Shown: in pieces, positions 1 to 64,000 of the stretch | How positions within the stretch are numbered: position 1 is the stretch's first letter | Layout of the letters: every line of letters begins with the position of its first letter | IMG/VR virus record: IMGVR_UViG_3300031227_000013 | DNA: 64,000 bases | Strand: one strand, 5' to 3' | Source: a virus | The notes under the pieces: generated by a model | What the model saw: only the letters and a program-made list of their open reading frames with translations | What the model was told of the DNA's origin: nothing | Databases searched by the model: none | Position numbers and translations under genes: made by a program

Positions 1-252
1 ACTTCCAGTTCTTTCATACCTTATCCTCCTTAACTGCCACTGTATGTATTTTACATATATACGTCTGTTAAAATTAGATAATAGACACTCATTACATTCG
101 ACCCCGGTACCACAATATTTAATGGTACACCCTATATCACGAGCCCTGTAAATTATATCTCCTACATCTGTATCTTCAAAAACCTCTAGTAGAAAATTAT
201 GTATATCACGGAGGGATCCATCTGTAATTTTACACCCTTGGAACTCGTTCAT
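1..252 (-). CDS. Small Cys-rich 'FQG...CxxCL...WQ' family paralog (runs off the window edge; not in ORF track)
   Basis: Manual translation from ATG at 252: MNEFQGCKITDGSLRDIHNFLL...GCTIKYCGTGVECNECLLSNFNRRIYVKYIQWQLRRIRYERTGS, clearly paralogous to the four downstream ORFs. Confidence 0.85.
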   Translation of the reverse strand, partial: MNEFQGCKITDGSLRDIHNFLLEVFEDTDVGDIIYRARDIGCTIKYCGTGVECNECLLSNFNRRIYVKYIQWQLRRIRYERTGS

Positions 253-472
253 AGTATATCCTCCTTTTCTGCCAGAGCATCCACTTTGTTAACTTACGTC
301 TATTTCGTACATTAAATAAACAGTCTGCGCATGGAATGCAGTTGGGACAGTTCCTTATTGTACAGACCGTATGAACTAAGGACATTACCCCTTGGATACG
401 ACCCTCTGATAAACTAAGGATAGCCTGCTTATAAGCTGGTTCAGATATCGCACATCCCTGAAACTCATTCAT
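230..472 (-). CDS. Small Cys-rich FQG-family protein
   Basis: MNEFQG start, CxxNCxxCxxCxxCL, W-x2-WQ-x-RR end; overlapping start/stop junctions with neighbours. Confidence 0.85.
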   Translation of the reverse strand: MNEFQGCAISEPAYKQAILSLSEGRIQGVMSLVHTVCTIRNCPNCIPCADCLFNVRNRRKLTKWMLWQKRRIYYERVPRV

Positions 473-707
473 ACCTTATCCTCCTTAATTGCCACTGTAT
501 GTATTTTTTTAGAACAGATTTATTGGGTGTAAAAAATAGACATTTCGAACAGGCACAGCCCGGACAATTTGATGATGTACAGCCCTTATTTGTTATGTTA
601 ACAAAAAAGTAATCATACTGTGAAATGTTATTTATACTTCTTAATAAATAGGAGCGTACATCCTTATAAGCTCCTTTAGATATTTTTAATCCCTGAAACT
701 CATTCAT
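465..707 (-). CDS. Small Cys-rich FQG-family protein
   Basis: MNEFQGLKISKGAY...GCTSSNCPGCACSKCLFF...QWQLRRIRYE. Confidence 0.85.
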   Translation of the reverse strand: MNEFQGLKISKGAYKDVRSYLLRSINNISQYDYFFVNITNKGCTSSNCPGCACSKCLFFTPNKSVLKKYIQWQLRRIRYE

Positions 708-939
708 TCTTTATCCTCCTCATCTGCCATTGAATCCACTTCTTAAATATATGTATATGATATGTATCGAGTAAACAACCTTTACAATTACTAGCGATAC
801 ACGAATTCTGGATACATCCTACCCCCCTAAAATATTCAAGAGCTTCTTCTGATATATTACTAATATCTCTATGATTAATTGCTTCCAATATTCTCTTAAA
901 ACTACATTCACTTATTATTAGTCCCTGAAACTCACTCAT
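700..939 (-). CDS. Small Cys-rich FQG-family protein
   Basis: MSEFQGL...GCIQNSCIASNCKGCLL...WIQWQMRRIKNE. Confidence 0.85.
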   Translation of the reverse strand: MSEFQGLIISECSFKRILEAINHRDISNISEEALEYFRGVGCIQNSCIASNCKGCLLDTYHIHIFKKWIQWQMRRIKNE

Positions 940-1174
940 TCTTTATCCTCCTTATCTGCCACGCTATCCATTTTTTTAAAGCGGAATCATTACTTACAAA
1001 AAATAGACATTCAGAACAGGGACAACCTGGGCAATTTGGTAGTGTACAGCCCATCCTTGATAATGTAGCTGAAATGAATGTGTCCTTTGAAGCGTGATTC
1101 ATATGTTCTGATAAATAGGAGCTTACATCTTCATAAGCTCCTTTAGATATTATTAGTCCCTGAAACTCACTCAT
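932..1174 (-). CDS. Small Cys-rich FQG-family protein
   Basis: MSEFQGLIISKGAY...GCTLPNCPGCPCSECLFF...WIAWQIRRIKNE; closest to 465..707. Confidence 0.85.
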   Translation of the reverse strand: MSEFQGLIISKGAYEDVSSYLSEHMNHASKDTFISATLSRMGCTLPNCPGCPCSECLFFVSNDSALKKWIAWQIRRIKNE

Positions 1175-2207
1175 TATGTTTCAGCAGATATTTGTTATTG
1201 ATAACTTTAAAAGAAATAATATGTCCGTCTACCGGAAGCAATGCTTTGAATACAACTCCTTCGGGAGACGTCCCATTGTATCCTTTAACAGATGTCACCC
1301 ATGCATGCAGTTCATCAAACGCTTCGAAACGATCAAATACATACTCATCATCTATTATAGGTACATGCTGTATCTCTTCACCAGGCATCTGATTAAGTTT
1401 ATCCATTATCTCCAGACGCTCCTGCTTACATAGATAAGCATACTTGTCTATGTCAAAGATATCATATACAAACATATTATGTCCCTTAAGTTTACATCGG
1501 TTACTCTGTATTCCTTCTCCGCAGAGTTCCGCCTGTACCATAAGGTTCCTGTTAAGCTTACACATCCGTTCTTCCATATCCAGTCTACGTGCTACTTCCC
1601 AGAATGTGTTACCTTCTGTTTCTTTAAGCTCACGAGTACGGGAACATACTCCGAACTCACCATCCCTGCAATATAGAGAAAGACTCGACCCGTCCATCTT
1701 TAGTGTGCGCTCCCAGCCCACTCCTTTCATAGTATCAAAATACTCCAAAAAATTCTGAATACGAGGTTGCTCAGAGTTATGTAACCAGCTCGGAAAACTT
1801 CCTTTTACTTCTCCGGATAACTGTGCTGATAAAGGTGGCTCATATAACTTAACCCCTAGAAGTTCCGTCGCATCAAATCCCACACCATATCCACGCAATT
1901 CCTCAAAATCCTCCAGAGGAAGTAATAACCCCTGTGAGATTTGTTTACGGAGAGCTATGGTTCTTAGTCTGAACCCACCTACCCCATTCATTTCTCTGTA
2001 ACAGCCCTTCCTTAAAAATTCATATCGGGGCTCTTCAGGCAAAAAAGAATCAATTTCCATAAACACTCCATATTCAGAAGCTTTAAGATCTCCCTTCTTA
2101 ATAACACACTGCCATGCTTTACCCTTAAGCGTAGCCATTTCAATAAAATCAGCCCCCGCGATAGGCTTTACTTCTTCGACCTGTACAATACTAGCTAGTG
2201 TCCTCAT
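1167..2207 (-). CDS. ATP-dependent RNA ligase (DRB0094/Rnl2-like)
   Basis: N-terminal 'LASIVQVEEVKPIAGADFIE' typical of DRB0094-type ligases; motif I KMDGSS, motif III QAELCG, YDIFD, motif IV EGVVFK, motif V FKVINNKYL. Confidence 0.9.
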   Translation of the reverse strand: MRTLASIVQVEEVKPIAGADFIEMATLKGKAWQCVIKKGDLKASEYGVFMEIDSFLPEEPRYEFLRKGCYREMNGVGGFRLRTIALRKQISQGLLLPLEDFEELRGYGVGFDATELLGVKLYEPPLSAQLSGEVKGSFPSWLHNSEQPRIQNFLEYFDTMKGVGWERTLKMDGSSLSLYCRDGEFGVCSRTRELKETEGNTFWEVARRLDMEERMCKLNRNLMVQAELCGEGIQSNRCKLKGHNMFVYDIFDIDKYAYLCKQERLEIMDKLNQMPGEEIQHVPIIDDEYVFDRFEAFDELHAWVTSVKGYNGTSPEGVVFKALLPVDGHIISFKVINNKYLLKHNE

Positions 2208-2229
2208 AATATTCCTTTATAGTTAAATT

Positions 2230-2255
2230 AAAAAAAGAGGAGTAAACTCCTCTTT
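2230..2255 (-). terminator. Intrinsic terminator
   Basis: AAAGAGGAG-TAAA-CTCCTCTTT hairpin followed by a U-tract on the minus strand. Confidence 0.75.
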
Positions 2256-2300
2256 AATGTTGTATAAGCCTCTAATTAGATTAAGAGGCTGATTTTACTG

Positions 2301-2534
2301 TTAGGCCTGTTCTGCAGGTTTAGAAAACCAAGATTTTACAATCCCGACACCACTGAATACACAGAAAACAACCCCTACGAGGGCGTAGACGCTCAAAATT
2401 ACCACTTCGAGTATAGCTTTTGTCTTCATCATAGTACTTCCCCTGTTCGTATATTTCACATATTCCTTTTCCGGATGAAAAAGAACACACGAGATATACT
2501 TTATCTCTAATATATAGTGACAAAAAAAGGGCAA
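2301..2534 (-). CDS. Small membrane protein (true start probably the internal MMKTKA)
   Basis: Single hydrophobic helix VVILSVYALVGVVFCVFSGVGIV. Confidence 0.5.
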   Translation of the reverse strand: MPFFCHYILEIKYISCVLFHPEKEYVKYTNRGSTMMKTKAILEVVILSVYALVGVVFCVFSGVGIVKSWFSKPAEQA

Positions 2535-2544
2535 AAATTAAGCA
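2514..2544 (-). promoter_or_regulatory. Recurrent promoter-like motif, copy 1
   Basis: TGCTTA-N19-CACTAT with a T7 tract, just downstream of a terminator hairpin (about 2545-2580). Confidence 0.6.
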
Positions 2545-2629
2545 AAAAAAACTCTCTCCCTGGAGGACAAGGAGAGAGAAACAACAAAGGAAAGTAACAA
2601 TTAAGTTACCTCGTTCTTATCATAATGTG

Positions 2630-3733
2630 TTACTGTGCATTAGCAAACCTCTGACTATATGGAAGTCTGTTCGGGTCTGTAAACTGTATTTGATCTTTAG
2701 GTATCAGATTCTGTACACCTGTAGGCCACGAAGCGTTACCCCATCCTCCCTGTGTTTGATCTACATTAGACATACGTGGGCCTATCCCTGTCATGGAACC
2801 TTGGGGCTGGAAAGGAGGCTTAGGAGGTATGAAAATATTATTTGTGGATGCCTGAGGGAACATCGGATTAGGTCTATTCATCATTCCACCCATACCGAAG
2901 CTGGAAGCTGTAGGTGTCTGCCAGTCACCGTGCCCCTGTAGTGCCCCATATAGCTGAGAAGAGGACATCGCAGGAGAAGCTTTATCTAAAGCCTCACTCC
3001 TATTATGCATATACCCTGCATAAGCTCTGTCTTCAGGTCTCGGGTACATTCTATTTGCCCGTGTAGGATTAGACTGATTCATAGCATAATTACGGACATG
3101 TCCTTTAGCTATTAGTTGTCTCTGCTTTGCCCAGGCATCCTGCATCTGTTTATATTTATCCTGCTCCTGTGTTTGTTTAAGTTGGGTCTTATCGAGCTGC
3201 GCCTGTCCCATCCCTGTGCCTATACCTGCGTCATTAGTAGGACGCATTTTTGCGATATCTTCTTTTATTTTAGATTCATTACTACTATATTCAGGAGCAG
3301 TGGGAGACTCCTGTTTATCTCTTAAGCCAGAATGAGATTGATCCATAGAACCCAGACCGGGAGTGTCTTTCTGCCAAGGATTAACCAGCCCGTATGCGGC
3401 TTTGGATGGGTCCTTAGGTGGTTTTTTACGTTTATTTACAGTTACAGGATTAGGGCTTGTATCTTTAACAGGATCTGTACGAGGGCTATATCTTTCAGGT
3501 TTATCACCTACAAAAGACTGAACATTGTGTTTAGATGAAGGGGTGCCTCCTGTAGAAGTAGTACGTCTACCTTCCGTCTGTATACCCGGACGACTGTATC
3601 TACTTCCTCTAAGGTGTCTGGATATATTACTTCTAGAGGGCTTAACTCTTTTTGTTGTTCTTGCTCCGCTGTTAAAACTACTTAAAGATTTACCCAAAGC
3701 TGTCTTTTCTAAATATTTTAATAAATAACTCAT
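2630..3733 (-). CDS. Low-complexity (Q/N/G/M/P-rich) protein, probable internal virion protein
   Basis: 367-aa ORF; N-terminal LEKTA motif; largely disordered composition. Confidence 0.6.
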   Translation of the reverse strand: MSYLLKYLEKTALGKSLSSFNSGARTTKRVKPSRSNISRHLRGSRYSRPGIQTEGRRTTSTGGTPSSKHNVQSFVGDKPERYSPRTDPVKDTSPNPVTVNKRKKPPKDPSKAAYGLVNPWQKDTPGLGSMDQSHSGLRDKQESPTAPEYSSNESKIKEDIAKMRPTNDAGIGTGMGQAQLDKTQLKQTQEQDKYKQMQDAWAKQRQLIAKGHVRNYAMNQSNPTRANRMYPRPEDRAYAGYMHNRSEALDKASPAMSSSQLYGALQGHGDWQTPTASSFGMGGMMNRPNPMFPQASTNNIFIPPKPPFQPQGSMTGIGPRMSNVDQTQGGWGNASWPTGVQNLIPKDQIQFTDPNRLPYSQRFANAQ

Positions 3734-3741
3734 TTTATCTC

Positions 3742-4767
3742 CTATATAACTCTACTAGCTTTTCTAGCGGACCAAAGTGCTTGTTTATATTTATTCTGAC
3801 TATTAAAATCAATATCCTGTACTCTATCGGAATATCTTTTCCCTAATGTTTTACCTGCTACTCCAAATTCAAGGGCTATTATAGGGGCTACATATTTCAA
3901 TTTATCCATTTCAGTAACTGTTTTTCCATATTTGCTTTTTATACCCTTCTGTACAATTTTATTAACTTTAGCTAAAGATTTACCCGGAGCCACCCAGGCT
4001 GCTCCCATAGCCGGGGCCATATTTACAGTATTAAAAAGATCAGCCGCTTTTCTACCAGTCTCACCTACTGTGGCATCCAGACCTCCCTTAACATTTTTGT
4101 AAATCGGAGCTACCTTACCTATTGTGTTTTTATATAGGGGCCTACTTTGCCTAGCTAACTGTGCTGTATGGGCCTTGTTACTGCTTTCTATTGTCTTTAA
4201 TAAAGATTTAGCTACTCTATTACTTTTACCGGTAGTAAACTTAATAGCTTCCCCTGCTGCTATAACAGCTTCGTTACCCTTCTGAAGACCTGCTAAATCC
4301 GTCATGTATTTAGCATAGTCATCCATCTTACCAGACTTCTTAGCAATAACTGCCATCTCCTTAAGCTTGGGTATTCTAGCTGCCAGGATACCTTTTCTCA
4401 ACTTAGTTGCCCTTCTAAGAATAGGCACTGCCTGTGCGACTTTACCTGCCTTTAGTAATCTGGAAGCATGTGCTGCTAATTTAGTAGCTTTACCCAGAGA
4501 CTTAAGTGCCCAGCCCGACCCAGTGGCTGTACCTACTAGATCTATAGCCGTCCAGCCCACATCTCTCCAAGCTTGTTTACTATTACCCTGAGAGAAATTA
4601 CGAATAGCTGACTTACCACTTTTATATGCGTCGTACGCACTCCAGAGCATCATTGCGGTAAATGCGGCAGCTGTCGCTGAAGCTATTATAGCTTCTTTAT
4701 CTATAGAGGCTTCTTTATCTATACCTTCGGAAAGAGTAGTATATAAATATGTTTTTTGAGTAGGCAT
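3742..4767 (-). CDS. Ala/Lys/Gly-rich protein with hydrophobic helices, probable internal virion/ejection protein
   Basis: Duplicated IDKEA motif followed by hydrophobic IIASATAAAFTAMMLW. Confidence 0.6.
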   Translation of the reverse strand: MPTQKTYLYTTLSEGIDKEASIDKEAIIASATAAAFTAMMLWSAYDAYKSGKSAIRNFSQGNSKQAWRDVGWTAIDLVGTATGSGWALKSLGKATKLAAHASRLLKAGKVAQAVPILRRATKLRKGILAARIPKLKEMAVIAKKSGKMDDYAKYMTDLAGLQKGNEAVIAAGEAIKFTTGKSNRVAKSLLKTIESSNKAHTAQLARQSRPLYKNTIGKVAPIYKNVKGGLDATVGETGRKAADLFNTVNMAPAMGAAWVAPGKSLAKVNKIVQKGIKSKYGKTVTEMDKLKYVAPIIALEFGVAGKTLGKRYSDRVQDIDFNSQNKYKQALWSARKASRVI

Positions 4768-4778
4768 TCTGAATATAT

Positions 4779-5339
4779 CTAGGCCACTTGTTTATCAGCT
4801 AAAAGTTTCAAAATTTTATCCTTATTATCTTTATGTGTCAGAGGATTATCTCTCAAAGCTCCATATAAAGAACCAGCTGTTCCTCCTGCCACTCCACCAG
4901 CTACTGCGCCAACACCACCATGTAAAGCCCCACTTAATAAAGCAGCAATGAGCTTAGTTTTTAAATCTTGGTTAGTTAAAGCTTCGTAGTCCCAGCCCTG
5001 TTTAGCGCCATGCCCGAAGCCTAATCCGCCCCCTGCTAATGCGCCTATACCTGCTCCTTTAGCTCCTTCTGTAACTCCTCCTCTTAAAGACCTATATAAA
5101 AGTCCAGGATCTACTAATCTACTCGCACCATAAGCTGCACTTCCAGCAGTATTACCAGCAGCTTTTCCAGCTGACCCAATAACTCCTGCCGCTGTAGAAC
5201 CTACAGAACCTATGTCTGAAGCAATTTGCCTATAAGCATCTCCACGCTCTGATATTTCCTCATCAAAACTTCTAGCTCGTTTTTCCATACGCCATAAAAT
5301 TGCTTCTTTTAATGCTTTAGTACTCATTTTTAACTCCAT
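4779..5339 (-). CDS. Glycine-zipper-rich protein, probable internal virion/membrane-inserting protein
   Basis: EKRA motif; GxxxG runs GAGIGALAGGGLG and GALHGGVGAVAGGVAGGTAG. Confidence 0.6.
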   Translation of the reverse strand: MELKMSTKALKEAILWRMEKRARSFDEEISERGDAYRQIASDIGSVGSTAAGVIGSAGKAAGNTAGSAAYGASRLVDPGLLYRSLRGGVTEGAKGAGIGALAGGGLGFGHGAKQGWDYEALTNQDLKTKLIAALLSGALHGGVGAVAGGVAGGTAGSLYGALRDNPLTHKDNKDKILKLLADKQVA

Positions 5340-5357
5340 TGTTTATTATTTAAAAAG

Positions 5358-5371
5358 TCTACCATGGTAGA
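5358..5371. repeat. 14-bp perfect palindrome TCTACCATGGTAGA, copy 1
   Basis: Identical 14-mer also at 10708, 37305 and 49184. Confidence 0.9.
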
Positions 5372-5447
5372 AAGTGTGGTAGAAAAATTCTATATACTTT
5401 AATATAGCTAAAAAAACAGCTAAATACAATAAAGGAAAGAGCTGTTT

Positions 5448-5663
5448 TTATTTAATAGATTTAGATTCTTTTCTTTTTCTCCAATCCATCCATATATTAT
5501 ACATTTTAAAATTATGGGAAGAGTAAAGACACTCACAACATTCCATTGAATTGCATTTAAGTGATTCATATACATTGCGTATTTCATTACATCTATTTAT
5601 ATATCCCCTACGAATATAATCATCTCTTAGAAAGGGGATATATAAATCCTGGAATGTATCCAT
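5448..5663 (-). CDS. Small Cys-rich FQG-family protein (divergent)
   Basis: MDTFQDLYIP...CNSMECCECLYS...WMDWRKR. Confidence 0.7.
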   Translation of the reverse strand: MDTFQDLYIPFLRDDYIRRGYINRCNEIRNVYESLKCNSMECCECLYSSHNFKMYNIWMDWRKRKESKSIK

Positions 5664-5896
5664 TATCTTTCATCCTTCATAATTTCCTTATATATATCAT
5701 ACCAGACTTTATCTCCCTGAGGAGACGTATCCCACATAAAATAATTCTGAAGAAAACTAGATAAGAAAACCATCTTAGTTTTTAAAAGACCAGTCTCATA
5801 ATTTTCCAACCAGTTACCTTCTTTATAATATCTGTGTTCCCTTAACCATTTTACTAATTCTTTTTTACCATACTTAATTACCTTAACCTTCTTCAT
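5663..5896 (-). CDS. Hypothetical protein
   Basis: 77-aa ORF coupled to its neighbours; Trp-rich FMWDTSPQGDKVWY motif. Confidence 0.7.
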   Translation of the reverse strand: MKKVKVIKYGKKELVKWLREHRYYKEGNWLENYETGLLKTKMVFLSSFLQNYFMWDTSPQGDKVWYDIYKEIMKDER

Positions 5897-6107
5897 TATT
5901 CATCCTTTCCTGCCAGCCCTTCCATTTTTTATACATTTTTGTATTATGTTTTGAATATAAACAATTATCACAATTAACAATAACCACAGATACAGAGCAG
6001 AGAGTGCTGTTAGGTTCTCCAGTACAATATCCGGTACCCCCGAATAATTCTTTATCCCAGACAGGTATAACCAGCCCCTGAAACTTTTCCTCTTTTAATT
6101 TATTCAT
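5883..6107 (-). CDS. Small Cys-rich FQG-family protein (divergent)
   Basis: EKFQGLVIP...CDNCLYS...WKGWQER. Confidence 0.7.
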   Translation of the reverse strand: MNKLKEEKFQGLVIPVWDKELFGGTGYCTGEPNSTLCSVSVVIVNCDNCLYSKHNTKMYKKWKGWQERMNNEEG

Positions 6108-6189
6108 TTAACTCCTTAAAATAAAATTATATTAGCTTGCTTTTCTTACGTACGGATATATATTATACAAACAACAAAAGGAGAACACT

Positions 6190-6717
6190 ATGGACACACC
6201 CATAGGACTGGTACCTCTGGTACTGACAATGAAGAACGGAACAAAGTTAACCGTTAACGAGAGCGAGGAATTACGAATCAATGATTCCGAACCCACCCCC
6301 GAAGAAATTATAGAATTTCTTAAGGACTTCGCCAAGGACAGTGCCTCTTCCGAGCCTGTACAGCCTTCAGAAGAACAGACAAAAGCTATTCAGGATCTGA
6401 TATGCTCAGAGAAAGAGATGGCTGATAAATATGATGTGCCTTCGTATGCATATGCGGAAGACCCTTTTATCATAGTACATCCTAAAGGCTACGCTTCCTT
6501 TACTATCCGCGCATCCAGAATACAGGAGCTTAACGGGTCTTACAGTGATGTACCTGCTAGAATATGGGTACAGGATCTGCATAAGAAGAAAGAAAGTGCC
6601 ATACTAGTTATTGAAGATGACGAACACGCCCGTATAGTTAAATTACTTACAGGTTTTATATCTGTCGTAGACGTTAAACCTCTTGACTTTATTCCTAAAG
6701 AAATAGTAACTGCCTAG
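6190..6717 (+). CDS. Hypothetical protein (lone plus-strand gene)
   Basis: Shine-Dalgarno AGGAG before ATG; followed by a terminator. Confidence 0.75.
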   Translation: MDTPIGLVPLVLTMKNGTKLTVNESEELRINDSEPTPEEIIEFLKDFAKDSASSEPVQPSEEQTKAIQDLICSEKEMADKYDVPSYAYAEDPFIIVHPKGYASFTIRASRIQELNGSYSDVPARIWVQDLHKKKESAILVIEDDEHARIVKLLTGFISVVDVKPLDFIPKEIVTA

Positions 6718-6723
6718 TAGTTT

Positions 6724-6753
6724 AAAAGAGGGGGCATGTCCCCCTCTTTTTTT
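6724..6753. terminator. Bidirectional intrinsic terminator
   Basis: AAAAGAGGGGG-CATGT-CCCCCTCTTTT between convergent genes. Confidence 0.8.
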
Positions 6754-6906
6754 ATTTCTCTAATAACTCTTTCGGAATCTCCGCCGTCAAGTCCCCCTCT
6801 TCAACACTTTTCTCAGCCCTTCTCAACGCATTCATCAGCATCCGCTGATCACGCATCTCAGACTCAATAATACGATCTATTATTTCCCGCTCACTCATAT
6901 TTCTCC

Positions 6907-7326
6907 TTATGTAACAGCTATATCGTTATCGTTAAAATGTCTGTCCTGCTTAAGATAGTCCTCCATAACATAGTTAGGACAATCATCCACCACATCCGTT
7001 ATGTCAAGTTTATTATTATTGAACTCCTGATTGTATATCAAAACAGCTTTCATAAGTATAAAACAATCAGAGGGATTTATAATAAATCCATATTTATGCT
7101 CAAGTTCACTCTCACTCTTAGCTACGTATATTGTCATACAATTGTAATCATCATACGATATATATTCATCCGGATCATGTTCCCATACAAAATTAACAGT
7201 CCGTGTCCCTATATCTATACGTCTACGCGGGAAATCTCTAAACCTGTTCTGTCTGGAAGTATATATTGTACAGTTATTCTTACTCCACTTCTCAAAAGAT
7301 ATATGATAGTAGTTTTTAAGCTTCAC
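6907..7326 (-). CDS. Hypothetical protein, NNK-x-x-x-DV family
   Basis: Y(H)ISF N-terminus and YNQEFNNNKLDITDV C-terminal motif shared with 8466..8834 and 8831..9241. Confidence 0.75.
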   Translation of the reverse strand: MKLKNYYHISFEKWSKNNCTIYTSRQNRFRDFPRRRIDIGTRTVNFVWEHDPDEYISYDDYNCMTIYVAKSESELEHKYGFIINPSDCFILMKAVLIYNQEFNNNKLDITDVVDDCPNYVMEDYLKQDRHFNDNDIAVT

Positions 7327-7378
7327 TCAGTTTTTCTCCTCATAATTAAAGGAAGGGGGAATTTATCCCCCCTTCCTT

Positions 7379-7687
7379 TTACAACTCCTGCATAATAGTA
7401 ACCAGAGCCTCTTCTTCTTCCTTTAAAATAAGTGCCTGATGTTTGATATTCATAACATCTTTTATCTGAGAAGCAAGATTCCCTCTAAGTTCAAGGGTGG
7501 AATGTCCTTTACAGTGTATACTTAAATGACTATTCCAATTTCCTCCGATAATCTTAATAGTAACTTTTCCACAGGAAGCTCTGTTCCCACCATATCCCCA
7601 CTGTTTATATTCCATGGAGTCCAATATCTGCTTTGTTAATATTTTCTTTTGTTCATCTGTCATAATTCCATTCGCTCCTTTAACCAT
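7379..7687 (-). CDS. Hypothetical protein
   Basis: About 100-aa ORF in the gene array. Confidence 0.6.
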   Translation of the reverse strand: MVKGANGIMTDEQKKILTKQILDSMEYKQWGYGGNRASCGKVTIKIIGGNWNSHLSIHCKGHSTLELRGNLASQIKDVMNIKHQALILKEEEEALVTIMQEL

Positions 7688-8432
7688 TTAGGTATTTTGA
7701 TTATTTTATTTTCTTCGTCGAGAACACAGGGAGACTTAGGGAACCATTTCTTCCCGCAGAATCCAGTCTCGATATACCACGCTTTAGTCGTGGCTGATAC
7801 TATCTGTTGATAAGCTACCTTTACCGGAGTACGATAATTATCCGCGTCTTTATCCGATAACTGCTCTATCTTCTTAGTAACACACTCCTCAGCGAGTTCT
7901 TCCCAGGACACTGGTCTGTACCCGTGAACATCTGTTCCGACGTTCAGAGCCATCCCGGGGTGTCTAAACGGGCTGTTGTGTGTATGTCCATGGAAATGCC
8001 AGCCACCTCTGTTACTACCGCGCCAGCTATACATGGGGTAATGACACAATGCTACTCCCTGTCCTTTTACATTGATGTCCTTTATACCGGCATATACCTC
8101 TGTAAATGAGCTATACACATCCTGAGACATCTTATCATGGTTACCCAGAATAAGAATCTTCTTACCATTCACAGCCTGTATAAAACGGGAATGATTCTTC
8201 CAGGCAAAATCGCCCAGAATATATACCATATCTTTCCTACCTACAACATCATTCCAATTATCTACCAATGCTGCGTCCATCTCGTTTGTACGCCTTTCTT
8301 TAATCTCATCACTTGCCCACCAGCCCTTCCCGTCTACATCGCCTTCCTGCAGCCATGGTCTATGACAGTGGATAAGTATACTTGGATGTGAGAAATGCGT
8401 TACGTGTCCGACGTAAAATAGATATCGGACAT
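7660..8432 (-). pseudogene. Calcineurin-like metallophosphoesterase with an apparent 5-nt frameshifting insertion in motif I
   Basis: Motifs GDF, GNHD, CHYP and GHTH lie in the long frame. The canonical N-terminus MSDIYFTSDT is in another frame (ATG 8432, good SD) and hits TAA at 8402-8400 just before HFSH. Confidence 0.65.
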
Positions 8433-8465
8433 ATGGCATCACCCCCTTTTCTTATGTTTGTCTGG

Positions 8466-8834
8466 TTACCGCCTTAATGAAAAATCATTGTCCCAGACAT
8501 CAGTCATTTTTAATTTATTATTAGAATAATAATTATTAAACTCGAATACAACTTTCTTTATATATTTAAAATCTTTCTCTTTTATTATCATAAGTTTATC
8601 ACCCCTTGTTAATTGCTCGTCTGCTAACATAGGAATAACTAATTTATATTCATTAGGGGCCTTTCTAATATGTAATTTACTCTCTACCGATCCCATTATG
8701 ATTATAGTCTTCCCACATATCTCCCATATAAAAGGATTGGGATGCAACGGTGAATTAAGTGGATATGTCCGTTCGTCCAGACGCACTATAACTCCGTCAG
8801 GTATCTTTTTATAAGACATGTATATGTAATTCAT
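8466..8834 (-). CDS. Hypothetical protein, NNK-x-x-x-DV family
   Basis: MNYIYMSY...G-V-x-VR-x-DE; FNNYYSNNKLKMTDVWDND. Confidence 0.75.
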   Translation of the reverse strand: MNYIYMSYKKIPDGVIVRLDERTYPLNSPLHPNPFIWEICGKTIIIMGSVESKLHIRKAPNEYKLVIPMLADEQLTRGDKLMIIKEKDFKYIKKVVFEFNNYYSNNKLKMTDVWDNDFSLRR

Positions 8835-9241
8835 GTTGTCTCCTCGGGCTGTACTGTAAAATTGTAGTGTTTAAATACATTCTCTAGCTTATTATCGTTA
8901 TTCCAGACATCCTCATTTAGTACCTTATTATTAGAATGTTTATTATTATATGCTGTCACCACATTCTTAACAAATGGAAAACATACTTTAGATACCAAAA
9001 CTGAATTACCAAAACCCCTATCTAAACGCCGAGGTACCTGTATAAGATACCTATTACTAACCATACTGTACTTTACACGAAAATGTCTATCAGCCTCATA
9101 CAGTTTTATATTCCAATCGCCGCATGCATAATAGAAATGAGTATTAGTTGTGGAATTAGGAAACATTCTGGGGGATTTCTCATCCACACGGATCATCACT
9201 CCTCCGGAAACATTATAATAAGACATGTATAAGTAATTCAT
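8831..9241 (-). CDS. Hypothetical protein, NNK-x-x-x-DV family
   Basis: MNYLYMSY...GVMIRVDE; YNNKHSNNKVLNEDVWNND. Confidence 0.75.
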   Translation of the reverse strand: MNYLYMSYYNVSGGVMIRVDEKSPRMFPNSTTNTHFYYACGDWNIKLYEADRHFRVKYSMVSNRYLIQVPRRLDRGFGNSVLVSKVCFPFVKNVVTAYNNKHSNNKVLNEDVWNNDNKLENVFKHYNFTVQPEETT

Positions 9242-9384
9242 AAATATCTCAATAATCTAACTACCACCCAGGCCACCTTTGTCAGCTCTTTAATAGCAAA
9301 CGTAATTTCTTTCCATAATTCAGATTTTGTCAGCTCTTTAAAGGTGAACGTAATTTCTTCCCATATTACTTTTAATTTTTTCAT
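9238..9384 (-). CDS. 48-aa protein with an internal duplication (not in ORF track)
   Basis: MKKLKVIWEEITFTFKELTKSELWKEITFAIKELTKVAWVVVRLLRYL; SD GGAAGG; stop overlaps the next ATG. Confidence 0.6.
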   Translation of the reverse strand: MKKLKVIWEEITFTFKELTKSELWKEITFAIKELTKVAWVVVRLLRYL

Positions 9385-9419
9385 TCAACCTTCCTTTTAA
9401 TAGTTATATCTATAAAATA

Positions 9420-9453
9420 CAAAACCCCCGGAGTTAATAGCTTCCGGGGGTTT
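9420..9453 (-). terminator. Intrinsic terminator
   Basis: AAACCCCCGGA...TCCGGGGGTTT hairpin with U-tract. Confidence 0.75.
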
Positions 9454-9465
9454 AAACAAATACTA

Positions 9466-10410
9466 TCAGCCTGTATTTACAGTGGCCTGCCCTGCATGCG
9501 GAATACGATATTCATTATTCAGCACGTACATCATACAATCATTCAGGTCACCCAACCTACCTTCCCGTTTTACCGCTTCAATACAGCAGTTACAGTCGTG
9601 ATCGACTTTAAGCTGGTGCGGATTTAATCCGGTAACAACATTGAACCTGTCATACATAGCGTTCCATATAAGCGATCCGTCCATTTCTTTGATACCTAAG
9701 GCACGGGCATATGCCGCACTATGCTTCACTATCATAGAATGTATTTCAGACTTAGTCCTGTGCATCTTCACTCTTGCTTTCAGAGGAGGACTCATACTGA
9801 AAAGTACCCGTTGTTCTTCCAGCCCTGTATTTATAGCCATCAGGTCTTCATTCTCCTTAAGAACAGCTTTTACAAACCCCAGTATCAAACCCTGTAGTTC
9901 CTCAATATGCTCTACAGCAGTTTTATTAGCTTTAACAGTTTCAGAAGGTACTGAAGGTTCCGGAGCTACTACATTGTCCTGGAAGTCCAGTTGGGGCTGG
10001 ATCATTTCTTTACTTTCCTCTTTAGCGGCGTCGGCAATATCCGTATCCACCAGCATACCTAATTTACTACTGTAATGAGTGAACCGTTTCAGTAATACTC
10101 TATCAGCCTCATCCAACCATACTGATCGCAGTCTGTCCTTACGATTATTCATAACTCTTGTCCATATCATTTCAATAATATCCAAAGGCAGGATACCTGT
10201 TCTTACACATTCTTTTCCACCTTCATATCTAACAAAGACAGACACAGATACAACATCCCGCCTAAGTCTTCTCTTCATAACACTGGGAGCAAAATAAGGC
10301 GATCCCACATCTCTGTTTAACTCTTCTGATATTATGTATTTAACTTTTTTGTACGTGAATGTATACACGGACATTCCAAAAATTTTACATTTCCTGACTT
10401 TGTACTTCAT
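9466..10410 (-). CDS. Hypothetical protein; C-terminus weakly resembles phage antirepressor-associated helical domains
   Basis: 314-aa ORF, coiled-coil middle, C-terminal 'IWNAMYDRFNVVTGLN...EGRLGDL'; functional call is weak. Confidence 0.5.
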   Translation of the reverse strand: MKYKVRKCKIFGMSVYTFTYKKVKYIISEELNRDVGSPYFAPSVMKRRLRRDVVSVSVFVRYEGGKECVRTGILPLDIIEMIWTRVMNNRKDRLRSVWLDEADRVLLKRFTHYSSKLGMLVDTDIADAAKEESKEMIQPQLDFQDNVVAPEPSVPSETVKANKTAVEHIEELQGLILGFVKAVLKENEDLMAINTGLEEQRVLFSMSPPLKARVKMHRTKSEIHSMIVKHSAAYARALGIKEMDGSLIWNAMYDRFNVVTGLNPHQLKVDHDCNCCIEAVKREGRLGDLNDCMMYVLNNEYRIPHAGQATVNTG

Positions 10411-10437
10411 ACTCGATTTCCTTTGTAAGTTGTTTTT

Positions 10438-10665
10438 TTATTCCCCCGAAGAGGATGAAAGACCGGCCTTCTGTATAGTGCCCATGGACAACCCGGTTAA
10501 TTTCTCCATGAAACATTCCTCGCAGTAAAGTTCCCCCTTCTTTGTCTTTACCGCATTTTCATATTCAGACAGCTTATTGGTTACAGCTATTCTTGAATAC
10601 CCCTCCCTGCCGCATTGCTTACAGCAGGGACCTGATATAACTATCTCTGTTTTTGTATCAGCCAT
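10438..10665 (-). CDS. Small zinc-ribbon protein
   Basis: CKQC...CEEC. Confidence 0.6.
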   Translation of the reverse strand: MADTKTEIVISGPCCKQCGREGYSRIAVTNKLSEYENAVKTKKGELYCEECFMEKLTGLSMGTIQKAGLSSSSGE

Positions 10666-10688
10666 GTTACGCTATGCGCTCCACATAT

Positions 10689-10976
10689 TTAATTATCTAC
10701 TACATTTTCTACCATGGTAGACTTTTCAGTTTCCAGTATCTGGATAGATCTTTGTACTCTATCCCGGGACATTCTCAGTGAAATAACTGATTTAATAAGA
10801 TGCTCCATATCAATACTGTCTACTGAACTGTATTTTTCGAGCAGAGGATCTATAAAATGCTCTGTCTCCAATACTATGTCCGGTCCGGGATCTGTAATAT
10901 CCCCCAGATTACCGAACAGTCTTTTTTGATTCTTCATATTCTTTACCAGCAGGACGTCCTGAACCACGCATACCAT
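10689..10976 (-). CDS. Hypothetical protein
   Basis: ORF in the array; carries palindrome copy 2 near its 3' end. Confidence 0.55.
   Translation of the reverse strand: MVCVVQDVLLVKNMKNQKRLFGNLGDITDPGPDIVLETEHFIDPLLEKYSSVDSIDMEHLIKSVISLRMSRDRVQRSIQILETEKSTMVENVVDN
10708..10721. repeat. 14-bp palindrome TCTACCATGGTAGA, copy 2
   Basis: Exact match. Confidence 0.9.
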
Positions 10977-11048
10977 CCCGACTTCCTTTAGGTTTAGTAG
11001 AACTTCCTACTGTTCGTTCGTCTCTTTTTACATCTTTACAACTCATTA

Positions 11049-11261
11049 TTATTCTCCAAAGTATTCCATTAGATCTCCAACTGTCTGCATATCCGCAAGA
11101 TCATGAAAACCATATTCATTACCAGACATTCTGGCTACATCTTTAAATATTGCTAACCAATCTTCATCCGATATTTTCAGAGCATCCAGATTTCTATCCA
11201 GAGTTATATTCTCCGGATCTATAGGGGATGCATCTACCAACGCTTGATGAACGCCATTCAT
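11049..11261 (-). CDS. Acyl-carrier-protein-like protein lacking the canonical DSL serine
   Basis: Acidic 70 aa; 'IDPENITLDRNLDALKISDEDWLAI...LADMQTVGDLMEYF' follows the ACP pattern, including the terminal TVGDL helix. Confidence 0.65.
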   Translation of the reverse strand: MNGVHQALVDASPIDPENITLDRNLDALKISDEDWLAIFKDVARMSGNEYGFHDLADMQTVGDLMEYFGE

Positions 11262-11485
11262 TTTAAATCCCTTTAATGTAAATAACTTCTGTTACCAGCT
11301 AAAACAAGCGTTTTCCCTTTTCGGGAAAAGCTCAGTAAAAGAAGTTGTTTTTATTGATTTGACTGTAATACTATTATAATACCCATTTTTCTTAACATAT
11401 TTTCGTCCTGTATTCATAAGCGTACTCCTAGTTAAGTTATTGTTAAATGGTGGAGACTCTAATTAGTCCCCATTATAAAAATAAT

Positions 11486-11935
11486 TTACTTCTTTCTTAT
11501 CACACTTTCAAATATTGGAAAGGTAGTAACTTCTTTTAGCAGTGTTTCGTCGTACAGCATAACAAGACTATTCAATGCTTCGTGAACAACCTTCTCCCAC
11601 TTACTATTATCCACTTTACCTTCTTTTACACACTCTTCACAGAACGTATAAAACTTGTTTATTAAATGTATTTCCACAGCTTCGTGGACTGCTTCATATC
11701 TTATTCGTGTATCTGATATTTCTCTAGGCCATTCCGGAGACAGATAGATTAAAATTTTCTGACTGTCCTCGTAGATAATACTTCCCGCCAGATGTGTACT
11801 ATCCAGATCCGGCGGTTTTTCAAAAGCGAATGTTATAGGAGCATTTCTTATCCCCAATAAACTCAGAACCTTTTCGCACTCCTCTACAAATAGTCTGAAA
11901 TCATCCTCTTTTAGATAATACTTTTTATACTTCAA
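11486..11935 (-). CDS. Hypothetical protein, possible zincin-like metalloprotease fold
   Basis: 'IRYEAVHEAVEIH' HExxE/H-type helix. Confidence 0.5.
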   Translation of the reverse strand: MKYKKYYLKEDDFRLFVEECEKVLSLLGIRNAPITFAFEKPPDLDSTHLAGSIIYEDSQKILIYLSPEWPREISDTRIRYEAVHEAVEIHLINKFYTFCEECVKEGKVDNSKWEKVVHEALNSLVMLYDETLLKEVTTFPIFESVIRKK

Positions 11936-11974
11936 GTTCTTCCTTTCTTTTAGTTTGTTCCTCTATAGAGTATT

Positions 11975-12002
11975 AAAAAAACCCCGTGTCGCTCCGGGGT
12001 TT
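11975..12002 (-). terminator. Intrinsic terminator
   Basis: AAACCCCG...CGGGGTTT hairpin with U-tract. Confidence 0.7.
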
Positions 12003-12008
12003 ACATTG

Positions 12009-12350
12009 TTAGTCTACACTAGGCCAATGAAGGCCTAACGTATTTTTTGCGCGCTCTTTAGAAGCAGCGCGCTTCTGAATTTTCTCAAAAGAGGCTACTC
12101 TACAAACAGAGCAGCAGGGTTGTCTAAACCCTGCGAGAGACATTTTTACTGCCTCACGATGAGAAGGTGCTTCTGCATGCCCACAGGCATACAGATATGT
12201 CCCGTCGTCTTGTACAACGACAGCTTCTGCCTCGGAGAAACGGTCTCTCCAGGCCAGGTACTTCTGACTGGGGAATGTCTTCCCCATCAATTCTTCTGCT
12301 GCAGATACTAGATCCGCTTTTTCCTCTTGTGTCATATAATTTCCTTTCAC
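12009..12350 (-). CDS. Hypothetical protein with a Cys/His cluster
   Basis: CGH...CCSVC. Confidence 0.6.
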   Translation of the reverse strand: MKGNYMTQEEKADLVSAAEELMGKTFPSQKYLAWRDRFSEAEAVVVQDDGTYLYACGHAEAPSHREAVKMSLAGFRQPCCSVCRVASFEKIQKRAASKERAKNTLGLHWPSVD

Positions 12351-12489
12351 TTTTTACGGAAATCCAGAGCGACCAGGATTCCCATTATTATAATTATAAT
12401 GCCTACCACGCCGGACGCGATAAACATTATTAACTTTAGGAGATTCACCATGTTATACAAAGTCCCCTCGAATTAATATCCATTAATAT

Positions 12490-12520
12490 ATAATGCCAAA
12501 AAAACAGCACTAATTAAGCA
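12490..12520 (-). promoter_or_regulatory. Recurrent promoter-like motif, copy 2
   Basis: TGCTTA-N19-CATTAT with T7GG. Confidence 0.65.
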
Positions 12521-12677
12521 CCTAAAAAAGAAACCCTAAGGCTTCCTTTTAACTCTGCCGAGCCAACAAACGGCCTCAGCAAAGATTTTAATGCATACTA
12601 TCGGTATCACTACCGACGAAGATGCCGCTATTATAATCAGGAAATCCAACATATTAACCTCCTTTGCGGGTTAATAT

Positions 12678-12708
12678 ATTATGCCAAAAAAATGGATTTT
12701 TTTTAAAA
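12678..12708 (-). promoter_or_regulatory. Recurrent promoter-like motif, copy 3
   Basis: TTTTAA-N19-CATAAT with T7GG. Confidence 0.55.
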
Positions 12709-13050
12709 CGTAAGCAAGTCCACTATGTGGTGTTCCGTAAGATATTCGTCCAGCATAAAATCAGGACAGTTATCTATTTTTTCCGCAGCCATCTTAATAA
12801 GGGCTTCCAGCCGACGGTATCGAGATGGCTTATTAACTGTACTGCTAACCATATTTAATACCTTATCAGTTGAATAATAAGATATACTGAATTCATCACT
12901 TCTTAAATGCAGAGCTGCGTACAACCCGAAGGATTTATCAGAAATAAAAAACCCGTCAACTCCATCTAAACTATATCTTTTAAGAACCTGTTGATGAAAC
13001 TGTCTGTCCTTCAGTATGTTCTCATAATCATCATTTGAAATAAAAACCAT
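12703..13050 (-). CDS. Hypothetical protein with a VDG-type N-terminal module
   Basis: MVFISNDDYENIL...YSLDGVDGFFIS resembles the N-termini of 13291..13659 and the E2 protein. Confidence 0.7.
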   Translation of the reverse strand: MVFISNDDYENILKDRQFHQQVLKRYSLDGVDGFFISDKSFGLYAALHLRSDEFSISYYSTDKVLNMVSSTVNKPSRYRRLEALIKMAAEKIDNCPDFMLDEYLTEHHIVDLLTF

Positions 13051-13186
13051 ATTTATCCTCTCGATTCATGACGTGTGTATGGACTTTTCCTGTTCTTCTT
13101 ACGTATAACAGGGAGTGTTCCATATCGACTCTTTTTTCTGAATATCTTATTTAATAATTTTTTCATTCCATCTCTCCTTTAAATGT

Positions 13187-13229
13187 AAAAAGGGTCCGGA
13201 AGAACCACCATCGAAATTCTTCCGGACCC
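13187..13229 (-). terminator. Intrinsic terminator
   Basis: GGGTCCGGAAGAA...TTCTTCCGGACCC stem with U-tract. Confidence 0.75.
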
Positions 13230-13290
13230 GCCTGAAAGGAAGGAGTCAGCTCAAGCTCCAGCAGCATACTCCCCTAGATTAATTCTTATT

Positions 13291-13659
13291 TTATGCGCCT
13301 GCTAAACAATCTCTTACAGCACTTAGCGCTTGTATCGCATCATTCATTTTTTCCACTAACGAAGGATCAGTCCTCTGCCCCTCATCAAATACTTCCACAG
13401 GAGGTGTAACTACCGCTTCCGAAATACCCCCGCTTTTAGGGATTGTGTATCCGGCTACTGCATAAATATCTTCGTACACAGTTGTAGCCTTGGATAATAT
13501 TATTCCTTCTCTCTTAATTAATTCTTCGATCTTTTTCCGAGGTACTAATACCCCGTCTACTGTTTCTATTTTGAAAGGGACAATATCTTTTTCTTTTTTA
13601 AGTCCCATCTTTTTTAATTCTTCGTAAATACTATTCGAAACAAAAAATGCTTCGTCCAT
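13291..13659 (-). CDS. Hypothetical protein with a VDG-type N-terminal module
   Basis: FFVSNSIYEELKKMG...FKIETVDGVLVPR. Confidence 0.75.
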   Translation of the reverse strand: MDEAFFVSNSIYEELKKMGLKKEKDIVPFKIETVDGVLVPRKKIEELIKREGIILSKATTVYEDIYAVAGYTIPKSGGISEAVVTPPVEVFDEGQRTDPSLVEKMNDAIQALSAVRDCLAGA

Positions 13660-13679
13660 AAACCCTCCTGGGTTTTAAG

Positions 13680-13994
13680 TTAAACTTCACCCTCTTTTGC
13701 TAAGTAAGCTGCAGTACTGGAATCAGAATCCATAGCATGTCCGGGTGTTTCATCCTCTATTGTTTCCTCGTCGGATGATGCTTCTAATTCTTCTGTTATA
13801 ATTCTTCTTATACACTCGTACATATCTGCCAGCCATATGTTGGATTCGAGGGAACTGTCTATATTTACCAATGCTTCAGGAGCCACTTCAGGATCCATAT
13901 TATCAACATCAATCCCCAGTTCTCTCAGCCTCTCCACCATTGTATCTTCCAGACATTCAAGTATACAATTAAGATTAAACAATTCTCCTGTCAT
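13680..13994 (-). CDS. Highly acidic hypothetical protein
   Basis: 104 aa, D/E-rich. Confidence 0.7.
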   Translation of the reverse strand: MTGELFNLNCILECLEDTMVERLRELGIDVDNMDPEVAPEALVNIDSSLESNIWLADMYECIRRIITEELEASSDEETIEDETPGHAMDSDSSTAAYLAKEGEV

Positions 13995-13999
13995 AATAG

Positions 14000-14036
14000 A
14001 AAAAATGGATCCCTCTAAAGGGAGGAGAGGGATCCA
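14000..14036 (-). terminator. Intrinsic terminator closing the Ubl operon
   Basis: TGGATCCCTCT...AGAGGGATCCA-TTTTTT immediately after the Ubl stop. Confidence 0.85.
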
Positions 14037-14042
14037 GTTATA

Positions 14043-14456
14043 CTAGTTGTTTCCCTTGATCTGTTTGACCAAGAAAATATTTGCACCGTCAACAACTGCT
14101 GTGTCTTCGGATACGGTACTACCATTCATCTTAATCTCAAAGCCTTCGGCGTCGAGATCTGCAAGTTCCAGTACGGCCTCAATGGTCGTGCCAGATTCAA
14201 CAGCTAATTCCGAGAGTGTTCCAGGAACTTTACCAACTGTTACTACGCATTGATTTCCTTTGATCTGCTTGACCAGGAAAATATTTGCGCCGTCAGGAGC
14301 ATCGTCTGTCAAAGATGCGGTACTGCCGTTGACTTTAATTTCGAAACCCTCTGCATCGAGGTTTCCTGCTGCCAGGGCATCTGCAACTGTAGCGCCATTT
14401 TCGACGGCTACTTCTGAAAGTGTTCCTGGTACTTTTCCTACTGTGATTTGTTTCAT
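14043..14456 (-). CDS. Tandem di-ubiquitin-like (beta-grasp, ThiS/MoaD-like) protein
   Basis: Two near-identical 68-aa units (TVGKVPGTLSE.AVE.G.T...L...L.AEGFEIK.NGST......DGANIFLVKQIKG), each ending IKG-N. Confidence 0.9.
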   Translation of the reverse strand: MKQITVGKVPGTLSEVAVENGATVADALAAGNLDAEGFEIKVNGSTASLTDDAPDGANIFLVKQIKGNQCVVTVGKVPGTLSELAVESGTTIEAVLELADLDAEGFEIKMNGSTVSEDTAVVDGANIFLVKQIKGNN

Positions 14457-14470
14457 TACTTATTCCTTTG

Positions 14471-15160
14471 TTATAACTTAAAGGTTTGTGTTATAGACAT
14501 ATATGGCCGCATGCCGTATATGATTTCGTTCTCGATTGGGTCTCCATTATTATGCTTCAGCATCTGCCAAACAGCTATTGTGGATATATTAACTGCTGTA
14601 GCAATTACTGAAACAGAAGAGCCACAGAGAGATTCTTCCGCCGTATCATCATCATATAGAGTAGCCTCCCACTTCTCTGCCTGATTAAGCATTGTCGGAA
14701 CGAAAGAATAAATTCTTCCGTTATCATCCCCCATTCTTGTTTCTACTATTAAATTAACACCGAACTTCATCTTTAGAAATTCAGTGAAAATTTCCTTACG
14801 TGAAGACATTGTATCTGTCAGGAGAAATACAATATTCCCCGGGACATATCCGCAACCCGTCTCCACTTTTTCATTGACAGCTTCTATTTCAATTTCCGTC
14901 AATTGTTTTATGAGCTCTTTAAGAGCGTCAACTTTGTACTTCCCTACATCAGACAGTCGGAACATTTGATTAGGAATATTGTGTTCTTCCACCTTATCAT
15001 AATCGAACACACGTATCTTTTTCACTCCCATCTTAGCGAGTAAATAAGCTACGTGTGAACCTGTTGCTCCAGCCCCTATTATGTCAACCTTCTTTGTAAA
15101 CAAATTAGGTTTAAAAACAGATAGCTGTCTATTATAGGAGATACTGGCAGGTATACCCAT
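14471..15160 (-). CDS. ThiF/MoeB/E1-like adenylating enzyme
   Basis: IIGAGATGS Rossmann motif, DYDKVEEHNIPNQ, GKYKVDAL, candidate catalytic Cys in ESLCG. Confidence 0.92.
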   Translation of the reverse strand: MGIPASISYNRQLSVFKPNLFTKKVDIIGAGATGSHVAYLLAKMGVKKIRVFDYDKVEEHNIPNQMFRLSDVGKYKVDALKELIKQLTEIEIEAVNEKVETGCGYVPGNIVFLLTDTMSSRKEIFTEFLKMKFGVNLIVETRMGDDNGRIYSFVPTMLNQAEKWEATLYDDDTAEESLCGSSVSVIATAVNISTIAVWQMLKHNNGDPIENEIIYGMRPYMSITQTFKL

Positions 15161-16306
15161 CAGTCAATTTCCTGAAAGGAATACTTACCGACCTTCTTAT
15201 TTTTAGGAGGACGACCTGGTTTTCTCTTTTTACCTACTTTTTTTAAAGGAGTAGCTCCTTCAACTCCATCGTCCACATTATCCAATGGGTATGTCTTATG
15301 AACATTGTTTCCTCCTACAGGTCTTCCCTGATAGCCATTATTTCCATAGCCATTAGGTGAACCACCATATCCATGCTCGGAACCATGTCCTTGAAAACCA
15401 ATCCCACTCTGGTTCATACCCTGGTGATACCCAGCGGCGTTTTTTAGGCCACCATACACCATCTTGGTAACCTTTTCCTCGATCTGTCCTTTCCAGTATT
15501 CTACCTTAGGATCATCATCTTCATTTACCTGAATACTCCATGGGGCATCCTTGAGAGCAAGCCCTATATCATACTGAAAAATAGCGAACCCATATTCGCC
15601 TTTATTGTTTCCGATACATCTTATAAAGAATCTGTTTAGAGCTCCTTCGGAACCCTTAAGATTATCAGAAAATACTTCCATCTGTGTGTTATCCTGGCCG
15701 GACGGACCAACTCCGCCGCTTATGTGTGACATTCTGTTACTTAATAACCTACTAATGTAGGCGGGTATCCAGTTTCCTGATACCTCTCTATGTCTCCATA
15801 GAGATCAGACTATCGCTCGGCCCTCAGCATTACCTGTAGGGTTCTTCTCGCTTAGTCGTTGACCGTCCTTTAAATATCTTAAAGGTTCGGCAGGATTACC
15901 CTCGGCTTTACCGTTAGGGCTTCCCCCTCAATCAGAGAAGATTTTTCTAGTGACTGTTACCAGTCACGGGGCACTCACCTACTGCTTACGCAGCGTCACA
16001 TATTTTATGCCCCCAAAGGCGAATATTATTAGCTTCATCGGTTGTCATATCTCCGGAAGTTATAAGTTCCCCCATTAATTCAGCCAGTCCATCAGGAGTT
16101 ATTTCGGTTGTTCCACCGTTAACATCCTGTTGGGGAAGAGGTAATATATTATAAACTAAAAATACATTATCCTCTTCTTTACGTACAAGACCTAACCATC
16201 CTATTTCATCATCGCAGTTATTAATTATAATGTCCATGTCTTTTTTGACCTCAGGTAGTAATACTACCGAGGGCATTCCTTCATTTAACCATTCGACTGT
16301 AGGCAT
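15160..16306 (-). CDS. JAB/MPN+ metalloprotease (deubiquitinase-like), two exons 16306-16007 and 15729-15160, 289 aa spliced
   Basis: Exon 1 has DEIGW (catalytic E) and ends RLWGH; exon 2 starts SHISGGVGPSGQD; joining rebuilds the JAMM motif E...H-S-H...S-x2-D. Confidence 0.9.
15730..16006 (-). ncRNA. Group I self-splicing intron (277 nt, no ORF)
   Basis: 5' exon ends in U (GGGGCAU) and pairs with IGS GUGCCCC (U-G at the splice site); P10 GUGA/UCAC; P2 GUGACUG/CAGUCAC; P3 UCUUCUC/GAGAAGA; P7 GACUA/UAGUC; P9 hairpins; terminal G. Confidence 0.92.
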
Positions 16307-17796
16307 TACATTATGTCCTTATCTTTATCGTCACGGTCTTTCCAAGCAACAACCGTTCCGTCCTCTTTGACCAAAGGCCATCTGTTTACATACTTACCAG
16401 CGGCATCGTCAACATTAACGTTTTCGAGGTAGAGTATACACAGAGCTGCTATGGCACTGTAGTTATGAGCTGCTCTGATCTGAGGGAGCGATTCCACCAG
16501 ATCTCCCAGACAGGGTTTACCATCAGGAAATACATGCGGAGCATGCATCCCTCTGGAGTTATATCCCGTAATCTGCTGAGTAGTATTTAACATTAGTATT
16601 TCTTTATTAACATCTGTAGGAACTTCAATACGAAAAGCTCCGACCTCGTGGTTAAGTTTCGTACGTGGGTCAATAACATATACTGTATCTGTTATTATAT
16701 GTACCCCGTCCTTAACAATCCGTACTCCTCTGACATGCTTCTGGGAATACAGGTCACGAATCATTTTGTTAGCTCTTTCATCAAAATTATTCGATGTACC
16801 TGCTTCAACCATCTGCATCTTTGCAGTACGATCTCTTAATTTAAGCGTCAAATGTCCCTGATGCTTTTCAATCTCTTTTGAAAGTTTATCAATTGTGTCC
16901 TGCAGCCCTTTATACTCGACTGAAAGAACATCCTCAACAAACTTTATCAGCCTTTCCCGATCTTTCTTCTCACGGGTCTTGGCGATATCAGCGACTTCTG
17001 ACTTGAGTTGCTCCGTTCCCAGTTGCTCTTTGAATAGCTCCAAAGATTTTCTGAAAATGGTGATTGCTGAAATGGAAGGCTTCTGAACCGCATCCCATAG
17101 AAAATAGAGATGATTCGGTTTAACATATTCCATTATTGCAACACCTGTCTTAGGATCATTAATTCCCACCCCACTGTCTGTAAGAGGGAACATAGGATCT
17201 TCACAGCCTACTTTCTTTCCGAATAGACTTGATGGAGGAATTAACTTACCATCAGCTCCGCCTATCAGACTATCTGCTTTAGGAGAAGACCATACTCTAA
17301 TATTCAGGTCATGCTCACAGTCCTCAGGAAGTTCAATATCCCCGTTAGGAACTGTAACAGATACATTCGTATATACATCCTGTAACACTTCTTCAACAAC
17401 TTTTATGAAGTCTTCACGACCACGTCCATCCCACTTATCGGGAGATGATTGTACTGTGATACTTCCAGATCCCGCACTTACTACCTCGGCCTCATTAGGG
17501 GCTGGAGGTGCAACGGGCGGTATATCTTCCAGAGGATCAGGAACTACTTCTTCAGCCGTTACTTCTACTTGTGGAGTATCATTATTGGTTCTTTCCCGGA
17601 AAGTTGTTCTTAGAAAAGAAATACCTTCAAACATTGTTCGTTCATCATTAAACTCTATATTCTGTCCCATTACCGGATGTACTTCTACCCGAGGTATCAG
17701 AAATCCGTCCACATCATTGATGTTGAATGTAGGTGAGCTACCAGCCCAGCCCAATTCAGTTAGTTTGTCTAGTTGTTCTCGTGTTACGAAATACAT
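16306..17796 (-). CDS. Multidomain protein with a C-terminal E2/UBC-like conjugating domain
   Basis: C-terminal 'FRIEVP...HAPHVFPDGKPCLGD' matches the E2 HP-x-V...G-x-x-C-L catalytic signature; preceded by a coiled coil. Confidence 0.8.
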   Translation of the reverse strand: MYFVTREQLDKLTELGWAGSSPTFNINDVDGFLIPRVEVHPVMGQNIEFNDERTMFEGISFLRTTFRERTNNDTPQVEVTAEEVVPDPLEDIPPVAPPAPNEAEVVSAGSGSITVQSSPDKWDGRGREDFIKVVEEVLQDVYTNVSVTVPNGDIELPEDCEHDLNIRVWSSPKADSLIGGADGKLIPPSSLFGKKVGCEDPMFPLTDSGVGINDPKTGVAIMEYVKPNHLYFLWDAVQKPSISAITIFRKSLELFKEQLGTEQLKSEVADIAKTREKKDRERLIKFVEDVLSVEYKGLQDTIDKLSKEIEKHQGHLTLKLRDRTAKMQMVEAGTSNNFDERANKMIRDLYSQKHVRGVRIVKDGVHIITDTVYVIDPRTKLNHEVGAFRIEVPTDVNKEILMLNTTQQITGYNSRGMHAPHVFPDGKPCLGDLVESLPQIRAAHNYSAIAALCILYLENVNVDDAAGKYVNRWPLVKEDGTVVAWKDRDDKDKDIM

Positions 17797-17959
17797 TTAT
17801 CCCTTTCTATGTTAAAATTAATTTCGTTTTATATAGATAAAGCAGATAAGGGTGGCAGGCCGTCTGGGCAAAACCCTGTTTCATGACCACCATTTTGTAT
17901 AAAAATACTCGGCCTCATATCCGCTAAAAACAATGATAGTTATATCATCTTAGTAATCT

Positions 17960-17990
17960 ATTATGCCACAAAAACGCGATAAATTAAGTT
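17960..17990 (-). promoter_or_regulatory. Recurrent promoter-like motif, copy 4, upstream of the Ubl operon
   Basis: AACTTA-N19-CATAAT. Confidence 0.65.
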
Positions 17991-18439
17991 CGAAGATACT
18001 GCTCGTCACAAGTTATCGCAACAGCTAGGGCTGAATATATATCCGACTTAAATCCTTTAAGTTTACCTTTAGGTCGTTTTCCCGGAATTAGGTCAGGTTC
18101 GAATCGATCGAGTAGCTCCTGACGTATTCCACAGTCTTTAGCGGCTCCTGTGCCGCAGATATACTTTTTCTCGTCGACACGCTTTATTCTGTAGTGTGTT
18201 CCTTTAAAAGCCTGCATACATTTTCCTATAAAGAAACAGGTTTCAAAAGTCTCTTTTCCGACTCGGGCTCCATACGAACATATGGTCTCTATCGCCATTA
18301 CATCAGCCTGTCCACCTTCTACAATACCCAGCATTCTCTCATTACTTATTTTACCGAATGCATAAATTTCCTCTGTCTCATTATTATACGTAACATACCC
18401 AGATTCCGTAGTTCCGGGGTCTACTCCTAATATTATCAT
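17984..18439 (-). CDS. ruvC: RuvC-like Holliday junction resolvase
   Basis: MIILGVDPGTTESG (D), AIE (E), C-terminal DIYSALAVA helix. Confidence 0.8.
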   Translation of the reverse strand: MIILGVDPGTTESGYVTYNNETEEIYAFGKISNERMLGIVEGGQADVMAIETICSYGARVGKETFETCFFIGKCMQAFKGTHYRIKRVDEKKYICGTGAAKDCGIRQELLDRFEPDLIPGKRPKGKLKGFKSDIYSALAVAITCDEQYLRT

Positions 18440-19107
18440 GTCATTACCTTTCTTCCGGGAATATACACCTCTTCATCACTTGTTCTTCCCAGTATGTTTT
18501 TTAGTATTTCATCCATCATTACCGTATTCTGTTCCGCCACTGTATACGGACCCATCTTACAATCATACTCTTCCCCCAGCCGGTCTTCGTAATTAGTATT
18601 CAGAGGACACCGATATCCGGAAGACGCTTTCTTACTTACAAGCTTGCATATGTCCTTAAGAGGCCCTTTAAAACTAGCTAGAGTTTCTCCAAAAGATCTA
18701 CGTACAGATTCGTAGTCAGATATAGCCAGGCAGGGCTTGTAGTTCATGTACTCTTTCAGCCCGACCCAACTATTACCGGCTATCAGCTTTCTGTTCCACC
18801 AGTCATTATTGTATACTATGTAGGATATGTTATTCTCCTGCATAAGCCCGACCAGTTTATTTTCTACTACTTCGGGCAGGACAGCCTCTGCATAATAACT
18901 GTTGATAGATATTCCGGTATACTGCATGTTGCCCCTTACATTACCTCCCAGAACATATTCGTTATACAGAACTCCTTTAAGCATATAAGCTACCTGAACA
19001 ATAGCGGCGTCTGCTTTTACTGAATCAGACGCCATGTTCAATACTATATAATTATCAGGATCCTGTACCCCTGCCTTCTCTTTAAGAAACTCCCTGATAA
19101 TACCCAT
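18436..19107 (-). CDS. DnaQ/DEDDh exonuclease-fold protein with degenerate active site
   Basis: YIVLNMASD (ExoI position), AAIVQVAY, YTGIS, IVYNNDWWN (ExoII position) follow the DnaQ pattern with the acidic ligands replaced. Confidence 0.5.
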   Translation of the reverse strand: MGIIREFLKEKAGVQDPDNYIVLNMASDSVKADAAIVQVAYMLKGVLYNEYVLGGNVRGNMQYTGISINSYYAEAVLPEVVENKLVGLMQENNISYIVYNNDWWNRKLIAGNSWVGLKEYMNYKPCLAISDYESVRRSFGETLASFKGPLKDICKLVSKKASSGYRCPLNTNYEDRLGEEYDCKMGPYTVAEQNTVMMDEILKNILGRTSDEEVYIPGRKVMT

Positions 19108-19702
19108 AGCTCTCCTTACGCATAATAAACCGTTCCTTCACTTCGTGTTCGACACCCCAGTCCTTACGCTTCATCAAACTTATAAGCTCCTTCTGCAGAC
19201 CTGCTATTTCCTCAGCTCCGGGATAATTGCTATCCTTCGCGGGATACAGCTCCACCATCAGTAGACAATCGTCACGGGCTACCCGGTCTATTTCCCCCAT
19301 GGTATATGCTATCTCCCATGTGTCGAGAAACATCAGGACGTAATTAGCAAGTATTATGTTCACTGTCGACATACCTGTCGGGAATGCTTCCTTACCCAGA
19401 ACAAGTTTTTCCCCTACATCCCCTGCCATATCGTATCCGGAGATATTATGAAACCCCTGTTCCATCAGGTAGTTCGAGTTGCGTCCATTACCGCATCCAA
19501 TATCCATCACGACCTCTTCCGCCCAGGTTTCTCCTCTCTTTAGGAGATCGATCTTCTTCACCAGATAGGGGGTAGGATCTTCCCTGGAACATCTTACGCA
19601 CCATCTGTCATTCATATATTTTCGACTCATATTATCCTCTATTATTATAAAACTCAGCTTCCATACAATCGTATATATACTTACCGAGTTCAGGCAGTAC
19701 AC
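19082..19702 (-). CDS. Class I SAM-dependent methyltransferase
   Basis: VMDIGCGNGRN, GYD, NIILANYVLMFL. Confidence 0.85.
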   Translation of the reverse strand: MYCLNSVSIYTIVWKLSFIIIEDNMSRKYMNDRWCVRCSREDPTPYLVKKIDLLKRGETWAEEVVMDIGCGNGRNSNYLMEQGFHNISGYDMAGDVGEKLVLGKEAFPTGMSTVNIILANYVLMFLDTWEIAYTMGEIDRVARDDCLLMVELYPAKDSNYPGAEEIAGLQKELISLMKRKDWGVEHEVKERFIMRKESYGYYQGVS

Positions 19703-20249
19703 AATTCCTCAGTACCTGCCTCTTATTCTTAATTTTATATTCCGATAGGTCGAAACCATACTTATCCTGTAGGTCAGGTATCTGTGCTTTCCTTATATTA
19801 TCCTTAGCAAAAGACTTATCCCCAATAGAAAAGTTACACCAGAACAGGTGTCTCTGCAGAACCTTATCCGGTTCGATCAGGGGAGTATAATAAGGTTTCA
19901 CATTCTCCACAACCCACGGACAATTAGCATTATACTTCAGAAATAGTATCTCCTCGTATAACTGCATATCTGGATATTTAGGTTCCGTACCTCTATACCG
20001 TACACATATATTCTGCCGGAAAGACGAATGACTCTGACACGGGGGACTGCTCCATATGAAATCATATTCTTTATAATGCAGTCTCAAATACTCATGTGCG
20101 TCCCCTATAACTATTGTGTCCTCAGGAAACTGTGTATGATAAAAACCAGCTATGTCTTCATTCATCTCTACAGCTGTCACCTCAACACCTTCGCCCCACA
20201 ACTTCCTATTTCCTCCAATTCCAGAATAATTATTCAATATTTTTATCAT
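19632..20249 (-). CDS. Short DNA cytosine-C5 methyltransferase
   Basis: YSGIGG (motif I), SPPCQS (IV), VENV (VI), QRHLFW (VIII), RQVLRNCV (X). Confidence 0.85.
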   Translation of the reverse strand: MIKILNNYSGIGGNRKLWGEGVEVTAVEMNEDIAGFYHTQFPEDTIVIGDAHEYLRLHYKEYDFIWSSPPCQSHSSFRQNICVRYRGTEPKYPDMQLYEEILFLKYNANCPWVVENVKPYYTPLIEPDKVLQRHLFWCNFSIGDKSFAKDNIRKAQIPDLQDKYGFDLSEYKIKNKRQVLRNCVLPELGKYIYDCMEAEFYNNRG

Positions 20250-20263
20250 TATATATCTCTTAT

Positions 20264-20863
20264 TTAAGTTATCAATTTTCCATACTGGTTAGCCAACGCA
20301 TCCGCTACACCTTGAAAAGTCTTGCTTCTCAGCTTAGCCCTTTCCGGTGACGGAGGTAGGTAATGCAGTCTCTGCTGTTTATTTTTAGGCAGTTTCTCCA
20401 TCTCCTCTTTGACTATATTAGTAGGGACCAGTTTAGGTAGACCTTTCAACCATAGACAGGTAGCCTTACTTTCCGGATGTCCGAACTGCCATGGCTGGAT
20501 AATCTGATCCGGCTTACGGTAGTGTGTAGACATTATTCCAATAGGATTTTCAATAACTGTTAAGGGACAGTTGACATTAGTAAATTTCATAAAGAAATCT
20601 ATACCTTGTTGCTGTCGTCCATCCGCTCTCTTTTGTTTAAACCATGCCGCACCGCTGCATGCTAGATGAGTGCAGGGAGGAAAAGCGAGAATCACATCCC
20701 ACTCCTCTTTAAGTAAAGGTGTCACATCCTGTTGAAAATGCCAATCAGGATTTCCTCCTTCACTACACTCTATTATATCGCATGAATATGCTTCATGCCC
20801 CAGCTTGCGAAACGCTTGTGTAACAACTTGGCTTTCCTCACATGCTACCAATATCTTACCCAT
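20264..20863 (-). CDS. Short cytosine-C5 methyltransferase-like phage protein
   Basis: VACEES, FPPCTHL, IENP, KATCLW, RSKTFQGVADA. Confidence 0.8.
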   Translation of the reverse strand: MGKILVACEESQVVTQAFRKLGHEAYSCDIIECSEGGNPDWHFQQDVTPLLKEEWDVILAFPPCTHLACSGAAWFKQKRADGRQQQGIDFFMKFTNVNCPLTVIENPIGIMSTHYRKPDQIIQPWQFGHPESKATCLWLKGLPKLVPTNIVKEEMEKLPKNKQQRLHYLPPSPERAKLRSKTFQGVADALANQYGKLIT

Positions 20864-20879
20864 TTCATATATCTCTTAT

Positions 20880-21365
20880 TTAATAATTTACATTCATCAC
20901 ATTATCTGTAACAATTATCGTACCGGTATCTTCCCATTCTTCACCGCGCCATTCAACTTCTCCGTTAAGCACATACCCCCAGCGTTTTATAAACTTATCA
21001 ATTATGTACTGCATCCACTCTGTATAATCATAGAACTTTTCTGCATAGTTCCATTCTATACCATCTTCTTCCTCAGTAGGCACCCAGCTACACCACAGCC
21101 CCGGTTGTGTTCCTCCCGGGTTATTATTCTCCAGAACAGATTCAAGCTGCTCACCAGCTAATCCACCTGTTCCTATAAAAAACTCACCATCCACACCCAG
21201 CCCCAAATTAACAGCTGTCCGGAGAGGGTCCTTCAACTTTCTAAGTTGCTTGACATCTCTTTTCATATGCCGTATATCAGAGAAGGCATGTAAATAAGCG
21301 TTATGCTCTGGTCTTAATTTCTTATCCAGATTAAACATTCCTCTGAAATCTGTTGTATAACCCAT
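20880..21365 (-). CDS. Conserved phage hypothetical protein
   Basis: MGYTTDFRG...QPGLWCSW...EKFYDYTEW...LNGEVEWRGEEWED pattern. Confidence 0.75.
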   Translation of the reverse strand: MGYTTDFRGMFNLDKKLRPEHNAYLHAFSDIRHMKRDVKQLRKLKDPLRTAVNLGLGVDGEFFIGTGGLAGEQLESVLENNNPGGTQPGLWCSWVPTEEEDGIEWNYAEKFYDYTEWMQYIIDKFIKRWGYVLNGEVEWRGEEWEDTGTIIVTDNVMNVNY

Positions 21366-21565
21366 CTTAATTTTCCTTTATAGTTATGCTACCACACATC
21401 GGAATATCTCTTCCGAGCTCGGTATCATATATTTTTACATTGTCTAAAACTTTATCTATTTCTTCTTCAACAGCCCGCATCACCTCCCACTCCGATACGG
21501 CTGTTCCATCTGTACTGTCTATATCTATTTCAGCTGTAAGTATCATAAATGCCCCGCTATCCCTG

Positions 21566-22222
21566 TTAATGTTTCATATATATCACATGCTTGAAATCAC
21601 TATCCCAGCATCTTCGGCATGCTCCGCAGTCAGTATGATTCATTGTAGCAGGACATATTATTGTCTTAGGATATATCGATATATCCGATGCCACAGAAGA
21701 GGAAGACGCACCCTTTCTGGTAACAAACTCCATCACATTATCCAGAGGAGCATCATTCACCATCGCAGTACTCAGCCTGATATTCAGATTGTCAGGTATT
21801 TCCTTATCCGCAAATGTAAAGTACACTGTATTGTGCTCCAGTGTAGGAAGCCAAAAATGTATATCCTTACAGTTATTACATACCTCCAGAATCCTTTCCA
21901 GATGTGCCTTGTCCTGCAGGTCCCCGCTATCATGAAATCTGAAATAGGGTACTTTAGCACAGTAGTGCGTTATAAGGAACGACATAGCATCCACCCATTC
22001 AGGATACCTGATTGCCGCTAATCGACGCGAGAGGGCGTTCTGAACGTTCTTAAAACGATATCTGCCTTTACACGCATAACAACTATAACATACGGATTCT
22101 TTTACTTTCCGTAGATATTTTCCAGTAGGGCAATGTGATGTGGGTAGATTATAACTATAACCCGGCATCTTGGAAGGATTCCCCAGCCCCCCTGTAATCT
22201 CTTTCGCCTGTCTTATATTCAT
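21566..22222 (-). CDS. Gp88-like (radical SAM-related) phage protein
   Basis: SKMPGYSYNLP...CP...VCYSCYA, FRFHDSGD, WLPT, C-terminal CPA...CGACRRCW. Confidence 0.8.
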   Translation of the reverse strand: MNIRQAKEITGGLGNPSKMPGYSYNLPTSHCPTGKYLRKVKESVCYSCYACKGRYRFKNVQNALSRRLAAIRYPEWVDAMSFLITHYCAKVPYFRFHDSGDLQDKAHLERILEVCNNCKDIHFWLPTLEHNTVYFTFADKEIPDNLNIRLSTAMVNDAPLDNVMEFVTRKGASSSSVASDISIYPKTIICPATMNHTDCGACRRCWDSDFKHVIYMKH

Positions 22223-22251
22223 TATTTGTTACCTTATATGTTTATTATATA

Positions 22252-23031
22252 CTATCGATTTAAAGATCCGGATATGTGGAATATAAAATTATCATCCTCA
22301 TAATCCAGTTTTTCCGCACTTCCTTTATATTCGTATACCTCGAACAGACTGTCCAGATCCATATACGGGATTCCTTTACCTGTGACCCAATTGAAGTTCA
22401 CAAGCCACCTATCATCTTCGAGCTTGGTAAAACAATCTTCAAAACAGTTCTCAAAGTTTCTCTGGAGTGAATCCTCCGGTTTAAAATTGGAACTGGATTT
22501 AAGTATGTTTATCAGATCTCCTGAAGGTCTTGGAAAATATACTTCTTTCTCGTATGCTGAAAGGTAAAAAGACGGAGGTACTACCCTATCTGTCGCTATC
22601 TTATTCTCTGACTCCACCATCAGTCTCAATACACGAAGGATGTTTATATCTCCGGATCTTACGTCACTCAGCTGATAAGGAAGACTGCCATACTCCACGT
22701 TCTTTATAAGCCCCGCGGGATAAGCATCCTCACCGACATATAGATCAGCAGGCATAACAACTCTCTTTCTACTGTTCTGTTTGTTAACAGCCCGCAGAAG
22801 GTCAGTACTGAATATAATCTTCTTAGTCTTATCTATACGCTGGGTAGTTCCGGCTATCTTACGGGCCATCACTGTTCCTTTATATAAGAACGTCACATAT
22901 ACGAAGACCATGTTCAGTCTGTAGAAGCTATCGTTAAGAGGAGCTACCCCTTTCCATGTTATAAGACATGAGTCGGGGTTGTTCTCAAAATATTCCGCTA
23001 CACTTCCTATAATATCCTCAGTCTTCATCAA
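22252..23031 (-). CDS. Hypothetical protein
   Basis: 259-aa ORF in the operon. Confidence 0.75.
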   Translation of the reverse strand: MMKTEDIIGSVAEYFENNPDSCLITWKGVAPLNDSFYRLNMVFVYVTFLYKGTVMARKIAGTTQRIDKTKKIIFSTDLLRAVNKQNSRKRVVMPADLYVGEDAYPAGLIKNVEYGSLPYQLSDVRSGDINILRVLRLMVESENKIATDRVVPPSFYLSAYEKEVYFPRPSGDLINILKSSSNFKPEDSLQRNFENCFEDCFTKLEDDRWLVNFNWVTGKGIPYMDLDSLFEVYEYKGSAEKLDYEDDNFIFHISGSLNR

Positions 23032-23395
23032 TAGTCTCCTTCAGCTCAGTCTTCATATAATCAGTTATTATCATATACTCACCCATTTTTTTCTTCAGGC
23101 AATGTTGGCATATATCAGCTTCCACTCTATGACCGTCTCCGAATACAGAATTACAACCACATATAAAATTTATATGCAGAAAGTCCTGTAGCTCCATACT
23201 GTCCTCAATATCGTTATGCATATATGCTTTTTGACATATATCGCATATGACACCTCTCGGTACATTCTTCTGCACCTGTGTAAATACACAATCGCTAATT
23301 ATCATCTTTATCCACCTTTCCGTAATTAAATAATGCACCTTCTTTAAATACCGGAGGTAATATATTATATGTGTTAAGATGATCCAGGTACGCAT
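23018..23395 (-). CDS. Zinc-binding hypothetical protein (true start likely internal)
   Basis: CDIC...CGCNSVFGDG...DICQHC. Confidence 0.6.
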   Translation of the reverse strand: MRTWIILTHIIYYLRYLKKVHYLITERWIKMIISDCVFTQVQKNVPRGVICDICQKAYMHNDIEDSMELQDFLHINFICGCNSVFGDGHRVEADICQHCLKKKMGEYMIITDYMKTELKETIDED

Positions 23396-23855
23396 CCCTT
23401 AATTCTTTAGGCATAGTTCTTAGTACCAGAGATAGCTGAACAGCTTCCTCCATCTTAGCAGGGTTTATTTCCGGAGCATCCGTCGTCAGACGCATACTGT
23501 GCCAATAGAAATCCATCATACATATAAAGAATTTATATAGAAATTCCGAAGCATCCATCGGGTGCATTCTATTAAACAGAAATTCCAGTTGAGGAAGTCC
23601 GTCATCTGCCCATGTCTTATCCGACAACACTGCTGATTTCATAAAATACGCCAAATCTCTAGACATCTGTCGGGCTGCGTCGTGATCTTTATTTTCTCCC
23701 TCATTCATATCCTTGAATATTTTAAACGCAGAACTCAAAACTCCCCGCATGCCTTGTGTTATATCTGCAGCAGGAGCATAGAAGGCTATATTACCTTTGT
23801 CCTTAGGACGTACACGCATGTACGACGTCTCCGACTTCTTTTTCTTTTTCGCCAT
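23295..23855 (-). CDS. Hypothetical protein
   Basis: 186-aa ORF; start/stop positions approximate. Confidence 0.65.
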   Translation of the reverse strand: MAKKKKKSETSYMRVRPKDKGNIAFYAPAADITQGMRGVLSSAFKIFKDMNEGENKDHDAARQMSRDLAYFMKSAVLSDKTWADDGLPQLEFLFNRMHPMDASEFLYKFFICMMDFYWHSMRLTTDAPEINPAKMEEAVQLSLVLRTMPKELRDAYLDHLNTYNILPPVFKEGALFNYGKVDKDDN

Positions 23856-24786
23856 TATTTACTACCTTTCTTTTTTCAAACAAATCCTTAGCTTCTAACC
23901 AGCGATCTGTTTCAATACATTGATTACATGTTTCATTGCCCGGCTTCATAACCCCAGGATGCCCTTCCGCACAGTTCCCTAGAATATAGGTTACCTTGTG
24001 TAAAGCTCCGGGGCACTCATCCAGCCCATTTAAACAATCTACACATTCTATATTACAATCCCCATGTCTTATATGATATAAAGTATTGTTATGCTTCTTC
24101 TGAGAATTAGATACACTGAAGGCTACCATTTTAGCAGCCCCCTTATTCTTCACAAGATTACATGTGAACCGTGTGTTGTACGCTTCACCTGCATCAAACT
24201 GAGCATATTTAGGATACCCTATCTCACGAAGCATATACTTTATAAACTTGTTAGACATCTTCTGTATTACAGACATTCCGGCAGGTATACCTGCCGTTAC
24301 AAAAACTGTAAGTTCCTTACCTCTATACATCCCATAGAATTCTGTACTTCCTAATACCTCCACAGGTACCCACACCGGTATATTTGTATCCATCCATACT
24401 GGAATAACCTTATCGCTCCTGATATATTCCATATTTCCTGATATACGAACAGCCATCTGAAATAAAGATTTCGGATTAACTTCCCGCATCAGAAAAGATC
24501 TATACAGAGAATTATATATCGTTGTGAATTTATTAAGAGGGTAATTAAGAGTGTGGCACATGCACTTAGATATTTTCTCACATGTGCCTGGAGTAACTAT
24601 ACGATCAAACTTATCCCTATTCATAAGTAAGTCTGAATATACACTTAAGCGTATTTTAGACAGCTTAGAAAGAGAAAAAGAGGGGGCTTCCACCAATAAG
24701 GGTATAGTACCTTTTTCCGGGTGAAAGCGGGGGGAACTTACTTCGTCAAATATATGTAGATTCTTTTCATCAGAATTCAAACGCAT
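23803..24786 (-). CDS. Hypothetical protein with a Cys-rich C-terminus
   Basis: CNIECVDC...C...C...CNQC. Confidence 0.7.
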   Translation of the reverse strand: MRLNSDEKNLHIFDEVSSPRFHPEKGTIPLLVEAPSFSLSKLSKIRLSVYSDLLMNRDKFDRIVTPGTCEKISKCMCHTLNYPLNKFTTIYNSLYRSFLMREVNPKSLFQMAVRISGNMEYIRSDKVIPVWMDTNIPVWVPVEVLGSTEFYGMYRGKELTVFVTAGIPAGMSVIQKMSNKFIKYMLREIGYPKYAQFDAGEAYNTRFTCNLVKNKGAAKMVAFSVSNSQKKHNNTLYHIRHGDCNIECVDCLNGLDECPGALHKVTYILGNCAEGHPGVMKPGNETCNQCIETDRWLEAKDLFEKRKVVNNGEKEKEVGDVVHACTS

Positions 24787-25204
24787 CGTCTTTAATTTTT
24801 ACAGTCAACCTTTTTATAATTTTCTTTTCAAATTTTTCTACATATTTCTCGTCTTCCTTCTTATCAGGAACACTGTTATAATCATAATCTTTCTTATGAC
24901 CATCTATCTCATTGTATATCTCACTATCATCAAAATCAGAACATGTTTCATCATCTAGAAATTTATAAACATCATCTCCGAACGAAACAGGATCCTTATA
25001 TCCGGAAGTCCCATACAACTCCACAGAAGTCATATGTCTTTCCATATCGTTATTAACAGCTATTGTATCCATATTCACAGACCCTTTACGTTTAGCTTTA
25101 TGTTTTTTACGACACAGTCTACAAACCCGCTCTGCGGGAGAACTGCTTGAAAACAGTTCTCCGCAATCTTTGTATAAACACCTTCTCAGAGCGGTTCGCG
25201 ACAT
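24770..25204 (-). CDS. Zinc-finger plus acidic protein
   Basis: CLYKDC...CRLC. Confidence 0.7.
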   Translation of the reverse strand: MSRTALRRCLYKDCGELFSSSSPAERVCRLCRKKHKAKRKGSVNMDTIAVNNDMERHMTSVELYGTSGYKDPVSFGDDVYKFLDDETCSDFDDSEIYNEIDGHKKDYDYNSVPDKKEDEKYVEKFEKKIIKRLTVKIKDDAFEF

Positions 25205-25216
25205 CTTCGTATTCCT

Positions 25217-25972
25217 TTAAGCTATTCCGGTAGCCTGTTTATGCAGAGCCCTTAGAGACGGAAGAACTTCCTCCGATACTTCCCTAAGACTAAACACAAT
25301 ATCCAGAGCTTTCGAATATTTCTCCTCGTTGCCAGCTATTTCATTTAAATCAGTCATGTCCTTAGCCGCCAGAGGTATTGTGTTTTTAATAATTTCAAGG
25401 GTCGCGGTTATCTTTTTACAATTATTAGTATAACTGCGTCTCGCTTCCGAATGTTCTTCAGTTCCTTCTGTAGGGGCTGTATTTCCACCACCATCTTCCG
25501 GAGGATTCAGTCTATTCATATACTCACTGAGTTCCTGTTCCAGTTCTGAAGGTCTGATACTTTCCTCGGCGATCTTATTTTCGAAATCAATACGATCCTC
25601 TTTATCTTTAACCGAGATAAGTTTATTGATAATACCCCAACCGATATGTTTCTTATCCATAGCAGAATCAAGTTCCTTACGACTGTATTCCTTAGCAAAC
25701 TGTGCATACCGGTATAAACGTTTAACATTCATATCCGGAAGTTCCAGCTGTTCAGCAAAATTTTCAATCGTCTTTTCCCCGTATACTGCAGCTTCTTTAA
25801 TGAGATTAGTTTCATATCCCATTTCCCAACATACTCTGAGAGTCGATTTAGAAATACCTTCAATATTAGTTTTGAAGTACTCCACCATTTCATCCCAGCC
25901 TTTAAATGAGCCTTTAGATTTATCATCGCCCGGCTCTACTACTGCAGCTTCTTGTTTCTTTTCTTCTGACAT
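25217..25972 (-). CDS. DUF1016 N-terminal (YhcG-N)-like helical domain protein
   Basis: CWEMG...YGEKTIENFAEQL...RLYRYAQFAKEY...IGWGIINKLISVKD...R...SELE pattern; no nuclease domain follows. Confidence 0.55.
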   Translation of the reverse strand: MSEEKKQEAAVVEPGDDKSKGSFKGWDEMVEYFKTNIEGISKSTLRVCWEMGYETNLIKEAAVYGEKTIENFAEQLELPDMNVKRLYRYAQFAKEYSRKELDSAMDKKHIGWGIINKLISVKDKEDRIDFENKIAEESIRPSELEQELSEYMNRLNPPEDGGGNTAPTEGTEEHSEARRSYTNNCKKITATLEIIKNTIPLAAKDMTDLNEIAGNEEKYSKALDIVFSLREVSEEVLPSLRALHKQATGIA

Positions 25973-25982
25973 ATTACTTTCC

Positions 25983-26525
25983 TTAATTTAATTCGTTCTC
26001 TTTTACAAATACACCCAAATTCAAAATATACAAATCTTTTCCTGAATTTCCTGGATAAATAATTCTAGGTTTCTTCAGAATCTCCTCACAGCCCCTTGTG
26101 AAGTTATGAAAAATATGATCCCCACAAAACTTAAGAGGAAAGATAATACCTACTTCCTCATTAGTTTTTAACAGAGACATCATTTCCTTCCACAAGGGTG
26201 TAATAGATATTCCCTTATATAGATTATAAATATACAGATTCGGATACTTATTAATAAATAATTTATTAATAAAAGGATCCCCGGATCTATGCTTTACTTC
26301 TTCCAGCTTGTCTTCAACCCTGTCGTCCTTCCAGATATCAATCAGTGAAACATCTTTAAGTATACTTCCGAAATACTTAGCAAGTATCTTTTTCCGATAT
26401 GCACTGACCGATACACTCTTTTTGGATTCCATAGCTGAAGCAAACCCCTGCATGAAATTATCAGGTTTGAGTCCCATCGCCGAATACCTTCCATGTTCTG
26501 AAGCCTGCCGCCTTCTGCAGATCAT
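25983..26525 (-). CDS. Hypothetical protein
   Basis: About 165-180 aa ORF after recA. Confidence 0.65.
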   Translation of the reverse strand: MICRRRQASEHGRYSAMGLKPDNFMQGFASAMESKKSVSVSAYRKKILAKYFGSILKDVSLIDIWKDDRVEDKLEEVKHRSGDPFINKLFINKYPNLYIYNLYKGISITPLWKEMMSLLKTNEEVGIIFPLKFCGDHIFHNFTRGCEEILKKPRIIYPGNSGKDLYILNLGVFVKENELN

Positions 26526-27576
26526 GCATGTATTCTTTGTCTTCGAACAGAGTCTGTCCCAGTTCCGTATCAGATACCCGGACTTTCCCTAACCGCTGAG
26601 AAGAATACTTATTAGCATTACATGTGACATCACTGGCTTTCGCCACTCTACCTGATACTTGTTTATCTACCAATAGACGGGCTGTAGCCGCATGCCAGTC
26701 CCATACTGTATTCTGTATAGGATTTCCATCTTCGTCCTCTTCATCGAAATCCCACAGAACAGGAACACTTATTTTCCTGTTAGCCGGACCCATCCCACAC
26801 TTCTCAGCTTTCATACCTATAAGGTTACCTTCTCTGGATACCAGATCGATAGCCTTTATCTTATTCATATAGATATACTGAGCCGCATGGAAGTCCTGAG
26901 ATGAACCACCTGACTTAGTCTTAACCTTAGCTGGACCCGTTGAATCTATCTTGTCTTTAAGATGATTCGTGAACGCCAGTATAATGGGCTGATTAATCAG
27001 CTCACTGGATAACGCCTTGTAGTAGTTTGACCAAAGGAGGGCCGCCTCAGGAAAACTCCTTTCGGCAAATCCTGCTTTACGGATATCGTTCTGAATATCC
27101 TCCGTAGTACTACCTGCCAGACTATCCACACATATTACGAAAGGCAAATCCTTTTCAGGACAATTCTTTTTATAATATGCCAAGGCTCCTGATACTGCTA
27201 ATTGAGCTTCCTGGACTGTAGAAACAGTGTCTATGCGTATACGGTCTCTATTCTTAGACCCTATAATAGAATTCAGAAAATGAAGATTAAGTTTATTCTC
27301 CGTTTCTATTAAGTGGGCTACTCCTCCGGCTTCTATAGCCAGACGCATCGCAAAAAATCCGAATGCGCTTTTACTACTTGCCTGAGGTCCCGCAAGACCC
27401 ATTATTTTTCCTAACGACATTATATTCGAATGAAACAAATACTGCAGGGCGAAGGAGGGGAGTTCCAGGCCTACCTGGTTCTCCTCCTCCTGTGTCCCCA
27501 CAAGTACTCTGTCATCTCCGAATTTAGCGCGTCCCTCATCAAGGAATCCTTGAAAAAAAGCACTAACTTCGACCAT
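26461..27576 (-). CDS. recA: RecA/UvsX-like recombinase
   Basis: Walker A GPQASSKS, IETEN, CVDSLA, FTNHLKDKI. Confidence 0.85.
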   Translation of the reverse strand: MVEVSAFFQGFLDEGRAKFGDDRVLVGTQEEENQVGLELPSFALQYLFHSNIMSLGKIMGLAGPQASSKSAFGFFAMRLAIEAGGVAHLIETENKLNLHFLNSIIGSKNRDRIRIDTVSTVQEAQLAVSGALAYYKKNCPEKDLPFVICVDSLAGSTTEDIQNDIRKAGFAERSFPEAALLWSNYYKALSSELINQPIILAFTNHLKDKIDSTGPAKVKTKSGGSSQDFHAAQYIYMNKIKAIDLVSREGNLIGMKAEKCGMGPANRKISVPVLWDFDEEDEDGNPIQNTVWDWHAATARLLVDKQVSGRVAKASDVTCNANKYSSQRLGKVRVSDTELGQTLFEDKEYMHDLQKAAGFRTWKVFGDGTQT

Positions 27577-27586
27577 GATATACCTC

Positions 27587-28846
27587 CTAACCGTTAGCTC
27601 TCGCGAGAGCCGCTTCCTTCTCGGCTATCAGAGATTTCATTATAGGATTTTCATCAAGCGCTGTAGGCTTGACATCCTCGTTATTTGCGGTACCATCATT
27701 AACAACTACCGGAGCAGCGTCTATCTCTGACGGACTTATAATATTAAGTGCAGGTGTTTCAACCGGCACAGCCAGAGGTTCCTGAGGCGTCGCAATAGGC
27801 GTTACCGGAGGTGCCGGAGGCTTTACAACAGGCTTCGCATCAGCAACTGATGAAGAACCTATACTATCAGCAATAGGTCCGGTTGTTCCAGGCACATTAA
27901 CTGTAGCAGGTTTACCATCAAAAGCTCCTTTTACATGTTCCGGAATGAACTGTGCATATTCAGGATCAGACCTGAATGCATAATCCACAGAAGCACTGTC
28001 AAACGATTCACACAGTCTGGCAATCTGCCATGCCGCTGATTCAACTCTCAACAGGTTATCCCACGGTACGAATGTTTCTTTGACATATTTATCTGCCAGT
28101 TTAACAGGTTCCCCTGCTCTTACAGTATACCGCTTACGGCTCTCAGCATTCAGGAAAGAATCCACTAAAACAGTTCTTCCTGTCTCAGGAGTCGTAATAT
28201 CACCCATCTCTGAATTAAGTGCTGATAAGGGCTGTGACTTATCTAATATCTGGATAAGTTTATTTTCCATATCCATAGTAGCAGATCTCTGAAACGCCAT
28301 GATAATAGGAGCAATCTGAATAACAGCCCCTGTATTTTTATCTGTACACGCTTCCCCGTCCAGCTTAATAAGCACACCCTGCGCCATCATTACACACAGC
28401 GGTAAACTTGCCTGACCGCCCCACTTTAGCCATTCAGCCCACTCAGGCCTGGCTTTACTTCCTTCTTCCTTTACAAAAGTACCCAGCTTGTTGTAGAATA
28501 TTTTAGAAGGGCTGTCTTTGTCAGGGAAGTCAGTTGTATCTGTTACAAACTGAAATTTTCTGGATCCCAGAAAACTTACATACTCAACCGCGTGGAATGC
28601 ATCTGAAATACCTTCCATAGGATCACCGTCTACCGGAACTACCTGCGGAATAAATTCCCCGTCTGTATCGACAGCACAGAACAATTTTATTTCCGTTAGT
28701 TTACCAGCGGTACTACTTTTAGGAGAATAGACCCTGTGTGGGTGCTGTGAAAGCACCGTGAAATTACCAAAGGCTTCTCTTCCTCCTCCTGCATCTTTTC
28801 TTGCATAACTCATTATTTGTTTCCTTATTGTTGTGGGGGATCCCAC
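27587..28846 (-). CDS. Hypothetical protein, possibly ssDNA-binding
   Basis: Lies between DNA polymerase and RecA; Pro/Ala/acidic disordered tail; function inferred from position only. Confidence 0.55.
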   Translation of the reverse strand: MGSPTTIRKQIMSYARKDAGGGREAFGNFTVLSQHPHRVYSPKSSTAGKLTEIKLFCAVDTDGEFIPQVVPVDGDPMEGISDAFHAVEYVSFLGSRKFQFVTDTTDFPDKDSPSKIFYNKLGTFVKEEGSKARPEWAEWLKWGGQASLPLCVMMAQGVLIKLDGEACTDKNTGAVIQIAPIIMAFQRSATMDMENKLIQILDKSQPLSALNSEMGDITTPETGRTVLVDSFLNAESRKRYTVRAGEPVKLADKYVKETFVPWDNLLRVESAAWQIARLCESFDSASVDYAFRSDPEYAQFIPEHVKGAFDGKPATVNVPGTTGPIADSIGSSSVADAKPVVKPPAPPVTPIATPQEPLAVPVETPALNIISPSEIDAAPVVVNDGTANNEDVKPTALDENPIMKSLIAEKEAALARANG

Positions 28847-30594
28847 TTAAGTAGAAATCCCTGTTCATTATGTATCGGTTCCGCCTCTTTGTACCAACGG
28901 TCCATCAAAACCGATTCTGTTCTTATCGCGACGTCCGGAATTACCTTAGTCATTCCTTTAATCATTAACTCTTCTACATGCCCTACCTCTTCAGACATTT
29001 GTTGTGGGTTGGTTATTTTTATTTCGTTGATTGTCTCATCATGGATAAATGCAACTGTTCGTATACGTTCTTTAAACATTAACCACAGTGCTTCTTTAGC
29101 TCCGTCACTGGCTAAACTCTGGAAAGAATTATTACAACTCTCTGTGTATGAACACATTCCACGAATTCTACCGGTTAGTGTTTTACTAATATATTTACCG
29201 GGATACTCGAGCTGTTGTTCAGGACAAAGATGTTCTTTCATTTCCGGAAACGCTTTCAACCACATATTCCTCATATGCTCCGCCTCCATATACGAGACAG
29301 TTAATCCAAATCCTTTAGCATACTGAACAAATGTTTTAGCAGATAGGCCTCCTGGAAATCCAAAATTCGGAATCTTAGATTTCTGACGTTCTGATTTTGT
29401 TATTTTATCCTCATCTTTAGAGAATATAAATGAACCTAGATATTTATGACAATCTATACCTTCATTTATTTTATCTGCCAATACACTCTTTCCCTGCTTA
29501 ATCAAAGTATCCTGTGCTAAAGCACATAATTCTACCTGAGAGTAATCACTAGCATTAAACCAATGCCCCTCTGTCGGAATAAAGATTCCTCTAAGTCCTT
29601 CAGCCTTTGGAAGGTTTTGGCAGTTAGGCTTTGAGCTGGATGTGCGACCAGTTACAACACAGCTATTAAACCGTGTATGTACCCTACCGTCCTTTCCAAT
29701 AACATCTTCGCCAAGATAAGTCTTAATCATCTTATTGAGATGTGCCTGCTTTGAATAGGCATCCAGAAAGGGATCCGTAATATCCAGCCCGTCCAGTACT
29801 TCCTGACCAGTCTTTATTTTATTAGTCTTAACAGTACGGGGCAATTTAATATTATACTTAAATTCCAAATCCTCCATATACTGCTGCATAACCAATTGAT
29901 TGCCCTTCTGTCCCGGAATGAAGCCATTATCCTCCATTATAAGAAGACAGTCATATAGTGCAGTCTGAAACTTTGTTTCCAAACGACTTCGTTCAGACTC
30001 ATCAACTCTCAGCCCCAATCGGCTTATATAGTCAAGAGCGATAGCACCTTTAACCTGTACATCCTCTGTAGCCTGATATTCAAGCTTCATAGCTATATCA
30101 TATGTATGTACCGGATCATCAGCCGCGTATTCAAGATGGGCTGTGCTGGGGTCTTCACTCCTGCTGAATGTAAGACGTATGTCCTCATTCTTATCTATCT
30201 CTCTATTCAGAACATGCTTACATACATATTTCAGAGATCGCTTTGTCAGATAGCCTTGTCGTTCAATCTGCATCAGAACAAATCTAAGCATCGTGTCGAC
30301 TATTCTTCCTTCATCCACAGCTTTTATCAGAAACTCGGGATATCCTAACACAGCCATATCAAATGCCGCGTTATGAAATATGAATCTTCCTTTAGGATTC
30401 CACGTATTCAGTTCATTCAGATATCCTGGGATATCAGGCCACTCTACCAGATGCACTATATTCCCATCGTATACCTGCATCAGAACTACATTGGGGATTG
30501 TATGATCGACGATAAGTTCTGTCTCGGTATCTATGGCTATGTCCGGAGCACAATGTACACTTTCTCCGGGGCACCACAATACATATTTAGCCAT
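28825..30594 (-). CDS. polA: Family A DNA polymerase with 3'-5' exonuclease, no 5'-3' exonuclease
   Basis: DTETE (ExoI), HNAAFD (ExoII), YAADD (ExoIII), TGRTSS..PNCQN, DYSQVEL (A), R...K..NFG..GG (B), FIHDE (C). Confidence 0.92.
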   Translation of the reverse strand: MAKYVLWCPGESVHCAPDIAIDTETELIVDHTIPNVVLMQVYDGNIVHLVEWPDIPGYLNELNTWNPKGRFIFHNAAFDMAVLGYPEFLIKAVDEGRIVDTMLRFVLMQIERQGYLTKRSLKYVCKHVLNREIDKNEDIRLTFSRSEDPSTAHLEYAADDPVHTYDIAMKLEYQATEDVQVKGAIALDYISRLGLRVDESERSRLETKFQTALYDCLLIMEDNGFIPGQKGNQLVMQQYMEDLEFKYNIKLPRTVKTNKIKTGQEVLDGLDITDPFLDAYSKQAHLNKMIKTYLGEDVIGKDGRVHTRFNSCVVTGRTSSSKPNCQNLPKAEGLRGIFIPTEGHWFNASDYSQVELCALAQDTLIKQGKSVLADKINEGIDCHKYLGSFIFSKDEDKITKSERQKSKIPNFGFPGGLSAKTFVQYAKGFGLTVSYMEAEHMRNMWLKAFPEMKEHLCPEQQLEYPGKYISKTLTGRIRGMCSYTESCNNSFQSLASDGAKEALWLMFKERIRTVAFIHDETINEIKITNPQQMSEEVGHVEELMIKGMTKVIPDVAIRTESVLMDRWYKEAEPIHNEQGFLLKWDPPQQ

Positions 30595-30899
30595 TATCTA
30601 CTCCTTTTTAAATTCTCCACACCATTCGGTACTCTCTGTTTCAAGCCATAGACCTATTAAATTACTCTGCGCTATGGGAGGGGGGTATCTTTTACACTTT
30701 CCCCATCTCAGTTGTATATTAGCATATTCTTTTTCAAACCAGAATATACATTCAGAACACTCTTCTCTATTCATCTTCAGCCCGCCCCTCCTTTTTATCT
30801 GAATCCATCTTTTCTTTAATTTTTCCAGTCGTGTAATCCATCAGAAGGTTAAACCCCTTCTTACATAGATCAGCTGCACTGTCTATCAACTGTTGTATA

Positions 30900-31142
30900 C
30901 TACTTACTGTCTTGTCCATTGTTTATTCCTTTTGTTATTTCACCACATCGTGTACATACATCATGCACATATATTTTATCTTGAGAGCGTTCTATTTCAT
31001 TAGGAGTCTCCCATACTATGTTCTTGATATCTTTTGAATCTAGATTATCAGGCCATATACTATGATATCTAGGTTCGAAATTATGACAATCTCCTCCTTG
31101 ATATATACATTCAGTCATTTCAACCACCTTTAACTTTCTCAA
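30900..31142 (-). CDS. Small hypothetical protein
   Basis: C...C...CTRC. Confidence 0.6.
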   Translation of the reverse strand: MRKLKVVEMTECIYQGGDCHNFEPRYHSIWPDNLDSKDIKNIVWETPNEIERSQDKIYVHDVCTRCGEITKGINNGQDSK

Positions 31143-32148
31143 TTATAAGTTCCCACAGTTCATCAACTGTGTAATCTGCGGGGTCTCCTTTAGATAATTG
31201 TACTAAATAGAAACCTTTATCGAATAGCCCTTCCCTGTACTTCTCGTAGAATTCCAACGCCTCTTCCGCCGCATCTGCATCCAGCAAAAGTACTCCGGCA
31301 TTACCTCCCAGAGAATGCTTAATAATCTGAGCCTGCCGGGTGGAAGGAGATTTACCCAGGCAGCTAATAGCCTTCGCTCCTATCCTGTGTACATCGGTTA
31401 TACCTTCAACTATGATTGTCCACAGTTCCCTGCGATTCATGTCTCTGTTGTATATAACCTGACTTTTAAGAGACCCTTCGGGAAAGTAATACTTGCGAAC
31501 TCCCTGCCTCTGCTGATCCTTTGTTGGCTCCCAACACAGACGAGCCTGCCAAAAGGCCATTTCCCCGTTATAATATACAGGGTAGATAATCTTAGGCCCG
31601 TTGTACGGATACTCTTCCAGAACCTCACAGCAATGTACGTCCCAGCTGTTATACAGAATATCCAGATCAAACTTTCTACCTGTAAGGTATTCTTTGACCT
31701 GCCCCGGAGCTTCCGGAGAGTTTACCGGAATACAATTATCCGGAAATTTAAACGCGGCTACTTTCTTCTTCTTATAATTTGCCGGTAGTATCTCTGCTTT
31801 ATAATCATCAAAATTTATTTCCTTTCCTATCTGTTGTTTAAGTTCATAGTTAGAACATCTTTCATTATGACAGTAGAACAGACTGTTGGTCTTTACTTTG
31901 AAATCACCCCTCTGAACCTTTTTAAATGCCCAGTGGCTGATAAACAGTCTGTGTTTCCTATCACCGCAGGACGGGCAGTTTACCTTATACTCTTCCCCGT
32001 CCTGACACCGTACAGCCCTTAGAGACTTACCATCCTTAACCGTCTCAAGGGCCCCTTCACCTCCCATGTTCACCACACTCACATCATCATCGAATATTGT
32101 GCAGAGCGCATTGAACAGGGGTACGTTCATTATATTTTCTTTATTCAT
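31120..32148 (-). CDS. DNA primase (Zn ribbon plus TOPRIM)
   Basis: CPSC...H...C zinc-binding domain; IVEGITD and DAD TOPRIM motifs. Confidence 0.88.
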   Translation of the reverse strand: MNKENIMNVPLFNALCTIFDDDVSVVNMGGEGALETVKDGKSLRAVRCQDGEEYKVNCPSCGDRKHRLFISHWAFKKVQRGDFKVKTNSLFYCHNERCSNYELKQQIGKEINFDDYKAEILPANYKKKKVAAFKFPDNCIPVNSPEAPGQVKEYLTGRKFDLDILYNSWDVHCCEVLEEYPYNGPKIIYPVYYNGEMAFWQARLCWEPTKDQQRQGVRKYYFPEGSLKSQVIYNRDMNRRELWTIIVEGITDVHRIGAKAISCLGKSPSTRQAQIIKHSLGGNAGVLLLDADAAEEALEFYEKYREGLFDKGFYLVQLSKGDPADYTVDELWELIIEKVKGG

Positions 32149-32156
32149 AAATACTC

Positions 32157-33650
32157 CTATTCACCGAACTGAGCCGTCGCCGACTCACTGTCCAGCCCTT
32201 TAAGATGTCCGACATCCGCTTTACTGCGGTTACCGGAATTATCACGGTTGTCCATTGTTTTAACTTTAGGAACTATCTTTCCGTTTGTAAGCATAAAATC
32301 ATTATCCGCTTTCACAAACTTTATATAATCCCCTCTAAGTTTTACGAGTATATCAGAAGACGCTGTAGCTCTTACTTTAGAAGCACAGAACCATGCTATC
32401 TGTTCCTCAGACAATACTCCTATCGCAAAACAAACATCCATATACCACGCGAATCCTTTCCATTCAGCCGCATCTGTCCAGTTAGGTTTCCTGTTAGAGG
32501 AAGCTCCTGCCTTGTCAGCTGTCAACTGGTGATTGACTATTATTATTATATTACGGTTGTTCTTCATAACTTTCAGAGCATCCATAAACTGTGTCGAATA
32601 GAGACGGAAAGACTCGTTTGTTAAACTTGTCACTCCTTCTCCCACCATAGCTCTCTGTACCAGAGGAAGCAGCCAATCTATTACTACCAACGTAGGGGGG
32701 CCTTCTTCGGGAAGATTAAACTGGTCTAGAATATACTGTATATCTTCCAGACCCTTTGTTCCCGCTATCCCCTTACTCATATCCGCCATATGAAATCTAC
32801 CTTTTATTCCTTCAATAGACTTCGTATACTTTTCACGGACACCGTCTTTCAGCTCCTCCATTGTCTTCCCTCTGAATAATTCAGTGGAAAGACCTGTTAC
32901 AGCCGAACACAGTCTGGAAGATATATCACCCTCCAGGGGCTGTTCGTACGATAGTAATACAGAGTGTCTGTCCGGATGCTGTCGTATCCATGAGATAAGA
33001 ACTTGTATAGCAAAGGTAGTTTTACCTCCGCCGGAGGGTGCCAACAACCCCAGCAGATCGTGTCTCCAGGGGCCTCCTCGAAGCATTGTATCTACAAATT
33101 CAACACCAGTAGGAAATACTTCACTGTGCGTCATGTACTCCCCCATGTTTTCCAGAGGATTCATAATACTCATCTGATCGGACATCCCCAACCTGCGACT
33201 GTCGATCTCCGAAGACATTTCCTTCAATATACTTCCAGTAGTTGTACCTCTTTCAAGAACCATTTCCAGCTTCTTCGTAGTATCCCTGGCTATCTGGTTA
33301 TTAATAACTTTTTCAAGTATATTATTAGCTATAGAGGGACTTAGTTCTTCGGTGTCAATTTTGGAAGCGTATTCAAAAGTCTGTTTTACCAGATTTTTTA
33401 TAGTGTCGTCAAACCCTGATTCTTCCAGACGTTCATATACTTTATATTTAAGACTTCCTACCGCCATAAACTCATTGTGCTGGTAGTAAATATCCCGGAT
33501 GACCTTAGCTATAAAGTCATGGGCTGTATACTTAACCGGATCAAAAACCGGCTCATCTGTTTTCTCAACAAAATTTAAAAATGTCTTAGGGTCTTTCAGA
33601 ATATGTAGAAGAAGTATATCATAATCGCACTTACTTAAAATATCACTCAT
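32157..33650 (-). CDS. dnaB: DnaB-like replicative helicase
   Basis: APSGGGKT, SYEQ, VVIDWL, VNHQL. Confidence 0.88.
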   Translation of the reverse strand: MSDILSKCDYDILLLHILKDPKTFLNFVEKTDEPVFDPVKYTAHDFIAKVIRDIYYQHNEFMAVGSLKYKVYERLEESGFDDTIKNLVKQTFEYASKIDTEELSPSIANNILEKVINNQIARDTTKKLEMVLERGTTTGSILKEMSSEIDSRRLGMSDQMSIMNPLENMGEYMTHSEVFPTGVEFVDTMLRGGPWRHDLLGLLAPSGGGKTTFAIQVLISWIRQHPDRHSVLLSYEQPLEGDISSRLCSAVTGLSTELFRGKTMEELKDGVREKYTKSIEGIKGRFHMADMSKGIAGTKGLEDIQYILDQFNLPEEGPPTLVVIDWLLPLVQRAMVGEGVTSLTNESFRLYSTQFMDALKVMKNNRNIIIIVNHQLTADKAGASSNRKPNWTDAAEWKGFAWYMDVCFAIGVLSEEQIAWFCASKVRATASSDILVKLRGDYIKFVKADNDFMLTNGKIVPKVKTMDNRDNSGNRSKADVGHLKGLDSESATAQFGE

Positions 33651-34146
33651 GCGCTACCTCTTTGTATTCCGGAAAATATCTCTCGCCAAACTCATCAAAG
33701 TATTGCCTCAACTCAGGCATACTTCTCAGCTCATAGATAGCTCCCTCATTATATTTTTCTTTATCCTCCAGCCCTTCTATAGAGGCTAGGATGTATTTGA
33801 ACAGGGTGAAAAATGTCTCCAGATTTGAGCTGATTATCTCTTTTACAGACTGTCCTGACTGTAATAAATATCTGAGACGTTTCTTCTCCAGCTCTGTCTT
33901 TATTCTATTTTCACCGATACGAATATTTCTGAATGCCTGGAATTCCTCCCATGCCTTATCAGAACATACTATACCTTCCACAAGTTTATCAGGCCCCCAG
34001 TACCTGTATACATAATGACAATACTCGTAGGGGGATATACCTGTAGATTCCAGTTTGACAATAAGCTCTTTCACCTTCTCACTGTCCTTAAGACGGTACG
34101 GAACATTGAATTCATGTACCTCTCTGTTTATATCATTGTATGTCAT
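33643..34146 (-). CDS. Hypothetical protein
   Basis: 167-aa ORF coupled to the helicase. Confidence 0.7.
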   Translation of the reverse strand: MTYNDINREVHEFNVPYRLKDSEKVKELIVKLESTGISPYEYCHYVYRYWGPDKLVEGIVCSDKAWEEFQAFRNIRIGENRIKTELEKKRLRYLLQSGQSVKEIISSNLETFFTLFKYILASIEGLEDKEKYNEGAIYELRSMPELRQYFDEFGERYFPEYKEVAHE

Positions 34147-35018
34147 TATTTATTCCTTTTTTCACCAAACATCACATAGCGGTCCCTATGAAAACTATAC
34201 TGCAGAGACCCCTCTTTTTTAATATCTTCGTCCAATAATTCTATCATATCCTTGCTACTGTTTACTATTTTAAGAATATGGCTTAGAAAAGAAGGTATTG
34301 AATGAGCCGCTTTCATAATATTACACACGGGACAACAACTAACTGTATTATCTGTGGTATATCCTTTTAGAGCATTTTTACAATCTATTCCACTTCTAAT
34401 TAGCCCAGCGGAATCTACTGCGGGAGGTTCACTACAATAAAAACAATCGCCTTTAAAAAGAGACATACATTCTTCTTCTAATAATTCGAAACATCTACCT
34501 CTTTTTAATGCATTCTTTTTATAGGTTCGTATTATTCTATGCCACTTAGCTGCATCTCCCTTTAATAAATTATGTTCTATACGATGTTCTTTTCCACATT
34601 TGCGACAACTCTCTTTACCACTCACTAAAATAGCTGCGGCAACTAATTCTTTTTCCCCACAAGAGCATCTACACAACCATTGCCAAGGGTGTATAGCATT
34701 ATCTGTTTTAACAGGTTTTAGAGCAGTTAAATTACCATATTTTATACCTGTTCTATCAACAAACCTGATATTACAAATACCTTCTTTACAACTAAGTTTA
34801 CTTTTATCACAAACTATTTTTTCATGCCCACATTTCTTACATTTAAGTTTTACCATATGTTGTTTAGCGGGACTAAATTTACCATATTTATCAGTATAGT
34901 TATACATTTTAATAGGTAATTCTTCCAGCAATTCAAACTTAGTATTATCAAATTTATAAGTATATTCCTTCTTTTTACTAACTTCTACAACACCTGCATC
35001 AATATTTGTTGTATCCAT
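34146..35018 (-). mobile_element. Free-standing HNH-family homing endonuclease gene
   Basis: TGIKYGNLT...WLCRCSCG DNA-binding module; CFYC...GIDC..ALKGYTTDNTVSCCPVCNIMK nuclease module; visibly AT-richer than its flanks. Confidence 0.8.
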
Positions 35019-35084
35019 GTCTGTATCCTTTTTATTAATAAATTAATTATAAGATACAATACACTGTATAAAGAAGGTTGTCAA

Positions 35085-36500
35085 TTACAATTTATCATCA
35101 TATATCACTTTCCACCCTGCCTTTTGATAATGCTTTATACGGCTTTCACTACTTCTTTCCAATGTTTCGTTAAAAGTATCCTTAAAGTCAATAAGAATTC
35201 CTTTTTCCTTGTTTTTGTCCAGTCTGCTTAAACGTCCCGGTATCTGAATGTTAGGAATAGCTCCAGACAGCCCATCTCCCCTCACAAGTGCTCTTAAATG
35301 AACAAAATTTACCCCCTCACGGAACACACTTGTTGAAATCACTTTAGTCAATTCCGCCGTCTCAAACTTATTCTGACACTCCATCATCTCTCTGTCTGAC
35401 ATACGTTTATCGGAAGTCAGCCCTCTTTTGACGAATCCCGCATATCTCTTCTCAGAGCAATTGGAATATACAACTGTGTAGTCAGGGAGTTCCTTCTTCA
35501 GATTCATAGCATGCTCAAGTGTCTCTACCATTATCAACACCTGCTCGTCGGGACCGTACTTATTAACTATCTCGGCAATCTTTTTATTACGATTGACGTT
35601 CTTCCACAGCCCCCACCTTTTTATAGCTATTCTGCCTGACGTGTCCAGAGTGTCTCCACGCATTGTATACATATGTACTTCTATAGGTACTACAGAACCT
35701 GCGTCAACAGCTTCCATATATGTATAATCAAAGCGTACCGGTCCGAACATAGATTCAAGTGCCATATCCGCTCCATCACATCTGCCTTCAGGGGAGGCGC
35801 TGAAACCAAACTTCCTGGCTCTGGAAAACTTAGCCAGCGCTCCTGAAGTTGTAACAGCCCCGACACCGTGGCATTCATCGAACATCAATAGATCAGTCTT
35901 CTCATAGTCTGTCTTCAGAAGAGACTTTACTGTCGATACAACTATCCTCCAGTCAGAACCTGTGTTCTTCCACGAAGATATTATACCCACGTTTTCCTTA
36001 AGCACAATATCAGATATCAAACGTTCATACAGAGATTTAACTACCGACTTACGTGGAGTACATATTACTATCTTCAGATAGGGATACATCTTACAGATCT
36101 GTTGTATCAGATAGGATTTACCAAACGATGTCGGAGCCTCTATGACTCCATTGTAGTTCTCAGCTATTCTGACAAGCGCCACATCCTGCCCATCCCTCAG
36201 TTCAAGAACATCCACCTTCGAGAAGTCAGGGACCGGGAGTGTACTCCATACTCTATAATCTTTAAATGTATATACAATATTACGCTTATTCAGATAGTTC
36301 CTGACTCTGTCCAGAAGACCCTCAGGAATATATCCTACCTGTTCGCCATCCACCTCGTGCGTGTAATACATTGTTTCCTTACGCATCTTAGGCTTGCCTC
36401 CGGAAGGGCTGAACTCCCTGCGCCAGAAAAAGAGCTCCCCCTCCAGCTCAGGCATCCAGGGTCTTATCATCAGAAGGTTTCCAGATAGACTCAGTTCCAT
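35085..36500 (-). CDS. Superfamily 2 helicase (UvsW/XPB-like)
   Basis: APTSFGKS, FDECH, FSASP, SVFREGVN, QIPGRLSR. Confidence 0.9.
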   Translation of the reverse strand: MELSLSGNLLMIRPWMPELEGELFFWRREFSPSGGKPKMRKETMYYTHEVDGEQVGYIPEGLLDRVRNYLNKRNIVYTFKDYRVWSTLPVPDFSKVDVLELRDGQDVALVRIAENYNGVIEAPTSFGKSYLIQQICKMYPYLKIVICTPRKSVVKSLYERLISDIVLKENVGIISSWKNTGSDWRIVVSTVKSLLKTDYEKTDLLMFDECHGVGAVTTSGALAKFSRARKFGFSASPEGRCDGADMALESMFGPVRFDYTYMEAVDAGSVVPIEVHMYTMRGDTLDTSGRIAIKRWGLWKNVNRNKKIAEIVNKYGPDEQVLIMVETLEHAMNLKKELPDYTVVYSNCSEKRYAGFVKRGLTSDKRMSDREMMECQNKFETAELTKVISTSVFREGVNFVHLRALVRGDGLSGAIPNIQIPGRLSRLDKNKEKGILIDFKDTFNETLERSSESRIKHYQKAGWKVIYDDKL

Positions 36501-36517
36501 TTTACTACTCCTTTGTT

Positions 36518-38536
36518 TTAAACTTCAATTACATAGTCTGCAATATTTGTTATCTTCTCTTCGTGCGTTGCCACTATCATCTGAATATCCTTTATCTTCA
36601 AGTACTCCTTGACAAGACTGAATGTCTCAGCCAGATAGTCCTTAGAGTCAGAATCCATATGATTAGTAGGTTCGTCAAATATTATCATGTTTATCTTAGA
36701 AGCAAGCATTTCTGATATAGCTAAACGAAAAGCGATAGTTAATAACATCCGCTGTCCACCTGATAAGTCCGAAATACTAACTTCGGGATTATCCGGGAAC
36801 GAGCAGACGACAGCGAGATCTTCATTGATACTAATACAGAAAGGTTGTTTAAAGACATTAAGATATTTACCGACCAATCCGGTCAGTATACCTCTATATG
36901 CCGATATCATCTTTCTGGGAAAGTTATCAACGTGCAATACTTCACGCACATTTCTGAGAAAGCCACGATATTCTTCGCACAGCCCTCTCAATTGTATATA
37001 ACCTTCCTTCTCTATTAGCTGCTTATTAAGCATCTCAATTTCTTTCTCTTTACCTGCCAGCTCACTTGCTGCTGACATTATAAGAGAATCTCTAAGTTCT
37101 TCATAATCTTTAATGAATTTTATATCGGAGGCACTTATTTCAGTGTGTCCTTTATCTATAAGTTCTTTCAGATTACGTTGATCTATTTCTATCATCATTT
37201 TTAATTGGTGTATTTCTTCAACCAATTGTTTTCTAAGCTCTTCTGTATTGGAGAATGCTTCCGCTTCTCCTACTTTTTCCAGATATTCCTTCTCATTGAA
37301 ATTTTCTACCATGGTAGATAATTCAACAAATATTTTTTCTTCTCTTGTACTCTGCTCCGTTAAGGAGTCATACATCTGTCTATTCTTTAGATAAGTTTCC
37401 ATCTCACCGGAAGCTTCCTGTTTAGCTCTTTTCAAATGAGAGACAAACCTCTCAGAAGTTTCCATCTCACCACATAATACAGCCAGTTCCCCATCTGGAA
37501 GACTTGCTTCCTGATCGCATGTAGAACAGACACCTCTTGAAAACGCTTCGTATTTCTGTTTGTAATGTATAGCGTTCTTAACAGCTTCCTCCAGCCCTTC
37601 TTCGGAAAAAGCATCCGGCTTTTCAATGAAACCTACCTTTACTAATTCTTCCTGTATACCGAGAAGTCTTCTACCGGCATCCATAGCCTTCGTATACGTG
37701 CTGTACACAGCCCTCTCGGCTTCTGTTACGATTACCGTATCTCCACACCCCTTTAGATCGAGCGCCTTCTGCTGATGCTTAGAAGCCAGTCCTTGGATAT
37801 CAGCTTCTATACCTTCTACAGCATCTTCCCATTCCTTCTTTGTATAGGATACAGATACCTGTGTAAGATTCTCGTATCTCTCTTTGAACTGAGCGAGTTG
37901 ATCTCTGTGTCCAAGTAAGGTACCTCTGAGAAGATTCGCCTCCAGTTTAAACAAAGCTATGTTTTCCCCGATAGACTGTACTTCTTCTGAGAAATCCTGA
38001 TACGTATCTACCTGTCCGCTTAAAGACTGCAGTAACTCTCTGATCTTCTCGAAACGAAGATACCCGAACAGTCTGCTGTATTCCTTAAGACGTTCCATGT
38101 TGTTACCGAAAATAAGTTTCGTAGTCCCTGTCTGAGACATGAAACTGGATAACGTCAATAGTCCTGCATCCGCCTGTAACAGCTCTGATATCTTTTTATT
38201 GATATCCGTAGCTTTATTAGCAGATAATTTAGTATCGTCTATTTTCCAGGACATAGAAGCAGAAGCATTATGCATGTTACGCTTAACAGTATATTCAACT
38301 GTGTCCACTTCGAATAGTAATTCGATAAATCCTTTTTCAGTACCCCACTTAAGCATGCCTGAACGTGTCTTCTTTTCTGTGAGGCTTTCTCCGGTAAGCG
38401 AATAGAATATTGCGTTCAGCAGATTCGATTTACCAGCCCCGTTACAGCCCGTTAATACTGCCAGACCCTTTTCGAAAGTAATCTCTCTATCGGAGTATTG
38501 GCAGTAATTAAACAGGCGCAGCTTTTTTAATTTCAT
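36518..38536 (-). CDS. sbcC: SbcC/Rad50-like ATPase
   Basis: GCNGAGKS, coiled coil with CSTC zinc hook, LSGGQ, FDEPT, ATH. Confidence 0.92.
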   Translation of the reverse strand: MKLKKLRLFNYCQYSDREITFEKGLAVLTGCNGAGKSNLLNAIFYSLTGESLTEKKTRSGMLKWGTEKGFIELLFEVDTVEYTVKRNMHNASASMSWKIDDTKLSANKATDINKKISELLQADAGLLTLSSFMSQTGTTKLIFGNNMERLKEYSRLFGYLRFEKIRELLQSLSGQVDTYQDFSEEVQSIGENIALFKLEANLLRGTLLGHRDQLAQFKERYENLTQVSVSYTKKEWEDAVEGIEADIQGLASKHQQKALDLKGCGDTVIVTEAERAVYSTYTKAMDAGRRLLGIQEELVKVGFIEKPDAFSEEGLEEAVKNAIHYKQKYEAFSRGVCSTCDQEASLPDGELAVLCGEMETSERFVSHLKRAKQEASGEMETYLKNRQMYDSLTEQSTREEKIFVELSTMVENFNEKEYLEKVGEAEAFSNTEELRKQLVEEIHQLKMMIEIDQRNLKELIDKGHTEISASDIKFIKDYEELRDSLIMSAASELAGKEKEIEMLNKQLIEKEGYIQLRGLCEEYRGFLRNVREVLHVDNFPRKMISAYRGILTGLVGKYLNVFKQPFCISINEDLAVVCSFPDNPEVSISDLSGGQRMLLTIAFRLAISEMLASKINMIIFDEPTNHMDSDSKDYLAETFSLVKEYLKIKDIQMIVATHEEKITNIADYVIEV
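37305..37318. repeat. 14-bp palindrome TCTACCATGGTAGA, copy 3 (inside sbcC)
   Basis: Exact match. Confidence 0.9.
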
Positions 38537-39602
38537 CTTGTATTCTTTCCAAACGTTCTATAAACGCTTTATTTATATTCTCCAGAATAACCTGATAATT
38601 TCCATCGGTTAATCCCAGAATCGTTTTATACTCCAGACTGTGTTCATCGATACATTGTTTAAGAATATCTTCCGTAGATGCAGCTATACTTACTTCCACC
38701 TCTGAAACATCGGGAACCTCTGCAGTCACAGCTTCTATAAACAAGTGGCATCTGGATTTAAACTTGGAGAGTTTTCTGATAAGCTCGATAAGTTCCGAAG
38801 CATATCTTATCCTGACCAGAGGCCATTCGTCCGGAGATTTATCCTCCAGATATTTAAGACTTTCCAGATATTCCAATACCCCCTGTATATCTTCTTCCTT
38901 TTCGATAACCAGCTTTTTAATAGGTCTGGATACCGGAGTACTGATATGCATGAAAGCAGTGCCGTCGTATTGTATGTACGTTCCGGGAGGCTCTGCTATA
39001 TTACAGGGGTGTGTGGCTCCGGGAGACACAATAGATACACCGGCGCTGTTATCCCGCTTGTCGGGAACATGAATGTGTCCTGATACTACCGCTTCCAGAA
39101 CAGACCCGGGTACATCCTCTATACTTAAAGAGAATGTGTCGAAGGGACTTAAATGTCTGAAAGCCTGATGTATTACCAATATATCGCACTCAATTTCACC
39201 GTCAATACGGTTCAGCTCGTCAATGATCTTTGTGCCCGGAGTGTAGTCCAGCCCGCACACCTTTCGTCCTTCTATATCGTATACCTTCTCTGTTAAGTCC
39301 AGAGCTCCGCAGATATGCATCCAGGACAGCCCGCAACATAAATCGTGATTCCCCTGTACCGCATATACTGGAATACCTTTTTCTCTGAAACAATTGATAA
39401 CATCCGTCATATGCTGTACATCTTCCGGAGACGGTTTCGGTGTATTGAAATTATCTCCACAGAATATAACAGATCCGGGCTGGTCTTTAGATAAAATATC
39501 AGCCGTTATACTATCCAGTGCCCTGTATGAATCTCCCTTTATAAGCGGACGATGTACATACATTCCTCCGGATAGATGTGCATCCGAGATAAACCATATC
39601 AT
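38508..39602 (-). CDS. sbcD: SbcD/Mre11-like nuclease
   Basis: SDAH, GDNF, GNHD, IHQ, GHIH. Confidence 0.92.
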   Translation of the reverse strand: MIWFISDAHLSGGMYVHRPLIKGDSYRALDSITADILSKDQPGSVIFCGDNFNTPKPSPEDVQHMTDVINCFREKGIPVYAVQGNHDLCCGLSWMHICGALDLTEKVYDIEGRKVCGLDYTPGTKIIDELNRIDGEIECDILVIHQAFRHLSPFDTFSLSIEDVPGSVLEAVVSGHIHVPDKRDNSAGVSIVSPGATHPCNIAEPPGTYIQYDGTAFMHISTPVSRPIKKLVIEKEEDIQGVLEYLESLKYLEDKSPDEWPLVRIRYASELIELIRKLSKFKSRCHLFIEAVTAEVPDVSEVEVSIAASTEDILKQCIDEHSLEYKTILGLTDGNYQVILENINKAFIERLERIQDEIKKAAPV

Positions 39603-40504
39603 GAGTTAATAACCTCTATTGGAATATTGTTTGAAATAGCATACCGTATAGCACCCGGTCCGAAAACAATAGAAGCCAGTTCGTCACCTCTTACAATACT
39701 TCTGTTTCCTGTAAGTTCTTCGTTACGGTATAAATAATTGTTATACTGATAACCTGTAGAACGATAAAATGTATAGTGGCCTGAACTTAGTTTAATAACA
39801 TTCTCTGTATTTGATATATATAGACCCCTGTCTAAGGAAGTTCTTAATTTTAACAGATACTTCACAGGTACCCCACATAAAGGACATGTTATCTTAAATC
39901 CGACTAAATCCCCCGGATTGCTTCTAATCAGACACTGTATATTTGAACTGGCAATATTTCTAATATAAGAGTGTTGTCCTCGAGCACAGTCGTGTAATAT
40001 AGTATTATAAAACCCCCGATTATTCATTATAAATTCAGTCCATTTTTCCCAGGTAAAATTAATCTCGCCTGTATTAGATACCAGATAAGGATAATGGGCT
40101 GTTAAATCGTATGTAACTCTAGCCCTGTACTTTTCTCTGGGTTTATGATTGTATCTAATATATAAAGGTCTTAAAGGAGGAATTCTTACACTATTAAGAC
40201 AATCCCAGGATTTATACTGTGTATGATTACCTCTAGCTAAATATACGTTAAACATCTCTAATCCGTTAAACACAGTTTGTACCGCTCTTTGAGTACGCTG
40301 TCTATCATTTGCTTCTACACTTGTATATATATGTGCTCTGTCTAAAATTATCCTATGAGAATTATCTAACTGTGTATTACTCAGCTTATTGTCATGATGA
40401 AACTTTGATAAATAATACAGATCACCCTTCTTTGTATCACTGTCTGCTTCTAACATATATTCATTACTTTTTATTTTTCTAACTCTTCGCTCAATACTTG
40501 TCAT
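39599..40504 (-). CDS. Hypothetical protein
   Basis: 301-aa ORF, CPLC. Confidence 0.65.
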   Translation of the reverse strand: MTSIERRVRKIKSNEYMLEADSDTKKGDLYYLSKFHHDNKLSNTQLDNSHRIILDRAHIYTSVEANDRQRTQRAVQTVFNGLEMFNVYLARGNHTQYKSWDCLNSVRIPPLRPLYIRYNHKPREKYRARVTYDLTAHYPYLVSNTGEINFTWEKWTEFIMNNRGFYNTILHDCARGQHSYIRNIASSNIQCLIRSNPGDLVGFKITCPLCGVPVKYLLKLRTSLDRGLYISNTENVIKLSSGHYTFYRSTGYQYNNYLYRNEELTGNRSIVRGDELASIVFGPGAIRYAISNNIPIEVINS

Positions 40505-40529
40505 ATTACTTCCTCTCTTTTTTTGTTAA

Positions 40530-40925
40530 GTTTATATATAGTATATATATAAAGGGCTGTGCTTTTTAACTTCTCCCCCCTGCTGATATGAGAGAATCGA
40601 AGCGCCCCAAGCGCGGAGATTCTCGACAATATCATGTCTATATATATTACATATATAGCCGTATTTTTAATACTACAGTTTAGAATACCCTTATGAGTAT
40701 TTGGGGACGTAGTCCCCCAAATACGAATATTTCTTTTTTGCTACTTTTTTCTTTTGAAATAATACATCTTGTAAAATACTATTATTATCCCTGTTGTTAA
40801 AAAAGATATATTAATAAACTACACAATCTCTCATACAGCCCTTCTAAGCACCCTCTGAGAAGACTTAACACAGTTCCTGATAACAGTATAGGGTCTGTCC
40901 ATTAAATAGCTTAGAAGGGCTGTTA
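40530..40925. other. Non-coding AT-rich region with three inverted repeats (candidate replication origin or regulatory hub)
   Basis: TATATA runs; hairpins at about 40584-40634 and 40697-40724; 15-bp IR ACAGCCCTTCTAAGC at 40835-40849 / 40909-40923. Confidence 0.45.
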
Positions 40926-40939
40926 CGGCCATGTCTGTT

Positions 40940-41212
40940 TTAGTTCTTTTTTCCGAATATTTTAACAAACTTATTAAGATATACTCTCGCTAAGTCAAAA
41001 AACTTTATTACACCTACCACTACAGCTCCCACCCATATAATAGGTCCTGATATAAATATTCCCATTACATATTCATATCTTGCTTCCCACTTATCAATGT
41101 AATTAGCAAAAAAAGACAATCCTAGAAAAGACCATAGAAGGCCTAATATTAATAATAGTTCAAACATAATAGTTTCCTTTTTGGTTTTTATTGGAAAGAA
41201 AAAACGAACCAC
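40940..41212 (-). CDS. Small membrane protein
   Basis: Two hydrophobic helices. Confidence 0.65.
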   Translation of the reverse strand: MVRFFFPIKTKKETIMFELLLILGLLWSFLGLSFFANYIDKWEARYEYVMGIFISGPIIWVGAVVVGVIKFFDLARVYLNKFVKIFGKKN

Positions 41213-41778
41213 CGGCAGGTATTATTAGAAACAATACCGATCAGCCTGGAGAGAGGGAGAAATTGACTGATATACCGGTGATTCGCAAAATGTACTACTG
41301 ATTGATGACAATACTTATGTTAACTTCTTTATGCATTGTCTGTTTACGGGCTTCGGGTTTTTCGAGATCAGCTGTTTTATCCTCTGTAGGTACAGGTGTA
41401 CCCCCTTGGAATTGTTTTATCAGCTCACACAGCTTTGAAAATGAGTTTTCGTTACTCATCGTCTGTAGAAACAGTAAGTCCACGTTGATCCGCAGCCCGT
41501 GGCAGGATCTCGTCTAACTGTTCTGTGTAAGGTCTCTTTGTGGATTTCAATTCTTCCAGGTTATACCTGTCCGTTTCAGAAGGATAGGCGAAATCCAGCC
41601 CTTCCCTTCTCATTGCTTGTCTACTGTTGGTACTCATTGTTACTCCGATTGGTTACAAGTTAATATACCGCATCTTTCCGCGGATTGCTTGCCATAGTGT
41701 CCAATCATAAAGTAAAATTCATTCTAAAATTTCATTAAATCTAAAAAGTTTAGCAGATAAACCTCTGCCAGGTAGTTT

Positions 41779-41809
41779 ATTATGCCAAAAAAACAGCTTT
41801 TTTTTAGCA
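41779..41809 (-). promoter_or_regulatory. Recurrent promoter-like motif, copy 5 (divergent from terminase)
   Basis: TGCTAA-N19-CATAAT with T7GG. Confidence 0.65.
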
Positions 41810-41840
41810 TGCGCTTGTATTTCCCGGAAGGGCTGATATA

Positions 41841-44800
41841 TTGTTTCACATGTCAGAATTATCCACACAATTTAAACAAACTTTACAGGGATATCATAGC
41901 GGAGCATACAATTCCTACCTCCCAATGCTTCCATATCTGCAGTTAGACGGTAAGCCTATGACTCTTAATCTGCATTATCCACTGGAACCCTTCTTTAAAC
42001 TTACAATGCCTCGTAGGGTAGTGTTTATGGTGGCCCGGCAGTTGGGAAAAAGTATATCGCTTGCTTCCAGAGGTCTTTTAGACAGTGCAATGATACCTAA
42101 TTTCCATACTTTATACATTCAGCCCCGTTATGATCAGATAAAAAGGTTCTCCACTAACTATGTAGGGCCTATTATCAAGGAAAGTTACCTCGGTAGGGTG
42201 TTCGAAGACCCAACCAGAGAGCAATCTATCCTGCAGAAGAGCTTTAGAAACGGTTCTAACATGTATTTCTCGTATGCTTTCCTAGATTGTGAGCGTTGTC
42301 GTGGATTTGCGGCAGCTAAATGTTTAGCGAAAGGTACTTTGATACAGGGGACTCCTATAGAAGATTTAAAAATAGGGAGAATCCTTGAATCGGTCACTAA
42401 TGAAGGATATATTATACATAATAAAGTCCAGAGAGTTGAAAAAACAGGGGTAAGACCTTGTTTTCGTATAACTTTAAATACTGGACATACTTTAACATGT
42501 ACAATAGATCATAAATTATTCAGCGATGTAGGTTGGATAACTATAGAGGAAATGGTGACTCATGCTTTCAGAAAAACAAAGACAGATGTTGTTGGGAACT
42601 CTTCTAGGGGACGGACATTTACAAATAGGAAGTTTAAAGAAGAAAACTTGCCGTTATCAATCAGCGCACGGATGGATTCAACACGACTACAATACCCAGA
42701 AATACATAATAATGAAAAATTATTTAACTCCGAGACAATTGGGGCTGGGAGAACCACAGAAAGTCGAGAACAGGGGGTTCGGGGAATGGTCCAGTCGATG
42801 GGGCACGACAACCAATACGGATTTGTTCTTTTTACACGAACTGATACACCTCCCTGGAAAGAAAAAGAAGACGATATCTCAGGAATGGTTAGACTTGATA
42901 ACTCCCGAAGGGCTGATGTGGTGGATATGCGACGACGGGAGTTTGCGAACAAAAGATCGACGATCTATACAGATACATACCGAGGGATTTCAAAAAGAAG
43001 AGGTAGAGCTCCTTTCAAAATGGCTCTATCAAAAATTCGATATAGAAAACAATGTTGTTCCTATAAAATCAAGAAGAAATATAGGGAAATATTATTATAT
43101 TCTATGTTTATCTGTTCTAGGAACCAGAACCTGCGTGGATTTAATTCGGGAATTTACTCCGAAATGTATGAATTACAAGATAGATTATCGAAAACTACTC
43201 TGCGTAGAATGTGGGACAGAGATACAGAGCAACAACAAGACATGTTCCGAAAAATGTTTTACCGACCATCATATAAAAAGGACGGCTATTTATACTCAGA
43301 AAAACCAGAAGAGAATAAACAAAAGAAAGAGGGAATATTATGCCTCTCATCCGGAAATGAAAGAAAAGAAGAGACAATATATACAGGAGTATTTAAAGGA
43401 TCCTCAGAAAAGAGATCTCCACAATGCTACTCGAAGGAAATGGAGACATTCAAAAAAGGGAGACCCTGTATACGAACAAAAACTAAAAGAGGAACGGAAA
43501 TTTTATTATCAAAGATTGAAAGAAGATCCAGAAAAATACAACAAAAGAATAGATCATCACAATGCTTGGCGTCGAGAAAAACGAGTCAAAGGGGATACCT
43601 CCGAGACGGATTATACCAGGGAATGGAGAAAACGAAACAAAGAGAAAGTAAAGATTCAAAAGCAGAATCAGTACAAGAAATTAAAGAAACGTATGGAGGA
43701 GGATCCTCAATACAGACAGGAATTTTTAGCTCGGAAGAGGGAAAATTATCACAAGGGGAAAGAATCTCTTCAAAAGGGAAAGTGATTTCTATTGAATATG
43801 TGGGTATTAAAGATGTGTATGATATTCAAATGGAAAAACAACCTAACTTCTTTAGTAACAACATCTTAACTCATAATTGTTGCTTTGACGAGATTTCTGA
43901 CATACAATACGACTTTATTAGTACAATAGGTGAGGTTTTAAGTGCCCAGACCGAATATGGATTTTATCAGTTTACCGGAACCCCTAAAACTATCGATAAT
44001 ACGCTGGGTGTTCTGTTTTCAGACAGCTCTCAGGCGGAATGGATCATCAGATGTGGGTGCGGTAAACATAATATACCTAGTCTGGACCATGATTTATTAC
44101 GGATGATAGGAAAGAAGACCTGTATCTGCGCTAATAAGAAATGCGGTAAGCCTCTGGATATAAGTACAGGAGAATATGTGCATGCGTACCCCGATAGACA
44201 GCATTCGTTCGCCGGATATCATTTATCGCAGATAACACACCCTCTGCATGCTGAATTTCCTCTTAAATGGAGTGAGATGCTTTATAAGAGGTCTACTTAT
44301 CCGGAAGCTAGATTTAATAACGAGGTATTAGGGGTCCCGTGTGATGAAAATGTTAAACCTCTGACAGTAATGCACCTTAAACAGGCTAGTAACGGGCTTA
44401 TCAATGATTACTCCAAGGCTGTTAAAGAACGTAAGAAGTACGATGCTGTAGTTATGGGAGTGGACTGGAGTGGATACGGTGCAGATAGTATATCGACAAC
44501 GACAGTAGCTGTAATAGGTATAATACCCGGAAGCGAAACGGTACACTGTATATATGCTGAGAGATTTAAAATAGGGATAAAACCAGAAGACGAAGCTAAG
44601 AAACTTATTGAATATGCTTACCAGTTCGAGATAACATATTTTGCACACGATTTTTCAGGGGCTGGAATGATAAGGGAAGCCACAATAGTCCAACGGGGAT
44701 ACCCCGTGGAGCAAATAGTACCCTTCCAAATCGTCCACGCCCCTGTTAACACTAGTATCATCAACTTCTACCAGCCCGCAAATGGTGGTAGAAGTTGTTA

Positions 44801-45143
44801 CAATATAGATAAGACCCGTTCTTTACTGGTTCTGTTCGAAATGATTAAGAAACAGCAGGTAACTCTTCCCGACTGGGAAAAGAACGACGGGAAGACTAAG
44901 GATGTATTGAGTGATCTGCTGAATATAATGCAGGAGACGAGAGAAACTCCCCGCGGTAAGGATTATACCCTTATGATTAAAGTCCCTAACAAAACAGATG
45001 ACTTTGCTTTCTCTCTTAATCTAGCCTGTTCCGCTATCTGGCATATTAGGGGCAGGTATCCGTCGCTGGTTACCAGTGTACAGGGTCCTTCCTACGAGGA
45101 TATGGCACTGGCTGACCCGCATCTAGCTAACTGGGATGTATAA
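41841..45143 (+). CDS. terL: Terminase large subunit (GpA-like) containing an intein; about 580 aa after splicing
   Basis: ARQLGKS Walker A, spliced RGFAAAK/CCFDEI Walker B, TGTPK, nuclease VMGVDWSG and DDFAFS. Confidence 0.88.
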   Translation: MFHMSELSTQFKQTLQGYHSGAYNSYLPMLPYLQLDGKPMTLNLHYPLEPFFKLTMPRRVVFMVARQLGKSISLASRGLLDSAMIPNFHTLYIQPRYDQIKRFSTNYVGPIIKESYLGRVFEDPTREQSILQKSFRNGSNMYFSYAFLDCERCRGFAAAKCLAKGTLIQGTPIEDLKIGRILESVTNEGYIIHNKVQRVEKTGVRPCFRITLNTGHTLTCTIDHKLFSDVGWITIEEMVTHAFRKTKTDVVGNSSRGRTFTNRKFKEENLPLSISARMDSTRLQYPEIHNNEKLFNSETIGAGRTTESREQGVRGMVQSMGHDNQYGFVLFTRTDTPPWKEKEDDISGMVRLDNSRRADVVDMRRREFANKRSTIYTDTYRGISKRRGRAPFKMALSKIRYRKQCCSYKIKKKYREILLYSMFICSRNQNLRGFNSGIYSEMYELQDRLSKTTLRRMWDRDTEQQQDMFRKMFYRPSYKKDGYLYSEKPEENKQKKEGILCLSSGNERKEETIYTGVFKGSSEKRSPQCYSKEMETFKKGRPCIRTKTKRGTEILLSKIERRSRKIQQKNRSSQCLASRKTSQRGYLRDGLYQGMEKTKQRESKDSKAESVQEIKETYGGGSSIQTGIFSSEEGKLSQGERISSKGKVISIEYVGIKDVYDIQMEKQPNFFSNNILTHNCCFDEISDIQYDFISTIGEVLSAQTEYGFYQFTGTPKTIDNTLGVLFSDSSQAEWIIRCGCGKHNIPSLDHDLLRMIGKKTCICANKKCGKPLDISTGEYVHAYPDRQHSFAGYHLSQITHPLHAEFPLKWSEMLYKRSTYPEARFNNEVLGVPCDENVKPLTVMHLKQASNGLINDYSKAVKERKKYDAVVMGVDWSGYGADSISTTTVAVIGIIPGSETVHCIYAERFKIGIKPEDEAKKLIEYAYQFEITYFAHDFSGAGMIREATIVQRGYPVEQIVPFQIVHAPVNTSIINFYQPANGGRSCYNIDKTRSLLVLFEMIKKQQVTLPDWEKNDGKTKDVLSDLLNIMQETRETPRGKDYTLMIKVPNKTDDFAFSLNLACSAIWHIRGRYPSLVTSVQGPSYEDMALADPHLANWDV
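42321..43877 (+). mobile_element. Intein (519 aa) inserted just before terminase Walker B
   Basis: Block A CLAKGT, block B LTCTIDHKLF, block F VISIEYVGIKDVYDIQM, block G NFFSNNILTHN followed by +1 Cys. Confidence 0.92.
42562..43785 (+). CDS. LAGLIDADG homing endonuclease with Zn ribbon and basic helical tail, in the +1 frame inside the intein
   Basis: LLGTLLGDGHL and GLMWWICDDGS motifs, IHTEGF; CVEC...CSEKC; K/R/E/Y-rich repeats. Confidence 0.9.
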   Translation: MLSEKQRQMLLGTLLGDGHLQIGSLKKKTCRYQSAHGWIQHDYNTQKYIIMKNYLTPRQLGLGEPQKVENRGFGEWSSRWGTTTNTDLFFLHELIHLPGKKKKTISQEWLDLITPEGLMWWICDDGSLRTKDRRSIQIHTEGFQKEEVELLSKWLYQKFDIENNVVPIKSRRNIGKYYYILCLSVLGTRTCVDLIREFTPKCMNYKIDYRKLLCVECGTEIQSNNKTCSEKCFTDHHIKRTAIYTQKNQKRINKRKREYYASHPEMKEKKRQYIQEYLKDPQKRDLHNATRRKWRHSKKGDPVYEQKLKEERKFYYQRLKEDPEKYNKRIDHHNAWRREKRVKGDTSETDYTREWRKRNKEKVKIQKQNQYKKLKKRMEEDPQYRQEFLARKRENYHKGKESLQKGK

Positions 45144-45154
45144 AGGAAAATAAT

Positions 45155-45418
45155 ATGAGTGAAGTAAAGATAGTGTGTGGGGACGAAGAATTAGTAATAG
45201 GTGATGTTCTGGATACAGTTGTCGTATACAGTAAAGATAATAAGGATAATGAGATATGGTTCCAGACACGCTGTAAGGATTATTATAAGAAGGAACATAC
45301 AGAGGAAGGTTACGAAAATATGATAGTCATTGAATTTGATAAAAGATTCTGGAAGAATAAAGATGTATTAAAACAAGTCGAAGATAAATTCGGAATAGAT
45401 AAGGTGGTAGATTTATAA
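45155..45418 (+). CDS. Hypothetical protein
   Basis: SD AAGGA; follows terL. Confidence 0.7.
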   Translation: MSEVKIVCGDEELVIGDVLDTVVVYSKDNKDNEIWFQTRCKDYYKKEHTEEGYENMIVIEFDKRFWKNKDVLKQVEDKFGIDKVVDL

Positions 45419-46407
45419 TGAAAATAATATCTGAAGAAAGAATAAATGTTCCGACAAACGCCTGTCATGCAGCATCTATTGTATATTATGAGGGAAAGAA
45501 AATAACAGCATGGTTCGGCGGGGAGAGAGAAGGATACCTCTGCTGTATCTATACAAAGGTGGATAATAATCCTATACAGAGAACTTTCAATCCATCGTCG
45601 AGAGGCAGCTCCTGCTGGAACCCTGTTCTATTCACACATAACGATAAATTGTATATGTTTATGAAGGATGGAAGATTCTGTGACTGCTGGCAGACAGTTC
45701 TGTTTACGCTGGAGTTAAAGGGCGGGAAAGTTGTCCCTAAAGATTATATAATGTATCCCGCAGGATTCAACGGCTGTGTCAAGACGAAGCCTATTTTTAA
45801 AGGCAATATGATGGTATGCGGATCGTCCGTGGAAACTGCTATGAACTGGACATCCTATATAGAGGCTTATAAGGAGCCCTTCAACGACTTTAAGGGTAGA
45901 AGGCGCTCTAACCCTATAATTGGACCAATCACCTCTCAGGGGCTGTTACAGCCCGCTATATGGTATGCTGATGAAAAGTACCATGCATTAATGCGGAGTT
46001 CCCGGGATCTTCCATGTATATATTACAGCTCTTCCAGTAATCTATATAACTGGGATAAAGCTGTTCCTACAGATGTAATGAATCCTAACAGCTCTATCGA
46101 TGTCGTCCACCACAGTTCCGGAAAAACATATCTGGTATGTAATCCGGATAGTAGAAACCGGTGTCCTCTGTCTCTGATGGAATTTACTGTTATACTAAAA
46201 AAAGGATTAGTTCTTAAGAAGATGCGGGCTGATCTGGATATAAAAGAAAGTATTGTTATAGACGACGATACTTCAGATACATTCTATCCGGACGCTGTCA
46301 GCAGAGAACTGTCGTATCCTTTCGCCATAGAGAATCCGGACGGGAATATAGAAGTCGCGTACACGTACCACCGTTCGGAAATACGTGTAGCGACTATCAA
46401 ATGTTAA
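45418..46407 (+). CDS. BNR-repeat/sialidase-like beta-propeller protein
   Basis: CHAASIV...AWFGGEREG, WNPVLF, LLQPAI, MRSS, Asp-box-like SSSNLYNW, NPNSSID, RCPLSL, LSYP. Confidence 0.75.
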   Translation: MKIISEERINVPTNACHAASIVYYEGKKITAWFGGEREGYLCCIYTKVDNNPIQRTFNPSSRGSSCWNPVLFTHNDKLYMFMKDGRFCDCWQTVLFTLELKGGKVVPKDYIMYPAGFNGCVKTKPIFKGNMMVCGSSVETAMNWTSYIEAYKEPFNDFKGRRRSNPIIGPITSQGLLQPAIWYADEKYHALMRSSRDLPCIYYSSSSNLYNWDKAVPTDVMNPNSSIDVVHHSSGKTYLVCNPDSRNRCPLSLMEFTVILKKGLVLKKMRADLDIKESIVIDDDTSDTFYPDAVSRELSYPFAIENPDGNIEVAYTYHRSEIRVATIKC

Positions 46408-46424
46408 GGATTCTTTAAATATCT

Positions 46425-46673
46425 TTATAGAATCCTTAATAAATCCGCGAAATATACCATGTCACCAGCTTCTGTGTTATCATGGATGTTTATTTTTGAT
46501 TCCTTTACCAAATTTCTAATACTATCAATAGAACATGTACCATAGGCATGTTGTTCGTTACCTACTCTTGAAATAATACTGAGTTCTTTTATATCACTGA
46601 CATAGAGATAATAATCTCTGTCGTTTCGTGTACCTAAATAGATACATTCCCAATCATGTTTATTCCATTTCAT
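46425..46673 (-). CDS. Hypothetical protein
   Basis: 82-aa ORF with SD. Confidence 0.6.
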   Translation of the reverse strand: MKWNKHDWECIYLGTRNDRDYYLYVSDIKELSIISRVGNEQHAYGTCSIDSIRNLVKESKINIHDNTEAGDMVYFADLLRIL

Positions 46674-46988
46674 CTCTCCTCCTCTTTAGGATTTTCTCTT
46701 GTATATAAGTGTGCTACAGCTTTTTTAGCATACTTATATAATTCTTTCTTTCTTTTTTTCTCAGCCTCCTTTTTAAAATCAAACACAATAGGAGGTTTTG
46801 GTTTATTTTCCATCACAATTTATCCTGAGTAGAGTGAAAACCTGTGTCCACAATCACATATACCGACACATTCGCAGCTTCCATATCCTACTCTAAATTT
46901 ATCCCTACTGCACTCCGGACATTTCACGTCTGGGTTAATATCTTTAAATTCATTGCGTTTATATATTTTATTAGCTTTTCTTATTTTA

Positions 46989-47231
46989 TTATTCATTTTT
47001 TGCTAACTCTTCTTCGAGATCACACGTCAAATCATCTGCGTTTCTAATCTCGACCGTTTCATTTAAACCATTTTCCAACACGTTATCCGGTTCAAAGTCG
47101 AATAATAAAGCATCGCATATTTTATCAATATGATTATCAATCCACTCAGGATTCTTGTCCGATTTGAAATAACCGTAACAACATCCATATTTATGAGTGT
47201 GTTTAACCACATACAATGTCTTTTTATTCAT
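46989..47231 (-). CDS. Hypothetical protein
   Basis: 80-aa ORF in the array. Confidence 0.65.
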   Translation of the reverse strand: MNKKTLYVVKHTHKYGCCYGYFKSDKNPEWIDNHIDKICDALLFDFEPDNVLENGLNETVEIRNADDLTCDLEEELAKNE

Positions 47232-47917
47232 TAGCTTCCCCCTAGTGTAATCTGAGTTTTCATTGGTACAATCTTTTTATTACAATAAATATTGTATACC
47301 TCAACATTATGTAAGGAGGGTAGAAAATTATTAAGATAATCTTCTACCTCTTCTTTTTTATTAAATCCCACCACCTTATATGTGTACCTACAGCAGTCTA
47401 AAATAATATGCCATTTTTTTTCAAGCTCTTTAAAACAACCGTTCGCTTTTATATTTGACACTATAGAATCATTCAGATATTCGAACCCTTTAGTTTTAGC
47501 AAATAAATATTTACGCCCTTCATTTATTTCATTTTGTTCTTTATCAATATTTTGTTTTAATTTTTCAATAGATGTATTGTATATTTTTCTGTGCTGCTCT
47601 ACATTTTCTAATATCGCAGAAAAAGTTTCCGGTACTTCTCGCTCTAGATCTATCCATATTTTTATAAATCTATCTGCTAGATCTCGGGCATAAACGCACA
47701 TATCCTGGAAATAGAAATTGCGAGGGACAAAATGTACTATATAATGTCCTAGCAAATCAGGAACTAAAGTTTTTAGGCCTTTTTCAGCCATTTCCTCTAG
47801 AACATACAAATGACCTTCTTCTAAACCTCTAATGTGATTTATATCTTCTTTTGATAGTTTTAAATCGAGTTCCCAGTTGTTTTTTTTCATTTTGTTACTC
47901 CTCCGTCCCACAGCCAA
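47231..47917 (-). CDS. Hypothetical protein with a coiled coil
   Basis: About 220-aa ORF. Confidence 0.65.
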   Translation of the reverse strand: MAVGRRSNKMKKNNWELDLKLSKEDINHIRGLEEGHLYVLEEMAEKGLKTLVPDLLGHYIVHFVPRNFYFQDMCVYARDLADRFIKIWIDLEREVPETFSAILENVEQHRKIYNTSIEKLKQNIDKEQNEINEGRKYLFAKTKGFEYLNDSIVSNIKANGCFKELEKKWHIILDCCRYTYKVVGFNKKEEVEDYLNNFLPSLHNVEVYNIYCNKKIVPMKTQITLGGS

Positions 47918-48150
47918 TCTACAGCCGGTTTAATTCCGCCCCACTCTATCACTCCCGGTGTGGGTTTATTTTTATCATCGTCACATGACTTGGCGAATAG
48001 CATTATAACAATACAAACTATGATAAAAGTAGCACACCCACATCCACAATCTATATTATCTTCTTCAGAATCTTCACTCATTCTTTCTTCTCCTCTGTTG
48101 AAGAATAGGAAGGGAATATAAAGAATGCCACAAACAGAAACCAGCCCCAA
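47887..48150 (-). CDS. Small membrane protein
   Basis: CGCGC followed by a hydrophobic helix. Confidence 0.55.
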   Translation of the reverse strand: MGLVSVCGILYIPFLFFNRGEERMSEDSEEDNIDCGCGCATFIIVCIVIMLFAKSCDDDKNKPTPGVIEWGGIKPAVDWLWDGGVTK

Positions 48151-48351
48151 CCTTCTACATCACTAACAGCCAGATATACTGCGGACAGTATACAAATTAT
48201 ACTAGCTGTTGTTAAATACATAAATGTCTTCATATAATCTCTCCGCAGAAAGAACATACAAGATGTACGTCCTCGCCTATCGTTGCCTGCAGGATAGGTC
48301 GTTCTTTACGGCATCTCCTGCATTCCTTCTTTAGGGTTGTTTTCTTAATTA

Positions 48352-48600
48352 CTACCGGCATGGCCTTATCTCCCCCACTACTCCACCCATAATAAAGCAT
48401 ATAAAGAAGGTTATCCAGCCCGCTACACCTGCAAAGACAATCTTTGCTACACCTAATGCGACATCCATAGGTATAAGAACAGTTGCCCGGGCAGCTTCTA
48501 CAACATCGATGATGCCTCCAATAAAACATACCCATACTCCTACATACAGCCCAAGGATAATCCCTATGGTCCATATAATTATTACTATTAACATTTTCAT
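48352..48600 (-). CDS. Small two-helix membrane protein
   Basis: Highly hydrophobic 82 aa. Confidence 0.65.
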   Translation of the reverse strand: MKMLIVIIIWTIGIILGLYVGVWVCFIGGIIDVVEAARATVLIPMDVALGVAKIVFAGVAGWITFFICFIMGGVVGEIRPCR

Positions 48601-48875
48601 TCTTTCCCCCTTAATTCCTTGAACCGCTCATCGGTCCCCCCGGATGGATCCTTTACCCACCACGAGCCTCCTACCTCTATTCCGCCTTTCTCCTTAAAGC
48701 TTTTCTTATTCATTGTCATGTATCCTGCATACACAGCACATTCGAATGAACAAAAAGCTTTTGCTTCTTCTGGGAAGTCATCTCTGACTTCTACATATTG
48801 AGGACCGCGGGGCTTGAGTGTACTCCACCGCTCTACAAACTCACAGCCCTTTGCTCCGCATTTAATCTTTTTCAT
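48597..48875 (-). CDS. Small Cys-containing protein
   Basis: CGAKGC...FCSFEC. Confidence 0.65.
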   Translation of the reverse strand: MKKIKCGAKGCEFVERWSTLKPRGPQYVEVRDDFPEEAKAFCSFECAVYAGYMTMNKKSFKEKGGIEVGGSWWVKDPSGGTDERFKELRGKE

Positions 48876-49167
48876 CTAATTCCCAATCGTACATTGTGAA
48901 ACAATTAAGACGTTCATCCTCTTCAGGGAACTGGGCCTTCATTGTTTTTTTTACTTTGGCGCGTTGTTCTTTATCGAGACCAAATATTAATCTCAGCGTA
49001 CCACAATTTGTACATACAACATGAATGGAGGGGTGACTACTACCACCACCTATAGCTCCTCGATCTTCTCTTATTGTTATGTACTTTTCTTTATGGGAAC
49101 AACTTTCTCTTAATTCTTTGATATCAAGATTAAGTTTTTTTCTTAATTCACGTAGTTTACTCTTCAT
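48862..49167 (-). CDS. Small zinc-binding protein
   Basis: CSH...CTNC. Confidence 0.65.
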   Translation of the reverse strand: MKSKLRELRKKLNLDIKELRESCSHKEKYITIREDRGAIGGGSSHPSIHVVCTNCGTLRLIFGLDKEQRAKVKKTMKAQFPEEDERLNCFTMYDWELDEKD

Positions 49168-49180
49168 TCTTTATCTCCAA

Positions 49181-49200
49181 TAGTCTACCATGGTAGACTA
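49181..49200. repeat. 20-bp perfect palindrome TAGTCTACCATGGTAGACTA containing the 14-mer (copy 4)
   Basis: Exact match; lies just upstream of the SD of 48862..49167. Confidence 0.9.
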
Positions 49201-49527
49201 TTTAGTTTTAAGAAGATCGACAGCCTTGTCTATCTTCTCATCTACTTTTGTGAACAACTTTTCCACATTATCTGCGGTTGCCAACTTCGATCCCTCCACC
49301 ATCAGGTAAGCCTTAATGAGACTCTGCTGGGAGGGTATAAAAGCCAAACATATTAAACATAATATCCCAATAGGTATCGAACATCTTAATACCCAGCGAT
49401 TAATTTCAAAAGGTACGTCGCTGCACCTCATGATTACCGTTATTATGGTAATTACAACACAAAAAATAACTGATATTATTAGCACTGCCTGGACTGAATC
49501 CAGTATGGATAACATATAAGTTTCCAT
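49198..49527 (-). CDS. Small membrane protein
   Basis: Two hydrophobic helices; FIPS motif. Confidence 0.7.
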   Translation of the reverse strand: METYMLSILDSVQAVLIISVIFCVVITIITVIMRCSDVPFEINRWVLRCSIPIGILCLICLAFIPSQQSLIKAYLMVEGSKLATADNVEKLFTKVDEKIDKAVDLLKTK

Positions 49528-49858
49528 TTTACTCCTTTGTTTTTAGGTTACAGAGCTCAGCCCTGAGTAGGGTGTTCTCCTCTTTAACCTCTTTAAGCTC
49601 TTTTTTAACTAGAACCAGTTCCAGCTCTGTCTGGTTAAAGTCATCCCTGATTGTCTCGTCCTTCCACCAGGTGTCCTTCCTAACTTGGGACATTCCTCCT
49701 CCTCCTCCTGTTAATTGGTGTATTTATAAAAAAGTAGACGGGGATGGGTTCTTACGAACCCCATAACTCTTCCGTAACATCCTCCTGGGTGGTACCCTAT
49801 TCACAGGGTGTGCCAAGAGCGTGAATAATGTCTAAGAAGTAAACTCCCCGCCTATTAT

Positions 49859-49889
49859 ATTATGCCAATAATATGACATTAATTAAGTA
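49859..49889 (-). promoter_or_regulatory. Recurrent promoter-like motif, copy 6
   Basis: TACTTA-N19-CATAAT, directly after a terminator (about 49893-49918). Confidence 0.65.
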
Positions 49890-49916
49890 GCTAAAAAAAG
49901 GGCCTAAGCCCTCTTT

Positions 49917-50279
49917 TTATTCATTACTCCAAACTATCTGAATATTAGGAGATGTTTTTATAATCTCAGTAATATGCTCATCGCAGTACGATACATCCAC
50001 CCGTACTATCTCATTATCCTTAGATAACTTTCTAATCTTTTTCTTTATTTCATTTAGCTTATCTTCCTCCATATAACCTGATTCTAACCACTCTTCCGCC
50101 TCTTTAAGACCTTCACCCCTAAATTCAGTGTCCGAGTCGTTAGATCCTTCTATCATCTGGATAAAATTATCATATGTTAAATCACTCCTCCCGCAAAGGG
50201 AGCAGGGGATAGCTTCTTTAATAGCGAGTATAAAACTACTGCTCGAACTATTACTTACGAATCCTTTTCTATTCTTCAT
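49917..50279 (-). CDS. GFVSNSSSSSF-family protein
   Basis: MKNRKGFVSNSSSSSFIL; CSLC. Confidence 0.85.
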   Translation of the reverse strand: MKNRKGFVSNSSSSSFILAIKEAIPCSLCGRSDLTYDNFIQMIEGSNDSDTEFRGEGLKEAEEWLESGYMEEDKLNEIKKKIRKLSKDNEIVRVDVSYCDEHITEIIKTSPNIQIVWSNE

Positions 50280-50736
50280 CTTCTATGATTTCCCATCCTG
50301 CACCGCTTCTTGGATGTTCCAGACAGACTGTGTTATTTCGTCGGTCCAGAGTAAATCCAGCCCCGAGAACTTCTCTGCGAATCCACTCGATTATTTTCTC
50401 AGCTTCTCCGTCAGCACTAAAGTGTTCCTTCATTATCCATACACCGGCATCCTCCAGCTCATAGTAATCCTTTTCACTATAAGGATGTCCATGTCCACCA
50501 TCAGCATAAAAGTGTATCTTATCTCTCGGAACTTTCAGAACCTCTGTATCACCTTCACAGACGAAGTCAGTTAAGTACACTACTTCATCGTCTGGGATAT
50601 CCAGCTTAAGATATCCCAATACTTTTTTACGCTGTTCTTTTTCCAGCAGTACAGAATTACATCTGGAAGGCTCATCCCCAATAACTATAAAACTGCTACT
50701 GGAGCTGTTGCTCACAAATCTTATTCTATTCTTCAT
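50269..50736 (-). CDS. GFVSNSSSSSF-family protein
   Basis: MKNRIRFVSNSSSSSFIV. Confidence 0.85.
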   Translation of the reverse strand: MKNRIRFVSNSSSSSFIVIGDEPSRCNSVLLEKEQRKKVLGYLKLDIPDDEVVYLTDFVCEGDTEVLKVPRDKIHFYADGGHGHPYSEKDYYELEDAGVWIMKEHFSADGEAEKIIEWIRREVLGAGFTLDRRNNTVCLEHPRSGAGWEIIEDEE

Positions 50737-50738
50737 GT

Positions 50739-51014
50739 TTAGTCATCCCATTCAATATGGTCTTCATCAACCTTGACTATCTCGGTAAGGAAGTAATGCA
50801 TATCGAAATTATCCATCATTGTACTTCCTCGAATGTGATCTTTATGATTCTTTATATCCCAGGGCATATCATAATCCATATCTTCCTTTAGGATTCCCTT
50901 GGCGACATTGATATGATCATAAATCATATTTAACTGCTCATTATTCAAATATTTTTTCTGTATTATAAATGAACTGCTCGAGCTGTTACTTACAAATCCT
51001 CTTCGATTCTTCAT
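50739..51014 (-). CDS. GFVSNSSSSSF-family protein
   Basis: MKNRRGFVSNSSSSSFII. Confidence 0.85.
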   Translation of the reverse strand: MKNRRGFVSNSSSSSFIIQKKYLNNEQLNMIYDHINVAKGILKEDMDYDMPWDIKNHKDHIRGSTMMDNFDMHYFLTEIVKVDEDHIEWDD

Positions 51015-51310
51015 CCATCACGTCCTCCGTCGACACACCAACCTATATCTTTATACTCTACGGCAATTCCAGCACGTGTGAGTTCTTCCATAATTCTTTC
51101 TCTAAAAAGGTTGACTGTTTCATCGTCTTTCATGTTTTCAACATGCATCCCTACAACAACCTGTTCATAAAACTCATCTATTCCATGACAATACGTTAAG
51201 GCAGAATCCTGTATAGATATATTCTCCCAGACCGATTCTTCTAATACAATTCCCATAATACAGAAACTGCTGCTGGAACTGTTACTTACAAATCCTCTTC
51301 TATATTTCAT
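51011..51310 (-). CDS. GFVSNSSSSSF-family protein
   Basis: MKYRRGFVSNSSSSSFCI. Confidence 0.85.
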   Translation of the reverse strand: MKYRRGFVSNSSSSSFCIMGIVLEESVWENISIQDSALTYCHGIDEFYEQVVVGMHVENMKDDETVNLFRERIMEELTRAGIAVEYKDIGWCVDGGRDG

Positions 51311-51321
51311 AATATTCCCTG

Positions 51322-52437
51322 TTAAATGTTAAATAAAGGACAGTGTCGAACACCATCACGAATTGTTCCCAGACTTATCTTCCTCCATTTATTTACTAGA
51401 GGAGAAAACCATACATCGTCCAGAAAGTCATTACAATTAATTACATCAATACCTTTATCCCATCCTCCTTCCCCTTCTGCGAAGGAACATGGAAAATATT
51501 TTCCTTCCCAGTTAAAATAACTTGAGAACAGCCCGAAGCTTTCGCAGGACTCGCTCATCTTAAAATATTCCGGATACATATCACTATCCCGCACAGCATC
51601 CAGAAACTTAGGCGCGGAACAACTGTCGAAGCCGAAATCTATTTTGGCTTTCAAAGCTATATCCACTAATACTTTAAACTTTTCAGCAGATAGAGGTGTA
51701 AAATTAACTCCTCTTCCCTTCTTCTTTAAAGACAGCATCACAACAGCCCCCATCTTACTCAGACGTTCATCACTCTGTATATCTTTAAACAAAGTCAATG
51801 TATCTTCAAAACTTTCTTCATAGATACAGACATGTATATTTGTCTGCTTCAGACCCCTGTCAGTCAGCTTCTTCACTGATTCATAACAGCAGTTCTTATT
51901 CTGTGTCGGGTAATAGGATACACTCACAGCCCCTACATACTCCACTAACTTATCCGCGGTCTCGTCCGATATATCAGCCACGGTTATATTAGGAATTACT
52001 TCTGTATAGGGATTATTACGGCAGTAATACATCATCCTCCACAAGTCGGGATTAGCTGTAGCCTGTGCATCTGCTCCGAAAGCTATCTGAGTCAATACCT
52101 TCCAGGGCTTTATCTCCCCGTCTATAACTCTGGAACATAGCTTATCAAATAATTGTTTAAATACCTCGAAAGACATATTAGAAGTATTAGACGGATTATT
52201 TCCCTTATAGCACATGGGGCATACCTTACGGGAAGATTCATCGTTAAGATCACATCGCACTCCATGACATATTTCAGTAATCTCAATATCAGCTATCTCC
52301 GGACCGTATACAGACATATCCGGATCCTCTTCCTCTGTCTCGCCCCAGCGCATAAAATCACCGCTTATCTTATTAAAAACATAATTATACTTTTTTGAGG
52401 ATAAAACTTTTGTATCCTCTGTTTCTATAAATTTCAT
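51322..52437 (-). CDS. Radical SAM enzyme with a SPASM/twitch-like C-terminus
   Basis: IEITEICHG-(insert)-CPMCY cluster motif, IAFG, SVS, C-terminal CES...EGKYFPCSF...CPLF. Confidence 0.82.
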   Translation of the reverse strand: MKFIETEDTKVLSSKKYNYVFNKISGDFMRWGETEEEDPDMSVYGPEIADIEITEICHGVRCDLNDESSRKVCPMCYKGNNPSNTSNMSFEVFKQLFDKLCSRVIDGEIKPWKVLTQIAFGADAQATANPDLWRMMYYCRNNPYTEVIPNITVADISDETADKLVEYVGAVSVSYYPTQNKNCCYESVKKLTDRGLKQTNIHVCIYEESFEDTLTLFKDIQSDERLSKMGAVVMLSLKKKGRGVNFTPLSAEKFKVLVDIALKAKIDFGFDSCSAPKFLDAVRDSDMYPEYFKMSESCESFGLFSSYFNWEGKYFPCSFAEGEGGWDKGIDVINCNDFLDDVWFSPLVNKWRKISLGTIRDGVRHCPLFNI

Positions 52438-52439
52438 AC

Positions 52440-52694
52440 CTATGTAATTTTTCCTTTCTTTTTATTTACCTGCCAGTTCAACCACACAACAAAAGGCTGT
52501 TGATTATCTTCACTTACCAGACAATCCGAACATGCACCCTGACTACAATTATGACAAATTACTTCATTTATTTTATCGTCCAGATCTGTCCAATCTCTTT
52601 TTGTATCCGGACGATTTAGCTCGTCAAAATATGTAGTTACAAAATCATACATTTCAGAAGGAATTGTTAACCCTTGGAATGCTTCTTTACTCAT
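52440..52694 (-). CDS. Small Cys-rich FQG-family protein
   Basis: EAFQGLTIP...CHNCSQGACSDCLVS...WLNWQ. Confidence 0.75.
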   Translation of the reverse strand: MSKEAFQGLTIPSEMYDFVTTYFDELNRPDTKRDWTDLDDKINEVICHNCSQGACSDCLVSEDNQQPFVVWLNWQVNKKKGKIT

Positions 52695-52944
52695 CTGCCT
52701 TAACCTTATTCAACTGCCATTTTATCCACACTAAAAATGCCTTTCTATTTATTGAAGATACCAGGCAGTCGGTGCACTCACATTTTGTACAAACACCGGG
52801 ACAGCAAAATACATCTCTCTTTGCCCTAATCCAAGCAGGGTTTGTATTATAATTACAATTACAAAAATCATTAAAAAAATCTAGATTATCCATAAAAAAA
52901 GAAGGTAATGCTGGATGTATATCTTTATCTTGAAATGTTCCCAC
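52687..52944 (-). CDS. Small Cys-rich FQG-family protein
   Basis: MGTFQD...CTKCECTDCLVS...WIKWQL. Confidence 0.75.
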   Translation of the reverse strand: MGTFQDKDIHPALPSFFMDNLDFFNDFCNCNYNTNPAWIRAKRDVFCCPGVCTKCECTDCLVSSINRKAFLVWIKWQLNKVKADE

Positions 52945-53237
52945 TATTTACTCTCCTCATAGTTTATCTTACCCATTTTCTCCACGGGTACAAATACGTC
53001 GTATCCATCATCTTTTTCCGGATGCTGAATAGTCTCTTCGAATACATGCTTCCACTTATGTCTCCAATAAATAAATTCCTTCCCATCCCATCTGGATACT
53101 TCAGCATTCCTGCAAATGCCTTTATATACCCCGTCCTTTTCCAGATCCTCAAGAGCTATCATCCCCTGTTTTTTCAACTGCTTTATTACTTCGAGAGTTA
53201 ATTCCTGCGGTAAACATCTAAAATTAATTTCCTGCAT
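52944..53237 (-). CDS. Conserved phage hypothetical protein
   Basis: G-x-CRNA...W-x-G-x-x-FIYWR...HPEKDDGYDVFVP. Confidence 0.75.
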   Translation of the reverse strand: MQEINFRCLPQELTLEVIKQLKKQGMIALEDLEKDGVYKGICRNAEVSRWDGKEFIYWRHKWKHVFEETIQHPEKDDGYDVFVPVEKMGKINYEESK

Positions 53238-53296
53238 ATATATCCCCCTGTTAATAATATGTTATTTTTAAAAAATAGTTATATCACTATTAATAT

Positions 53297-53327
53297 ATTA
53301 TGCCAAAAAAAGGGGGAAAATTTAGGT
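53297..53327 (-). promoter_or_regulatory. Recurrent promoter-like motif, copy 7
   Basis: ACCTAA-N19-CATAAT with T7GG. Confidence 0.65.
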
Positions 53328-53510
53328 AGAACAGCTTTTAAGCGTATTCCATTTTTGGTGAGTCTAGTTGATGTTCCATTTTCTCAGTGCATGGAACACA
53401 CACGTGTTTATGGAACATATTATCTGTTGAAGGAGCTTCGACAGATATTAAATACATATCTCCGCAGGTGGGACATAGACATACTATTTTCAGTTTCTTT
53501 AAAAGTGTTT

Positions 53511-54179
53511 TCATTCTGCCGGAAGCTCCACATTTTCTAAGAAAGAGAGGTCCCCATTTTTAATAGGGAGTTGTCTAAGTTGAACAAGAAGTTCTTTGGT
53601 TTTATCTATAGCGTCTTTTTCGGAGTCTTCCAGCAAAGTTTTGTGGCTGTCCCAATAAGACTTAAACGTAAATTCATCTGATGCTAACATAATATCTCTA
53701 TTATCAATTTCACTTTCATTAATCTCTGCGAAATTAAGAATAGAAGGGGGTTTCGTCATACCATGCTGAGTGAGGAGAGTTCCTGTATACACAGCTATGT
53801 CGTGTGAAAATCCCTCAGCATCATATGTATCAGGGCCTTCCAAAATACGCGCTTCGGAACAGCCCCATAAAATATCCTCTATCGACGCAGGTACCAGCAT
53901 CTCGGAAGATATTCTACTGAAGTTAAAAATCTGAACAAGATTATTCCAGGTCTCAAAAGATACATGGAATAGGTTAGTACTCATTAGAACGGATACAGCC
54001 ATTAGCTTATCCATCAATCCGGTAGTGACATCAACGCGTAGTCCATGCAGCTCCATCTCAACGGTTTCCGGTTCCCAGTCCACCCAGCCCGCATCAAAAT
54101 TATCCATCATCAGTGCTGCGGCACATGTGCTGAATAATCCAGGGTCGTTAAAAGCGTCTTGCTGTGTCCTGTATTCCAT
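53511..54179 (-). CDS. Hypothetical protein (probable virion/morphogenesis)
   Basis: 222-aa acidic ORF co-oriented with 54185..55204. Confidence 0.7.
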   Translation of the reverse strand: MEYRTQQDAFNDPGLFSTCAAALMMDNFDAGWVDWEPETVEMELHGLRVDVTTGLMDKLMAVSVLMSTNLFHVSFETWNNLVQIFNFSRISSEMLVPASIEDILWGCSEARILEGPDTYDAEGFSHDIAVYTGTLLTQHGMTKPPSILNFAEINESEIDNRDIMLASDEFTFKSYWDSHKTLLEDSEKDAIDKTKELLVQLRQLPIKNGDLSFLENVELPAE

Positions 54180-54184
54180 CGGTA

Positions 54185-55204
54185 TTAGTCCTCTATGAAA
54201 TTTAGAAGAGCATCTGCATCCGGAGATGGTAATGAACTTATAACAGCTAGTTTTTCAGACATATCTCCTTCGGGCATTTCACCGAGGTAGTCTGTGAAGA
54301 ACTGATTCACCTTATCTTCAGCTAGTTTAATCAGGGCTACTGATTTACCGTTCTGGAGATTGATATAATCCTTCTTGATTTCGGAAGCTCTTTTTTCTGT
54401 AAAACGGAAAAGAGTTTCTTCGGGAGTATCCAGAATATCTTTATGATAAAATCTGGCACAATTTGATGTATCGTCACATATGTCTAATACACACGCTATC
54501 TTGTGTAGTATAGTCGGAGTAACTTTACTCTCTGTAAGAGTGTCAGCGGCTTCTGCAAGCTTCTCACTCAACTCGGGGTTCTTTCTGTTGTACAGAGCGG
54601 CTCTGTCCGCAAGTGCCGTCAGAACCTGCTTTCTGGTACACATACCGTATCCTGCCGCCTTCTCCAGATATTCAGATACTTCTTCTGTTAAAGAAGCTTC
54701 TTTCTGTAAAGGAATATTAAGCATTGTTCTTGCTAGTTTTCTACGTTGAGGATAGGTAAATTTTTCTTTATTCTCAAATATCTGGATAGCTGCTTTTTCG
54801 AAATCTCTAGGAGTATTAAGAATCCACTCGTCTATCTGACCGCCTTGATAATCAACAATAGGTAAATGATAAGCTGTTTTAGTCAGCATTTCCTTTACTG
54901 TATAGTCTTTATCCAGCCCCCAGAATTCAGAGGCCTTATTAATATTCTCACTTACTTCTTCCAATAAAGCCGCGTTTTTATACATATCCTTATTCTTAGT
55001 AAAATATAATCGGGACAGATAGGTATCCTTTTTTGTATGCACAGGATACTTACCATTGGTTTTATCTGCGAAGCAGTTTGAGGGTATCTGGTCTTTTTCT
55101 TCCGGATTACTTGCTTCCGCAGTCTTGACAAACCCCGGAAGGTCGATTACCTTATAGAAGCCATAAAGTTGTTTTCGACTTCGGTCATCAAATTGATCAT
55201 ACAT
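54185..55204 (-). CDS. Hypothetical protein with many K-x-A motifs (probable head/scaffold-associated)
   Basis: VKTA, TKTA, EKAA, QKEA, EKAA, EKLA, EKRA, IKLA, EKLA and others. Confidence 0.7.
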   Translation of the reverse strand: MYDQFDDRSRKQLYGFYKVIDLPGFVKTAEASNPEEKDQIPSNCFADKTNGKYPVHTKKDTYLSRLYFTKNKDMYKNAALLEEVSENINKASEFWGLDKDYTVKEMLTKTAYHLPIVDYQGGQIDEWILNTPRDFEKAAIQIFENKEKFTYPQRRKLARTMLNIPLQKEASLTEEVSEYLEKAAGYGMCTRKQVLTALADRAALYNRKNPELSEKLAEAADTLTESKVTPTILHKIACVLDICDDTSNCARFYHKDILDTPEETLFRFTEKRASEIKKDYINLQNGKSVALIKLAEDKVNQFFTDYLGEMPEGDMSEKLAVISSLPSPDADALLNFIED

Positions 55205-55217
55205 AACGAGGTACCTT

Positions 55218-56585
55218 TTGTTAAATTCAAATAATTTTTTAATGGAACTTACTAATACGCGTATATCTTACAATAAACCATGTTACGTCAATTGTCCAGT
55301 CTGTACAGGAATAAATACTCTGTTCCTGCTGCATACACCCAAATTAACCTGGGGCTACTGTACAGGATGTTTGAGCGCGGGAGCAGTAAAGGATTGGGAG
55401 GACTGCTGTGTACACGGGAAACCTTTCGATAATTTTTATTACAAAGCAGATAAGATGTTTCGTAAGTATGCAGCTCGGGTAGATAAAAATATAGCTAACC
55501 CCCAACAGGTTCAGCTATTAAGAAATCTAGGCTACGGTTTATTTGCATCTTCAGCAGAGAGTCCGGTAGGTCTGACTTCAATTACAGAATTTTATGCTGA
55601 TTTAAAAGATGCTTTAATTAATTCAGATATAATCCTCAAAAAAAGAGGGTATTATACTATCGAGGATAAGCCCAGTGTTATTATTCCTTTATATTATAGT
55701 AAACATCAAATAGTCGGATTCACCATATACGATGGAAAATGTTTTCATAGTTTTTATCCTGAAGAGTATAGATACAATATATATTATCAACAAGGAAATC
55801 AATATAATGCAAGAGAGCTTTTTATACCTGAGAATTTAAAAAGTATGCTTCATCTTCAAGCTATACGTGCAGACCTGAATAAAAGCCCGGCTAATTTAAT
55901 AGTTCCTTTTTATCCATTCAATTATATAAATAAAAAAACAGGTAAAACCAGTTCCACTACTCATCTAAGACACACTGATCCTCAGAAAGCTTATTTTATG
56001 ACCTACAATAAGCCATGGGCTATTCAACAAGGTTGTCGACTCAGCCGACATTGTTCTGTTTATTTTTATAAAAATACAATTCCACTAGAACCTGATTTTC
56101 CTATGCTGTATGTGATACGGGAGCCTGAGAAATATTTTGAACCTATAGGAGACCACTTTAAAAAATTGGATATGGAAGACAGATTAATAACAGATTACTC
56201 AAAGACTCCTAAAGATGTACCAAAATATTTTATTCATGAGAATAGTATTTTTCAGAATAGTAAAAAAGGACTTTATAAAGTAACAAAATATGTTATTCAT
56301 ATAGAACATGAAAAGGATCCTCAACTATTTTCCTTATATATAAGTACAGATAAGGAAATACAGATTCACCGATATATTAATGTAAGGGTATTTGAAGATA
56401 TCGAATGTCTTAATAGTTTACTTAATTTATGTAAAACAGGAAAAAAAGAAGCATACTTCCTTGATTTTCCAAAAAAGCAAAGTATATTGTTAGTGTTACT
56501 AAGCCTACAATCCATAACCAGGAGATATATTCATGAGCAGAAAAAAGAGAAGAGACAAACGGAGTACCCGAAACCCCTCCCTTAA
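55218..56585 (+). CDS. Hypothetical protein with an N-terminal zinc ribbon (remote primase-like N-terminus)
   Basis: CPVC...CTGC; VIIPLY...IVGF. Confidence 0.55.
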   Translation: MLNSNNFLMELTNTRISYNKPCYVNCPVCTGINTLFLLHTPKLTWGYCTGCLSAGAVKDWEDCCVHGKPFDNFYYKADKMFRKYAARVDKNIANPQQVQLLRNLGYGLFASSAESPVGLTSITEFYADLKDALINSDIILKKRGYYTIEDKPSVIIPLYYSKHQIVGFTIYDGKCFHSFYPEEYRYNIYYQQGNQYNARELFIPENLKSMLHLQAIRADLNKSPANLIVPFYPFNYINKKTGKTSSTTHLRHTDPQKAYFMTYNKPWAIQQGCRLSRHCSVYFYKNTIPLEPDFPMLYVIREPEKYFEPIGDHFKKLDMEDRLITDYSKTPKDVPKYFIHENSIFQNSKKGLYKVTKYVIHIEHEKDPQLFSLYISTDKEIQIHRYINVRVFEDIECLNSLLNLCKTGKKEAYFLDFPKKQSILLVLLSLQSITRRYIHEQKKEKRQTEYPKPLP

Positions 56586-57012
56586 ACTCCCTATAAGCGG
56601 AGAAACTATCTTTATAAAAAAGGCTAAGCCGATAAATCCCGGAGATACAGGAAGTATGTTTATAGACCGTATGTATGCTCAGGGAGGTTTTGTTATAGTT
56701 CAGATATTGAACTACACTACAAATAAAATGCAGAAGAAAATGCTGGATCCTTCTGATGCTGTTCAGAGACTCAATGCTATTCTACAGGGATTCCCCCCGC
56801 AGTATGTTCCGGATGGATTTAGAGAAGCTGTTATAAAGGCTGTTATTGCTGCTAAGCGTCAGACATTAGAAGGGGAAAACGAACTGTATAAACAGAACCT
56901 GGACATAGACGATCTTACAGAACAACTCAAAGCGGATATTAAGGCTGAGCGTGAACTTGATCCCGAGCTTGATAAAGAAATGAGAATAATCGAGTTGGCT
57001 AATAAACATTAA
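56533..57012 (+). CDS. Hypothetical protein
   Basis: 159-aa ORF with SD; converges on the tail region. Confidence 0.7.
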   Translation: MSRKKRRDKRSTRNPSLKLPISGETIFIKKAKPINPGDTGSMFIDRMYAQGGFVIVQILNYTTNKMQKKMLDPSDAVQRLNAILQGFPPQYVPDGFREAVIKAVIAAKRQTLEGENELYKQNLDIDDLTEQLKADIKAERELDPELDKEMRIIELANKH

Positions 57013-59651
57013 GTAGTAGAACTACTGGAAGGCATGGCTTCTGTACTGCTTGAAGTCATTACTTCCGAACTACTAGAACTAACAGTAGGTCCTCCCCATC
57101 CCTCAGGTATTCCGTCCCAGTTAGTTAGACTACTATCGTTATGTCCGGTAAAGGCGTTCGTTCCAGTTAAAGTTCCATGTGCGTTCCATAAGTCAGGTGC
57201 AGTTCCGGCAGATGCCGCTGTACTTGCGCTAACCCTAAAGAAATTAGTAAAACTAACCGTTTGTCCACTAAACCTTGTAGTTTTTGTTACGGCCCCCGAT
57301 TCATCATAGAATAACCACGGAGACATAACTAATTTAGAACAATTTTGGAATGTATTTATAAATGATGGGGCAGTAGTATTGTATTTAAACAATCCATCGG
57401 GGACACTCGTTAAACCATTACAAGTATAGAATGTATCAGTAAAACCATTATTTGTAACTAATGTATTATAACGGAATAAATCAGCAGGCAATGTTGTTAA
57501 ACCAATACAATTATAGAATGTTCGATAAAAACCACCTGATGAAACTTCTGTATTATACCTAAATAAATCAACAGGTAATGTTGTTAAACCAGTGCATCCA
57601 AAGAATGTTACATTAAAACCCGCCCCTGAGACTAACGTATTATATCGGAACAAATCAACAGGTAATGAAGTTAAACTAGTACAAGTATAGAATGTTCCAG
57701 AAAAGCAATTTGTTGAAGCTAACGTATTATATTTAAACAAATCTATTGGTATTGATGTTAAACCACAATTTTTAAATGTCTGTGTAAAACTGTATATTGA
57801 ACTCAGGGTATTATATCTAAACAAATCAGTTGGTAATGATGTTAGGTTAGCACAATTATTAAATGTATAGGCAAAAGCATTTGATGTAACCCCCACATTA
57901 TATCTGAACAAATCAACAGGCAATGAAGTTAAACTAGTACAGCCAAAGAATGTTGAATTAAATGAAGTTATACCTGTTATACCTCTTATTGGACTCAGGA
58001 TTGCAGTCAGCTTAGACGGATTCGTTAAAAATCTAAATACAGTACACTCCCCCCGCATTGTTAGAGTATAAACATTAGTTCCAGAATAAGTATGTTGTGC
58101 GGTGCCTGCTCCATTAACAGTAACAGGAGCACCTTCTCCCCAATCAATTACTAAATCAACTGCATTAGAATATGAAATACCAACCAAATCTGCGCCCGTA
58201 GTTGTTATCTCAAAATTACTACGTTCATCGAATGAACTGGAACTGCTGGAGCTGGTAGGTAATACTCCAGGAGTACTGGAGCTGCTGGTGCTTGTTATAC
58301 CTAAGGAACTGCTAGAGCTAGGTGAACTGGATGAACTAGATGAACTGGAGCTACTTGTTATACCTTCTGAACTACTGGAACTACTTGAACTAGAGCTGGA
58401 TGAACTAGAACTGCTAGAACTACTTGTTATACCTTCTGAACTACTTGAGCTGCTGGAACTGCTAGAACTGCTGGAGCTTGAAGAGCTACTGGAAGAACTG
58501 GTACTGCTGGAACTTGTTGTTAAAGCTTCTGTACTGGAACTTGAAGAACTGCTTGAGCTGCTACTGCTAGTACTACTACTCGAACTAGTTGTTTTTATCT
58601 CTGTACTGGAAGAACTGGCGCAATCCCCGGACGCAACATCAGGTGCAGGAGCCGTACCTGTATAAACAGCCCATGGTAATTCATCAGGAGACACATAGGG
58701 ATGTGTAACAGGTGTATGATAATCCTGAGTTATCCCCCTCTGTCCCAAAGCCCATTGACTTGTAGATGTAAAGTAAAGTTCCTTGCCTTCTGAATTAGTA
58801 AAGTATTCATGTGTATTATAAATACCCGCCAGCCCATAATCTCCATCATAATCTTCATCCCCAGCCCCACTTATACAATAACTATTAGGGAAAGAGGAAC
58901 TGCTCTCGCTGGAGCTTGAATTGGTACTGGAGCTTGTAGCAATACCTTCTGAAGAAGTACTGCTGGAACTGGAGGTCAACTCTTCTGTACTGCTGGAAGA
59001 GCTTGTAGTTAATTCTTCTGTACTGGAACTGGAGCTTGAACTGCTGGAAGACTGTGAGCTTGAGCTGCTTGAAGAGCTTGAGCTGTTCAGACTGCTTTCA
59101 GATGCACTGCTCTCGGATAAACTGGTTCCTGATAAAGTAGTCTCGCTGGAACTGGTAGAAGAACTACTGCTTGTACTTGTTGTTGAATTAATAGAACTGG
59201 AAGAACTGCTGTCATGTGTACTTTCTGAGTTACTACTCTCGGACTTACTGGTTTCGGAGGCGCTCGAAGGAGTCTCTCCCGAAGATTGAGAACTGCTGGA
59301 ACTGCATGGATAATTGGTAAATAAAATCTCGTCAGATACTTCTTCTATCTGATTATAAATAACATATAGTTTATTAAGGTCTACAGTTATAGACGCAAGC
59401 ATTTCCGTAGCGAAATCATTTCTTCTGTAATAGAGATCGATGCTATCTGAGCGATATACATCTCCTGTATCTTCCGGTACCAATAACATATCGGGAAGAG
59501 AAGAGACTTGAGCATATACTCCGTCTACATAAGTAAAAGGATTAACTTCCGCTACACTTATTCTAAGTCTGGATGTATACAGGTCCGGAGCGGCAGTTAC
59601 TATACTGGAGGTGATAGTCCACATACTACACCGTCCTGTCCAGAGCATCAC
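57009..59651 (-). CDS. Ser-rich, BspA-like leucine-rich-repeat protein (putative tail fibre/adhesin)
   Basis: Two poly-Ser tracts, VIDWGEG PKD-like strand, eight ~29-aa repeats F-x-x-TF-x-x-C-x-x-LT-x-LP-x-DLFRYN. Confidence 0.8.
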   Translation of the reverse strand: MMLWTGRCSMWTITSSIVTAAPDLYTSRLRISVAEVNPFTYVDGVYAQVSSLPDMLLVPEDTGDVYRSDSIDLYYRRNDFATEMLASITVDLNKLYVIYNQIEEVSDEILFTNYPCSSSSSQSSGETPSSASETSKSESSNSESTHDSSSSSSINSTTSTSSSSSTSSSETTLSGTSLSESSASESSLNSSSSSSSSSSQSSSSSSSSSSTEELTTSSSSSTEELTSSSSSTSSEGIATSSSTNSSSSESSSSFPNSYCISGAGDEDYDGDYGLAGIYNTHEYFTNSEGKELYFTSTSQWALGQRGITQDYHTPVTHPYVSPDELPWAVYTGTAPAPDVASGDCASSSSTEIKTTSSSSSTSSSSSSSSSSSSTEALTTSSSSTSSSSSSSSSSSSSSSSSSSSSEGITSSSSSSSSSSSSSSSSSSSEGITSSSSSSSSSSSPSSSSSLGITSTSSSSTPGVLPTSSSSSSSFDERSNFEITTTGADLVGISYSNAVDLVIDWGEGAPVTVNGAGTAQHTYSGTNVYTLTMRGECTVFRFLTNPSKLTAILSPIRGITGITSFNSTFFGCTSLTSLPVDLFRYNVGVTSNAFAYTFNNCANLTSLPTDLFRYNTLSSIYSFTQTFKNCGLTSIPIDLFKYNTLASTNCFSGTFYTCTSLTSLPVDLFRYNTLVSGAGFNVTFFGCTGLTTLPVDLFRYNTEVSSGGFYRTFYNCIGLTTLPADLFRYNTLVTNNGFTDTFYTCNGLTSVPDGLFKYNTTAPSFINTFQNCSKLVMSPWLFYDESGAVTKTTRFSGQTVSFTNFFRVSASTAASAGTAPDLWNAHGTLTGTNAFTGHNDSSLTNWDGIPEGWGGPTVSSSSSEVMTSSSTEAMPSSSSTT
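57320..57965 (-). repeat. Tandem ~87-bp LRR-coding repeats
   Basis: Recurrent plus-strand units such as ...AAACAAATCAACAGGTAATGAAGTTAAAC... Confidence 0.8.
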
Positions 59652-59973
59652 AAAGGTTTTCTATGTCCTGTGCCATCTGCAGTAAAGTATTATATACTAA
59701 TTTAGAATCCTTTATAACGATATCTATATATTCTTTCCGGAAGAAAGAGAAATCTGTTCCCACGGTATCTTCCGGATATTCTGATATATCTGAGGGCTGT
59801 GCTATATTTACAAATACATTTCTCAGACTTGTGTTATAAGGTACAGGTAGTTTATGCTGATATACAAATATCTTAGCTGTCATATGGTCAGTCTCAGATG
59901 TCCAGGCTTGAAGTCTCCATTGTCCATCTATCTGAAGTGTTAAATTATATTTTACTGTTATTTTGTGTTCCAC
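59626..59973 (-). CDS. Hypothetical protein (tail region)
   Basis: 115 aa; resembles the N-terminal domain of the adjacent LRR protein in layout (FR-x-x-x-IDL/I). Confidence 0.65.
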   Translation of the reverse strand: MEHKITVKYNLTLQIDGQWRLQAWTSETDHMTAKIFVYQHKLPVPYNTSLRNVFVNIAQPSDISEYPEDTVGTDFSFFRKEYIDIVIKDSKLVYNTLLQMAQDIENLCDALDRTV

Positions 59974-60236
59974 AATAGTTCCAATAAGGCTGTTGGGAAT
60001 ACCCCTACGAGCATTTCCTTGTTTCTACCTTCTACAGGTAATTCGAATATCTTAGTTAATATAGCCCGTCTAAGTCTACTTTTCCTGCATTTTCTACATC
60101 CGCCCCCTTTATTCTTTTTTAACTGATCTGAAATTTCAGGGTATACCAGAACCAGAGCCCCTCTATTACTCCAGAGTTGCTCGTAGGTTATCCTATTAAT
60201 ATAGGAGTATTTATTCTGGGGATTTATCTTGGACAT
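59958..60236 (-). CDS. Small basic Cys protein
   Basis: GGGCRKCR. Confidence 0.6.
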   Translation of the reverse strand: MSKINPQNKYSYINRITYEQLWSNRGALVLVYPEISDQLKKNKGGGCRKCRKSRLRRAILTKIFELPVEGRNKEMLVGVFPTALLELLWNTK

Positions 60237-61263
60237 TAAGTATGGCTTTCGCTTTATTTAAGAGGTATTTTATAGGAATGTCGTATTTAGCGCTTTCCAT
60301 GAGCTTCAGGCGCTCTTCCCTTATTTCCATAGCCAGTTCCGGATATGAGTCTATGCACTCGTCAGAGGCCTCTGCAAGGTGTCCTATGGCGATCCAGATA
60401 GATATCCCTATTTCCCTGTCCAGAAGAGTTAGATTACTCTTTAAATCCATCATTACCTTTCTAAGGTGCTGTACAGATTTATGTTCTAAATCTTTTATGT
60501 CTATAATAGCTGTAAGATCTTTATGTATCCTTTCAAGATCAGGCTTCCTATCTGCAGGACATACCTCGACAGCCTCTTCTATATGTGTCAGAGCATATTC
60601 TACGTGTTCCGGATATGTCTGAAGGCTTTCCTTAAGTAAAACATATGCCTGAGCTAAATGCTTTCCGGTACATTCTATACAATCTTCTCTGGGAATTCCT
60701 GTCTTATCGTTGATTCTATTTGTTTCCTGTTTAAGAGATGTAACGTACGGGGCTAATTGACCGTGAATCTCAGCAAGAGGTGTTATATCTATATTCGGGT
60801 TTTCTAAAATATACCCTGATAAAGCCTCTATCAATAATCGTTTCTGACTATTTCTTTTACAATTAGAACAGTTCGGTTTTTCTGTAATTTTTAAAGCTTC
60901 TCTAAAGGCTTCTGCCATATCTGGAAATAATTCTATTATTTTATCTTTAAAATCCCATATCGTTTTAAAGGGCTGTGGAGGTGCTTCTCCTCTCCTGATA
61001 ACATATGTATTTTCTTCATCAGTCTCATATATAGAAAATATACGGATGTGTGCTACTTTTTTTATAACATCTATAGGTATTTCTTTTTCCCCCGAAAACC
61101 TAGGCATGTTAGAATGCTCATCAGTAATAAATTTTTTAGCTTCCAAATCAGCTAATAATATTGGAATATCTGTTATTCTTTTTAATACTTTCATATTAGC
61201 TGCCTCGGTTATATTCCTTTGTTTAAGTATGTTACCAGTCCTTGAAATCGAAATAATCCTCAA
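60211..61263 (-). CDS. Hypothetical protein with Cys/His motifs
   Basis: CSNC; CIEC..KHLAQA and GHLAEA internal repeat. Confidence 0.65.
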   Translation of the reverse strand: MRIISISRTGNILKQRNITEAANMKVLKRITDIPILLADLEAKKFITDEHSNMPRFSGEKEIPIDVIKKVAHIRIFSIYETDEENTYVIRRGEAPPQPFKTIWDFKDKIIELFPDMAEAFREALKITEKPNCSNCKRNSQKRLLIEALSGYILENPNIDITPLAEIHGQLAPYVTSLKQETNRINDKTGIPREDCIECTGKHLAQAYVLLKESLQTYPEHVEYALTHIEEAVEVCPADRKPDLERIHKDLTAIIDIKDLEHKSVQHLRKVMMDLKSNLTLLDREIGISIWIAIGHLAEASDECIDSYPELAMEIREERLKLMESAKYDIPIKYLLNKAKAILNVQDKSPE

Positions 61264-62188
61264 ACTTATATACAGCCTGTGCGGTTGTTCCTAAATACCA
61301 ACCATTACCACCAGTTACAGGGGCCGTGCATGTGACTGTCTCAATTTTTCCCATTAACACTGAGGTTATATAAGCACTTGCCGCTATATCAACGCCCGAT
61401 GCAATTTTCAAATAATCGCCCTCACCATAACCAACATAATCATTATTCTCATATACTGCTGGAGTTGGTGCGCCGATTCCACTAAATTGACAATATGCAT
61501 CGATTGTTGCTATTTCACTACGAGTATTTTGAACTTGGTATGTATTACTGTGTCGTGCGATTACCCAACCGCTACTTCTTTTTACAAAATAATGTCCAAC
61601 CAAAACGCTCTGATTCCCCCATGGAGCGGCGAACCATTTTATAATTGCTTGTGCCGGTGTTGCGCCTGAAGTTCTACCCTTTACCAGTGCATTAGGGTCT
61701 AATAAGCAGTCTTGAGTTTCATTGGTACTTCTTAAAAGATTTATAATCTTATATTGCTGAACAGCCCAATCAGCATCAACAAACAATCTACCGGGAATTA
61801 ACCTTGAAACAGCTCCTATCGCTATCAACATAGTTGCCTCAGACCACATTGGTATAGTTGCTTCATTATCATAATTACCCGGACTTCCAACTGGTAAAGT
61901 ATGATTTACAAACAATGGTATAAGCGCTGTAATCTTTGCCTGAATGGCGGCTTGAATAGCATATAACGTATATAATCTGTGTGTCGTTGATAATAACGCG
62001 GTTCCGGTAGCAGTACAACGCTCATTCGCGCCAGTAATAATATTATCAAGAACTGAAAACTCAGAGCATAATCGACATTCATTTGTTACAAATATATTAG
62101 AATCCCAAGGCATTATACACTCTTTCCTGTTACCAGTGCCGGTCCCGCAATCTGTCGATTTACAGCTGTTATAGCCCCATATGCCCAC
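61232..62188 (-). CDS. Putative virion structural protein
   Basis: Thr/Gly/Ala-rich, beta-rich composition; tail region. Confidence 0.55.
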   Translation of the reverse strand: MGIWGYNSCKSTDCGTGTGNRKECIMPWDSNIFVTNECRLCSEFSVLDNIITGANERCTATGTALLSTTHRLYTLYAIQAAIQAKITALIPLFVNHTLPVGSPGNYDNEATIPMWSEATMLIAIGAVSRLIPGRLFVDADWAVQQYKIINLLRSTNETQDCLLDPNALVKGRTSGATPAQAIIKWFAAPWGNQSVLVGHYFVKRSSGWVIARHSNTYQVQNTRSEIATIDAYCQFSGIGAPTPAVYENNDYVGYGEGDYLKIASGVDIAASAYITSVLMGKIETVTCTAPVTGGNGWYLGTTAQAVYKFEDYFDFKDW

Positions 62189-63009
62189 TCAACCGTTGCT
62201 ATAATAATCACATCATTGCCGTCTTCTAAACCTGTTATTGAATTTTCAAAACTTAATTCCCCTAAATACCCTGAGTCATAAGTCACTGTACATATTACAA
62301 CTCCTGCCCCTGTTGCTGTGACAGTATCCTGTGCGACCGCGATAAAATAGTTACCAGCTTTTAAATACCCAATAGCTATTGTAATTTCATTACCTACATA
62401 CGACAATGAAAAATAACCATTATAGAGATCACCAACTTCTTCTAAGCAATGCTCAAATGTTAAAACCTGCGCTTTAGACGATTCATTGGGATATAGATCG
62501 CTACATAACTCATTGAAGTCGTAATAACTCGGAGATAGAATAGCTTTATCATAAGTTTTAGGAGGTGCGGGCTCTATAAATTCATCCCCGGCATATACTT
62601 TATTATCATCAACATCTTTATACCAGGCTCTTCTTTCCCCCGGGGGATCTTCATCTTCGTATTCCCAGCAGGTGCTACAGGTATCTGTCGGCTTCGCTGC
62701 GGAAGGGCGTAATGTTATTCCACGGGTAGATACAGGAGGTACATCCGGGTATTCGACTTCCAGGTATCCTGTATCTAGTTTATTCTGACAAAGATGTGTA
62801 TATGCTGTAGGTATAGGAGTTTCCCGATAATCAGTCCATATTATCTGATCTATAACACTCTCGCATTCGACAGGGACTTTAAGATACTTGTTTCCTGAAC
62901 AATCCATACAGTATATATGTACCTGCGTAATGCCCAGACATCCATATCCATCAGGATATCCTACTACATCCCCATAGCCTGTTCTATATTCTGCAATTCT
63001 TCCACTCAT
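62113..63009 (-). CDS. Putative virion structural protein
   Basis: 298-aa ORF in the tail region. Confidence 0.55.
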   Translation of the reverse strand: MSGRIAEYRTGYGDVVGYPDGYGCLGITQVHIYCMDCSGNKYLKVPVECESVIDQIIWTDYRETPIPTAYTHLCQNKLDTGYLEVEYPDVPPVSTRGITLRPSAAKPTDTCSTCWEYEDEDPPGERRAWYKDVDDNKVYAGDEFIEPAPPKTYDKAILSPSYYDFNELCSDLYPNESSKAQVLTFEHCLEEVGDLYNGYFSLSYVGNEITIAIGYLKAGNYFIAVAQDTVTATGAGVVICTVTYDSGYLGELSFENSITGLEDGNDVIIIATVEWAYGAITAVNRQIAGPALVTGKSV

Positions 63010-63010
63010 G

Positions 63011-63829
63011 TTAAATCATCTCTATCTTAAGTTCTCCGTCTCCCGGTACAAAGAATACAGAAGGGCTGTGTTCAAAAGGTATATCTCCATCTTCGTTAGG
63101 GAGTATTCCGTTTATAGATATAATCCCTGTAGCATCCGCCTCCCATACCGGTCCCACATCCCACATATTGTCCGGAGCCAGCCCCAGCCCGTTACTGACG
63201 TTTCCATCTATATCCAGTATATTACTTGCTTTACCGTACCTCAAAGTCACGTTATACCCCGAATTAATTTTTATAGCAGCGGGAGCATCAAATGTTTTAA
63301 GATGGGTATTAGCCAAATCTATCCTGTCCTGAGTATTATAATTTCTATATTCATTTACAAACGATACAGACTTAATTGTCCTGTTGAACCAGAAATTCCT
63401 CGCAGGCTCTATTTCGTATGCTTCTGTAGCTATAGTAAGATCGCCTGTCTGATAGGTTAATTTATCGTTAAAAACTATATAGCTTTCAGTTTCTTCCGTA
63501 TTCGAATTATTATATCCCACCACCCCCTCTGTATCTTTAAGAATAGTAAAAGTAGATAAATAAACATCTTCGTCCCCGTCGTCTTTTTCGTATATAGATT
63601 CAAATACATACACTGTTTTAGGAACAGGAGGAAATCCCGGCACGACTATTTGAGTTATCGATTTTAATATTGTATACGCTTTTTTATACGAAGTACCTGT
63701 TGCTCTTGTGGATGAAGGAACTCCCTGTACCTGAAATCTGGCGTCCAGTATACCTGCTATATATTTTCTGTCCGGAACTTCCGGTACAAAAGGATAGGAT
63801 ATGTCAGATGTTGTCAGTCTATTAGGCAT
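63011..63829 (-). CDS. Putative tail/baseplate protein
   Basis: C-terminal 'IISINGILPNEDGDI' collar-like motif common in tail fibres. Confidence 0.55.
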   Translation of the reverse strand: MPNRLTTSDISYPFVPEVPDRKYIAGILDARFQVQGVPSSTRATGTSYKKAYTILKSITQIVVPGFPPVPKTVYVFESIYEKDDGDEDVYLSTFTILKDTEGVVGYNNSNTEETESYIVFNDKLTYQTGDLTIATEAYEIEPARNFWFNRTIKSVSFVNEYRNYNTQDRIDLANTHLKTFDAPAAIKINSGYNVTLRYGKASNILDIDGNVSNGLGLAPDNMWDVGPVWEADATGIISINGILPNEDGDIPFEHSPSVFFVPGDGELKIEMI

Positions 63830-64000
63830 CGCTTATTTTCCATATTTTTATAGCGCTTCCTGTTGTCTCTACTTTCAGAGGAGAGTTGGGGTGTGCCGCC
63901 AACCATACATGCTTAAAAGGTATTCCGTTTACCGTTTTTATAGGCCTGCGAATCACTTCTTCCTCTCCCAGTAGATGTATGAATATCTCTCCGCTCTCCT
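63822..64000 (-). CDS. C-terminal fragment of a putative tail protein (truncated by the window edge)
   Basis: ...RRPIKTVNGIPFKHVWLAAHPNSPLKVETTGSAIKIWKISDA*, with the same (S/T)(I/V)NG motif as its neighbour. Confidence 0.55.
   Translation of the reverse strand, partial: ESGEIFIHLLGEEEVIRRPIKTVNGIPFKHVWLAAHPNSPLKVETTGSAIKIWKISDA

Follow-up and report, generated by a model that had tools for sequence, protein, structure and literature searches.

The JAB-type peptidase gene of an uncultured phage is, in our judgment, interrupted by a genuine and structurally intact group I intron that contains no ORF and that represents a selfish insertion in the H-x-H site of a JAMM/MPN+ gene, a reading to which we assign a probability of about 0.85. 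The phage is an IMG/VR virus record of 185,256 bp with direct terminal repeats that is rated 100% complete, and the stretch of DNA analyzed here, the window, is 64 kb long and corresponds to the reverse strand of genome bases 50,901-114,900; all positions below are those of the window. The intron (15730..16006, minus strand) is 277 nt long and lies between codons, in phase 0, and its identification is based on a match to Rfam RF00028 and on helices that were paired by hand. The motif of the spliced gene consists of the E in DDEIGWLG followed by H-S-H-ISGGVGP-S-GQ-D, and from this E...H-S-H-x7-S-x2-D arrangement it follows that the phase-0 intron sits between the two zinc-ligand histidines.

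Intron boundaries and the spliced product

The initial annotation, made from the DNA alone, had proposed a group I intron at 15730-16006 and had named Infernal with the Rfam group I models as a way to check it. The covariance search upholds that proposal, as do the base-exact junction and the family invariants described below: RF00028 matches positions 16040..15786 of the minus strand with 58.9 bits (E 2.2e-12 for the window and 1.5e-15 for the genome), which is about 9 bits above the gathering score of 50 bits, and no other Rfam match was obtained in the window when E values up to 0.1 were admitted, nor a second RF00028 match in the whole 185,256-bp genome. The Rfam alignment is sound from P3 to P9, but in it the P1 of the model falls on exon sequence and nothing beyond P9 is aligned, and the splice sites were therefore taken from the hand pairing and from the homologues. 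By these, exon 1 ends at 16007 (...TGG GGG CAT, encoding W G H), the last base of the intron is the G at 15730, and exon 2 starts at 15729 (TCA CAC, encoding S H). The intron has a G+C content of 46% compared with 39% for the window, and no ORF of at least 20 aa was found within it on its own strand, as had been noted at the outset.

Exon 1 (16007..16306, minus strand) is an open frame of 100 codons, M...RLWGH, that covers positions 24-119 of the family profile; the catalytic Glu is part of its DDEIGWLG motif, and its last codon encodes the first His of the zinc site. Exon 2 (15160..15729, minus strand) opens with SH-x7-S-x2-D, comprises 189 codons and a stop, aligns with the profile from position 120, and supplies the second His, the Ser, and the Asp of the JAMM motif, before a Gly/Asn/Tyr-rich tail that closes with the basic KKRKPGRPPKNKK end. 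Splicing in silico yields a 289-aa product in which ...RLWGH is joined to SH-x7-S-x2-D, and the restoration of WGH-SH...S-x2-D that had been foreseen is base-exact when the junction is compared with intron-less homologues. The spliced product aligns with the family profile as one domain of 170 bits that is gap-free at the junction, with the N-half ending at profile position 119 (His) and the C-half starting at 120 (Ser), and it keeps 13 of the 14 family-invariant residues, including E, H, S, H, S, and D, the exception being a Met that has become Gly. Because so many of the invariants are kept, both exons look as if they are under selection, which requires splicing, and since both have stayed intact we infer that the intron splices in vivo.

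In the unspliced form, the ORF list contains a read-through ORF of 106 aa (15986..16306, minus strand), in which the exon-1 frame enters the intron for 6 codons before a stop, and an ATG-started exon-2 ORF of 190 aa (15160..15732, minus strand). These correspond to the 106-aa N-half that had been predicted for unspliced RNA and to the prediction that the last AUG of the intron shares the reading frame of exon 2. No Shine-Dalgarno-like purine run was seen in the 15 nt before this final AUG, and separate translation of the C-half accordingly looks unlikely. Gene callers would give the same two ORFs, and neither the 106-aa nor the 190-aa ORF, taken singly, matches any Pfam family, both of which would fit a locus made up of two adjacent genes and a structured spacer that resembles an intron by chance. 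That reading is effectively refuted by a covariance match at E 2e-12, by the direct succession of the two halves on the profile (119, then 120), with the join falling inside the invariant H-S-H, and by the homologues, which are all single genes.

A divergent JAMM/MPN+ gene in a ubiquitin-like operon

The region from about 14.0 to 17.8 kb contains minus-strand genes arranged head to tail that encode, in the direction of transcription, a 496-aa protein, the JAB protein, a ThiF-type E1, and a tandem ubiquitin-like (Ubl) protein, so that the JAB gene comes second in this compact four-gene phage operon. The upstream gene (16306..17796, minus strand) encodes the 496-aa protein, and its stop codon overlaps the JAB ATG by 1 nt (TAATG). 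This protein has no match in Pfam or PHROG, and its matches in the Atlas are to unnamed viral clusters only; a reading of it as an E2 was not confirmed by these searches. In the intron-less relative L005, a 554-aa gene occupies the position of the 496-aa gene. At the other end of the JAB gene, its stop and the E1 ATG again overlap by 1 nt (TGATG), and the E1 gene (14471..15160, minus strand; Pfam ThiF, E 2.2e-20) has a weak AGGAAA run preceding its ATG. The last gene (14043..14456, minus strand; Pfam ThiS, E 3.4e-6) encodes the 137-aa tandem Ubl protein, whose translation comprises two ThiS/SAMP2-like repeats, the C-end of each reading ...KQIKG-N.

A word-index search with exon 1, directed at longer proteins, identified two homologues that are full-length, P0001 with 326 aa and P0002 with 345 aa, and RLWGHSH...S-x-QD is unbroken in each. 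P0001 is 38% identical to exon 1, and the gene order around it matches that of the operon, with a 554-aa gene followed by P0001, ThiF, and a 68-aa gene. An exhaustive phmmer search with P0001 returned 3,688 cluster representatives at E ≤ 1e-3, and among the best 150 of these nearly all are about 300-350 aa in length. An alignment of 46 family members shows E42, W103, H105, S106, H107, S115, and D118 to be invariant. Protein queries with exon 1 and exon 2 against IMG/VR gave only three matches, to a low-complexity stretch of a 1853-aa protein (L002-L004), and these were discarded as spurious.

Two Pfam families were considered for JAB membership, Prok-JAB (PF14464) and JAB (PF01398). With Prok-JAB, P0001 scores at E 0.084 and three of the 46 members reach E ≤ 0.01, the best being 6e-4, all of them below the cut-off. 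When the family profile was compared with PDB sequences, the only match was to BRCC36 at E 0.8, in which the E, HSH, S, and D line up. The structural comparison is more telling: an AlphaFold model of P0001, built with the 46-sequence alignment, has a mean pLDDT of 86, and Foldseek matched it in the PDB to CSN5, Rpn11, Pyrococcus furiosus JAMM1, and the Caldiarchaeum Rpn11 homologue with E values of 1e-9 to 1e-6, the TM scores (by target) being 0.77 for P. furiosus JAMM1 and 0.75 for the Caldiarchaeum protein. Because the model of the homologue matches CSN5, Rpn11, and archaeal JAMM1, and given the motif and the ThiF/ThiS-like neighbors, the host gene is predicted to encode a divergent JAMM/MPN+ peptidase. 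The original placement of the intron between the catalytic histidines of a JAB protease is thus well founded, resting as it does on the family invariants, the single profile domain of the spliced product, and the fold match of the homologue.

More than 90 intron-less homologues have the motif unbroken. Family patterns retrieved 70 IMG/VR loci, and all of these are unbroken through HSH with the exception of one that is cut by a contig end, begins only past the site, and so gives no information on it. A degenerate DNA pattern for DEIGWLG gave 118 loci, 10 of which are family members, and all 10 are unbroken; likewise, no insertion at the site was seen in 20 MAG loci, one of which, also cut by a contig end, begins past the site and is again without information. 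Across 52 distinct intron-less alleles, the WGHSH codons read TGG GGN CAY / WSN CAY, with 10 of the 15 nt invariant, which places the insertion point within the best-conserved DNA stretch of the JAB gene family. Homing sites are reportedly located in conserved DNA as a rule.

The initial annotation had also suggested a look for intron-less alleles, and here the outcome was divided: the distant intron-less homologues described above were found in number, but the searches revealed no phage closely related to this one, either with or without the intron. A short-protein search with P0001 for split alleles returned two genes with frameshifts (L115 and L116) and otherwise fragments truncated at contig ends, with no exon-like halves among them. 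One candidate variant allele (P0153, at L008) was rejected, as its contig turns back on itself at an inverted repeat of 12 nt. Neither the operon DNA nor the P0001 protein gave a match in 50,697 GenBank phage records.

RNA structure and the predicted splicing reaction

The secondary structure was drawn on the single intron sequence, with the helices written out by hand and every pair checked by script, and all 16 hand-written helices contain standard pairs only. Each of the core pairings that had been claimed from the sequence (P1, P10, P2, P3, P4-P6, P7, P8, the P9 stems, and the terminal G) could be drawn in this way. The minimum free energy (MFE) of the intron RNA is -103.2 kcal/mol, compared with -72.7 +/- 4.6 kcal/mol for 200 shuffled sequences (z = -6.6), none of which was as stable, and the unconstrained MFE fold recovers P1, P2, P6, P8, P9, P9.1, and P9.2.

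The 5' strand of P1, GGGGCAU, consists of the last 7 bases of exon 1 (16007..16013, minus strand) and pairs with GUGCCCC at 15974..15968, a pairing that is present in the MFE fold and that is closed at the 5' splice site by a U.G wobble (U-1.G33). The internal guide sequence (15968..15978, minus strand) combines this GUGCCCC with GUGA (15978..15975), which lies directly 5' of the P1 strand and pairs with the exon-2 UCAC (15729..15726) to form P10. The 32-nt loop of P1 itself contains a hairpin of 5 bp (15981..15994, minus strand; MFE fold and pair check), and the stop of the exon-1 frame, UAA at 15988..15986, forms part of its GUAA loop. P2 (15950..15967, minus strand; MFE fold and pair check) has 7 bp and a GUAA tetraloop.

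The core that follows is supported by the Rfam alignment and the pair check. P3 (15843..15941, minus strand) has 7 bp, formed by 15941..15935 with 15849..15843, and it encloses the P4-P5-P5a-P6-P6a domain (15927..15863) together with the 5' strand of P7 (15857..15853); J4/5 is GAAG and J5/4 is UAA, both A-rich. The next segment (15808..15841, minus strand) contains P8 (15841..15821), J8/7, and the 3' strand of P7, UAGUC (15812..15808). P7 is thus GACUA/UAGUC and includes the pair G150-C199, which is likely to be the guanosine-binding pair, and J8/7 (CCGAGCGA) differs at several positions from the RF00028 consensus. The 3' part of the intron (15731..15805, minus strand; fold and pair check) contains P9 (7 bp, GAGA loop), P9.1 (8 bp, GAAA loop), P9.2 (5 bp), a possible P9.0 of 2 bp, and a tail that reaches to the terminal G (15730). 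Four GNRA loops are found in the intron as a whole.

All elements for the two-step group I reaction can be recognized in the sequence, and exact ligation would restore an intact active site. The guide sequence would pair in P1 with the last 7 bases of exon 1, the U.G marking the splice site, and in P10 with bases 1-4 of exon 2. If the reaction follows the course known for group I introns, P7 would bind an external guanosine that attacks the 5' splice site, after which the terminal G (15730) would replace the external guanosine and the 3'-OH of exon 1 would be joined to exon 2, the predicted ligation product being ...RLWGH-SH-x7-S-x2-D. On unspliced RNA, ribosomes would halt 6 codons into the intron and produce an inactive N-half, so that an active peptidase would be expected to need splicing. 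The Bil JAB enzyme, BilC, is a JAMM protein that pre-processes its Ubl (10.1101/2023.09.26.559546), and by analogy the Ubl repeats described here probably need trimming by the peptidase as well; the output of the pathway would therefore depend on splicing. Trimming of the tandem Ubl at its ...G-N ends and coupled translation of the E1 probably need splicing too.

This dependence suggests the possibility that the intron has been co-opted as a gate for the Ubl pathway, with the rate of splicing, perhaps modulated by translation, setting the timing and amount of JAB peptidase and hence the output of the whole pathway, and deciding when conjugation-competent Ubl appears in infection. The start and the stop of the JAB gene each overlap a neighboring gene by 1 nt, and because of these overlaps E1 translation could be reduced on RNA that still contains the intron with its stop; the ...KQIKG-N ends of the repeats probably need trimming as in the Bil systems, and the stop of the exon-1 frame lies just upstream of the guide sequence, where an interplay between translation and RNA folding is possible. 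We nevertheless consider such a gate unlikely. The E1 start codon is preceded by a weak AGGAAA run of its own, the placement of the intron in the most conserved DNA is what selfish homing alone predicts, and the pathway works intron-free elsewhere, in approximately 100 related loci without the intron. Because of these loci, we take the intron to be something added to the system and not one of its functional components, and an evolved role as a regulator is improbable.

Relatives, mobility, and significance of the intron

Exact and gapped patterns for the intron core and the end of exon 1 gave no match in viral, metagenome, or genome contigs, and no relative of the whole intron was found in these contigs or in the 50,697 GenBank phage records. 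Among the GenBank phage records, the intron DNA matched only a 41-nt P4-P5 segment in Vibrio phage qdvp001, the terminase intron of which is 88% identical to the JAB intron in this segment. The introns in lysin genes of Staphylococcus-like phages are 81% identical to the JAB intron over its P3-to-P7 half (about 95 nt); these relatives occur in viral contigs of about 40 kb, the host gene encodes a CHAP/amidase lysin, and the intron contains an HNH-type ORF. An 18-nt P5 motif is shared with 36 viral introns, each of which has only part of the JAB intron in common with it. In the relatives that were measured, the region between P7 and P3' contains extra stems (P7.1/P7.2) of 40-75 nt, whereas the JAB intron has a spacer of 3 nt (AGC) and no P7.1 or P7.2. 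The distance from P7 to P7' is correspondingly 47 nt, compared with 68-111 nt in the relatives in which both strands were located, and therefore leaves no room for such stems. Given this difference in the spacer, and with subgroup IA2, the usual type in phages, being recognized by the presence of P7.1 and P7.2 in this region, the JAB intron is not a typical IA2 phage intron.

In the 185-kb genome there is no match to HNH_3 or GIY-YIG, and the only endonuclease-type matches are an HNH match about 26 kb from the intron and a LAGLIDADG_3 match about 84 kb away, so that no endonuclease gene is found in the intron or within 26 kb of it, and the neighborhood offers no obvious means of moving the intron. 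The encoded or flanking homing endonuclease by which a mobile intron is recognized is thus absent. Because the intron is now without an endonuclease of its own, it is most likely either a stranded element or one that was moved in trans.

An element late in its life cycle would be expected to have lost its homing endonuclease gene and to have no findable relatives, which is the picture obtained here, and one could accordingly ask whether the ribozyme no longer splices, leaving the JAB gene a two-piece pseudogene and the operon without a peptidase. The modest Rfam score and the atypical J8/7 would fit such a loss of function, as would the lack of P7.1 and P7.2 in an intron whose closest counterparts in sequence all possess additional stems at that position. 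On the other hand, the helices are perfectly paired, and the four GNRA loops, the U.G pair, P10, and the terminal G are all intact; the exons are open, in register, and retain 13 of 14 invariants, which is unlikely for a gene that is free to decay, and a tandem Ubl with ...G-N ends would presumably be useless without a peptidase to trim it. We therefore regard a dead intron in a broken gene as quite improbable, and the data are better described by an intact selfish intron.

Group I introns are known from a range of phage genes, including T4 td, nrdB, and nrdD, the DNA polymerase gene of Bacillus SPO1-type phages, lysin and structural genes of Staphylococcus phages Twort and K-like phages, and a Vibrio phage terminase gene. 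The JAB intron shares with these a ribozyme of the self-splicing type that is inserted in phase in a protein-coding phage gene, at a highly conserved active-site motif, and an early stop of the exon-1 frame within the intron, but differs in that its host is the JAMM peptidase of a ubiquitin-like operon and in that it has neither an internal ORF nor P7.1/P7.2. In the collaborative homing described for T7-like and T-even phages, group I introns without ORFs are thought to be moved by free-standing endonucleases, and the JAB intron is similar to these introns in being compact, in having no endonuclease of its own, and in occupying a conserved coding motif, though it differs in that no endonuclease gene flanks it. 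To our knowledge, no intron has been described in the genes of the Bil (BilABCD) anti-phage systems. The operon has a Ubl, an E1, and a JAB peptidase in common with those systems, but it is phage-encoded, its Ubl is a tandem protein, and its JAB family is very divergent, falling below the Pfam threshold. Phage group I introns show a preference for nucleotide-synthesis and DNA-metabolism genes (PMC12350094, 2025), and our full-text literature searches found no paper on a group I intron in a JAB/JAMM gene; the initial remark that a JAB host gene is unusual therefore holds within the literature searched. The intron thus belongs to a well-known class of selfish elements, and its host gene is one for which that literature has no report.

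The finding has a consequence for annotation, as gene callers split the peptidase into two "hypothetical" ORFs, and recognition of the intron restores a complete JAB-E1-Ubl set, with a possible E2, in a phage. With regard to RNA structure, it adds a compact predicted ribozyme of 277 nt that has its P3-P7 half in common with IA2-type phage introns and yet lacks the P7.1/P7.2 domain. The zinc site of a Ubl peptidase also widens the list of targets of such introns beyond nucleotide-metabolism, replication, lysis, and structural genes. Finally, the preservation of both the intron and the exons around it speaks indirectly for expression of the Ubl operon of this phage and for selection on it.

Spread of the JAB family and interrupted members

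The full-length, intron-less JAB homologue P0001 (326 aa) belongs to a large family, which comprises 3,688 cluster representatives when clustered at 50% identity. Its members occupy at least 80 contigs of IMG/VR and at least 20 of MAGs (loci L009-L078 and L235-L254 among them), the latter assigned to Saccharibacteria, Oscillospiraceae, Bacteroidaceae, and others. A tblastn search with P0001 against 50,697 GenBank phage records gave no match. Two family members, L115:1773-2670 and L116:3001-3512, are each called as two ORFs, one broken shortly before the HSH motif and the other just after it. The space between the ORFs in both loci is too small for an intron, and these split genes are probably frameshifts or sequencing errors.

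A near-identical piece of the window locus is present in a different sample, on the 2,669-bp contig L008 (ENA ERZ27315840), which is 100% identical to window positions 18563..16015. The contig folds back at an inverted repeat of 12 nt, ATATTCGCCTTT, located at 16016..16027 in exon 1 and, inverted, at 15591..15602 in exon 2, and switches to the reverse complement of exon 2 (L008:2538-2669), ending 6 nt before it would reach the 3' splice site. There are 2 mismatches in the 132 nt after the turn, compared with 0 in the remaining 2,549 nt, and the fold-back looks like a chimeric, low-coverage tip, though a real inversion is possible.

Group I introns in other phage genes and endonuclease genes

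The terminase large subunit of Vibrio phage qdvp001 (NC_029057.1, L007) is annotated as three separate CDS, and between these pieces lie two unannotated group I introns, L007:2435-2668 and L007:3030-3261 (Rfam, 72.6 and 90.6 bits), with an annotated endonuclease gene just upstream. A CHAP/amidase lysin gene (L092:10019-12897; also in L084, L088, L091, and L101), carried on viral contigs of ~40 kb, is split by a group I intron (Rfam, 83 bits); a 208-aa HNH-type ORF upstream in the lysin locus overlaps the 5' end of the Rfam intron match.

The 185,256-bp phage genome contains one HNH and one LAGLIDADG_3 match (G000:C1:125555-125623 and G000:C1:182947-183177). The open frames that contain them, 325 and 344 aa long, could possibly encode free-standing or intein-borne homing endonucleases. 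At the intron-less locus of P0001, JAB is preceded by a 554-aa gene, and an HNH_3 endonuclease gene (L005:2665-3156) lies directly upstream of that gene.

Neighboring genes and the JAB tail

Genes of similar size (520-554 aa) occupy the same position upstream of JAB in L005, L115, and L116 as the 496-aa gene does in the window (16306..17796, minus strand). The product of the latter matches nothing in Pfam or PHROG, and its Atlas matches are exclusively unnamed viral clusters; the initial annotation took it for E2-like because of its ...HAPHVFPDGKPCLG... motif. The Gly/Asn/Tyr-rich C-terminal tail of the window JAB (15163..15450, minus strand) is unrelated to the tails of its homologues in their alignment, and it ends in a basic KKRKPGRPPKNKK stretch resembling an AT-hook. 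The minus-strand Ubl gene at 14043..14456 consists of two tandem repeats of ~68 aa, each ending in ...FLVKQIKG-N, and judged from this arrangement its product resembles a polyubiquitin-like precursor, which would require cleavage after the Gly.

Follow-up and report, generated by a model that had tools for sequence, protein, structure and literature searches.

The large terminase gene (terL) of this phage raises the question of how a single continuous open reading frame (ORF) can accommodate an intein together with a homing endonuclease written in a different frame, and what keeps both frames open. The window, i.e., the whole stretch of 64,000 nucleotides analyzed here, corresponds to the minus strand of positions 50901–114900 in a virus record of 185,256 bp that is complete and bears direct terminal repeats (IMGVR_UViG_3300031227_000013). 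Its terL product matched the large-terminase family phrog_675 (E = 3.3e-41), and terL gave a single match within the phage's own complete 185-kb genome, making it the only terL there. Zero matches were returned when GenBank phages were searched with terL by blastn, and zero loci when IMG/VR was searched with the C-extein as a single sequence. The gene directly 3′ of terL, at 45418–46407, is BNR_2 (sialidase-like repeat) according to the precomputed Pfam list for identical contigs. The terL ORF and the intein parts read in its frame are as follows (here and below, a slash within a motif marks an insertion junction).

41841–45143, + strand: terL precursor (large terminase), 1100 codons with frame 0 open; likely start at ATG 41850
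42321–43877, + strand: class 1 intein, 519 codons in the terL frame, inserted at AAK/CCFDE
42321–42590, + strand: first piece of the intein N-lobe, residues 1–90 (AF2 model: pLDDT 74–85, beta strands)
42852–43769, + strand: terL-frame spacer, intein residues 178–483; stop-free, otherwise unconstrained, predicted disordered
43770–43877, + strand: intein C-lobe (blocks F and G), ending in His-Asn (AF2 model and alignment: pLDDT 80–87, strands at 484–504)

Pfam family PF14890 (Intein_splicing) matched terL residues 191–679, and the sequence features of a class 1 intein are all present: Cys1, T61-I-D-H64 in block B, H518-N519, and the +1 Cys of CCFDE. The block-B His is substituted in several relatives. 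An AF2 model of the intein in the terL frame was confident at residues 1–90 and 480–505, with the middle mostly at pLDDT of about 30. It aligned to the NpuDnaB mini-intein (4o1r) with Z = 14.4 and an rmsd of 1.8 over 126 residues, giving a predicted HINT fold, and 26 intein/Hint chains matched it at Z ≥ 8. Because terL is single-copy and essential, we infer that the intein splices itself out of the precursor.

Between the splicing blocks, the +1 frame encodes a second protein on the same strand, as the sequence-only reading had described.

42562–43785, + strand: homing endonuclease gene in the +1 frame, from ATG 42562 to TGA 43785, 407 aa
Endonuclease residues 1–210, LAGLIDADG core; 214–232, four-Cys zinc ribbon; 233–407, basic helical tail (I-SceI-like, double-motif)

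The product matched PF03161 (LAGLIDADG_2) over residues 7–169 with 84.8 bits, against a curated cut-off of 25 bits, and also phrog_11023, "homing endonuclease with LAGLIDADG motif." Its two LAGLIDADG motifs, each with a catalytic acidic residue, are LLGDG (D17) and WWICDDG (D124/D125), and G16-D17-G18 and D124-D125-G126 were invariant among six sequences. Three of the four zinc-ribbon Cys were invariant across the aligned endonucleases, with all four present in the window's copy. An AF2 model built from six sequences only had a mean pLDDT of 83.5, and its best solved Foldseek matches were I-SceI structures (5a0m, 3oor, and 1r7m; TM 0.74–0.76, E about 1e-12). For 5a0m_A the target TM was 0.76 with E = 4.6e-12 and 24% identity, which predicts a monomeric double alpha-beta-beta-alpha-beta-beta-alpha fold. 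Judged from these models, the lineage is that of intron-type or free-standing LAGLIDADG enzymes, not the intein type (PF14528). Conservation in this frame was of the coding type: nucleotide conservation ranked position 2 > position 1 > position 3, and amino-acid identity was 0.23–0.45 vs. 0.12–0.25 in the terL frame, about twofold higher, in all pairs of compared terL loci.

Over the length of the endonuclease ORF the terL frame contained 0 stops, as the sequence-only reading had also stated, vs. 27.4 ± 3.3 expected from 20,000 synonymous-codon shuffles of the endonuclease ORF (shuffle minimum, 14). Among the 152 endonuclease codons that precede AA, AG, or GA, not one ends in T, compared with 95 of 255 elsewhere, and the third forward frame across the same ORF held 31 stops. 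In 21 other window ORFs read in the same relative frame, 973 stops were observed and 971 expected (obs/exp 1.00), so the null is calibrated and such stops are not generally avoided in this phage. The open terL frame over the endonuclease is held by selection; since a frame-0 stop would destroy the terminase, selection purges T-ending endonuclease codons before AA, AG, or GA. The shuffle comparison thereby bears out the proposal, made from the letters alone, that the open frame reflects selection for dual coding.

The same locus could be read as an assembly or sequencing artefact, two compensating indels having disrupted a canonical in-frame intein. That reading is already refuted. The 4.3-kb locus DNA is identical in the independent Logan (SRR7528420), ENA (ERZ27316110), and JGI assemblies, an identical protein is encoded on 22 contigs, and the layout is common to more than 40 independent loci. 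Errors, moreover, would not erase about 27 stops from a second frame, in line with the earlier argument against compensating errors.

Homologues of the terL exteins (33–71% identity) fell into two groups, one with an empty site and the other with an intein carrying a long basic "filler" at the Walker-B motif. The site is empty in P0007, P0008, and P0022. Five of the six fetched terL homologues (L004, L005, L006, L008, and L009) carried a +1-frame LAGLIDADG ORF of 356–455 codons, with 0 terL-frame stops each vs. 9.5–20 expected. The sixth, L007, has a shortened intein in which the +1-frame LAGLIDADG remnants are broken by many stops while the terL frame is intact. L007 represents the decay stage expected of a homing element, and it shows the terL frame to be the indispensable one. 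Two of these terL homologues, L004 (1501–5979) and L005 (1501–6009), hold extra inteins whose in-frame endonucleases are canonical and match PF14528 (LAGLIDADG_3), faintly in the case of P0006 of L005; one lies at the P-loop, GK/C, in L004 and one in the zinc-finger region in L005. One terL can thus house both intein types.

The window intein (AAK/C ... HN/CCFDE) lies five codons upstream of the DE/x site used in all relatives examined, and the usual site in the window is empty (DE-ISD). Given that the splicing domains of the window and its relatives are homologous by alignment, the shifted site indicates transposition to a neighboring site, probably within one recognition sequence. The window extein is closest to that of L004 (71%) and its endonuclease to that of L005 (45–50%), whose extein is 49% identical. 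This discordance and the empty sites fit horizontal movement.

It had been proposed that the endonuclease ORF begins where the N-terminal splicing domain ends and that the terL frame beneath it is a motif-less filler. The first claim did not hold, since the ORF begins inside the N-lobe and intein residues about 128–177 lie in the overlap; these residues correspond to the following candidate feature.

42702–42851, + strand: candidate doubly constrained segment, about 50 codons; intein residues 128–177 in the terL frame, endonuclease residues 48–97 in the +1 frame

Among 15 loci, and against a null in which the protein sequence, codon usage, and stop avoidance of each endonuclease were preserved, terL-frame identity was in excess in the blocks starting at residues 128, 148, and 168 (z = 8.9, 11.2, and 4.6), the remaining blocks having z ≤ 3.2 and mostly near 0. 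Read in the terL frame, the segment shows an h-x-R-V-R motif, hydrophobic and strand-like, and after it an E-x-R-L-R-x-L helix. In the AF2 intein model, pLDDT rises to 61–82 over residues 141–170, with a helix predicted at 146–160 and a strand at 169–172, and model residues 1–175 can be aligned with the Npu DnaE N-fragment (IntN). The decayed copy L007 retains exactly segment 128–177 and loses what comes after. The filler description therefore stands for residues 178–483 and fails for about 128–177, which are conserved beyond the null: past residue 177, a conservation z of about 0, pLDDT of about 30, and deletion in L007 rule out a function for the spacer. A second candidate site of double constraint, at the second LAGLIDADG motif, was also dropped. 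Its excess (z = 5.9) fell to z = 1.1 once stop avoidance was included in the null, and is thus a by-product of that avoidance. Structure prediction and conservation statistics together leave roughly even chances that 42702–42851 is under protein-level selection in both frames, in which case it would complete the HINT N-lobe as a helix-strand element and also contribute to the LAGLIDADG core, in its first half. The intein and the endonuclease gene would then be physically interlocked, such that the endonuclease could decay by point mutation and not be cleanly deleted. An interlock of this kind would explain why L007-type copies keep the segment and why the overprinted state persists across deep divergence.

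The window's own version of the terL-frame motif is divergent, with a 6-codon insertion. Together with the unusual insertion site and the decay seen in L007, this would suit a recently inactivated endonuclease, a relic within an intein inherited vertically and under selection in the terL frame only. We regard a relic as unlikely, given that the ORF is intact over 407 codons, where a neutral +1 frame of equal length would be expected to hold about 7 stops, that no residue invariant in the family has been lost (both catalytic motifs and the four Cys are there), and that the endonuclease fold is predicted with confidence. Even with an intact ORF the enzyme of this particular phage could be inactive. 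We favor with high confidence an intein that is mobile and has its homing endonuclease encoded by a distinct gene overlapping it.

Under this mobile-intein reading, ribosomes in frame 0 on terL would produce the 1100-aa precursor. A HINT domain would assemble from three pieces (residues 1–90, about 128–177, and 484–519) separated by disordered spacers, and excision of the intein would restore the Walker-B region (AAK-CCFDE) of the phage's only terminase. ATG 42562 would serve other ribosomes as a +1-frame start for the 407-aa I-SceI-like LAGLIDADG enzyme, with its zinc ribbon and basic helical tail. The endonuclease would be expected to cut intein-free terL alleles during co-infection, and repair would then copy the whole element in. 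Three short signals bear on how the endonuclease might be translated.

42546–42549, + strand: Shine-Dalgarno (SD)-like GAGG, 12 nt 5′ of the endonuclease ATG; equal spacing in L004 and L005
42556–42558, + strand: +1-frame TGA stop, two codons before the endonuclease ATG
43776–43782, + strand: GGGAAAG heptamer, in phase, just before the endonuclease stop; 4 such heptamers in the window's ORF

Over half of the genes of this phage are preceded by AGGAG-like motifs, whose first base mostly lies between −9 and −14. Since the GAGG of the endonuclease is farther from its ATG than in most of these genes, initiation at ATG 42562 is plausible but probably weak. A search for sigma-70-type promoters inside terL found no enrichment (8 sites vs. 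10.6 expected), and the phage motif CTTAA-N15-TGGCA was absent near terL. The sequence-only reading had held that the arrangement allows endonuclease expression independent of the late terminase; the promoter-like sites give this no support, the only signals of its own being the ATG and the SD-like GAGG.

Programmed frameshifting offers another route between the frames: a +1 shift near 42560 and a −1 shift at GGGAAAG would place the endonuclease in frame within a canonical intein, or else fuse it to the C-lobe and C-extein. An in-phase X_XXY_YYZ heptamer does stand immediately 5′ of the endonuclease stop. The heptamer is found at the ORF end in 0 of 15 relatives, which rejects it as a conserved frameshift site, and its presence at 43776–43782 is probably due to chance. 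At the other end, with the +1-frame TGA two codons 5′ of the ATG, there is hardly any stretch in which ribosomes could move from the terL frame into +1. Obligatory frameshifting would also make a stop-free terL frame needless, yet the frame is stop-free in every relative and is still open in L007 after the death of the endonuclease frame. Frameshifting is therefore very improbable, and internal initiation at ATG 42562 is the route that we infer.

How widespread this layout is was assessed with an IMG/VR census, for which an alignment of six endonucleases served as the query and 74 loci were returned. In 38 of these a longer ORF on the same strand but in a different frame encloses the endonuclease, and all 38 have 0 host-frame stops. 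Another 20 have the endonuclease in frame within a long ORF, in 14 it is apparently free-standing, and in two it faces an open antisense frame. Free-standing relatives also occur in a named phage, Bacillus phage BpSp, whose gp156 is a related endonuclease encoded as a separate 229-aa ORF. Six in-frame loci were sampled: four (L032, L050, L058, and L061) matched the Pfam intein-splicing family, with ResIII and SNF2 helicases and an RNA ligase as hosts, and the match was absent in the other two (L075 and L083). At L075 (3318–5231) an in-frame LAGLIDADG_2 domain, without an intein match, is fused with HTH_7 and the start of an N6/N4 DNA methylase; this locus may represent a different kind of endonuclease insertion.

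Hosts of the overprinted copies are terL, DEAD/HHH helicases, and ResIII-type helicases. Intein blocks flank each copy, and the junctions, wherever they could be located, are at Walker B (hhhDE/C or S ... HN/C). The offset of the overprinted frame is +1 in terL and some helicases and +2 in one helicase clade. The latter includes gp40 of the cultured Xanthomonas phage FoX3 (MT161383.1, 26902–29268; "putative DNA helicase"), which has an intein at DE/CH and a LAGLIDADG ORF at offset 2, both absent from its GenBank annotation; its host frame, too, is free of stops. In a tree of 67 endonuclease cores, the window falls in a 17-member clade, all overprinted at +1 (SH-aLRT 97), and the +2 group forms an 11-member clade (SH-aLRT 98). 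The four layout states require 8 changes on this tree vs. 35 with shuffled labels. From these well-supported clades and the low number of changes, the overprinted state is old and stable, which counts against the earlier suggestion of a transient intermediate.

The phage itself carries a second member of the family. At 161559–164816 of its genome, outside the window (L003; G000:C1), an RNA polymerase beta/beta′-like ORF with a 2009-aa open frame contains an intein-like insert (KRIG/C ... VSN/S) with an in-frame PF03161 LAGLIDADG domain, 38% identical over 80 aa to the one in terL. One phage thus holds the in-frame arrangement in its RNA polymerase gene and the overprinted arrangement in terL.

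The sequence-only reading presented this layout as a new, third arrangement beside in-frame and fractured inteins, but layouts of this kind have already been published. Gosselin, Arsenault & Gogarten (bioRxiv 10.1101/2025.01.02.630785) described actinophage inteins, terL included, with the endonuclease outside the intein frame. Their cases were an antisense LAGLIDADG, an antisense Vsr-like, and a same-strand, frame-3 endonuclease VII-like gene, and they proposed that such inteins arose when a free-standing endonuclease invaded an intein. The antisense LAGLIDADG of Synechocystis dnaX was first reported by Gorbalenya (1998), as cited in that preprint. A preprint of September 2026 (bioRxiv 10.64898/2026.09.14.751524) is titled [quoted passage not shown]; its text contains the word LAGLIDADG and not "terminase." Going by that title, its endonuclease is likewise out of frame, but its host is the cellular dnaX, not a phage terL.

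Like the inteins of Gosselin et al. (2025), the window's has an endonuclease ORF between the splicing blocks in another frame, an uninterrupted intein frame whose middle is without recognizable structure, terL among the hosts, and an endonuclease related to free-standing ones (the 14 of 74 loci above and BpSp gp156). It differs in being a same-strand, +1, I-SceI-like LAGLIDADG gene in a 185-kb uncultured phage, where theirs on the same strand was only endonuclease VII-like and LAGLIDADG was antisense, and in that part of the overlap appears constrained in both frames. Canonical LAGLIDADG inteins of the PI-SceI type (PF14528) similarly join a HINT splicing domain and a LAGLIDADG endonuclease in one homing unit, but their PF14528-type domain is in frame, whereas the window's is a PF03161 protein read in another frame between a start and a stop of its own. 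Fractured genes have been described (Dassa et al., 2009, cited through bioRxiv 10.1101/2025.01.02.630785) in which split inteins flank an endonuclease that stands free; they likewise have a stand-alone endonuclease gene in the intein slot. In that description their host is cut into two ORFs; terL is one continuous 1100-codon ORF and is neither a fractured gene nor a split intein. The ShiLan insertion (PMC11855218), an HNH gene hidden out of frame in an intein-free phage methylase, also places an out-of-frame endonuclease within an open host ORF and shares the question of how the hidden gene is translated. It has no splicing domain, unlike the window insert with its flanking intein blocks, and is presumably retained in the protein of its host gene.

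The layout is real, selected, and widespread, occurring in dozens of uncultured phages. Added here are the size and age of an I-SceI-like family, the coexistence of three configurations, the shifted insertion site, and a candidate two-frame segment. Few natural examples of a long (1.2 kb) overlap between genes on one strand are as clean as this one, and it is plain why the second frame stays open, in that an essential gene has to be read through it. Gene callers and intein surveys systematically miss overprinted endonucleases, to judge from the census (e.g., the FoX3 helicase). The presence of free-standing, overprinted, and in-frame members within one endonuclease family bears on how inteins gained their endonucleases and supports the view of "splicing first, endonuclease captured later." The putative doubly constrained segment and the five-codon site shift offer experimental handles on what an intein tolerates and on how it reaches new sites.
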